Both the position numbers and the translations under genes were made by a program. Under the pieces are notes generated by a model. It was not told the origin of the DNA, searched no databases, and was given only the letters and a program-made list of their open reading frames with translations. From a virus (lineage: Duplodnaviria; Heunggongvirae; Uroviricota; Caudoviricetes), in IMG/VR virus record IMGVR_UViG_638341087_000015, positions 1 to 51,123 of that record: 51,123 bases of DNA; one strand, given 5' to 3'. Position 1 is the stretch's first letter, and every line of letters begins with the position of its first letter. This document shows positions 1 through 51,123 of the stretch, in pieces.

Positions 1-1236
1 CTATGATAACCGCGCATTCAACATAGCTACCTGTTCGTCGTTCATGTCATCAATCCACATACCGTAAATTTCATACACCATCTGCGCAGTTTCATGCCCC
101 ATCTGGCTGGCTATAAATGCCGGGTTCGCTCCTGCCGTCAACAACCAGCAGGCAAAAGTATGCCGCGTATGGTACGGATTACGGCGGCGAATACCAGCAC
201 GTTTTACTGCTGCATTCCATCTCGCCCCCAGACTGCTTACCGAGTAATAAGGTTTCTGTTTTCCGTTACACACCCTGGGCATGAAAACAAAATGCAGTTT
301 TTGCTTTTCGGTTCTGCCGTACTCCCGATGATAAAAAGTGATTTCGCTTTTGCGATGATGCCCGGTTAGTTTGTATTGCTCCTTCAGTGCTTCAATAGCA
401 GGCCGCAGTAGTGTTACCGTCCGAATCCCCGCATTTGTTTTTGGGGGACCGAACATATCAAGTATCGTCAGGTTTCTTCTGACATTCACAATTCCCTTCT
501 CGAAATCCACATCCTCCCACGCCAGAGCAGCCAGTTCCCCGTGACGAAGCCCGGAGTAAACGGCAAATTTCCACAAGTTCTGGCTCTGTCCTTTTTCACT
601 TTCCATTAATGCATTGAATTCTGTTTTAGATAACGGATCAGGCTTTATTCTGTTTCGCTGTAATTTTTTTACTCCTTCAAATGGTTTGGTTGATATAAAT
701 CCCGACTGATACGCAAAACGTAACAACGAACAGAGCAGGGCGATATAGTTATCAACTGTGCGCACGGTTCTTCCTTTTTTGTTGGATCTTGGATTATCCA
801 GGTAAAGCGTTTCTCCATGCAGCAGTTCATTCCGGTAGTTTAAGATATCGCTATAACGAATATGTGATATTGGGGTACTCTCACAAATTATTATCCTGAG
901 TGTTTTTAATTGTGATTTCGTTTTCTTCATTGTATTTGTTGTTAACTCTGTCTCTTTAATTTTTGTCCAGATATCACAAAGCTCCCCGAACGTTTTTATG
1001 ACCCTCGTTGTCACCATTTTTGCCCCAGTGCTGGACTGGGGGAAACGTCTTAAATACTCAAATTCACCGGAATTGATTTCATGAACTATCAACGCTCTTA
1101 AATTCCCGGCTTTTTTAATGTTACAGTTAGTAACCTCCCAGCCTTTCAATGTTTCCCGACATCGTTTTCCTCGAAACATGAACCAGATGCGAATGTATTT
1201 ACCTCGAATCTCGACACCTGTTGGTAATTTAGACAT
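1..1236 (-). CDS. intR: Phage integrase, tyrosine recombinase (Rac-type)
   Basis: 411-aa ORF at the prophage edge; stop codon is the first three bases of the window; sits at the left end of a Rac-type gene order (int-xis-ydaC-ralR-recT-recE). Confidence 0.85.
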   Translation of the reverse strand: MSKLPTGVEIRGKYIRIWFMFRGKRCRETLKGWEVTNCNIKKAGNLRALIVHEINSGEFEYLRRFPQSSTGAKMVTTRVIKTFGELCDIWTKIKETELTTNTMKKTKSQLKTLRIIICESTPISHIRYSDILNYRNELLHGETLYLDNPRSNKKGRTVRTVDNYIALLCSLLRFAYQSGFISTKPFEGVKKLQRNRIKPDPLSKTEFNALMESEKGQSQNLWKFAVYSGLRHGELAALAWEDVDFEKGIVNVRRNLTILDMFGPPKTNAGIRTVTLLRPAIEALKEQYKLTGHHRKSEITFYHREYGRTEKQKLHFVFMPRVCNGKQKPYYSVSSLGARWNAAVKRAGIRRRNPYHTRHTFACWLLTAGANPAFIASQMGHETAQMVYEIYGMWIDDMNDEQVAMLNARLS

Positions 1237-1237
1237 A

Positions 1238-1453
1238 TCATGAGTCTTTGATAAACTGATTTATCTTTGGATAGTTGTACCAGATAATCCCTCGCTTACT
1301 GTCTGGCTTCCCTAAAGGAGATACTCGTTTGAAGTGGAAGCCTTCCACCCAACAGTTCTGGCGGTATGCTTCAATTTGTCTGGCCCCCAGACCAGTGCGA
1401 AGCATCAGGCCGTATTCAACCATCCACTCTTCATTAAAGATTACTTGTGCCAT
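1238..1453 (-). CDS. xis: Excisionase-like protein (71 aa from the internal ATG)
   Basis: Small ORF immediately upstream of int with 1-bp spacing; the track's first start is TTG at 1477, the ATG at 1453 gives the 71-aa Rac ydaQ/xisR size. Confidence 0.65.
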
Positions 1454-1552
1454 CGCATCACCTCTGGCAGGCGCCAATGTTAGACTGAAATTGACGCCCG
1501 ATGTTGATTATTAATAATCAGCTATGAAGTTTTAATTTGAATACAATGCAAT

Positions 1553-1741
1553 TCACGAGGACTGAAGTTGCTCGCAATTAAAATTTATCAGTTTTACTTT
1601 CTGCTCTCTGGAAACGCCTGCTTCTTTTTTACCTGAGAGCATTTTTTCGCATTCTGATTTGGTTAATTTTGTTTTTGAGTACCTTGTCCAGTTAGTAGGA
1701 GTGCCACCTTCCTTTTCAATAGTGGCGGTAATTTTATACAT
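1553..1741 (-). CDS. Hypothetical small protein (YdaC-position)
   Basis: ORF 1553..1813 trimmed to the internal ATG at 1741, which has a GGAGG 6 nt upstream and overlaps the ralR stop by 8 nt. Confidence 0.45.
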   Translation of the reverse strand: MYKITATIEKEGGTPTNWTRYSKTKLTKSECEKMLSGKKEAGVSREQKVKLINFNCEQLQSS

Positions 1742-1928
1742 GAACACCTCCATTATTATTTCCAGTGGTTCGTTTATTCCATCGTTCGAGTGCTTCTTTT
1801 TCACTTCCACCATAGCCGGTTCGGGATTCGCATCCGTTACACTTCGCGCGGTAATATCCTGAAATGGCTTTCACCGTTACTGATGGACAACCACAAAAAG
1901 GACATGGTTTGACTTTTTCATACCGCAT
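1734..1928 (-). CDS. ralR: Restriction alleviation protein Lar/RalR (64 aa, Cys4 zinc ribbon)
   Basis: KPCPFCG...CNGCESRTG motif; 64 aa from the ATG at 1928 with purine-rich RBS; position between ydaC and recT as in Rac. Confidence 0.75.
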   Translation of the reverse strand: MRYEKVKPCPFCGCPSVTVKAISGYYRAKCNGCESRTGYGGSEKEALERWNKRTTGNNNGGVHV

Positions 1929-1991
1929 TGTCTTTTCTCTCATAAAATAAAATTTTGTGATGGCGGTGAGGCTACACCGCCAAAGTCAATA

Positions 1992-3044
1992 TCAGGAGCC
2001 GATATATTCTGGTTTCATATCTGTCAGTGTCGTTTTATACGCCTCATATAATTCACCCAGATGTGGCCGGGCAGCATTCAGCGTATTTTCCAGAGCAGTA
2101 AATTTTTGTTCTGCTTCTGGATCACCTGAAGAAGGTAGGTCATTTATCATCTTCTCGATACGGGCAATAGCATTGAGACGGTGATGACGCTGAACCACTT
2201 TTCCTTTAAGTTCCGTATAGAGAGCGCCAAGTGTATTTTTATGATCTTCCACTTCCTGGCGAAGTGCTGTTGTTTCCCCGGTGCTTTGTGCCTGCTCAAT
2301 ACGTTCACGGAAAGCATCGATCCAGTTTTCCCCGGCATCCTGCTCAATAATTGTTGTTGCACGTTCCGCGCGGCAAGCGGAAGTGTTTTTATGTTCCTGA
2401 ACCGGATTAATGATTTTTTCCTGTGGCTCGTCCAGTTCGTCCCTGGTGTACACTCCAAGAATCACTTCGGGGCAATAAAGGCGCGCCCAGCGTTTCAGCG
2501 CTAGATAGGCAAGCTGCTGGCGAGGATCGTCGGCCCATAGCGTTGAGTTACGTGTTCTGGCCTGCGCCAGAAGTAATTCCAGTACGCGTGGTTTACTTTC
2601 GCCGCGTAGTGTTGCCTGGACACGAACACCGATCCCGTTTTCATCGGCCAGCTTCCAGCCAGGTACACGATATTCTTTCCCTTTGTCGCTCTTCCTGATT
2701 TCAAATTTCCCGATAATTTTTTCCCACGGCCCGAACCAGTCATATTCAATACGCCCGGTTAGCGGCCCACGAGTACTGATTACGGCATTAACCAGTTGCG
2801 CTTCATATCCGAGCACACCATTCACAACGAAAGTTTTCTGAGCTACTGCGTAAGGGTTCATTTGCCACTGCATCGCCTGCATGGTGATGGCCATGCAGTC
2901 TGATGGATTTCCCCGGAGGTGTTCCGGTACAGTAGCCATGCCGGAAGCCATTACCTGGGAAAATGTCTGAATTGCAGCCAGGGACTGAGGGCTGAAAACC
3001 GCAACATTAGAGTTAATATTTTCTTGTTGAGTTAATTCGTTCAT
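1992..3044 (-). CDS. recT: Putative ssDNA-annealing recombinase (RecT position)
   Basis: 350-aa ORF directly downstream of the recE-like gene with 11-bp spacing and a GGAAGG RBS; assignment by synteny, the sequence does not match the K-12 RecT I recall. Confidence 0.55.
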   Translation of the reverse strand: MNELTQQENINSNVAVFSPQSLAAIQTFSQVMASGMATVPEHLRGNPSDCMAITMQAMQWQMNPYAVAQKTFVVNGVLGYEAQLVNAVISTRGPLTGRIEYDWFGPWEKIIGKFEIRKSDKGKEYRVPGWKLADENGIGVRVQATLRGESKPRVLELLLAQARTRNSTLWADDPRQQLAYLALKRWARLYCPEVILGVYTRDELDEPQEKIINPVQEHKNTSACRAERATTIIEQDAGENWIDAFRERIEQAQSTGETTALRQEVEDHKNTLGALYTELKGKVVQRHHRLNAIARIEKMINDLPSSGDPEAEQKFTALENTLNAARPHLGELYEAYKTTLTDMKPEYIGS

Positions 3045-3055
3045 TGTGTCCTTCC

Positions 3056-6000
3056 TCAGATGCTCAGTGCTTCAAGACGACGAAGATCAAAGTCGTTTAA
3101 TTCGTCGGTATAACTTTCGGTAATCGGTGCTGGCCAGTTGTTTGTCTCCAGGGCTTCGTTTATCTGGCGTAGCGTCCGGCGATATTCCTGTCGACCAAGT
3201 TCCAGGAGTTCCTGCGAGGCTTCCACGACTGCCACCCAGTGATAGCCAGCATCTTTGTTGACGAAGATCCAGAAAAATTTGTCCAGGTTTGCCACATCGC
3301 AATACATTGCGGCGCTGAGGTGATAATCACGCTCAATAATTTCACGGTGCAGGCGATCTTTAAGTCGTTCCTGTCGCACATAACCGAGGCTGACTGACTT
3401 CACGTCAGCGCAAATGCTTTCGTATGGCAGCCGGATTTCGATATCAGGACGGACCCTGATTTCCAGCCCGGTTTCTTCATCAAACCCGAAATAGCTGATT
3501 TCAGATTTGCGATCCGGGTGGTTGAGTAGCCTTGCTGCATCGGTATTGTTTTGCAGTGCCGCGTGAATATTTTTTGCCTGTTCATACATCTCCGGACTGA
3601 TAAACGTTTTCCCGGCATTTTCTTCTTGCTGGCGTTTTTGCCAGTCCTCCAGTGTCACCAGTTCCGGGCGAATTTTCCGTGCGATTTCGGTTAATTGCTC
3701 TTTTGTGCCACTGATGTTGTAAGGCAAAGATTTAGCACGTTCTTTTTTTGCCAGTTCTGGGTCTACAGTTTCAATTTGATCCAGAAGCTGCTCCCGTGCT
3801 CCACTGGTTTTCAACAGAGGAGGGAGGCTTGCGTTGTATTCTTTAATACAGGCTTTCATTGCTGATGCTGTGTGTTTTTCCCCCTCAGGAATACGCCGAA
3901 ATTCCACCGGAAGCGAACCGTAAAGGATGCCTGTTTCTTCGGCCCCGGCACTTACAGACAGTGGCTGTATAAGAGTGCTGTTGTAGCTTTCGATCCACTC
4001 TTTCATCTGCTCTGGTGTCATCAGTGCTGGCAGACTGGCATTGTGTTTTTTAATGATGGCGATCAGTTCGCTAGAAGTAGTAACCACATATTCAGGAACC
4101 GGTACCGGAATGGCATATTCATCAGCGAATTTATCCGTTTCCAGAACATAGCTGTGAATGATCCGCCCACGCAGCAGTGCATCACTTTCCTCGTTCGGAA
4201 TAGTTCCGGCAATGTGCCGTCCGTGGTAATACATCAGGCTGATACGGGCATCCTTCAGCATCGTGCTGCTTATTCCGTTGGCGGAGTGATAAACCTCGTT
4301 CGGGAGGTTTTCATAGCGGCCAGGCTCGAAATATGACGGCCACATGATTTCAGTTGCTACAGGAGCTGACGCTTCACCAGTTTCATCACTGCAATCACGA
4401 TGCGGATCGCTGCCAGCATTCTCATTGTGCGGATGTTCAGCGCCTTCCATTTCCACCGGATCTTTTTCCTTAGCTTCAACCTGATTCTCTTCATCGAATG
4501 TTTCCTGGTATGTTGCGTCGCCCGTCACCGCCCCACAGTCAGGGCAGTTATCTCCGCCAGTCTGACCGCAGGCATTGCAGACTATTTCCGGTTCCTGTTG
4601 CACTACTGCCTCAGGTTGTTTCACATCCGGGCTGGTTTTTTCCGTTTCTGGCTGGTTCTGGTACACAGAATCGCGAGTCTGGATCCCCTTAACCCATTTC
4701 GGATCGTTCGGGTCGCTAACTCCGTCAACAAATTCACCACGTGATGCAGCAAGCAATTTATCGGCATCGACAGGATTTTTTGATGGAATGTTTTTCCGGG
4801 CTTCATGGAGTTCTGCCCGCAGTTCCTGATATTTCGCATCAACAGAATTTACCTGTGACTGAGCATCCAGCGGCTGCGTGTCCTGATGATGTTCAGTTGC
4901 GTCCGGTTCCATTGTTTCAGCCTCTCCCTGTTCAACTGCCGTTGTTCCAGATGGTTGCGGTTTTTCTTCATCATCCTGTTTTCCTTCTTCTGTTACTCGC
5001 TGCGGCATCGGGGCAGAGGAGCGACCGCAGGCAATATCCACGATTTCCGGATCAGGGTTGGCATGATCGGTTTCAGTCAGTACTTTGTTCAGATATTCAG
5101 TGACGTGCGCGGGGATGACCTCGATCCCAATTGGTGCTTCTTTTACGGACGCAACCACGATGGCGCGGGAATAATCCAGCCCGCCAGGCATGGTGATGAA
5201 TTTGTCGCGGAAAACAGAAAAGGGCGGTTTATTTTCAGCGATAATTTCCTCAATGCGTTTAGCGTGTGCCGGATGAAGGTTATAGATGTCCAGATCCATT
5301 GAACGGGCCAGTACGCCAGTGGCTACGTCGCGCGCCAGTGACGTCAGATCGTGTACGAAACCTTCGCCGCGATCGGTGAGGTTTCCGCCGCCAGCATTAG
5401 CACCGGAAGCCGTGCGAGTGATGTGTGAAACACGATTACCCTTCATCCACTCTTTTGTCAGCAGTCCTCGATCGGTGTAGTCAGCGTTCAGGTATGCTTC
5501 GAAAAAAGCAGTTATCAGTCCCAGGTTTGAATTACCAGGATTAGGGAAAACTTTGTCAGTGTCACGAACCAGTTTGTGGAGATCGCGAATTTCCAGCGGG
5601 TCGAGCAGGCTGGTTTTGTGGGAAACAGCCAGGGCAGTAACAGCCGGTAGTTCTTCAGCCCGAGCAATGTGTAATGCCTGGAGTCCGTCGCGTGAAACGT
5701 GCGTTACCGGTTTTTCGCTGCCGTGTTGAGCAAGCCAACGAATGGGCAGTTCCTGGCCAGAAATTGGGAGTAGCATATTCTCCTCAATCTCAGTCATGTC
5801 TTCGCCGTTGACGTTGGTATTGCCTTGATAGTGAGCGTTGTCTGGTGCTGCTCCCGGTTTTAGTTCCCATGTCATGGAGTCTTTGCTGAGTTGATAGCGT
5901 TCACTCCAGGTAAAATCGATCTCACCTTCAGCGGGCAGGTCATTAACGACAGGAAAATTCGTGGCAACAGCTTTAAAATAGCTGCTCAGTTTTTTACCTG

Positions 6001-6127
6001 ACTTAACGATCAGGTAGTCCAGAGTGGCACAGGTCGATTCAAAATCGTCGCTTGCCCACAGGACGACGTCAGGTTCACCGGATGATTTTTTCGCTTTCCG
6101 TAACAGGAAGAGTGGTTTTGTGCTCAT
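3056..6127 (-). CDS. recE: Exodeoxyribonuclease VIII-like protein (RecE-like), 1023 aa
   Basis: Large ORF upstream of the recT-position gene; C-terminal region carries a PD...D-x-K style motif (RPDIEI...ADVKS); central acidic region with a CNACG...CPDCG cysteine cluster. Confidence 0.65.
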
Positions 6128-6257
6128 TGTTTTTTAACCTCAACTCAGATTAAAATTCGTTTTGTTCAGTGAATGATCTTGCCGGATACACACTGTTCAT
6201 AGCCTGCGCCATACGCAGGCTATTTCTTTCAGATTTCACCTTTTAATTTCATTGCAA

Positions 6258-6503
6258 TTAGAGTTGCCAGAAATTCGGCTTTTTTTCTGCGGGCAGATTC
6301 TTTCCGGTATGCACCAGGCACATTTTTTTGACACCTTCGTGAAGTGTTTTAACGTTGCCTGATGGACCGTCGATATCAACCACAGTGAATGGGGTTTCTT
6401 TATTTTCTGTTTTAATCACGTAGCCAATACGCTTTCCTTCCAGATTAACTTCGTGAACAATGTCATCAGTAGTTACAACAGTGGCTTCATAACTGGTAAT
6501 CAT
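6258..6503 (-). CDS. racC: Hypothetical small protein (RacC-like)
   Basis: ORF 6258..6551 trimmed to the ATG at 6503, preceded by AAGGAG; position after recE as in Rac. Confidence 0.5.
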   Translation of the reverse strand: MITSYEATVVTTDDIVHEVNLEGKRIGYVIKTENKETPFTVVDIDGPSGNVKTLHEGVKKMCLVHTGKNLPAEKKPNFWQL

Positions 6504-6577
6504 GTTTTTCTCCTTAATTAAGGTTGAGCGAATCCCTGCCATTGCTGGCATAAATTCAGTTTCGCATAGTCAGTTAA

Positions 6578-6748
6578 TTAAAGTTCGTGTGCCATCTGGT
6601 CTTTTTCGGCACATATTTCACTACAATATTTTTTCATTTCCGTCGTTGGGATAACTCCACGCATGAAATGAAGTGGTCTTTTAATGCTTTTGCTTTCTTT
6701 AACTTCTTTATCGCAAAGGTGGTAAGCACATTTTATTTTCTTAGTCAT
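6578..6748 (-). CDS. ydaE: Small Cys-rich protein YdaE-like (56 aa)
   Basis: Not in ORF track (too short); manual translation gives [16 protein letters not shown]...KKYCSEICAEKDQMAHEL; start ATG overlaps the kilR stop (TGATG). Confidence 0.55.
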   Translation of the reverse strand: MTKKIKCAYHLCDKEVKESKSIKRPLHFMRGVIPTTEMKKYCSEICAEKDQMAHEL

Positions 6749-6969
6749 CACCATGACTCCGCCTTTACAGGTAAACCATCACGACCGAGGAAGACTTTAA
6801 TCATGCAGTCAGTAATGCATGTTTTTGTGGTCAGGTTTCGAATATAAAGTTTTCGCTTTTTAATATTGTTTGCCGAGGCAATATATGTCCGGCCGTTATG
6901 AAGAACATAATCACCAGGAGTCACACACTGACGAGGTATTTCATCAGTTCCGAAGTGATGAGCAATCAT
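6748..6969 (-). CDS. kilR: Killing protein KilR-like (73 aa)
   Basis: ORF 6748..6987 trimmed to the ATG at 6969 with GGAGA RBS; sequence [15 protein letters not shown]... matches my recollection of Rac KilR. Confidence 0.65.
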
Positions 6970-7399
6970 AATTATCTCCATTTTCACAAATGAACTTTGT
7001 TGATGCGGTGCCTGGTGCCTCCAGGTGACGTTAACCAGTTAACAATTAACGCCGGATAATCCCCCCATAACACTGATGCTTTTAACTGTTCCGCGTGCGC
7101 TTAGCCGCATTCACCGCATCACAAAATTCACTTTAAAAAGGGCGGACATCAGCCGAACTTCAAGAAAAAACTGATGCCGCCAAGACTACACACAGCAATG
7201 TCGTTATTTACAACCGGAGGCGCACTCCCACCATTTAAATTTAACAGACAAGACCGACTCTTTATGGATATCGGAAATGCGCCTTCGTGTTGCGCCCAGT
7301 TTTATTTCACCACCTCCGGGCTTCGGTGGTCTCGGCTATACCCCTACAGCGAGAGCTTGTGTTAACATTTCAATACCCTTACAGTTGAGAGTTATTGAT

Positions 7400-7888
7400 A
7401 TGTTGGATGTATTTACTCCATTGTTGAAACTTTTTGCTAACGAGCCACTCGAAAGACTTATGTATACGATTATCATTTTTGGTCTCACTCTCTGGCTGAT
7501 ACCGAAAGAGTTTACTGTCGCATTCAATGCTTATACTGAAATACCTTGGCTCTTTCAGATTATCGTTTTTGCCTTTTCTTTCGTGGTCGCCATTTCCTTC
7601 TCAAGATTGCGAGCACATATTCAAAAGCATTATTCATTACTACCAGAGCAACGAGTATTGCTTCGTTTATCTGAGAAAGAAATAGCTGTATTTAAAGATT
7701 TCCTTAAAACAGGAAATCTTATTATCACTTCTCCTTGCCGTAACCCGGTTATGAAAAAATTAGAACGGAAGGGCATCATTCAACATCAGAGTGATAGCGC
7801 AAACTGTTCTTATTATCTCGTCACCGAAAAATACTCCCATTTTATGAAGTTATGCTGGAACAGCAGGAGTAGACGTTTTAATCGTTAG
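7400..7888 (+). CDS. sieB: Superinfection exclusion protein B-like membrane protein (162 aa)
   Basis: Hydrophobic N-terminus; 162 aa from the ATG at 7400; the upstream part of the tracked ORF (7277..) contains a hairpin and is probably non-coding. Confidence 0.6.
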   Translation: MLDVFTPLLKLFANEPLERLMYTIIIFGLTLWLIPKEFTVAFNAYTEIPWLFQIIVFAFSFVVAISFSRLRAHIQKHYSLLPEQRVLLRLSEKEIAVFKDFLKTGNLIITSPCRNPVMKKLERKGIIQHQSDSANCSYYLVTEKYSHFMKLCWNSRSRRFNR

Positions 7889-8040
7889 CTTACTGTGTGC
7901 TTCTCCAACCATCGGCGCGCACCAGTTTCGGTTTTAAATGTTTTGCTTTTGGTATACGTCATAGCAGTGAACGTTCCATCTTGGTTGGGGAACACGCCGC
8001 ACACCATGGATTCGTTATTGCCGAGGTCGATTTTTTGCAT
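7885..8040 (-). CDS. ydaF: Small protein YdaF-like (51 aa)
   Basis: Not in ORF track; manual translation MQKIDLGNNESMVCGVFPNQDGTFTAMTYTKSKTFKTETGARRWLEKHTVS; convergent with sieB. Confidence 0.5.
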   Translation of the reverse strand: MQKIDLGNNESMVCGVFPNQDGTFTAMTYTKSKTFKTETGARRWLEKHTVS

Positions 8041-8050
8041 TTTTCGCACC

Positions 8051-8185
8051 TCACATCTTGTTGTTGCGGATAGAGGCTTCTGCCTGCCAGAGATCCCAGT
8101 CGTTGCTGCGTAAAGCCTGCACAGCCTGGTTGTAAGTGATGCCGCAACAATCCATCAAATACTGAACTACTTCGTAATGCACCAT
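8051..8185 (-). CDS. ydaG: Small protein YdaG-like (44 aa)
   Basis: Not in ORF track; manual translation MVHYEVVQYLMDCCGITYNQAVQALRSNDWDLWQAEASIRNNKM, preceded by AAGGGGAGAG. Confidence 0.5.
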   Translation of the reverse strand: MVHYEVVQYLMDCCGITYNQAVQALRSNDWDLWQAEASIRNNKM

Positions 8186-8355
8186 CTTATCTCTCCCCTT
8201 AACGCCGGGTGGCGGAACTAACTGCTGCACTGCAAAATTTGAATCCCGCCGTCATGTTCATACGCCTCGGGCTGGCTACTTAACCCCTTACCACGGCCTG
8301 GTAACTCGAAGTATTGCCCGGCGTTCTGTGGGGCGGGGTGGGTGGTATGCTGGAG

Positions 8356-8420
8356 CTATAGGTAATGCCTAATTGATTGTCAATAGGCTATGCCTAATGT
8401 TTTGAGCGTAACCTAATAGG
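8356..8420. promoter_or_regulatory. Left operator-like cluster (TAGGC-N3-GCCTA half-site repeats) downstream of racR
   Basis: 8380..8399 tcaataggctatgcctaatg is the exact reverse complement of 9021..9040; additional related sites at about 8356..8373 and 8409..8420. Confidence 0.55.
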
Positions 8421-8492
8421 TGATGACGACAGGAGAAAGTGATGGGGAGTTAAATAACGGAATCCAGGAGTTTTCCGTCAGACCATATAAGT

Positions 8493-8969
8493 TTAAGTTC
8501 CAGTTTTTGTGATGTTCTGGCTTTTTCGTTCAGATTCTAGAGCTTTCAGATACTTACCCACTTTCATTTCCATCGCTGCTATGTAGGCGCGAACATCGTG
8601 GTCAACCCAATCTGGTTCTGTAGCATTTCCAGATAACAGGAAAGCTACAATCGCTCTTATTTCATCAGAGGCTGCTTGATAAAGGTTGTTTATATCTAAA
8701 AGTTCACTTTTTGTATCTGAATTGGTGGGGGTTGGTATGGGGTATTCGTTAAGCCCCCAATGCTCTGGACCAACAACATCAGAAAAGAAACGCCATAATT
8801 CTGGAAGTTTATCTTTACTTATGGAGCCTTTCTTAATCCAGTCATAAATTGATGGTGGTTGGACTTTGAAGTGGCGTGCGACCTCCGCCTTTGATTTGAC
8901 GGATCCCGATGCGATTTTTTTGTTAATGGCCTGCTCTATCGCTCGGCCTAAGTCTTTACCACTAAGCAT
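8493..8969 (-). CDS. racR: Prophage repressor RacR-like (158 aa)
   Basis: 158-aa ORF divergent from ydaS; flanked on both sides by operator-like repeats; size and position match Rac racR. Confidence 0.75.
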   Translation of the reverse strand: MLSGKDLGRAIEQAINKKIASGSVKSKAEVARHFKVQPPSIYDWIKKGSISKDKLPELWRFFSDVVGPEHWGLNEYPIPTPTNSDTKSELLDINNLYQAASDEIRAIVAFLLSGNATEPDWVDHDVRAYIAAMEMKVGKYLKALESERKSQNITKTGT

Positions 8970-8990
8970 TGCTTAATATTCTCCTATGCT

Positions 8991-9066
8991 CATTGCATTA
9001 GGCAATCCCTACCCTCATTGCATTAGGCATAGCCTATTGACATTTATGTTAGGCGTCGCCTAATAT
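8991..9066. promoter_or_regulatory. Right operator/promoter region between racR and ydaS
   Basis: Repeats cattgcattaggca (8991..9004 and 9017..9030), 20-bp element 9021..9040, palindrome ttaggcgtcgcctaa (9049..9063); TTGACA at 9036..9041 with TAATAT at 9061..9066 upstream of the ydaS start. Confidence 0.55.
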
Positions 9067-9092
9067 TTCTGTGTGTTTTTGGAGTTCATTCG

Positions 9093-9389
9093 ATGAAAAA
9101 AGAGAACTATTCATTCAAGCAAGCTTGTGCTGTTGTCGGTGGGCAATCAGCAATGGCTAGGCTTTTAGGTGTATCACCTCCAAGCGTAAATCAATGGATC
9201 AAAGGGGTACGTCAATTGCCTGCCGAGAGATGTCCAGCAATTGAACGTGCAACAAGAGGTGAGGTTCTGTGCGAAGAACTTCGTCCTGATATTGACTGGT
9301 CATATTTACGACGTTCGGCATGTTGTTCGCAGAATATGTCAGTGAAGCAACTAAATGACAGTAACAAATCCTCATTTGATCATACCTGA
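9093..9389 (+). CDS. ydaS: Cro-like HTH protein YdaS-like (98 aa)
   Basis: ATG with GGAG RBS; divergent from racR; 98 aa as in Rac ydaS. Confidence 0.7.
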   Translation: MKKENYSFKQACAVVGGQSAMARLLGVSPPSVNQWIKGVRQLPAERCPAIERATRGEVLCEELRPDIDWSYLRRSACCSQNMSVKQLNDSNKSSFDHT

Positions 9390-9411
9390 AACATCAAGAG
9401 GCAAATGATTC

Positions 9412-9834
9412 ATGAAAATCAAGCATGAGCACATCGAATCAGTGTTGTTTGCCCTAGCAGCCGAAAAAGGGCAGGCATGGGTAGCCAATGCCATTACTGA
9501 AGAATATCTGCGCCAGGGGGGCGGCGAATTGCCCCTGGTTCCAGGCAAGGACTGGAACAATCAGCAGAATATCTATCACCGTTGGTTGAAAGGTGAAACG
9601 AATGCGCAAAGGGAAAAAATTCAGAAATTGATCCCTGCGGTTCTGGCAATTCTTCCTCGCGAGCTGCGTCACCGACTCTGCATCTTCGATACCCTGGAAC
9701 GCCGTGCATTACTGGCGGCGCAGGAAGCGTTAAGTACGGCAATTGATGCGCATGATGATGCAGTCCAGGCCGTTTACCGGAAAGCGCATTTCAGCGGCGG
9801 CGGGTCTTCCGACGATTCTGTCATTGTTCATTAA
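9412..9834 (+). CDS. ydaT: YdaT-like protein (140 aa)
   Basis: Immediately follows ydaS; 140 aa as in Rac ydaT. Confidence 0.65.
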   Translation: MKIKHEHIESVLFALAAEKGQAWVANAITEEYLRQGGGELPLVPGKDWNNQQNIYHRWLKGETNAQREKIQKLIPAVLAILPRELRHRLCIFDTLERRALLAAQEALSTAIDAHDDAVQAVYRKAHFSGGGSSDDSVIVH

Positions 9835-9846
9835 GCAAAAGTTTCC

Positions 9847-10704
9847 ATGCTGTTTGTGCTTATTCTAAGCAATCGGGCAGCATCATACGGGGCAATTATG
9901 GCCGCATTACCATACATGCAACTGTACATAGCTGATTACCTGGCTGACACCATGCATTTGTCAGCAGAGGAGCATGGTGCGTATTTGTTGCTGATGTTCA
10001 ATTACTGGCAAACAGGAAAGCCAATACCTAAAAACAGGCTGGCAAAAATTGCCCGTCTGACTAACGAGCGATGGGCTGATGTTGAACCGTCCTTGCGGGA
10101 GTTTTTTTGCGATAACGGCGAGGAATGGGTGCATCTTCGGATTGAGGAAGATCTGGCATCAGTCAGGGAAAAATTAACCAAAAAATCAGCCGCAGGAAAA
10201 GCATCGGTTCAGGCCAGAAGAAGCAGAAAGGAAGCAGATGTTCAAACAAAACAAGAGAGAAATTTAACAGGTGTTCAAACAGATGTTGAAGTGGTGTTTG
10301 AACATGATGTCAACACAAAGGCAACTAATAAAGATACAGATAAAGATCTAAAAACAGATCCCCCCCTAAATCCCCCCCGGGGGAATCGAGGTGTCAAAAA
10401 GTTTGACCCTCTGGATATTGCTTTGCCGAACTGGATTTCTGTCTCGCTCTGGCGTGAGTGGGTTGAATTTCGCCAGGCATTGCGTAAACCGATTCGAACG
10501 GAGCAGGGCGCTAACGGGGCGATACGGGAGCTGGAAAAATTCCGCCAGCAGGGTTTTTCACCTGAGCAGGTGATTCGACACAGCATCGCCAATGAATACC
10601 AGGGCTTGTTCGCGCCAAAAGGTGTTCGACCTGAGACGTTACTCCGACAGGTTAACACCGTCTCGTTACCGGATAGTGCGATCCCGCCAGGCTTCAGGGG
10701 GTAA
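9847..10704 (+). CDS. ydaU: Replication-associated protein YdaU-like (285 aa)
   Basis: Position upstream of the DnaC-like gene; 285 aa as in Rac ydaU. Confidence 0.65.
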   Translation: MLFVLILSNRAASYGAIMAALPYMQLYIADYLADTMHLSAEEHGAYLLLMFNYWQTGKPIPKNRLAKIARLTNERWADVEPSLREFFCDNGEEWVHLRIEEDLASVREKLTKKSAAGKASVQARRSRKEADVQTKQERNLTGVQTDVEVVFEHDVNTKATNKDTDKDLKTDPPLNPPRGNRGVKKFDPLDIALPNWISVSLWREWVEFRQALRKPIRTEQGANGAIRELEKFRQQGFSPEQVIRHSIANEYQGLFAPKGVRPETLLRQVNTVSLPDSAIPPGFRG

Positions 10705-10710
10705 CTGACC

Positions 10711-11457
10711 ATGAAAAATATTGCGGCAGGAGGCATTCTTGAACGTATCCGCAGACTGGCCCCGCCACATGTAACCGCCCCATTCAAAACGGTAGCGGAG
10801 TGGCGCGAGTGGCAACTTTCCGAAGGCCAGAAACGTTGTGAGGAGATCAACCGTCAGAATCGTCAGTTGCGGGTGGAAAAAATTCTGAATCGCTCTGGCA
10901 TCCAGCCATTGCACCGCAAATGCTCGTTTGCGAATTACCAGGTGCAGAACGACGGTCAGCGATACGCGTTGAACCAGGCGAAATCTATCGCTGATGAACT
11001 GATGACCGGGTGTACAAATTTTGCGTTCAGCGGAAAACCTGGTACCGGAAAAAACCATCTGGCGGCGGCTATCGGGAATCGCCTGCTGAAAGATGGCCAG
11101 ACAGTGATTGTGGTTACCGTGGCTGATGTCATGAGTGCTCTACACGCCAGCTATGACGACGGGCAATCAGGCGAAAAATTTTTGCGGGAACTGTGCCAAG
11201 TGGATCTGCTGGTTCTTGATGAAATTGGCATTCAGCGCGAGACAAAAAACGAGCAGGTGGTGCTGCACCAGATTGTTGATCGCCGGACAGCGTCGATGCG
11301 CAGCGTGGGGATGCTGACAAACCTGAACTATGAGGCCATGAAAACATTGCTCGGCGAGCGGATTATGGATCGCATGACCATGAACGGCGGGCGATGGGTG
11401 AATTTTAACTGGGAGAGCTGGCGTCCGAATGTCGTCCAGCCAGGAATTGCGAAGTGA
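10711..11457 (+). CDS. ydaV: DnaC/IstB-like replicative helicase loader (248 aa)
   Basis: Walker A motif [15 protein letters not shown] and Walker B LLVLDEIG; follows ydaU. Confidence 0.8.
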
Positions 11458-11479
11458 TTTTTACCGGGAGGAAATTTTA

Positions 11480-12241
11480 ATGGAAACCGTTTTTGATGCA
11501 CTGAAAGCAATGGGAAAAGCCACGTCGGTAGAACTGGCTGCGCGACTTGATATCAGTCGTGAAGAAGTGCTGAACGAGCTGTGGGAACTTAAAAAGGCTG
11601 GCTTCGTTGATAAAAGCGTATACACCTGGCGTGTGGCTGATAACAACGTTCAGCAGGAACAGCCAGAGCAGGCAGAACTGCCGGAAGAAACCACCACGGC
11701 AACAGTAGCGAAAATCTCAGAGTGCGATTTAACCGCGACGATTGAACAACGTGGCCCACAAACGGCGGATGAACTGGCTACGTTTTTCGGCACCACATCA
11801 CGCAAAGTGGCTTCAACGCTGGCAATGGCAATCAGCAAAGGCCGTCTGATTCGCGTTAATCAGAACGGTAAATTTCGTTACTGCATGCCGGGCGATGATT
11901 TACCAGCAGAGCCGAAAGCTGCATCGGTAACGGAAACTGATGGTAAAGCCTTTCCTCAACCAGCAGGTGTTGCGTTACCGGGACAGGAAGCTGCAACACA
12001 GGAAGATATTAAAACAGAAACTGTGGCGGACATTGTGCAGTCGTTGCCATCGTTTACCGAAACGCGAGCGGATGACCTCGTTCTGCCATCGCTGCATATG
12101 GCAAACCGCGAACTGCGTCGGGCGAAAAATCATGTCCAGAAGTGGGAGCGTGTCTGCGCCGCGCTGCGGGAGCTGAACAAGCACCGGGATATTGTTCGAC
12201 AGATTACTGATTCTTCTCGCTGTGTTGCATCGGAAAAGTGA
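11480..12241 (+). CDS. Hypothetical protein with tandem winged-helix-like segments (YdaW-like)
   Basis: ORF 11429.. trimmed to the ATG at 11480, preceded by GGGAGG. Confidence 0.45.
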
Positions 12242-12256
12242 TTGCCGGAGGCGCTT

Positions 12257-12661
12257 ATGGCAAAAGTATTTACACAAGAAGAGCGGGAAAAAATCAAGGG
12301 ACAGGTTGTTGAGCTAGTACGCCGGAGTGGGCGCGAGACGTTACGGCAACTGGAAGCCAAGACAGGTGCGACAAGATATCTGATGAGCGTTCTCGCCAGA
12401 GAGCTGGTTGCCAGTGGCGATGTATACAACTCTGGCTACGGGTTATTCCCGTCTGAACAGGTTCGTAAGGACTGGCAAAACGCCCGCAAAAAACTATCGA
12501 GGGCAAAGGCGAAGAAACCGGTTGTGGTTGATCCGGACCTTATCTGGTCATTACCAGACGGAGAAATACGCCGCTACGACAGGCGTCAGAACATGATTTG
12601 CCGTGAGTGCCGGGAAAGCAAAGGTATGCAGCGTATACTAACGTTCTATTGGGGAATATAG
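12257..12661 (+). CDS. Hypothetical protein
   Basis: Track ORF starts at TTG 12242; the ATG at 12257 has a GGAG RBS. Confidence 0.4.
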   Translation: MAKVFTQEEREKIKGQVVELVRRSGRETLRQLEAKTGATRYLMSVLARELVASGDVYNSGYGLFPSEQVRKDWQNARKKLSRAKAKKPVVVDPDLIWSLPDGEIRRYDRRQNMICRECRESKGMQRILTFYWGI

Positions 12662-12676
12662 CCACTAAATAAGGTA

Positions 12677-12988
12677 ATGAACCAAATGAACACGGAAAAA
12701 GCGAAAACGCAGCTCAGGATAATGCTTGCCGGTCCGGCTGCGAGTTATGCGACACATTCACCAGCCATAAAAAAGGTTCTTGATGAACTGGAAGCCAAAG
12801 ACAAGCGCATTGCAGAACTGGAGGCAAGGGAAGTCCAGCTACCGGCTGGCTATGAACTTCGATATGGACACCCGATAAATGCTGATGAGCGCCATGTCAT
12901 GATACCTAAGGAAAATGGCAGCTGGATTTATCTGGCTGATTTAGAGCGCGCACTACGTGTTGCTGGCATTCGCATCAAAGGAGAGTGA
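12677..12988 (+). CDS. Hypothetical protein (coiled-coil segment)
   Basis: ORF in the same orientation as the replication operon. Confidence 0.4.
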   Translation: MNQMNTEKAKTQLRIMLAGPAASYATHSPAIKKVLDELEAKDKRIAELEAREVQLPAGYELRYGHPINADERHVMIPKENGSWIYLADLERALRVAGIRIKGE

Positions 12989-12989
12989 C

Positions 12990-13346
12990 GTGGAAATAAA
13001 ACCAGAAGATGAGTTAAGTAATATTGTTTTATTTCCGGTAAAAGAAGATGACCCACGTAATCAGGTTAATTTTCTTTATGAGCCATCGGAAAGACCATAT
13101 TGCCATCACGCTTCTGTCCGGGTTGATGAAAAAGAGCGTCAGGTCCGCTGTAAAATCTGCGGTGCAGTTGTGGAGCCGTTTGACTGGATGCTCTCTGTGG
13201 CGAAAAGAGAAACCAGACTGGCAGATGATGTAAGGCTATTGCGTCAGGAGGAACGGGAAAGGCGGAAAAATATAGAAAAGCTAATTCAGATTGAGCGTAA
13301 CGCAAAAGCGCGGATACGCAGAGCGACAAAATCCAGAACTGAATAA
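12990..13346 (+). CDS. Hypothetical protein with CxxC motif (GTG start)
   Basis: AAGGAG upstream of the GTG at 12990, directly after the stop of the previous gene; the tracked start at 12957 overlaps the upstream gene. Confidence 0.4.
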   Translation: MEIKPEDELSNIVLFPVKEDDPRNQVNFLYEPSERPYCHHASVRVDEKERQVRCKICGAVVEPFDWMLSVAKRETRLADDVRLLRQEERERRKNIEKLIQIERNAKARIRRATKSRTE

Positions 13347-13443
13347 TTAAATTTAGCACTGTTAAAAATTTAATCCTTAACCGGAGGGATTTCTGCACCC
13401 TCAGAACATCAGGAGGCCGCCTGAAAGGGCGGTGGAGATAATA

Positions 13444-13965
13444 ATGGGAATAACTAAAGAACGATTGTTGGAAATAGCAAACCTTAGTGATTGGGCATTA
13501 AGTGATGAGAGAATTATTTCTCCTCATGCTTATGAGTCAGTTACAAGTATAGAAATAACCACAATGGCTAGAATGCTGCTTGGTTATTTCAAAATAGAAA
13601 ATAAAAAACAGATGGATAGTAATGTTGATATATGTGAGATTTTAGACGATTGGGGGGCTTGGGTTGTGGCTGGTAATAGTTCTATTGATTGGCAGGAAAT
13701 AGCTGATAAATATAAAAATGTTGTTCCTCATGGTAAAAAATCACGTCGTCAGTGCAGCAATGATGAAGGGCGAGTTATTGACATTAGTATCCTTAGGTTA
13801 GAAAGATATAAGCAACAAGAATATGAGTTAATTGTTGCTCATTTTGTGATTGGTTTATCTCTTCGTGCTATTGCAAAGCAACAAGGATGTTCAGATGGAA
13901 CAATTCGTAAAAGATTGCAAAAAGCCTTAGGTTTTTTGACTGGATATATAGCAATTACCAGTTAA
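13444..13965 (+). CDS. Putative Q-family (QuuD-like) antiterminator/regulator with C-terminal HTH
   Basis: Segments WGAW, SRRQCSNDEG and CSDGTIRKRLQKAL resemble the conserved core of DLP12-type Q proteins as I recall them; AT-rich; GGAG RBS before the ATG at 13444. Confidence 0.45.
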   Translation: MGITKERLLEIANLSDWALSDERIISPHAYESVTSIEITTMARMLLGYFKIENKKQMDSNVDICEILDDWGAWVVAGNSSIDWQEIADKYKNVVPHGKKSRRQCSNDEGRVIDISILRLERYKQQEYELIVAHFVIGLSLRAIAKQQGCSDGTIRKRLQKALGFLTGYIAITS

Positions 13966-14603
13966 GAGTCAGCGGGTTTTTTACCAGTGTAATGGTATAA
14001 GGATACTCCCATGTGTCTTACATGATATGGAAGCGCTGTTGCTGGATGCTTTGTGATACTCTTAAAGCGGAGGGGAGAGCCTTCCGCTTCAATTTCTGCG
14101 TCCGAAACGGTCGTAGAGAAAAATTCTTTCCATTCATTGAATTTTACTGCTGATTTGTCAGACTTTATATAAATTAGAATTCCTCCATGATCGTCACGTG
14201 ACGTACCCGTGCCGTAACGTTCGGTTAGCTGAATCCAGCCATTATGAATAGATTTGGGGCCTCTCCATAATTTTGCTTCACCGATCCATTCGAATTTTCC
14301 GAATTGATGTTTAACTAATAAATCAACGTGACCGCCATGTTGAGTATCATGTTCAACATCATAAAACCTACCTTTCAGGAAATTTTTGATCGACGCTGTT
14401 AGCTCGTCCTCTCCCCACTTAGCATCTTGATAGAAGTGTTTGTCATTTTCTAAATTCTGAATAGCGTCGTCTAAATCTTCATAGAGTTGCTTTACAAAAA
14501 TATTTTTGTCTGCAGCTAATTTTCTTTGAACCATTCCCCTAAATTCAGGATCCATTCTAATTAATGATTGAAGGTCTGCAGTACAGATGTTTACATCACT
14601 CAT
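13962..14603 (-). CDS. Hypothetical protein with PD-(D/E)xK-like nuclease motif (cassette gene 3)
   Basis: Motif HVDLLV...EWIGEAK (D then E-x-K); ATG at 14603 with GGAGAG RBS, overlapping the upstream gene stop by 8 nt; 3-prime end overlaps the convergent Q-family gene by 4 nt. Confidence 0.5.
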   Translation of the reverse strand: MSDVNICTADLQSLIRMDPEFRGMVQRKLAADKNIFVKQLYEDLDDAIQNLENDKHFYQDAKWGEDELTASIKNFLKGRFYDVEHDTQHGGHVDLLVKHQFGKFEWIGEAKLWRGPKSIHNGWIQLTERYGTGTSRDDHGGILIYIKSDKSAVKFNEWKEFFSTTVSDAEIEAEGSPLRFKSITKHPATALPYHVRHMGVSLYHYTGKKPADS

Positions 14604-15024
14604 GCAGACTCTCCAAAAGACTCGAAGGAGTAAAGTATGGATAAAGATACTGGCTAAAATTATCAACCAATTCGCCAGTTTCTGGATGGTAAAAACTTCC
14701 TGTGTCTAAAGCATAGGAAATAAGATCATCTTCAACTGGTATTGGTTCTTCCGTTAAATTATCAATGTATTGAAAATGCATATCCAATAGATGTGCTTTA
14801 TAGCTAGATAAATAATCAGTTGCTTTTATTAGCAGGATATAGTCATCTTTCGTATCAGTTAGATAGGTCAAACCATTGATAAGGGTTTTGTATGTAAAGT
14901 GATTGATATTTTTAGCATCTTTACTAACCAGAAAAAGAAAAAGATCACGACACACACTGCGAACAGGATCATTAAAATCCTGCTCTATTTGCGTGATAAT
15001 GTCGTGATATATACTCTTTTTCAT
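14596..15024 (-). CDS. Hypothetical acidic protein (cassette gene 2)
   Basis: 142-aa ORF; its ATG overlaps the stop of cassette gene 1 as ATGA (translational coupling). Confidence 0.55.
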   Translation of the reverse strand: MKKSIYHDIITQIEQDFNDPVRSVCRDLFLFLVSKDAKNINHFTYKTLINGLTYLTDTKDDYILLIKATDYLSSYKAHLLDMHFQYIDNLTEEPIPVEDDLISYALDTGSFYHPETGELVDNFSQYLYPYFTPSSLLESLHE

Positions 15025-16112
15025 TTATGGCCTGATGATCTCGCTCTTCTTTTCTCTTCACAGGACTTAACAGAATCCAATATTTTTTCAACAATAAATA
15101 TAATCGAATCAATGTTGTTACAGTTCTTCGCAATTGCTTCATGCAACCTAATTCTAGGATTATCAAGCATTGTCCTTTTCCCTGGTAATATTAACTCTAC
15201 TGATAAAATATGTGAAGAACTTTGTGGTAAATCCCAAATTTTTCCCAACTTAAACTTTGTCAATATTGGGCTTGCGGACTCTCCACTATGATGGTAAACA
15301 TCTTGACGCAAACACTTTTGACTTGGTTTGAGTTTTAAAGAACTTGTATTGCCATCTGAGGTGATAAAAGATACATGAGAAATTCTGCCATCTACTTTCT
15401 CGTAAAGATCTTGTATTGAACCAAATAATTCAAGAGGATTGTTTAAAATAACGCCAGCTTCTTTTTTTATAAAATTAGCCACAAGGTATTGTTGAGGCTG
15501 TGATTCACTTCTTGGAAGGATAGATAAATCAATCGTAAGAATTAATATTTTTTCTGCAGGCATTAGCATGATGGTATTAAAGCATTGCGTGACTTGGCGT
15601 GTTTTGCATTTTATTTCTCCACCATTAGCACGTAATTCCATACCCGCATCGCTAAGATGTGTTGGGTCAAGCTCTATCACTTCAGTGTAATACGCTTTGG
15701 ATAAAAAAACAGCAGTGTCAATTTGTTTATCACGAATGATATCTTGACGTAGTTCAGCAAAATGCAGCTCAGTATCAGCAACTAACAGCTCCTCTCTGGA
15801 TAAAGGAGTTGGGTATTTTTCTGAGAAGAGGCTATTGTCCTTTTTCTGATTTGTGAAAATTGTTTGTAATTTTGCTACGTCTTCATCGGTGATTCTATAA
15901 ATAGAAAGTAATCGATTCCCGCTAAAAATTAAACCTTTCCAGAAATCGTCGATTCTGTCTTTTAGGTCGGGATTATGCTGAACTACACTATTTACACGTT
16001 CAATAAAAAGGGGTAATCCTTGGGCCGTTACACCCAGTGATGAACCAAGAAGCTTACGGGTGTTGCGCCAGCCAAAGCGTGAATTGATGTTTTTTACTGT
16101 TTGCTCAAGCAT
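15021..16112 (-). CDS. Hypothetical protein, about 363 aa (cassette gene 1)
   Basis: Track ORF 15021..16118 begins at GTG; the ATG at 16112 has AAGGAAG 5 nt upstream; AT-rich; no motif recognised. Confidence 0.55.
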   Translation of the reverse strand: MLEQTVKNINSRFGWRNTRKLLGSSLGVTAQGLPLFIERVNSVVQHNPDLKDRIDDFWKGLIFSGNRLLSIYRITDEDVAKLQTIFTNQKKDNSLFSEKYPTPLSREELLVADTELHFAELRQDIIRDKQIDTAVFLSKAYYTEVIELDPTHLSDAGMELRANGGEIKCKTRQVTQCFNTIMLMPAEKILILTIDLSILPRSESQPQQYLVANFIKKEAGVILNNPLELFGSIQDLYEKVDGRISHVSFITSDGNTSSLKLKPSQKCLRQDVYHHSGESASPILTKFKLGKIWDLPQSSSHILSVELILPGKRTMLDNPRIRLHEAIAKNCNNIDSIIFIVEKILDSVKSCEEKRRARSSGHK

Positions 16113-16457
16113 TAACACTTCCTTAATTTTCCCTTAACAATTTAGGGTGCTAAACTTTTTTGCGCAGTTTACACAAAAAAATAGTGCGTACGCAAAAACT
16201 ATCTAACATGATGAGCTTTAACCGGGAAATTTGTATATGTTGTGAGCATAAAGTTGGCTGAGAAATTTAAAACGGGTAGAATGACTGCGGGTGCTTGAGG
16301 CTATCTGCCTCGGGCATGAACACCAAAGGCAGATAGAGAAAAGCCCCAGTTAACATTACGCGTCCTGCAAGACGCTTAACATTAATCTGAGGCCAATTTC
16401 ATGCTTTGCACATGTAGGTTAGCCTCTTACGTGCCGAAAGGCAAGGAGAAGCAGGCT

Positions 16458-16613
16458 ATGAAGCAGCAAAAGGCGATGTTAATCGCCCTGATCGTCATCT
16501 GTTTAACCGTCATAGTGACGGCACTGGTAACGAGGAAAGACCTCTGCGAGGTACGAATCCGAACCGGCCAGACGGAGGTCGCTGTCTTCACAGCTTACGA
16601 ACCTGAGGAGTAA
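16458..16613 (+). CDS. hok: Hok/Gef family type I toxin (51 aa)
   Basis: MKQQKAMLIALIVICLTVIVTALVTRKDLCEVRIRTGQTEVAVFTAYEPEE matches my recollection of HokD/RelF; AAGGAG RBS; GC-rich structured leader and trailer typical of hok mRNAs. Confidence 0.85.
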   Translation: MKQQKAMLIALIVICLTVIVTALVTRKDLCEVRIRTGQTEVAVFTAYEPEE

Positions 16614-17079
16614 GAGACCCGGCGGGGGAGAAATCCCTCGCCACCTCTGATGTGTCAGGCATCCTCAACGCACCCGCACTTAACCAGCTTTGGCGGGTAT
16701 ATTTTATCTGTGAATATTTTTATAAAAATAATGCCCACGCACAGCATAAAACAAAAAGTATTACAGATAAAAAAGGAACGTAATGTGCAGATTTGTTGTT
16801 TTCCATATTTACTCACCTTAATATGATTAACCCTGATAGGGTTGTTATCTCAGCGGTTTTCAAATGAGATATTATGGTGATCTGACAAATTTGCATAACA
16901 TTAAAATTTAATTTGTTTAACCGCTTTTAATAATAAGCGTTGTTTGTATCCCAGCAATCTGTTGTTTGGTTTTTATTCCATTAAGGAGGGGGCTTTACAC
17001 TGGAGCCAGTTTATTTATACTTCATACGTCAGCCTGAACAACTGGCATCTGCTGCGCTGCGCCATCGAGAGATTGAGAA

Positions 17080-17679
17080 ATGGCGCATATACAACTGGTC
17101 AAACAAACCTCTTCCGGATTACTTCTCCCGGCGACGCCGGAGAGTTGTGATTTTCTGCATCAAATCAAAATAGGCGAGTGGATACACGCAGACTTTAAGC
17201 GTGTGCGTAACTACGCATTCCACAAGCGTTTTTTCAAACTCCTGCAACTGGGATTCGATTACTGGACTCCGGTCGGTGGGGCGATCACGCCTCGCGAACG
17301 AGAACTGCTGTCTGGTTTCGTTGATTACCTGTGCGAATCAGTTGGTCGGGAACACACGCCAGCCCTGAGTGATGCCGCAGAGCAATATCTGAATACAGTT
17401 GCGACACGCAGAACCCGGGATACGGCATTGTTAAAGTCGTTTGAGGCTTTTCGCGAGTGGGTAACCATTCAGGCTGGATTTTACACCGAACATTTTTATC
17501 CGGACGGTAGCCATGGGCGTCGGGCGAAATCCATCGCTTTTGCGAATATGGACGAAACCGAGTTTCAGCAGGTTTATAAATCTGTTCTGAATGTGCTGTG
17601 GAACTGGATTCTGTTCCGTAAATTTTCCTCTCCGGAACAAGTCGAAAATGTGGCCGCGCAGCTGCTGGAGTTTGCGTAA
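17080..17679 (+). CDS. Nin-region protein (YbcN/DUF1367-like)
   Basis: Position immediately upstream of a YbcO-like gene and Q; in-frame stop two codons upstream of the ATG. Confidence 0.45.
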   Translation: MAHIQLVKQTSSGLLLPATPESCDFLHQIKIGEWIHADFKRVRNYAFHKRFFKLLQLGFDYWTPVGGAITPRERELLSGFVDYLCESVGREHTPALSDAAEQYLNTVATRRTRDTALLKSFEAFREWVTIQAGFYTEHFYPDGSHGRRAKSIAFANMDETEFQQVYKSVLNVLWNWILFRKFSSPEQVENVAAQLLEFA

Positions 17680-17969
17680 TGGTGGATTTACGTAAAGCGG
17701 CGCGGGGGCAGATGTGCACCGTCAGAATTCCTGGCTACTGCAATCACGATCCGGAAACGTCTGTGCTGGCGCATTACCGACTGGCGGGAACGTGCGGAAC
17801 AGCGACAAAACCACACGATATGCAGGCGGCGATTGCCTGTAGCTCATGCCACGATCTAATCGACGGGCGGGTAAAAACCATCGATTACACCAAAGAAGAA
17901 TTACGCCTGATGCATGCAGAAGGTGTTCTTCGCACACAAGAAATCTGGAGAAAGGAGGGATATTTATGA
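17679..17969 (+). CDS. Nin-region protein YbcO-like (96 aa, Cys-rich)
   Basis: 96 aa with CxxxxC/CSSCH motifs; start overlaps the previous stop (TAATG); stop overlaps the Q start (ATGA). Confidence 0.5.
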   Translation: MVDLRKAARGQMCTVRIPGYCNHDPETSVLAHYRLAGTCGTATKPHDMQAAIACSSCHDLIDGRVKTIDYTKEELRLMHAEGVLRTQEIWRKEGYL

Positions 17970-18508
17970 TTTACCCAACGAATACAGGAAAAAGCGGAGA
18001 ACACCTTCGTCTCACCACGCTGGAAAGTGTCTGGATTCAGGGAAAACTACGTATGTGGGGGCGCTGGTCGTATATTGGCGGCGGTAAGACGGGGAATATG
18101 TTCAACCAGTTGTTGGCCTCTAAAAAGCTGACAAAAACGGCAATTAACGAGGCGCTCCGGAGGATGAAAAAAGCAGGTCTGAACAAGTCTGAACTTGAGG
18201 CTTTTTTGCGGGATATGATTAACGGTAAGCAAAAGAGCTGGCTGGCGCATTGTACTGATGCAGAGGCGTTATGTATTGATCGGGTCATAAGTCAGGTGCT
18301 GGCAGAGCATCCAGGATTGATTAGCGTCCTTCGGCAACGGTATGAGGGGCGGGGGATGACCAAACGCAAAATGGCTGAATTGCTAAATGATGCACACCCA
18401 GAGTGGTGTTTTAGCACATGCGAAAAGCGAATTGCTAATTGGTTGGCCGTTGCTGAGTATGCGCTATACATTCCCATGCGAGAATCATTCTCTCAAAAAA
18501 CGGCTTGA
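17966..18508 (+). CDS. Putative late-gene antiterminator Q (180 aa)
   Basis: ATG at 17966 preceded by AAGGAGGG; last gene before the tRNAs and lysis cassette, the canonical Q position. Confidence 0.5.
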   Translation: MIYPTNTGKSGEHLRLTTLESVWIQGKLRMWGRWSYIGGGKTGNMFNQLLASKKLTKTAINEALRRMKKAGLNKSELEAFLRDMINGKQKSWLAHCTDAEALCIDRVISQVLAEHPGLISVLRQRYEGRGMTKRKMAELLNDAHPEWCFSTCEKRIANWLAVAEYALYIPMRESFSQKTA

Positions 18509-18594
18509 TTTTTTACGCATAAACTGCTTCAATTTTGCTACGCTTCGCAAAGCTGTATCGCGAGGCGAATCAAGCGCAATTAAACTTTAATAGA

Positions 18595-18620
18595 ACCCGC
18601 CATCGAGCGGGTTTTGTTGT
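18595..18620 (+). terminator. Intrinsic terminator-like hairpin downstream of Q
   Basis: acccgc-catcga-gcgggt stem-loop followed by a T-rich tract. Confidence 0.4.
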
Positions 18621-18861
18621 TTCTGTGGTGTGATATCAGAAACGACATTTAATCATCGCCTTCAAAATAAATTTATTTATATGTTGTTGTATATATTTTA
18701 AGTGAAAGTGAATTATTCACATAAAATAAAAACATATAAATAAATTTACATAACTTGACGCAAACTGTTGTTGCGATTGGAATATTAAATCGTATCATCG
18801 AAAACGGTTCTGAGGGGGAACTCTTCTTTGAACGGTGATATCGCTCCCCTGAAGAACCAAT

Positions 18862-18937
<76 letters not shown>

Positions 18938-18940
18938 TAT

Positions 18941-19015
<75 letters not shown>

Positions 19016-19381
19016 GCATTTGAAACAAGCCTTATTGTATTACGGCACTGGCGTATTTTTTTATTACGTGGGAGCAGGTTGTTTTGAAAAAGCATTCTGT
19101 TCTCTGGCTATGATTTGAGGCCGGGTGTAGCCTCAGTGCTGATTTTTTTACGGCAGCAGAATGGTGCATTATCGGTGGAGATTTTGTATTTCCTGGCAGG
19201 GTCGGTGATGCATCATTCTGGTGTTGTAAATCGCACCACAGAGGCGCTCCTCAGTGCGAGGGTGGTTTAAAGAGTCGGTTTAGCGGGAAACCACAGTATC
19301 CATACAGCACGGAATACTTCGGGAGGCACCCGACGCCTCGGTTTAATAACAATTAAAAAATTCATCCCTTGCATTGACCAA

Positions 19382-19406
19382 CCGCCATATCTGGCGGTTT
19401 TTTTTA
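19382..19406 (+). terminator. Rho-independent terminator
   Basis: ccgcca-tatc-tggcgg hairpin followed by a run of eight T. Confidence 0.6.
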
Positions 19407-19794
19407 TTCCTTTCTCAGGACAAAAAAAGACACGAGCATCCAGGAATACTCGTGGGACAACGTCCTTTAGATAGCAATTTGCGAGAGGGTGAAAAGTAGC
19501 GCGGTCGTCGGATTAAGACCGCGGGACAAAGTCCATGAAGAATAATAAGTATTGGCCCCCTTCTGGGGACATGTTCATACTACTAAGCTTCAGAAGTGGT
19601 TTAAATCATCAAATTAACCTTAATTTACGATAAGTCTTATTTCATTTCTTTGCGCCACATCTGGCGCGCATCAAATAACGCCACGCAAAGGGCATCTGCG
19701 GATGCCGGTGCTTTTGACGGGGTGTTTTTTACGGGCCGCTGGTGGCCATTTTTTGTTTCCATTACACAGCGCCCGCATCTGCGAGGTGGGGGTT

Positions 19795-20010
19795 ATGAAA
19801 TCCATGGATAAGTTAACAACGGGTGTCGCCTATGGCACCTCCGCAGGCAGTGCTGGCTACTGGTTTTTACAGTTGCTCGATAGAGTAACTCCGTCACAGT
19901 GGGCTGCAATCGGTGTGCTGGGTAGTCTGGTTTTTGGCCTGCTGACGTACCTGACAAACCTTTATTTCAAGATTAAAGAAGATAAGCGCAAGGCTGCGAG
20001 AGGTGAATAA
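19795..20010 (+). CDS. Class II holin, phage-21 S-like pinholin (71 aa)
   Basis: MKSMDK...[13 protein letters not shown]...[13 protein letters not shown] matches my recollection of S21; tracked ORF start 19702 lies in hairpin-rich non-coding sequence. Confidence 0.8.
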
Positions 20011-20507
20011 TGCCTCCATCATTACGAAAAGCCGTTGCTGCTGCTATTGGTGGCGGAGCAATTGCTATAGCATCAGTGTTAATCACTGGCCCAAGTGGTA
20101 ACGATGGTCTGGAAGGTGTCAGCTACATACCATACAAAGATATTGTTGGTGTATGGACTGTATGTCACGGGCATACAGGAAAAGACATCATGCTCGGTAA
20201 AACGTATACCAAAGCAGAATGCAAAGCACTCTTGAATAAAGACCTTGCCACTGTCGCCAGACAAATTAACCCGTACATCAAAGTCGATATACCGGAAACA
20301 ACGCGCGGCGCTCTTTACTCATTCGTTTACAACGTGGGTGCTGGCAATTTCAGAACATCGACGCTTCTTCGCAAAATAAACCAGGGCGATATCAAAGGCG
20401 CATGTGATCAGCTACGTCGCTGGACATATGCTGGCGGTAAGCAATGGAAAGGTCTCATGACTCGTCGTGAGATTGAGCGTGAAATCTGTTTGTGGGGTCA
20501 GCAATGA
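20010..20507 (+). CDS. SAR endolysin (lysozyme, phage-21 R-like)
   Basis: N-terminal Gly/Ala-rich signal-anchor-release segment then lysozyme core; start overlaps the holin stop (TAATG). Confidence 0.8.
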
Positions 20508-20968
20508 ACAGAGTAACCGCGATTATCTCCGCTCTGGTTATCTGCATCATCGTCTGCCTGTCATGGGCTGTTAATCATTACCGTGATAACGCCATTACCT
20601 ACAAAGCCCAGCGCGACAAAAATGCCAGAGAACTGAAGCTGGCGAACGCGGCAATTACTGACATGCAGATGCGTCAGCGTGATGTTGCTGCGCTCGATGC
20701 AAAATACACGAAGGAGTTAGCTGATGCGAAAGCTGAAAATGATGCTCTGCGTGATGATGTTGCCGCTGGTCGTCGTCGGTTGCACATCAAAGCAGTCTGT
20801 CAGTCAGTGCGTGAAGCCACCACCGCCTCCGGCGTGGATAATGCAGCCTCCCCCCGACTGGCAGACACCGCTGAACGGGATTATTTCACCCTCCGGGAAC
20901 GACTGGTAATGATGCAGGCCCAACTTGAAGGTGCTCAGCAATACATAACCGAACAGTGTTTAAAGTAA
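20504..20968 (+). CDS. Spanin inner-membrane subunit Rz
   Basis: N-terminal TM segment and coiled-coil; ATG at 20504 overlaps the endolysin stop (ATGA). Confidence 0.75.
20724..20909 (+). CDS. Spanin outer-membrane lipoprotein Rz1 (embedded in Rz, +1 frame)
   Basis: Lipobox LVVVGC, proline-rich PPPPP segment, AAGGAG RBS at 20711..20716; entirely inside Rz. Confidence 0.75.
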
Positions 20969-21105
20969 AATCTTAACTACAATATGATTCATTTTGATGA
21001 TTGTTTCATAAGGAACAGTGAAGTAAGATCTAAGAGGAGTTAAATTTTATACAGTATAATCATAATATTGCAGCAAGGTGGTTATAATTGAAAGAATATT
21101 TAGAT

Positions 21106-22563
21106 ATGAATACATCTCATGTAAGAGTTGTTACTCATATGTGTGGGTTCCTGGTTTGGCTCTATAGTCTTTCAATGTTGCCACCAATGGTTGTAGCATT
21201 GTTTTATAAAGAAAAAAGCCTGTTCGTTTTCTTTATAACTTTCGTTATATTTTTTTGCATTGGTGGCGGAGCGTGGTATACAACTAAGAAATCTGGCATT
21301 CAATTACGTACCCGTGATGGGTTTATTATAATTGTAATGTTTTGGATTTTGTTTTCTGTTATTAGTGCATTCCCTTTATGGATTGACTCAGAACTTAATT
21401 TAACGTTCATTGATGCTCTGTTTGAAGGGGTTTCTGGAATAACAACAACAGGAGCAACTGTAATTGATGATGTTAGTTCATTACCTCGGGCATATTTGTA
21501 CTATCGGTCACAGTTAAATTTTATAGGTGGTTTAGGAGTTATTGTTCTGGCGGTTGCTGTATTGCCATTATTGGGTATTGGTGGTGCAAAGCTTTATCAG
21601 TCAGAAATGCCGGGGCCATTTAAGGATGACAAACTCACTCCCCGCCTGGCCGATACGTCACGGACACTGTGGATAACTTATTCTTTATTAGGTATTGCTT
21701 GTATTGTCTGTTATAGACTTGCAGGAATGCCTTTGTTTGATGCTATTTGTCACGGGATTTCCACAGTTTCGCTTGGTGGTTTCTCAACTCATAGCGAGAG
21801 TATCGGATATTTTAATAACTATTTGGTTGAGCTGGTTGCTGGTTCTTTTTCCCTGCTATCGGCTTTCAACTTCACTCTTTGGTATATTGTTATTAGCAGG
21901 AAAACGATAAAACCTTTAATCAGAGATATTGAACTTCGTTTCTTTCTGTTAATAGCCTTAGGGGTGATCATTGTTACCTCTTTCCAGGTCTGGCATATAG
22001 GTATGTATGACTTGCATGGAAGTTTTATTCATTCGTTTTTTCTTGCCAGCTCCATGCTCACTGATAATGGTTTAGCTACGCAGGATTATGCAAACTGGCC
22101 CACGCACACGATAGTGTTTTTGCTGTTGTCAAGTTTCTTTGGGGGATGTATAGGTTCAACTTGTGGTGGAATTAAGTCACTTCGATTTCTTATACTTTTC
22201 AAACAAAGCAAACACGAGATAAATCAGCTTTCTCATCCCAGAGCGTTGTTGAGTGTAAATGTAGGAGGGAAGATAGTTACAGATCGTGTAATGAGGTCTG
22301 TATGGAGTTTCTTTTTTCTTTATACTCTCTTCACGGTGTTTTTTATACTGGTGTTAAATGGTATGGGATATGATTTTCTTACATCATTTGCAACAGTGGC
22401 TGCATGTATTAATAATATGGGATTAGGTTTTGGGGCTACTGCATCGTCATTCGGAGTGCTTAATGACATTGCAAAATATTTAATGTGCATAGCTATGATT
22501 CTTGGTCGCCTTGAAATTTATCCTGTTATTATATTGTTTTCAGGTTTTTTTTGGCGCTCCTAA
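21106..22563 (+). CDS. trkG: Trk-family potassium uptake membrane protein TrkG-like (485 aa)
   Basis: Polytopic membrane protein with repeated pore-loop glycine motifs (TTTGATV, GLGV, LGGFS, CGGIKS); AT-rich; Rac is known to carry trkG. Confidence 0.8.
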   Translation: MNTSHVRVVTHMCGFLVWLYSLSMLPPMVVALFYKEKSLFVFFITFVIFFCIGGGAWYTTKKSGIQLRTRDGFIIIVMFWILFSVISAFPLWIDSELNLTFIDALFEGVSGITTTGATVIDDVSSLPRAYLYYRSQLNFIGGLGVIVLAVAVLPLLGIGGAKLYQSEMPGPFKDDKLTPRLADTSRTLWITYSLLGIACIVCYRLAGMPLFDAICHGISTVSLGGFSTHSESIGYFNNYLVELVAGSFSLLSAFNFTLWYIVISRKTIKPLIRDIELRFFLLIALGVIIVTSFQVWHIGMYDLHGSFIHSFFLASSMLTDNGLATQDYANWPTHTIVFLLLSSFFGGCIGSTCGGIKSLRFLILFKQSKHEINQLSHPRALLSVNVGGKIVTDRVMRSVWSFFFLYTLFTVFFILVLNGMGYDFLTSFATVAACINNMGLGFGATASSFGVLNDIAKYLMCIAMILGRLEIYPVIILFSGFFWRS

Positions 22564-22700
22564 TATATGGCTGATTTATAATTGTGAGTTTAATATTATA
22601 TTGACTCACTCATTGATCCAATACCTAACTTTACCAGCAACACCTCCGCCCCCAGTAGCACTGGCTGCTGGGGTGCGTTTTATTCATAAAGCAAGGCTGT

Positions 22701-23489
22701 ATGAGCGAGAAATTAAAGATAGTCTATCGCCCATTACAAGAATTGTCACCGTATGCGCACAACGCCAGGACGCACAGTACTGAGCAGGTGGCACAACTGG
22801 TAGAAAGTATTAAGCAATTCGGCTGGACTAATCCGGTGCTGATTGACGAAAAGGGCGAAATTATTGCGGGTCACGGTCGTGTTATGGCGGCTGAAATGCT
22901 CAAAATGGATTCTGTTCCGGTCATTGTTCTGTCTGGCCTGACGGATGAGCAGAAAAAGGCGTACCGCCTGGCAGATAATCGCCTACCGATGAATGCTGGC
23001 TGGGATGAAGATCTGTTGCGGATGGAGCTGTCGGACCTAATCAATGCTGATTTTGATGTCTCCCTGACAGGCTTCGGCCCGACAGAAATTGATGAACTGT
23101 TGACGGATGTTTTGCCCGGTACAGGAAATAAGGAGGAGCCGTATACGACGAAAATTGATACGCCTGTTTATGAGCCGTCGGGCGGTAAACCGGATATCAG
23201 TGAACTGTACGACGATACGAAAACTCAGGAGCTGATCAGCCGGATACGTTCGGCGTCCCTTGATCCTGATATTGAGAAATTCCTCCTGTGTGCGGCAGAA
23301 CGTCACACGGTGTTTAATTTCAGCAGAATTGCGGACTATTACGCTCATGCCCCCGCTGAAATTCAGTGCCTTTTCGAGGAGTCGGCGCTGGTGATCATTG
23401 ATTATCAGCAGGCTATTGAAAATGGATTTGTCCGAATGACGCAGCGCATGGTGGCGATCATGCATAGCGGGGAGGAGGAATATGCGTGA
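22701..23489 (+). CDS. ParB-like nuclease domain protein
   Basis: N-terminal ParB/Srx-like motif NPVLIDEKGEIIAGHGRVMAA. Confidence 0.65.
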   Translation: MSEKLKIVYRPLQELSPYAHNARTHSTEQVAQLVESIKQFGWTNPVLIDEKGEIIAGHGRVMAAEMLKMDSVPVIVLSGLTDEQKKAYRLADNRLPMNAGWDEDLLRMELSDLINADFDVSLTGFGPTEIDELLTDVLPGTGNKEEPYTTKIDTPVYEPSGGKPDISELYDDTKTQELISRIRSASLDPDIEKFLLCAAERHTVFNFSRIADYYAHAPAEIQCLFEESALVIIDYQQAIENGFVRMTQRMVAIMHSGEEEYA

Positions 23490-24414
23490 TGATTTTTGCG
23501 CCTTTATTCTGACTCACGGGCGACCGGACAAAGTTCTGACTTACCGGACGTTGCGTCGTGCTGGCTATACCGGGAAAATTTTTATCGTTGTTGATGATGA
23601 AGATAAGACACGGCATCAGTACATGGCTGAATTTGGTGAACAGGTGCTGGTATTTTCCAAAGCCGATATTGCCAGTCGTTTTGACGAAGCCGATAATTTT
23701 GGTGACCGCCGCTCAATTTTTTACGCCCGTAATGCCTGTTTCGACCTGGCAAAACTGGTCGGGTGTAAATACTTCATTCAGCTCGATGATGATTATCACG
23801 AGTTCCAGTTTCGGGTGGATCGCAACTATGACCAGGCCTATTTCCCGATAAGGAAACTGGATGCGATCCTTTCTGAAATGCTGGCGTATTACGAATCAAT
23901 ACCCGCGCTTTCCATCGCTATGTCGCAGGGCGGGGATTTTCTTGGTGACAATGGCGGCCATGCTTCGTGGGTGAAACGCAAGGCAATGAACAGCTTTATC
24001 TGTTCGGTTGATCGACCGTTCTCATTCATGGGGCGCATTAACGAGGATGTGAATACGTACACGAATCTCGGTCGCTGTGGTGAATTGTTTATGACGATCG
24101 GTGCTGTCCAGTTAGGGCAGAAACAGACGCAGAAAAACAGCGGCGGAATGACCGAGCTGTATCTGGATTCCGGAACCTACGTTAAAAGTTTTTACTCCGT
24201 CATGTATGCGCCGTCGTGCGTAAAAATCTCACTGATGGGTGCCAGCCATAAACGCATTCACCATCAGGTCACCTGGAACAACGCTGCAGTAAAAATCCTT
24301 CACGAAAAATACAGGAAGAAGACACCCTGCATATCAATGGGGGTGACAAATGATTCCGTATTCGAAAGTCGAGTCTCTGGCAGCGTGCCGGATGACTGCA
24401 CAACAAATCGCTGA
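23482..24414 (+). CDS. Hypothetical protein with DxD motif (possible GT-A-like transferase fold)
   Basis: IFIVVDDEDK strand and FIQLDDDYHEF DxD motif; start overlaps the ParB-like stop; preceded by GGAGGAGG. Confidence 0.45.
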   Translation: MRDDFCAFILTHGRPDKVLTYRTLRRAGYTGKIFIVVDDEDKTRHQYMAEFGEQVLVFSKADIASRFDEADNFGDRRSIFYARNACFDLAKLVGCKYFIQLDDDYHEFQFRVDRNYDQAYFPIRKLDAILSEMLAYYESIPALSIAMSQGGDFLGDNGGHASWVKRKAMNSFICSVDRPFSFMGRINEDVNTYTNLGRCGELFMTIGAVQLGQKQTQKNSGGMTELYLDSGTYVKSFYSVMYAPSCVKISLMGASHKRIHHQVTWNNAAVKILHEKYRKKTPCISMGVTNDSVFESRVSGSVPDDCTTNR

Positions 24415-24601
24415 CGTTCTGGATGTTGATCTGAACCGACTGAAAGAAAATCGGGAAGCAATGACAGATTTTTATGCGGCCATCCGTAAGGGCAGAGCGA
24501 AAGGTGAAGCCGAGTTACGAGCGGCATTGTTTAAGCTTGCCAGAAAAGGGGATGCCTTTGCTCTGCGCGAACTACTCAGGGTGGATAAAAATCAGGACTA
24601 A
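24350..24601 (+). CDS. Small HTH-like protein upstream of terminase
   Basis: 83-aa ORF with GGGGG upstream; overlaps the previous gene by 65 nt, so the start is uncertain. Confidence 0.35.
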   Translation: MIPYSKVESLAACRMTAQQIADVLDVDLNRLKENREAMTDFYAAIRKGRAKGEAELRAALFKLARKGDAFALRELLRVDKNQD

Positions 24602-24604
24602 CTG

Positions 24605-25699
24605 ATGAGCAGACCGGACTGGGGGGCGTTGCAGCAGGAGTATATTGCTGAATACACCCGCTCCGGTATATCTCCGGTGGCATGGTGTGAAGCAAGGGGA
24701 CTGAACTACGCAACAGCCCGTCGTTACATCAAAAAAACTCCGAAAAATGCGCAGAAAGAAATGCGCAAAACTGCGCAAAAAAGTGCGCGAAAAAAAACTG
24801 CGCAGACTGCGCAAAGGCAGAACGGAAAATCTCAGAAAAAAAAGGCTGTATCCGATGCACTCCTGATTGAGGGGGACACGGAAGAAATTTCGTTCTGCCC
24901 CGATGAATTCGGTATTTCTGACCAGCAGGCAAAATTCGCCATGTTGGTTGCTCAGGGGAAAAAGCCGACAGAGGCATACCGACTGGCTGGTTATGAGGGG
25001 CAAGGTGCGACAGCTAACAGCAACGCCAGCCGTATGCTTAGAAATGCCAGGGTTTATCGTGCTATCAGCTACTTCCGCAATCAGTACCAGAAACGCTATA
25101 CCGCAGACCTGGATTTACTGGTGAGCCAGTTGATGGCCATTGTCCAGGCCGACCCCAATCAGTTGGCACAATTTCGCCGTGTTAACTGCCGTTATTGCTG
25201 GGGCGAGAATCATCTCTACCAGTGGCGTGATATTGCAGAATTCGATAAGGCTGCGGCACAGGCCTCCAGAGATGGTAAACCCGAGCCGGAATATGGAGGC
25301 CTCGGCTTTGTTGATAACGCCATACCCAATCCGGATTGCCCGAAGTGCTGCGGTGAGGGAACGGGACAGCTTTATATGGCTGATACCACACTGCTTGATG
25401 GGGATGCGCGGCAATTATATGCAGGGTCAAAGCTCGGAAAATACGGTGTTGAGATCCTGCTGGAGGATAAGGCTGCCGCCCGGCGTGAATTGTTGCGTTT
25501 GCTTTCTGCTGGCGGGGCATTATGTGCAGATAAGCAGCTACAGGAACTGGAAATTGAACGGCGCAGAATAGAAAACCAGAAGCTGCGCAAAGAGATCGAA
25601 ACGGTGGAGGATAATGAACATCCCCAGCCTGTGGCGATCAATATTAATGTGGTTGATGCCAGATTAAGGAGTGATGAAGATGATCTCTCCGACGCTTAA
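24605..25699 (+). CDS. Terminase small subunit
   Basis: Central AYRLAGY...NASRMLRNARV segment typical of small terminase subunits, plus C-terminal CxxC...CPKCC zinc-ribbon; precedes the large subunit. Confidence 0.65.
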   Translation: MSRPDWGALQQEYIAEYTRSGISPVAWCEARGLNYATARRYIKKTPKNAQKEMRKTAQKSARKKTAQTAQRQNGKSQKKKAVSDALLIEGDTEEISFCPDEFGISDQQAKFAMLVAQGKKPTEAYRLAGYEGQGATANSNASRMLRNARVYRAISYFRNQYQKRYTADLDLLVSQLMAIVQADPNQLAQFRRVNCRYCWGENHLYQWRDIAEFDKAAAQASRDGKPEPEYGGLGFVDNAIPNPDCPKCCGEGTGQLYMADTTLLDGDARQLYAGSKLGKYGVEILLEDKAAARRELLRLLSAGGALCADKQLQELEIERRRIENQKLRKEIETVEDNEHPQPVAININVVDARLRSDEDDLSDA

Positions 25700-26981
25700 T
25701 GTGCCTCAGGCGCGATTTCTTTCAATGCCCCATAAATTTAAAGCCTATATTGCTGGTTTTGGCTCGGGCAAAACATGGGTTGGGTGTGGCGGCATATGCA
25801 AGGGGATTTGGGAGCATCCAGGTATAAATCAGGGATATTTTGCGCCAACGTATCCCCAAATTCGCGATATTTTTTACCCTACAGTGGAAGAAGTTGCTGC
25901 TGACTGGGGATTGAACGTAAAAATTAATGAGGGAAATAAAGAGGTTCACTTTTATTACGGACGCCAGTATCGGGGAACCACTATCTGCAGATCGATGGAG
26001 AAGCCACAAACGATCGTCGGTTTCAAAATTGGTAATGCGCTGGTGGATGAACTGGACATTTTGCCGAAGGAAAAAGCCAGAACGGCGTGGCGCAAGATAA
26101 TTGCGCGTATGCGTTATAAGATTGATGGACTTCGCAACGGTATTGACGTTACAACCACGCCGGAAGGATTCAAATTTGTCTACGAGCAGTTTGTTAAAGC
26201 CGTGCGTGAAAAAACAGAGCTGGCCTCACTGTATGGTCTGGTGCAGGCATCTACTTTCGATAATGAAAAGAACCTGCCAGCAGATTACATTCCTTCACTT
26301 CTTGAATCATACCCTCCAGAGCTGATTAAAGCCTATCTTCTAGGACGGTTTACTAACCTGACAAGTGGTACTGTTTACCATCAGTTTGACCGGAAACTGA
26401 ATAATTGCGAAGAAGTGGAGCAGCCAGGGGAGCCGATTTATATTGGGATGGATTTTAACGTTGGAAAGATGGCGGGAATCGTCCATGTGCTGCGTTTGGG
26501 GCTTCCATGTGCGGTAACTGAAATCATCAATGCCTACGATACGCCGGATATGATCCGCCTCATTAAAGAACGCTTCTGGCTGTATGACGGGCATGATTAC
26601 CGGAAAGTGAGGGAGATTTATATTTATCCAGATGCTTCCGGAGATTCCAGAAAATCAAGTAACGCAAGTACGACGGATATAGCCCAGCTTAAGCAGGCAG
26701 GTTTTAACGTTGTGGTGAACAGCTCGAACCCGCCAGTAAAAGATCGCGTTAACTCAATGAATGCAATGTTCTGCAATGCCAATGGTGAGCGTCGCTATAA
26801 AGTTAATGTGAAGCGTTGTCCGGTATATGCCGAATCTCTGGAGCAACAGGTCTGGGATGATAAGGGGGAGCCTGATAAAAAATCTGGCAATGATCACCCG
26901 AATGATGCCGGAGGTTATTTCATCGTTAAGCAATTCCCTATTGTCAAACCGACCGGAAGAGTCACATCACTTCGGATTTAA
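25680..26981 (+). CDS. Terminase large subunit
   Basis: Walker A AGFGSGKT and C-terminal nuclease-like region; the ATG at 25680 has AAGGAG 8 nt upstream. Confidence 0.8.
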   Translation: MISPTLNVPQARFLSMPHKFKAYIAGFGSGKTWVGCGGICKGIWEHPGINQGYFAPTYPQIRDIFYPTVEEVAADWGLNVKINEGNKEVHFYYGRQYRGTTICRSMEKPQTIVGFKIGNALVDELDILPKEKARTAWRKIIARMRYKIDGLRNGIDVTTTPEGFKFVYEQFVKAVREKTELASLYGLVQASTFDNEKNLPADYIPSLLESYPPELIKAYLLGRFTNLTSGTVYHQFDRKLNNCEEVEQPGEPIYIGMDFNVGKMAGIVHVLRLGLPCAVTEIINAYDTPDMIRLIKERFWLYDGHDYRKVREIYIYPDASGDSRKSSNASTTDIAQLKQAGFNVVVNSSNPPVKDRVNSMNAMFCNANGERRYKVNVKRCPVYAESLEQQVWDDKGEPDKKSGNDHPNDAGGYFIVKQFPIVKPTGRVTSLRI

Positions 26982-26983
26982 TT

Positions 26984-28390
26984 ATGGCTGATATATCAAC
27001 ACCCAACCTCGACTATAACGATATGCTGGAGGCGTGGGATATTAACGACGCATTGATGGGCGGTACGCTTGAAATGCGCAGGCAGGGGGAAAATTATCTC
27101 CCCAAATGGCCTAATGAAGATGAAGACGCTTATAAAAAACGCCTGTCTGTGGCTACGCTACTTCCTGTGTATGAAGAAAGCATCAAACAAAATATTGGGC
27201 GCATATTTGCAGAGCCGACAGTATTGAGTGAGGAAACGCCGGAAAAAATCAGGGAATATGCAGAAAATATCGACATGGAGGGGAGCCGACTGGATGTGTG
27301 GGCGCAGCAATTTTTCAGTCTCGCATTTCAGTATGGTGTGGCACATGCGCTGGTGGACTATCCACGAACGGATATGAACGAGATTCGGACAAAAGCCGAT
27401 GAAAACGCGGCCGGTGGTCGCCCGTACGTTACGATGCTGAATCCACGCCAGGTTATTGGATGGAAATCGAAAGTTGAAAAAGGGAAAGTTGTTCTCACTG
27501 ATTTGCGTATAAAAGAGGTCATCATTATTGATGGTGATGATTTCGGGCAGAAGAAGGTGGAGCAGATCCGCCATATTATGCCCCGTCGAGTAGAAATTTA
27601 TCGACGCAGCGAAGGTACTAATGGCGAATCTGTCTGGATGCTTCATGAGTCATGGAATACCAGCCGTGATGATATTCCTCTGGTAACACTGTATACGAAG
27701 AAAACAGGGTTTATGCGTGGTACACCGCCATTGCTTAATCTTGGCTTGCTGAATATCAAGCACTGGCAAAGCCAGAGCGAGCAGGACAATATTCTTCATG
27801 TTGCCCGCGTTCCATTGCTGGTGGCCTACGGGCTGGACAGGAATGAAGAACTGACGGTTGGTGCATCCACCGCTACGATTTTTGAGGACAGAACAAAAAA
27901 TGGCCTCGAATATGTTGAACATAGTGGCGCAGCGATAGAATCTGGCGAAACATCACTTGAGAAGCTGGAAAATCAGATGCGTCATGCCGGCGCTAAACTT
28001 CTGCGGGCTGAAAATACATCCACCAAATCTGTTGATCAGACTAATGAAGAGCGGATGCAGGAACACTCGCCGCTTTATACAATGGCGAACTCCCTCGAAG
28101 ATGCCCTCGATAATATTCTCCAGATAATGGCGGAATGGAGCGGAGAGAGTTGCGGTGGCAATGTGGATGTGCGCACTGAACTGGATGTATCTGCCCAGGT
28201 GTTTGACTCATCCTCCGCGCTGGCTGTTCAGTCATTGCGTCAGGGCGGTGATATACGTCAGATTGATGCGGTTCGGGTGTTGCAGGCGTTGAAATTTATC
28301 GATCAGGATTCCCGTCCAGAGGAAGTGATCGATGAATTAAAAAATCAGAGTGTAATGCTGATGGAAATCAATGATGCAAACCGTGAATGA
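26984..28390 (+). CDS. Portal protein
   Basis: 468-aa ORF directly after the terminase large subunit. Confidence 0.7.
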   Translation: MADISTPNLDYNDMLEAWDINDALMGGTLEMRRQGENYLPKWPNEDEDAYKKRLSVATLLPVYEESIKQNIGRIFAEPTVLSEETPEKIREYAENIDMEGSRLDVWAQQFFSLAFQYGVAHALVDYPRTDMNEIRTKADENAAGGRPYVTMLNPRQVIGWKSKVEKGKVVLTDLRIKEVIIIDGDDFGQKKVEQIRHIMPRRVEIYRRSEGTNGESVWMLHESWNTSRDDIPLVTLYTKKTGFMRGTPPLLNLGLLNIKHWQSQSEQDNILHVARVPLLVAYGLDRNEELTVGASTATIFEDRTKNGLEYVEHSGAAIESGETSLEKLENQMRHAGAKLLRAENTSTKSVDQTNEERMQEHSPLYTMANSLEDALDNILQIMAEWSGESCGGNVDVRTELDVSAQVFDSSSALAVQSLRQGGDIRQIDAVRVLQALKFIDQDSRPEEVIDELKNQSVMLMEINDANRE

Positions 28391-29486
28391 ACGGCTGCGT
28401 GATGAATCAATTGCTCATGCAGTCTGGATATCCCGCTATAGCACTGGTGTGGCTGCCAGAATGGTGAAAATACTGAATGACAGCGATGCGGAGCTTACAG
28501 CTCGCCTGCTGGTAGCACTGGACAGCCTCGATCCTGGTAGTTTTACCGTTACGCGCCTGGAGTCACTTCTGGCGAGTGTCAGAGAGGTTAACCGCGCTGC
28601 TATTAACAGCATGTTTACCAGTCTCTCCGGAGAGCTGAACGAGCTGGCAATTTATGAGGCTGGTTATCAGTTAAGTCTGTTTGATTCTCTGCTACCTGAT
28701 TTTGTTGCTGATGTTCACCCTCTGGTTGGTATATCTTCTGATGCACTTTACGCCGCTGCAATGGCGCGACCATTCCAGGGACGACTGCTCAGTGAGTGGG
28801 CCTCGGATCTTGAGGCGGATCGGCTCAGACGCATAACAAATACGGTGCGTCAGGGTTTTTTGCTGGGGGATACCAATGAGCAGATCGCAAGAAAAATTCG
28901 GGGACATGTCAGCAAGGGATTTCAGGATGGTGCATTGCAGATGAGCCGGGCTAATGCGGCCAGCATTGCAAAAACAGCGGTTGGACATCTTGCTGCTACT
29001 GCCCGTGAGAGTTTTGCCAGCGCGAATAATGATTTGATTAAGGGTAAGCAATGGTTATCAACGCTTGATAATCGTACTACGCCACAATGTCGAATCAGGG
29101 ATCGCCTCAAATATACGCTGGATAATAAACCTGTAGGTCACAGTGTGCCTTATTTGCATGGGCCGGGAAAAATTCATTTCTGCTGCCGCTCAACGGAAAC
29201 GTTCATTCTGAAATCAGCGAAGGAACTGGGTATTGATGTTCGTGATATTTCCCCGGCTGAGCGGGCCAGCATGGATGGCGTGGTGGCCGGAGATACAACC
29301 TACAGGGAATGGTTTTTGCGTCAGCCTTACACCAGACAAAAACAGATTGTGGGGGAAACCCGGGCAAAGCTGATTCGGGATGGCGGTATGTCGCCAGATG
29401 AATTTTACACCGATAAAGGCGAATGGCTGACGCTGAAGCAACTCCGTGAGCGTGATGCACAGGTATTCAGAAAAGCAGGGATTTAA
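28371..29486 (+). CDS. Head morphogenesis / minor head protein
   Basis: 371-aa ORF after portal, overlapping its end. Confidence 0.55.
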   Translation: MMQTVNERLRDESIAHAVWISRYSTGVAARMVKILNDSDAELTARLLVALDSLDPGSFTVTRLESLLASVREVNRAAINSMFTSLSGELNELAIYEAGYQLSLFDSLLPDFVADVHPLVGISSDALYAAAMARPFQGRLLSEWASDLEADRLRRITNTVRQGFLLGDTNEQIARKIRGHVSKGFQDGALQMSRANAASIAKTAVGHLAATARESFASANNDLIKGKQWLSTLDNRTTPQCRIRDRLKYTLDNKPVGHSVPYLHGPGKIHFCCRSTETFILKSAKELGIDVRDISPAERASMDGVVAGDTTYREWFLRQPYTRQKQIVGETRAKLIRDGGMSPDEFYTDKGEWLTLKQLRERDAQVFRKAGI

Positions 29487-29505
29487 ATAAATCATTTATT
29501 ACAAC

Positions 29506-29530
29506 AGGCTACCTTCGGGTGGCCTTTTTT
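29506..29530 (+). terminator. Intrinsic terminator (UUCG tetraloop hairpin plus T-run)
   Basis: aggctacc-ttcg-ggtggcct followed by tttttt, just after the head morphogenesis stop. Confidence 0.55.
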
Positions 29531-29590
29531 ATTGCTGCGATCCGGATGGTGAGCAGCGTAACTGTCGGAAGACTTAAACCAGGTACTAAT

Positions 29591-30355
29591 ATGAAACTGA
29601 AAACGGTCGAGATTAACGGAAAACAATACGCAGAAATTGATACTGCTGGCCTGCCAGTTTATGTGCACGACGATGGTAAAGAAATCGGCTTCGATGCACC
29701 GCTGGCGATAAAAAAAATTACAGAGCTTAATGGCGAGGCAAAAAATCATCGCCTGGCTAAAGAAGCTGCAGAGGAAAAACTGGCTAAGTTTGCCGCTATC
29801 GAAGACCCGAAGAAGGCGATCGAGGCACTGGAAATGCTGTCAAAAATCGACCAGAAAAAGCTGATCGATGCGGGACAGGTTGACCAGGTTAAGGCAGAAA
29901 TTACGAAAAATTTTCAGCAGCAATTAGATGAAGAAAAGCAACGCTCTCAGATGCTGGAGACGCAGCTTTACGATTCTATGATTGGCGGTAGTTTTGCGGG
30001 TTCAAAATATATTGCCGATAAAATTGCGATCCCGGCAGATTTATTACAAGCCCGCTTCGGGCAGGCATTCAAAGTGGAAGAAGGGAAGATCGTTGCTTAT
30101 GACGCTTCCGGCAACAAAATTTATTCCCGCGCGAAGCCTGGCGAACTGGCGCAGTTTGATGAGGCGCTGGAGTTCCTCGTCGAAAATTACCCTCAGAAAG
30201 ACTACATCCTGAAAGCCAGTGGCAACAATGGCGGCGGCTCCCGTCCGACACAGCATGATGTTGGTCAGAAAACGATGAAACGCTCTGCTTTTGATGCACT
30301 GGATGTTGCAGGTAAGCAAAACGCATTGAAAGACGGTATCACAATTGTTGATTAA
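29591..30355 (+). CDS. Putative head scaffolding protein
   Basis: Alpha-helical, charged protein between the morphogenesis and capsid genes; the tracked start at 29519 lies inside the terminator hairpin. Confidence 0.45.
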   Translation: MKLKTVEINGKQYAEIDTAGLPVYVHDDGKEIGFDAPLAIKKITELNGEAKNHRLAKEAAEEKLAKFAAIEDPKKAIEALEMLSKIDQKKLIDAGQVDQVKAEITKNFQQQLDEEKQRSQMLETQLYDSMIGGSFAGSKYIADKIAIPADLLQARFGQAFKVEEGKIVAYDASGNKIYSRAKPGELAQFDEALEFLVENYPQKDYILKASGNNGGGSRPTQHDVGQKTMKRSAFDALDVAGKQNALKDGITIVD

Positions 30356-30453
30356 CACATTTGTCAGCTTCCGGATGGGAGCTGGTGTCAGGGCTGGATA
30401 GCTCATTACTCCATCTATTCACAATTACGCAAATTTTTAAGGAATATTTAATT

Positions 30454-31593
30454 ATGGCTGGAAATACCCTGACCGGGTTGATCCCGACTATTTATACCGC
30501 CCTGGATATTGTATCCCGTGAGCAGGTAGGTTTTATCCCTGCGGTAGCAAAAAACGCAAAAGCTGACGCCGCAGCAAAAGATCAGACGGTAACCGCGCCA
30601 GTTGCGCCTGAGGCGAAAACCGAAGATATCGTACCGGGGCCGTCAGCTCCGAATACCGGTGATCAAAATATTGGCACTGTTGATGTGAAAATTACTAAAT
30701 CCAAAATGGCACCGGTTAAATGGAATGGTGAAGAACAACTGGCTCTTGGCCCTTCAGGGACTTACAACACCATTCTGGCTGATCAGTTCAAGCAGGCTTT
30801 TCGCGCCCTTGCAAACGAGGTTGAGGCTGATCTTGGTGCGTTGTATTTCGGTGCTTCCCGCGCCGTGGGAACCGCAGGGACAACGCCGTTTGGTGTTAAA
30901 GATGATCTTTCTGATGCTGCTCTGGCTCGTCAGGTTCTGGAGGATAACGGCGCACCGACAACCGATCTGCAGATGGTGCTTGGCTCCACTGCCATTGCTA
31001 ATTTGCGCGGAAAACAGTCTGTACTGTTTAAAGTGAATGAATCCGGCACTGAACAGCTACTGCGTGAGGGCGTGTTGGGGCGTCTGGAGGGATTCAATAT
31101 TCACAGTTCGGCAGGTGTAAAACGAGCGCCAAAGGTTGCTGCAACTGGTTATCTCGTGAATGGCGAGAAAAAAGAAGGCGATGTTCTTATTTCCATTGAT
31201 ACTGGTTCGGGGAGTATTTCTGCAGGCCAGATTGTTACGTTCGCTGGCGATCCGAATCAGTATGTTGTGGCAGCAGCGACCAGCAATCTGATTACTCTTG
31301 CAGCGCCCGGACTGCGTCAGGATCTGGCCGATGATACTGCAATCACAGTTGTTGGCTCCTTTACTGCAAATATGGCGTTTGATCGCAACGCGTTTCTGCT
31401 GGCATCCCGTACTCCGGCAATGCCGGAAGGTGGCGATAATGCTGATGATGTAATGAATGTTACGGACCCGATTTCAGGGATTACGTTCCAGATTGCACTG
31501 TATCGTCAGTATCGCCAGGTGCGCTATGAAGTTGGACTGGCATGGGGTGTTTCATCAGTGAAGCCGGCACATGGTTGTCTGATTCTTGGTTAA
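30454..31593 (+). CDS. Major capsid protein
   Basis: About 380 aa following the scaffold gene; ATG at 30454 with AAGGA upstream; followed by a terminator. Confidence 0.6.
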   Translation: MAGNTLTGLIPTIYTALDIVSREQVGFIPAVAKNAKADAAAKDQTVTAPVAPEAKTEDIVPGPSAPNTGDQNIGTVDVKITKSKMAPVKWNGEEQLALGPSGTYNTILADQFKQAFRALANEVEADLGALYFGASRAVGTAGTTPFGVKDDLSDAALARQVLEDNGAPTTDLQMVLGSTAIANLRGKQSVLFKVNESGTEQLLREGVLGRLEGFNIHSSAGVKRAPKVAATGYLVNGEKKEGDVLISIDTGSGSISAGQIVTFAGDPNQYVVAAATSNLITLAAPGLRQDLADDTAITVVGSFTANMAFDRNAFLLASRTPAMPEGGDNADDVMNVTDPISGITFQIALYRQYRQVRYEVGLAWGVSSVKPAHGCLILG

Positions 31594-31603
31594 ACATTCA
31601 AAC

Positions 31604-31623
31604 GGGGCTTCGGCCCCATTTTT
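31604..31623 (+). terminator. Intrinsic terminator (UUCG tetraloop) after the major capsid gene
   Basis: ggggc-ttcg-gcccc followed by atttttaa. Confidence 0.55.
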
Positions 31624-31635
31624 AATGGAGGGCAT

Positions 31636-31812
31636 ATGGCCGGATTAACTAAAGAGCAAAGAGCACAGCGTGAAGCCGCACAAAAAACGCAAATTGAGTT
31701 AGTGGTTATGGTGACCGATTATCAGATGTTTCCCGGCGCACCAACTATCGCTAATGTTCATCCTGATGAAGTTGACAACTGGAAGGCTATGGGCTGGAAA
31801 ACTCAGGAGTAA
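31636..31812 (+). CDS. Small hypothetical head-region protein (58 aa)
   Basis: Not in ORF track; GGAGGG RBS; manual translation MAGLTKEQRAQREAAQKTQIELVVMVTDYQMFPGAPTIANVHPDEVDNWKAMGWKTQE. Confidence 0.4.
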   Translation: MAGLTKEQRAQREAAQKTQIELVVMVTDYQMFPGAPTIANVHPDEVDNWKAMGWKTQE

Positions 31813-31815
31813 CAC

Positions 31816-32211
31816 ATGATCACTTACGTGACCTGTGATGACGTTGATAATGCGTTTGGGAACGCCTGGACGAGTGAGAACGCTAAAAATAAAGCTGTTT
31901 TAATGGCTAATGCCTGGCTTAATGGCTTCAACCTGAAAATTAACCCATCCCGTATTCCGGAAGAGGTAAAACTTGCGGGAGCATATGCAGCCAGAATTGC
32001 CTCATTCGGTAAGTTGTTTCAGCAGAAAAATGATTCTGGCGTTGTTATCAGTAAAGCCGTGTCGGCTGACGGGGTCAGTGTATCGAAATCATTTGCTGAA
32101 TTGCCAGCAAACAGCACTGCATTGCTTGAACCCGATTTACAGCTTGCGATAGCACTGCTGAAACCGTACGGACTTAGTCGCTCACAAGTCAGGGTTGTGA
32201 GGGGGGGATGA
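31816..32211 (+). CDS. Head-tail joining / head completion protein (putative)
   Basis: Position in the morphogenesis operon. Confidence 0.4.
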   Translation: MITYVTCDDVDNAFGNAWTSENAKNKAVLMANAWLNGFNLKINPSRIPEEVKLAGAYAARIASFGKLFQQKNDSGVVISKAVSADGVSVSKSFAELPANSTALLEPDLQLAIALLKPYGLSRSQVRVVRGG

Positions 32212-32594
32212 TGGGGCTTCGTGAAGAGATTCAGTCAGAGGTTGCCGCTGCTTTTGATGAGGATTTAGCAGACGCCGTGAGTGATTTTTCTGGTTCTTAC
32301 GTTACGCACCGGAACTGGGATCCTGTGACGGAAACTGGCGGCGAATCTACAGCAACCTATACCGGGCGAGGCGTGTTGACGCGTTATAAGCTGGGCAGAA
32401 TTGATGGGATTAATATTTTGCATGGTGACCTTAAATTAACAGCTCTGGTATGCGAGGTTACGGATAAACCCGCTGTCGGCCATATTATTGAGATTTATGA
32501 TCCTGTATCAAGGCAGTTGCAACGATACGAGGTAATTACAGCGAGTGTAGATCCTTCCGCATCAGTTTACTCAATCCAGTTAAGGAGAGCGTAA
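32208..32594 (+). CDS. Head-tail joining protein (putative)
   Basis: Overlapping start-stop coupling in the morphogenesis operon. Confidence 0.4.
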   Translation: MMGLREEIQSEVAAAFDEDLADAVSDFSGSYVTHRNWDPVTETGGESTATYTGRGVLTRYKLGRIDGINILHGDLKLTALVCEVTDKPAVGHIIEIYDPVSRQLQRYEVITASVDPSASVYSIQLRRA

Positions 32595-32975
32595 ATGGCA
32601 AAGGCATGGGATATCGAACCGTCAATATTTGCCGGGATGATTGAGGAAGATGTGGGGCTGAAAATTCGCTACATCGCTATGCAGATTCTTACTGCTATTG
32701 ATATTGCTGCTCCGGTTGATACCGGACGTTTCAGAAATAACAACCTGGTGTCGTTACAGCATCCCGATGTTGGTATATCTGATAACGTGGATCCGAACGG
32801 TACGATTGCGGTTCAGCGTGGGATCGGGGTTATTTCGAAAGCTGCAAATTACGGAGTTATTTATATCCAGAATAACCTTCCTTATGCAGAGGCTCTTGAA
32901 AACGGTCATTCACAACAAGCGCCAACTGGCGTGTATGCCAACGCTTTTCATGGTGTTTTACAGGCTTACAAATGA
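32595..32975 (+). CDS. Tail component (putative)
   Basis: Position in the morphogenesis operon. Confidence 0.4.
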   Translation: MAKAWDIEPSIFAGMIEEDVGLKIRYIAMQILTAIDIAAPVDTGRFRNNNLVSLQHPDVGISDNVDPNGTIAVQRGIGVISKAANYGVIYIQNNLPYAEALENGHSQQAPTGVYANAFHGVLQAYK

Positions 32976-33364
32976 CGTTTACTGAAATCAGAAATACGGT
33001 TATTTCCAGAATGACGGCACAGACGATTATTGATGGAAAAGACGTATTGTATCCGAACGCGCCAACGTTCGATCCTTCCGGTAAGTTAATCTGGGCGCGG
33101 TTAAGTAATATTCCCGGGCAGGCTGGAGTTAATGAAATTGGCGCGGGGCCGATTGTTTATCGCACGGGGATAATCATTATTCAGTTATTTGTCCCCGCAG
33201 GTTCTGGTTCAAAACTCATTACTGAGACAGCCGATAAATTGCGGGAACTGTTTGAGTTTCAGGATGACGATCGTCTCAGTTACCAGGCTGTTTCCTCAAT
33301 AGCCGTTGGCGAAAAGAATGGCTGGTTCCAGCTTAATCTTCAAATTCCATATCGCGCGCTCTAG
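32972..33364 (+). CDS. Tail completion protein (putative)
   Basis: Position immediately upstream of the major tail protein gene. Confidence 0.4.
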   Translation: MTFTEIRNTVISRMTAQTIIDGKDVLYPNAPTFDPSGKLIWARLSNIPGQAGVNEIGAGPIVYRTGIIIIQLFVPAGSGSKLITETADKLRELFEFQDDDRLSYQAVSSIAVGEKNGWFQLNLQIPYRAL

Positions 33365-33390
33365 CGCAATTAATGACATAGGAGGCTCCT

Positions 33391-34353
33391 GTGAGTTCAG
33401 GTGCAAAGGTTATCTCGGCATTTATCCGGGAGACGGTTGCAGGCACTACGCCAGCAAGTGGTGACTGGAGTTTATTAAAACGCACAAGCTGGGGAGTAAA
33501 ACCCACCCAGAATAAAGGCGAAAATAATGAGATTGGTGGCTCCCGGATGGCTCAGGGGGCGACGCCTGGCACTGTGGATGTCGGCGGTGATGTTGGTACC
33601 AAATTTCGCTGGGGTCAACATGATGATTTTCTTGCATCCTGTTTCGGCGCGGAATGGTCAGGCGATTCTCTGACAATGGGGAATGAGCGAATAACATTTT
33701 CTCTGGCGACCTATGCGTCCGATGTCGGAATTGCCTCTGTCGTCAGAGGAGCGCAGGTTGGCTCATGGAAAATGCAGATCCCTAACGACGGCGATATTAC
33801 AGCGACCGTAACCTTTGCCGGACTGGACTGGGAATCAAAGGCCGATGATACGAATTTTATCAAAGACGAACCTGTGGATAGTGCAGGAAAGCTACGTTAT
33901 TCGTTTAAGGAGGTTTCAGCAGTAAGCCTGAATGGTGTTGCCGGAGGTAACGGTTTTTGTATCGACAGTTTTGATATTCAGTTCGATAACAAACTCCAGA
34001 CACAGCGTTGTATCGGGACTGGCTCGCCTTATGCAGGAGCAAATATTCCGACTACTTTTACACCGTCCGGTACGGTGACGCTTTCATGGTCTAAAGCCGC
34101 GTGGGAAATCTGGAGTAAAACACTGACTGGAGAAACAGTTCCGTTCAGCTTCACGCTTTCGAATGGAGAGGGGGCATACACTTTCAGTTTCCCGAAGGTT
34201 CAGGTGTCAGGTGAATGGCCTGACGGCGGTAATACCGATATTATCCAGGTCCAGTTGAGTATTACCGCTGCTGACGAAGCGCCAACTATCACCAGAAAAA
34301 AAGCTTCCCCGGCTGCAGTGATTGCAAAAGCCAGTGCTGAGTCGATTAGTTGA
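33391..34353 (+). CDS. Major tail protein (putative tail tube)
   Basis: 320-aa ORF directly upstream of the tail assembly chaperone pair. Confidence 0.5.
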   Translation: MSSGAKVISAFIRETVAGTTPASGDWSLLKRTSWGVKPTQNKGENNEIGGSRMAQGATPGTVDVGGDVGTKFRWGQHDDFLASCFGAEWSGDSLTMGNERITFSLATYASDVGIASVVRGAQVGSWKMQIPNDGDITATVTFAGLDWESKADDTNFIKDEPVDSAGKLRYSFKEVSAVSLNGVAGGNGFCIDSFDIQFDNKLQTQRCIGTGSPYAGANIPTTFTPSGTVTLSWSKAAWEIWSKTLTGETVPFSFTLSNGEGAYTFSFPKVQVSGEWPDGGNTDIIQVQLSITAADEAPTITRKKASPAAVIAKASAESIS

Positions 34354-34413
34354 TTTTCCGTTATTCCCCCTGTGGTATTGCGCTACAGGGTGGTGTTTTG
34401 AATGAGGTTATAG

Positions 34414-34965
34414 ATGTTTATTCTTGAACAGAAAACTATCATCGGTGGAGAACGCTGGTTTACGCCAATGAAGGACTTAGAACCTATTGCTGGGTTACAA
34501 CTGTTGGTGGCAAGCAGTGATAATGATCAGTATCGCTCCCGTAATGCATTAATCCGTCGCCACATTGAGAAAATGGATGCCAGTTTGCATGTCGGAACGA
34601 AGGCGTTTGATATTGCAAAGGTCGTCGAGGTGGACTCTGTTGATGATTTACTCATTGATAACGCCGCTCGTTATCTGCTGAAAGACTGGAAAGGGGTTGG
34701 AGAGCTGATAGATGGTGTTGAGGTCGCGCTGGAATATACACCAGAAAGAGGTGCTGAGCTGCTCAAGCAGAATCCAGAGTTGTACTGGCAAATCCTTGCA
34801 GAAGCCGCCAGAATCGCCCAGGGAAAAGAGCAGCAAAAGCAGGATACGATAAAAAAGCCATTGCCGCCCAGCGGTGGATATCGGAGTTCGGGGGAGAAAA
34901 GGGTGAAAAGGCAAGGTGGAAACGAGAAAAGCTCAGGTTGCCGCCGCTCCCGGAGCCAGAAATAG
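34414..34965 (+). CDS. Tail assembly chaperone (lambda G analogue)
   Basis: Immediately upstream of the tape measure gene; contains slippery heptamers near its 3-prime end. Confidence 0.6.
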   Translation: MFILEQKTIIGGERWFTPMKDLEPIAGLQLLVASSDNDQYRSRNALIRRHIEKMDASLHVGTKAFDIAKVVEVDSVDDLLIDNAARYLLKDWKGVGELIDGVEVALEYTPERGAELLKQNPELYWQILAEAARIAQGKEQQKQDTIKKPLPPSGGYRSSGEKRVKRQGGNEKSSGCRRSRSQK

Positions 34966-35171
34966 ACCCGGTTATTAGGGAATTGTTGTACGCCTATTCG
35001 GTGATATCCCGTGCCAGGCGTTATGCTGGAATGGCTGGGGTGCCTTTGCCTTTATCTCTGTCAGAGATAAATGAATATTTAGCCACTCATCCGGTATTGA
35101 TTGAGCGCGATGAATTTGAAGCAGTGATCTTTGCACTGGATGACCAGTATTTTCAGGAGCAGTGTGTGTAG
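34414..35171 (+). CDS. Tail assembly chaperone frameshift product (lambda G-T analogue)
   Basis: -1 shift at 34851..34857 or 34821..34827 joins the chaperone frame to ORF 34938..35171. Confidence 0.45.
34851..34857 (+). other. Programmed -1 ribosomal frameshift slippery heptamer A_AAA_AAG
   Basis: Heptamer in the X_XXY_YYZ register of the chaperone frame; a second candidate G_GGA_AAA lies at 34821..34827; the -1 frame stays open to 35171. Confidence 0.5.
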
Positions 35172-35291
35172 TTGTTAATTACGTACACTCTGTTACAGCG
35201 ATGTGATAGTGTCTTTAATTAAATCGATGATGCTCCTGGAGAAAAGCATTGCGTGGCCTCGTAATCGCTATATCTACTATTATGTCGCCTG

Positions 35292-35317
35292 AAACCCACT
35301 TCGGTGGGTTTTTTTTG
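35292..35317 (+). terminator. Intrinsic terminator-like hairpin (UUCG tetraloop plus T-run) upstream of tape measure
   Basis: aaacccac-ttcg-gtgggttt followed by a T-run, in the 165-bp gap between the chaperone pair and tape measure gene. Confidence 0.5.
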
Positions 35318-35336
35318 TTGTCAGGAGTTTTAATAA

Positions 35337-38300
35337 ATGGCAGAGCAGACCTCACGTCTTGCAATAATTATTGATAGCTCTGGAGCGAAAAATAATGCTG
35401 ATAATCTGACCTCATCATTAGTCAAAATGACGCAGGCCGGGGAAACTGCTGCAAATAGCGCAGGGAAAGTGACTAAGGCAACAGAAGACGAGAAGAACGC
35501 GCTCGCAAAATTAAAAGCAGCTATTGATCCAGTTGGTGCCGCAATTGATACTGTCGGTCGACGCTATTCTGAATTAAAGAAATATTTCGATAAAGGGCTT
35601 ATTGATAAAGAAGAATATGAATTTCTTGCCCGTAAACTTAATGAAACCACAGAGGAATTGAGCGGGGTTGCGCAAGCGCAGAGAGAGGCCGAGAAGGCCG
35701 GAAAACTTGCTGCCGCCCAGCAGGAAGCGCAGGCTCAGGCCTTTCAAAGAATGCTGGACAAGATCGACCCTCTGGCTGCGGCGCTAAGAAATCTTGATCA
35801 ACAGCAGGATGAACTTAATGCTGCACTTTTTTCCGGGAAAATAAATGGCTCTCAGTTTGATAATTACAGCCGAAAAATACAGGAAACGCGGCGAGAGCTA
35901 ACAGGAGAGGCTCAGGCAGAACGAGAAGCAGCAAAAGCGCATGATGAACAAGTTGCTGCTTTGCAACGTCTGATTGCTCAACTCGATCCTGTTGGAACAG
36001 CTTTTAACCGCCTGACAGAGCAGCAAAAGCAACTCAGCGAAGCAAAAGCCAAGGGGATGCTTTCTCCTGAAATGTATGAGGAGCTTTCAGGAAAACTCCA
36101 TGCTATGCGGAGTGAGCTTGAGGCTACTCAATCGCAACTCAGCAAAACCGGAATGTCAGCAAAACAAACAGCTTTTGCTATGCGCATGTTGCCTGCACAA
36201 ATGACGGATATTGTTGTTGGGTTGTCCACTGGTCAGTCGCCATTTATGGTGTTAATGCAGCAGGGCGGCCAGCTAAAAGATATGTTCGGTGGGATTGGCC
36301 CGGCGATCAAAGGTGTTGGTTCTTATGTGCTGGGATTAATTAATCCTTTTACCCTGGCCGCAGCAGCCGTTGGCGCCTTGGGGCTAGCTTACTATAAAGG
36401 TTCTCAGGAGCAGGACGAATTTAATAAATCTCTTATTCTTACCGGAAATCAGTTGGGGACAACCAGCGGGCAATTAGCCGATATAGCTCAACGTGCCGGG
36501 GATGCTGCTGATTCGACAACTGGCGCTGCGGCGGCAGTATTAAACCAGCTTGTGCGTTCGGGAAAGGTCGCGAGCAGTTCGCTGGAGCAGGTGACGACAG
36601 CGATAGTAAAAACGAGCGAATTAACTGGAATATCGACCGATCAACTGGTTAATAATTTCAATGAAATTGCAAAGGATCCTGTCAGTGCCATATCAAAACT
36701 TAATGATCAGTACCATTTTCTGACACTGGCGACTTATAACCAGATTAAGGCGCTACAGGATGAAGGGAACCAGCAGGAGGCGGCTAGGGTAGCTTCTGAC
36801 GTTTATTCTCAGGCTTTACAGCAGCGTACATCAGAAATCCAGCAAAATCTTGGGCTTCTTGAAAAAGCCTGGGATGGTTTAGCTGGTACAGCGAAAAAAG
36901 CTTGGGATGCAATGCTTGATGTTGGTCGTGTGTCTGGTGGAAATGAGCGTATCACTCAAATCCGCAAGGAGCTTGATTGGATTGATAACGCTGTCGGTGG
37001 AAAAACTGTTTTTGCCTCACGTCGAAAAGAGCTTGAGCAAGAGTTAAACATTCTTCAGCTAACTATGGCGGCTCAGGCAGATATTACTGGGGCCATTTCT
37101 GCAGCAAGTAAAGCTGAGCAAGAACGAATTCAGACTCAACAGGAGGCCGATCGTGTTAACCAACAGTATCTGACTAATGCAGAAAAAAGAAGTAAAGCAA
37201 TCAGGCAGCAGAAGAAGTTTTTGGATGCAGGGGCTATTAGTGAAGAGCAATATAATAATAATATTTCTCGCATTAATGAATTATATAAAGATCCAAAATC
37301 ACCAAAAACACGGAATTATTCAGATGATGCCGCCCAACGAATGATTGACCATCTGAATCAACAGAATGCGTTACTAAGTTCACAAGCTGAATTGACAGTT
37401 AAATTAAGTTCCTCTGAGCAGGAACTGGTTAAGTGGCGCCAGCAAATAGTCGATCTTGAATCTCGTCCGACATCAAAATTAACTAAGGATCAGAAATCGC
37501 TTCTCTTACACCGGGAAGAAATAACCGCGTTGATGGAGAAAAATGTTGCGATTGAAAAAAATAACAGGCTAATCAAGGAGTCAGCCGAAATAGCCGCATG
37601 GCGTAGTTCATTGCAGGCTTCTATTGATAATCATCAGCAGGGGTATGACATTCAGATCGCTGGTTATGGACTTGGCGATAAAAATCAGCAACGTCAGCAG
37701 GAATTACTGCGGATTGAACGTGAATATAACAACCGGCGTCTGCAACTTGAACGTGACTATGCGGATAAATCTCGTGGAATGTCTGAACGTGTTTTTCAGG
37801 AAAAAATACAGGCCCTGAATGATGCTGTGGAGCGGGAAAAAGAAATTATCAGGCAGAAAAATGAGCAGCTCGATATTCAGGCTGGAGACTGGGTAAGTGG
37901 GGCGTCCCAAGGATTCAATAACTGGTTGGATAACACTAAGGATATCAGCGGGCAGATAAAATCAACCACGACTCAGATGTTTGATGGGATGACAGATGCG
38001 CTTGGTGATTTTGTCACGACAGGTAAGGCAAATTTTCGTTCTTTCGCTACCTCCGTGATTTCAGATCTTAGCAGAATAGCATTAAAGGCTTCAATTACCG
38101 GGATTTTCGACAGCATTAGCAACAGTTCTTCTGGGGGAATTTTAGGAACTATCGGAAGTGCTGTTAGTAAATTTATTCCTAATGCAAAGGGCGGTATTTA
38201 TGAGTCTCCATCATTGAGTACATATTCAAACGGTATTTATGATTCCCCGCAATTTTTTGCTTTTGCAAAAGGTGCTGGTGTTTTTGGTGAGGCTGGACCG

Positions 38301-38546
38301 GAAGCTATTATGCCATTAACACGAACTTCCGATGGTTCTCTTGGTGTCAGGGCGATTAATAATAAAGACGGTAATGGAGGCGGAGACATTAATTACTCTC
38401 CTGTATATCAAATTACTATCAAAAATGACGGACAGAATGGAGAGATTGGCCCTCAGGCAATTAGAACACTTATGGGAATGGTTGATCAGCGAGTGCAGGG
38501 CACTCTGTTAAATATGCGACGTGATGGAGGAATATTAAGTGGCTGA
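35337..38546 (+). CDS. Tail tape measure protein (1069 aa)
   Basis: Very long alpha-helical, Ala/Gln-rich protein after the chaperone pair; CAGGAG RBS. Confidence 0.85.
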
Positions 38547-38871
38547 AGAATTCCACTGGTTACCAGAGGATGGAATGAAAACAGAAAATAAACCATCGAT
38601 AAAAACTGTAAGATTTGGCGATGGTTATGAGCAACGAAGTCCAAATGGACTTAATCATGCTCTACGTGTTTTCACCTGTGATTTCAAGGTTGAGGCGAAT
38701 GAACGTGATTCATTCGAAAATTTTTTAGCACGGCATGAAGGCTATAAATCTTTTTTTTGGCGTCCACCGGGTGTTAACAGAAAAATCAGAGTGGTGTGTC
38801 GAACGTGGTCAGCTACAGAACATATCACCTATACCGATTTTTCGTGTCAGTTTGATGAAGTGGTGATCTGA
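38539..38871 (+). CDS. Minor tail protein M (lambda-like)
   Basis: 110 aa; [12 protein letters not shown]...FFWRPP motifs as in lambda gpM; overlaps the tape measure stop. Confidence 0.8.
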
Positions 38872-39569
38872 TGCAGGATATCCGGCAGGAAACACTGAAT
38901 GAGTGTACAAAAGCGGAGCAATCCGCGCTGGTCGTGCTCTGGGAAGTCGATCTGACAGAGGTCGGCGGAGAGCGTTATTTTTTCTGTAATGAGCAGAACG
39001 AAAAAGGCGAACCAGTCACCTGGCAGGGGCGGCAGTATCAGGCCTATCCAATTCAGGGGACGGGATTTGAACTGAACGGCAAGGGCAGTGCTGCCCGTCC
39101 GACACTGACTGTGTCTAACCTTTACGGCCTGATCACCGGGATGGTGGAAGATTTGCAGAGTCTGGTCGGCGGAACGGTGGTCAGGCGTAAGGTTTACGCC
39201 CGTTTTCTGGATGCGGTGAACTTCGTCAACGGAAACATCGAGGCAGACCCGGAGCAGGAGGCGATCAGCCGCTGGCGCATCGAGCAGTGCAGCGAACTGA
39301 GCGCAGTCAGTGCCTCTTTTGTACTGGCCACGCCGACGGAAACGGATGGCGCTGTTTTTCCGGGGCGCACCATGCTGGCCAACACCTGTACCTGGACCTA
39401 TCGCGGTGATGAGTGCGGTTATCACGGTCCGGCGGTCGCGGATGAATATGACCAGCCGACATCCGATATCACGAAGGATAAATGCAGCAAATGCCTGAGC
39501 GGCTGTAAGTTTCGCAATAACCTCGGCAACTTTGGCGGTTACCTTTCCATCAACAAACTTTCGCAGTAA
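38871..39569 (+). CDS. Minor tail protein L (lambda-like)
   Basis: 232 aa, follows M with start overlapping its stop. Confidence 0.8.
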   Translation: MQDIRQETLNECTKAEQSALVVLWEVDLTEVGGERYFFCNEQNEKGEPVTWQGRQYQAYPIQGTGFELNGKGSAARPTLTVSNLYGLITGMVEDLQSLVGGTVVRRKVYARFLDAVNFVNGNIEADPEQEAISRWRIEQCSELSAVSASFVLATPTETDGAVFPGRTMLANTCTWTYRGDECGYHGPAVADEYDQPTSDITKDKCSKCLSGCKFRNNLGNFGGYLSINKLSQ

Positions 39570-39573
39570 ATCC

Positions 39574-40317
39574 ATGACACAGACAGATTCAGCGATTCTG
39601 GCGCACGCCCGGCGATGTGCGCCAGCGGAGTCGTGCGGCTTCGTGGTGAGAACGCCTGAGGGGGAAAGATATATTCCCTGCGTGAATATCTCCGGTGAGC
39701 CGGAGGAGTATTTCAGGCTGTCGCCGGAGGACTGGCTGCAGGCAGAAATGCAGGGTGAGATTGTGGCGCTGGTCCACAGCCACCCCGGTGGCCTGCCCTG
39801 GCTGAGTGAGGCTGACCGGCGGCTGCAGGTGCAGAGTGATTTGCCATGGTGGCTGGTCTGCCGGGGGGCGATTCACAAGTTCCGCTGTGTGCCACATCTT
39901 ACCGGGCGGCGCTTTGAACACGGGGTGACGGACTGTTACACGCTGTTCCGGGACGCTTACCATCTGGCGGGAATTGAGATGCCGGATTTTCATCGTGAGG
40001 ATGACTGGTGGCGTAACGGCCAGAATCTCTATCTGGATAATCTGGAGGCCACAGGGCTGTATCAGGTGCCGTTGTCAGCGGCGCAGCCGGGCGATGTGCT
40101 GCTGTGCTGTTTTGGTTCATCGGTGCCGAATCATGCCGCCATTTACTGTGGTGACGGCGAGCTGCTGCACCATATTCCTGAACAACTGAGCAAACGAGAG
40201 AGGTATACCGACAAATGGCAGCGACGCACACACTCCCTCTGGCGTCATCGGGCATGGCACGCATCTGCCTTTACGGGGATTTACAACGATTTGGCCGGCG
40301 CATCGACCTTCGTGTGA
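39574..40317 (+). CDS. Tail assembly protein K (lambda-like)
   Basis: HSHP metal-binding motif and Cys/His hydrolase-like C-terminus; alternative start at 39532. Confidence 0.7.
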   Translation: MTQTDSAILAHARRCAPAESCGFVVRTPEGERYIPCVNISGEPEEYFRLSPEDWLQAEMQGEIVALVHSHPGGLPWLSEADRRLQVQSDLPWWLVCRGAIHKFRCVPHLTGRRFEHGVTDCYTLFRDAYHLAGIEMPDFHREDDWWRNGQNLYLDNLEATGLYQVPLSAAQPGDVLLCCFGSSVPNHAAIYCGDGELLHHIPEQLSKRERYTDKWQRRTHSLWRHRAWHASAFTGIYNDLAGASTFV

Positions 40318-40862
40318 AAACGGGGGCTGAAGCCATCCGGGCACTGGCCACACAGCTCCCGGCGTTTCGTCAGAAACTGAGCGACGGCTGGTATCAGGTA
40401 CGCATTGCCGGGCGTGATGCAGGTGAAACTGAATTATCAGCCCGTCTTAATGAACCGCTGGCAAATGGTGCCGTGATCCACATTGTGCCGCGTCTGGCGG
40501 GAGCCAAAAGTGGCGGTCTTTTTCAGGCGGTGCTGGGGGCGGCGCTGATTGCGGTGGCATGGTGGAACCCCGCAGGTTGGTTGGGGGCTGCCGCAATTAC
40601 AGGAATGTATGGTGCGGGGGCCAGTATGATCCTTGGCGGTGTGGCCCAGATGCTGGCCCCTAAACCCAGAACTCCCCGCACACAGACAACGGATAACGGT
40701 AAGCAGAACACGTATTTCTCGTCACTGGACAACATGGTTGCCCAGGGCAATGTTCTGCCTGTTCTGTACGGTGAAATGCGCGTGGGGTCACGGGTGGTTT
40801 CTCAGGAGATCAGCACGGCAGACGAGGGGGATGGTGGTCAGGTTGTGGTGATTGGTCGCTGA
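40215..40862 (+). CDS. Tail assembly protein I (lambda-like)
   Basis: Overlaps K by about 100 nt as in lambda; Gly/Ala-rich hydrophobic C-terminus. Confidence 0.7.
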   Translation: MAATHTLPLASSGMARICLYGDLQRFGRRIDLRVKTGAEAIRALATQLPAFRQKLSDGWYQVRIAGRDAGETELSARLNEPLANGAVIHIVPRLAGAKSGGLFQAVLGAALIAVAWWNPAGWLGAAAITGMYGAGASMILGGVAQMLAPKPRTPRTQTTDNGKQNTYFSSLDNMVAQGNVLPVLYGEMRVGSRVVSQEISTADEGDGGQVVVIGR

Positions 40863-40922
40863 TGGAACATGTTTTATGTGAAACCGCCTGCGGGCGGTTT
40901 TGTCGTTTATGGAGCATGAGGA

Positions 40923-51123: not shown

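Follow-up and report, generated by a model that had tools for sequence, protein, structure and literature searches.

The open reading frame (ORF) at 34414-34965 of the window and the -1 frame that overlaps it and stops at 35171 very probably form a tail assembly chaperone pair of the G/GT type, in which the heptamer A_AAA_AAG (site 2) would be the slip signal and the heptamer G_GGA_AAA upstream of it (site 1) would be incidental. By the window we mean the whole stretch of DNA that was analyzed, 51,123 nucleotides of a Caudoviricetes virus (IMG/VR record IMGVR_UViG_638341087_000015). We give this reading a probability of around 0.85. The features of the locus are the following.

33391..34353, plus strand: tail tube (major tail) protein gene, directly 5' of the chaperone gene; Pfam PF18906 Phage_tube_2, E 2.4e-31, 109.8 bits (cut-off 27).
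34414..34965, plus strand: zero-frame chaperone ORF (G analogue, YdaY family) of 183 aa; PHROG 313 match; residues 1-148 conserved.
34821..34827, plus strand: heptamer 1, G_GGA_AAA, in register and not conserved; probably an incidental weak slip site.
34851..34857, plus strand: heptamer 2, A_AAA_AAG, conserved; putative programmed -1 slip site.
34857..35171, plus strand: T-analogue segment in the -1 frame, reached by a slip at site 2, 104 aa and stop; open frame, substitution periodicity, PHROG 1189.
34858..34965, plus strand: zero-frame C-terminal tail of G, 35 aa, pI 11.4; allele-specific, the usual TAG at 34861-34863 being TTG here.
35291..35320, plus strand: terminator-like hairpin and T8 run, 3' of the T stop and 5' of the tape-measure start.
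35337..38546, plus strand: tape-measure protein gene, 1,069 aa, 3' of the chaperone pair; Pfam matches.

The gene order is thus tube, G, T (in the -1 frame) and tape measure, i.e., two overlapping ORFs stand between the tube and the tape-measure genes. The homologue of the gene at 33391-34353 is named 'phage tail tube protein' in RefSeq, and the gene at 35337-38546 matches the Pfam families TMP_2 (E 7.5e-82), Tape_meas_lam_C (E 7.7e-26) and TMP_4 (E 3.4e-24). In a profile search, the zero-frame product matched PHROG 313, 'tail assembly chaperone', over residues 6-165 (E 5.3e-47, 161.6 bits). The -1 product matched PHROG 1189 (E 1.6e-35) and also positions 180-246 of the PHROG 313 profile, which are its C-terminal part. 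The whole length of the G/T region is found at about 92% nucleotide identity in 1,051 E. coli records, and the gene goes by the name of ydaY (92% identical genes, 'protein YdaY' in RefSeq) in 1,073 of the 5,426 complete E. coli genomes. Taken together, the tube and tape-measure neighbours, the matches to PHROG 313 and 1189, the identity with ydaY and the presence of the RalA and sok RNAs (see below) point to a Rac-like lambdoid prophage and its pair of G/GT analogues. The original prediction had read the region as a tail chaperone with a -1 frameshift, and this is borne out by the position between tube and tape-measure genes, by PHROG 313 and by the conservation of the -1 frame as coding sequence.

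Other searches were less informative. No Pfam family matched the G part, and sequence searches returned neither an NCBIfam match nor a relative in the PDB. The T part scored 18.7-18.8 bits (E 0.0019) against Pfam PF23812 Phage_TAC_18, under the gathering threshold of 27 bits, and only one of six members of the chaperone family matched it at all. A single-sequence AlphaFold2 model of GT had a pLDDT of 46.9, too poor for use. An ORF of 88 aa on the minus strand (34648-34914) gained no support, as codon periodicity there tracks the plus-strand frames. An Rfam scan of the window found no RNA family in or near the chaperone region; the Rac-associated RalA sRNA and the sok RNA are also present in the window. 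The hairpin and T8 run at 35291-35320 are given as context only, since the frameshift does not need them.

Both heptamers can be read directly in the zero frame. GGGAAAA at 34821-34827 falls on the codons CAG GGA AAA (Q136 G137 K138) and AAAAAAG at 34851-34857 on the codons ATA AAA AAG (I146 K147 K148). Hence, both motifs have the form X_XXY_YYZ in the register of the ORF 34414-34965, as the original prediction had it, and they are 10 codons apart from A site to A site. The -1 frame was also correctly described as open from either site: the last upstream stop is a TGA at 34755, and the frame runs uninterrupted from 34758 to the TAG at 35169-35171, so that it is 116 codons long when counted from site 1 and 106 when counted from site 2. 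The original prediction gave the zero frame about 36 codons beyond site 2; this frame extends from 34858 to the stop at 34963-34965, with 36 codons including the stop and 35 sense codons. The fusion expected from a slip at site 2 would carry the junction ...DTIKKAIAAQR (predicted junction peptide ...EQQKQDTIKKAIAAQR), and the one expected from site 1 would carry ...QGKRAAKAGYDKK... (predicted junction peptide ...RAAKAGYDKKAIAAQR).

One might ask how often such motifs arise by chance. The window has 47 ORFs of 100 aa or more that do not overlap one another, with 14,664 codons in all; in these we counted 79 in-register X_XXY_YYZ heptamers, of which 6 are G_GGA_AAA and 3 are A_AAA_AAG. This is about one heptamer per 186 codons, so that about one is expected by chance in an ORF of 183 codons. 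An in-register heptamer by itself is therefore no more than chance. The -1 frame behind the other heptamers of the window is open for 2-60 codons, with the sole exception of an ordinary ATGA gene junction at 32202. The open -1 frame of 106-116 codons behind sites 1 and 2, conserved as coding sequence, is not due to chance.

The evidence that separates the two sites comes from their relatives. We compared about 118 related loci, from Escherichia to Pseudomonas. The close set has 87 loci (five annotated phages, two E. coli chromosomes and 80 IMG/VR contigs); the distant set has 31, from Shigella to Pseudomonas (29 species-representative genomes and two Pseudomonas phages), and goes down to 28-31% protein identity. 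In the close set, all loci but one (86 of 87) have A_AAA_AAG at the counterpart of the site-2 codon pair, and it is unchanged in 14 of the 15 clusters obtained at 95% identity. The lone exception among the close loci, Erwinia phage Gungnir39, has GCA_AAG_TAA at this position, and its -1 frame runs into homologous sequence. At the same codon pair, the distant loci have A_AAA_AAG (14 loci), G_GGA_AAG (6) or G_GAA_AAG (11), and the offset between the two ORFs is -1 in all 31. The A-site AAG is invariant while the residue at codon 147 varies (K, G, E or A), and in the distant loci the base before the P-site codon covaries with it (xxA AAA versus xxG GGA). The residue and the preceding base thus change in concert, and slipperiness and the AAG are kept, which argues for selection on the slipperiness of the motif and not on the protein. 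In the Providencia loci, the -1 frame is closed by stops two codons before site 2, and this means that a slip at any earlier point cannot occur there. The GT fusions predicted at site 2 in six members can be aligned with no gap at the junction, and T145 and K148 are the same in all six. From the sequences compared, site 2 is the one conserved slip signal of the predicted chaperone frameshift.

Substitution patterns locate the change of frame at the same place. In an alignment of 44 sequences, we counted substitutions at zero-frame codon positions 1, 2 and 3, position 2 of the zero frame being the third position of the -1 frame. The counts are 62/46/175 before site 1, 5/2/7 between sites 1 and 2 (where events are few), 15/44/16 from site 2 to 34937, and 41/135/57 beyond 34937. 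In other words, the periodicity is that of the zero frame up to site 2, also in the stretch between the sites, and that of the -1 frame from there on. The last two sets of counts imply that the -1 frame is under purifying selection from site 2 on, including the 27 codons before the TTG at 34938, which annotators take for a start. The coding conservation of the second ORF thus begins at the slip site and not at a start codon of its own, as seen both in the periodicity and in the gap-free GT alignment.

For this phage, we infer the frameshift, its rate and its junction from sequence. Most ribosomes would stay in the zero frame and make the short chaperone, of 183 aa (about 20.6 kDa) in this allele. 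By analogy with the lambda model (PMC5009743), a few percent would slip by -1 at A_AAA_AAG with tRNA-Lys in both the P and the A sites, re-pair on AAA_AAA, and resume with GCC at 34857. The predicted product, GT, would have 252 aa (about 28.8 kDa), and its C-terminal T part would be the conserved -1 product. If lambda is a guide, the N-terminal (G) part, common to both products, would coat or bind the tape-measure protein, and the tube protein would be brought in by the T part.

The 183-aa length of the short chaperone is peculiar to this allele. After heptamer 2, most relatives have CCA TAG, which ends G at 149 aa, and the clade of the window has CCA TTG. The long tail is a separate TAG-to-TTG point change. 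Counted from just after the heptamer, with the stop included, tails have 2, 8, 20, 26 or 36 codons according to the lineage, and no zero-frame periodicity was seen in the segment 34858-34965 of the 44-sequence alignment. Such varied lengths without periodicity suggest that the tail is an unselected read-through of the overlap. One could also think of a decaying prophage gene, in which the lost G stop adds a basic tail of 35 aa, impairs the chaperone and makes both heptamers moot. The exact allele is rare, being found in one of the 5,426 complete E. coli genomes (MEI003), with two records at least 99% identical to it, among the 1,073 genomes with the family. The identical MEI003 allele is flagged by RefSeq as a pseudogene 'missing C-terminus', so this allele could be impaired. 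Against this, zero-frame tails of 20-26 codons are found in Scandinavium, Mixta, several Pseudomonas lineages and one IMG/VR locus (L085), which indicates that tail length is tolerated. Furthermore, the neighbouring tail genes of the window are full length, the allele is retained in six IMG/VR contigs, and the predicted GT product is untouched by the TAG-to-TTG change. We thus regard decay of the gene as unlikely.

Site 1 behaves very differently from site 2 among the relatives. G_GGA_AAA is present in 16 of the 87 close loci and in none of the 31 distant ones. The Gly137 codon is GGT in the majority, GGC, GGG or GGA elsewhere, and GCT (Ala) in one locus; only the GGA state of this four-fold-degenerate codon forms the heptamer. 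With GGT, the -1 frame reads GGG TAA, which places a stop exactly at site 1. GGA at Gly137 would therefore both create heptamer 1 and remove the TAA that closes the -1 frame there. Among the 15 clusters at 95% identity, six have GGA, in some of them mixed with GGC or GGT. Since the codon shifts among synonyms within clusters that are at least 95% identical, it behaves as a neutral four-fold-degenerate site. From these comparisons, G_GGA_AAA at 34821 is an apparently incidental product of silent wobble drift and not a selected signal. The original prediction had offered two heptamers for the frameshift; both are indeed in register and lead to the same open -1 frame, but only A_AAA_AAG is kept in the relatives.

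Published efficiencies allow an estimate of what each site might contribute. In E. coli, -1 frameshifting at G_GGA_AAA was 0.117% with no stimulator, 0.511% with the IS911 stimulators and 17.0% with the IS3 pseudoknot, at A_AAA_AAG 0.291%, 4.26% and 39.0%, and at G_GGA_AAG 0.277%, 3.80% and 43.0% (Sharma et al. 2014, PMC4066793 supplement). By these values site 1 is 2.5- to 8-fold weaker than site 2, which would make it at most a minor, unselected contributor. It may still leak a minor fusion isoform in this allele, and this isoform would differ from the site-2 product at seven residues (139-141 and 143-146). With no stimulator at either site, the published values imply that site 1 could give about one tenth to one quarter of the fusions of this allele, which is not negligible. 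In our search for downstream RNA stimulators, folds of 63-103 nt taken 3' of each site, from the window and four relatives, were no stabler than shuffled sequences (z from +0.4 to +1.1), and RNAalifold predicted 0 conserved pairs among 17 diverse members. As a candidate upstream stimulator resembling a Shine-Dalgarno sequence, we considered the AGGA 6 nt before site 2; it is absent in the Providencia and Pseudomonas relatives and is unsupported.

These data also bear on the idea that both heptamers are functional and selected in tandem, raising or tuning the GT:G ratio or making two GT isoforms. In its favour, the two sites are in register and feed a single open -1 frame, GGA is found again in several clades, and G_GGA_AAA attains 17% when combined with a strong stimulator (PMC4066793). 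The spacing of 10 codons is also suggestive, since slippage at a G_GGA_AAG heptad rises about two-fold when a ribosome is stalled 8-10 codons downstream of it (PMC6815119). However, site 1 is missing in most relatives, the majority form having a -1-frame stop in its stead; the variation of the Gly codon within clusters is what neutral drift predicts; the stretch between the sites evolves as zero-frame coding sequence; and neither folding nor RNAalifold found a pause-inducing structure at site 2. Moreover, the in-phase z-score of G_GGA_AAA in E. coli genes is +5.6 (over-represented) and that of A_AAA_AAG is -10.1 (strongly avoided) (PMC4066793 supplement). Over-representation in phase suggests that G_GGA_AAA is tolerated as harmless. 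Selected tandem sites are thus very unlikely.

A related idea is that the two sites are coupled by collisions. A ribosome dwelling on A_AAA_AAG would hold a trailing ribosome with its A site 10 codons back, on G_GGA_AAA, and boost the slip at site 1. If this were so, GT output would be tied to ribosome load, there would be two GT isoforms that differ at the seven linker residues, and the loss of the nearby zero-frame stop might belong to the same retuning. We consider such coupling highly improbable.

It might also be that no frameshift occurs and that the T part is made alone from an internal start such as the TTG at 34938. The ORF listing of the window does include 34938..35171 with this TTG, and the GenBank and RefSeq records of relatives call a separate 'hypothetical protein' ORF of 46-77 aa. 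Yet the annotated starts disagree among these records, and the purifying selection in the -1 frame begins at site 2, 27 codons before the TTG (15/44/16). Relatives as distant as Pseudomonas retain the -1 peptide KKAIAAQRW.SEFGGE.GEKA.W.REKL, which is encoded in the stretch from site 2 to the TTG, and the slippery motif covaries in such a way that it remains slippery. Production from an internal start is thus extremely unlikely. The same can be said of a change at the RNA level, in which RNA polymerase would slip on the six A in a row of site 2 and give transcripts with one A more or less that encode the fusion: at the same place, the G_GGA_AAG, G_GAA_AAG and GCA_AAG of relatives have runs of only 3-4 A, so the conserved feature is not the homopolymer and would be the slip of tRNA-Lys on A_AAG. 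Efficient slippage by E. coli RNA polymerase needs a run of about 8-9 A or T, which also speaks against slippage at six A. Transcriptional slippage is covered as a recoding mechanism in the review of Atkins et al. (PMC5009743).

A G/GT-type pair with its slip at site 2 matters here mainly for annotation. The YdaY or Rac-type chaperone is found in about one fifth of the complete E. coli genomes (1,073 of 5,426). The public records that we compared have either a short gene and an orphan 'hypothetical protein' or a pseudogene, and none has a frameshift join. A literature search for ydaY returned nothing on a frameshift in the YdaY family. Since the comparative data place the slip at the codon pair homologous to 34852-34857, GT could be annotated across the prophages of Enterobacterales and Pseudomonas. 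The locus leaves the understanding of frameshifting and of tail assembly unchanged. It also offers a small, clear case of selection on slipperiness over the encoded residue, next to a look-alike heptamer that would have arisen by neutral wobble drift.

Among known systems, the slippery heptamer of E. coli dnaX (gamma/tau) is identical to site 2. The dnaX slip relies on the single E. coli tRNA-Lys(mnm5s2UUU) moving from AAG to AAA. It is helped by a Shine-Dalgarno-like stimulator upstream and a hairpin downstream and reaches about 50% frameshift, whereas we found no conserved downstream structure in the window. The downstream folds, RNAalifold and the unconserved AGGA thus give no indication of a stimulated signal of the dnaX type at this locus. 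Furthermore, the frameshift product is the longer one in the chaperone of the window and the shorter one in dnaX.

Closer in context is the cluster A_AAA_AAG_25 (ECs1801, in the Sakai prophage Sp9), labelled 'tail assembly chaperone; [true]' by Sharma et al. 2014 (PMC4066793). As in the window, A_AAA_AAG lies in a chaperone gene between the major tail and tape-measure genes, and the -1 product is the longer one. Unlike the allele of the window, ECs1801 has a stop straight after the heptamer (AAA AAG TAG). We considered whether the two might be the same family: BLASTP gave no alignment at E <= 100, and ECs1801 belongs to an unrelated protein family. The direct homologue of the chaperone is the YdaY family of the E. 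coli K-12 Rac prophage, which has the same A_AAA_AAG at the same codon; the K-12 copy of ydaY is itself 5'-truncated. The common E. coli allele of ydaY has GGT at Gly137 and thus a -1-frame TAA in place of heptamer 1, whereas the window has GGA. Its TAG, one codon after the heptamer, ends G at 149 aa, compared with 183 aa in the window.

The best-known system of this kind is G/GT of phage lambda, where a -1 frameshift at G_GGA_AAG gives a G:GT ratio of 30:1 (Levin et al. 1993, Xu et al. 2004, 2013, 2014, as summarised in PMC5009743). There, tail assembly requires both products, and neither is present in virions (PMC5009743). We searched for homology with lambda G or T by hhalign of the family alignment; the probability was 0.1%, i.e., there is no detectable similarity. 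The two loci also differ in the heptamer (G_GGA_AAG in lambda, A_AAA_AAG in the window) and in the zero frame past the slip, which in lambda, read directly, has 5 sense codons and then TGA, compared with 35 codons in the allele of the window. The T and H genes of lambda overlap, whereas in the window a spacer of 165 nt with the terminator-like hairpin precedes the tape-measure gene. The likeness lies in the position between the major tail and tape-measure genes and in the lack of a conserved stimulatory RNA structure at the window locus. It extends to the motif itself, as lambda's exact heptamer G_GGA_AAG stands at the homologous position in the Pantoea, Mixta and some of the Pseudomonas relatives of the window. 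The locus is a further, so far unannotated case of the well-known lambda G/GT kind.

No public annotation in the records of the related loci L001, L002, L003, L006, and L007 joins G, the zero-frame tail assembly chaperone ORF of the YdaY family (34414-34965 in the window), to T, the segment in the -1 frame (34857-35171). These records have instead a 'protein YdaY' or a 'hypothetical protein' accompanied by a separate short ORF, and the annotated start of the latter is inconsistent between records. The allele identical to that of the window (L006, in E. coli MEI003) is flagged as a pseudogene with a 'missing C-terminus'.

Relatives of the G/T pair were compared around site 2, the conserved -1 slip site (A_AAA_AAG, 34851-34857). 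In Erwinia phage Gungnir39 (locus L005), the homologous position (1701-1712) has no heptamer: it reads GCA_AAG, immediately followed by TAA, and the -1 frame runs on into conserved T sequence. A frameshift in the phage would need a tetramer-type slip on A_AAG beside the stop codon. In the viral record IMGVR_UViG_2513237361_000013 (L008), G and T share one frame in tblastn. This is owing to single-base length changes, relative to near-identical relatives, in one stretch of G and one of A located 3' of site 2 (around 1985-2030); these changes are probably homopolymer sequencing errors.

The window also encodes tRNAs, one of which may bear on slippage at heptamer 1 (G_GGA_AAA, 34821-34827):

18862-18937, tRNA-Thr(UGU) gene
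18941-19015, tRNA-Gly(UCC) gene

The P-site codon of this heptamer, GGA, is decoded by tRNA-Gly(UCC), for which pairing with GGG after a -1 slip is also possible.

Another in-register heptamer, G_GGG_GGA, occurs within 32202-32211, one codon 5' of the stop of the ORF 31816-32211. The next gene, at 32208-32594, lies in the -1 frame relative to this ORF, via an ATGA overlap. The junction most likely reflects ordinary translational coupling rather than recoding.

Terminator-like hairpins lie on both sides of the G/T pair:

34368-34390, terminator-like hairpin on one side
35291-35320, terminator-like hairpin on the other side, GAAACCCAC-TTCG-GTGGGTTTT followed by a T run

The latter is placed within the 165-nt gap ahead of the tape-measure gene (35337-38546). 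A hairpin and T run directly 3' of the T stop were also found in the related loci L001, L004, L005, L074, and L107. Because this arrangement recurs in diverged relatives whose stem sequences differ, it suggests a conserved transcript-level element within the late operon.

Finally, Rfam matches revealed RNA antitoxins elsewhere in the window:

1557-1735, RalA sRNA, the RalR antitoxin (215 bits)
16289-16463, sok antitoxin RNA (116 bits)

These two RNA-antitoxin loci mark the window as a Rac-like prophage region.
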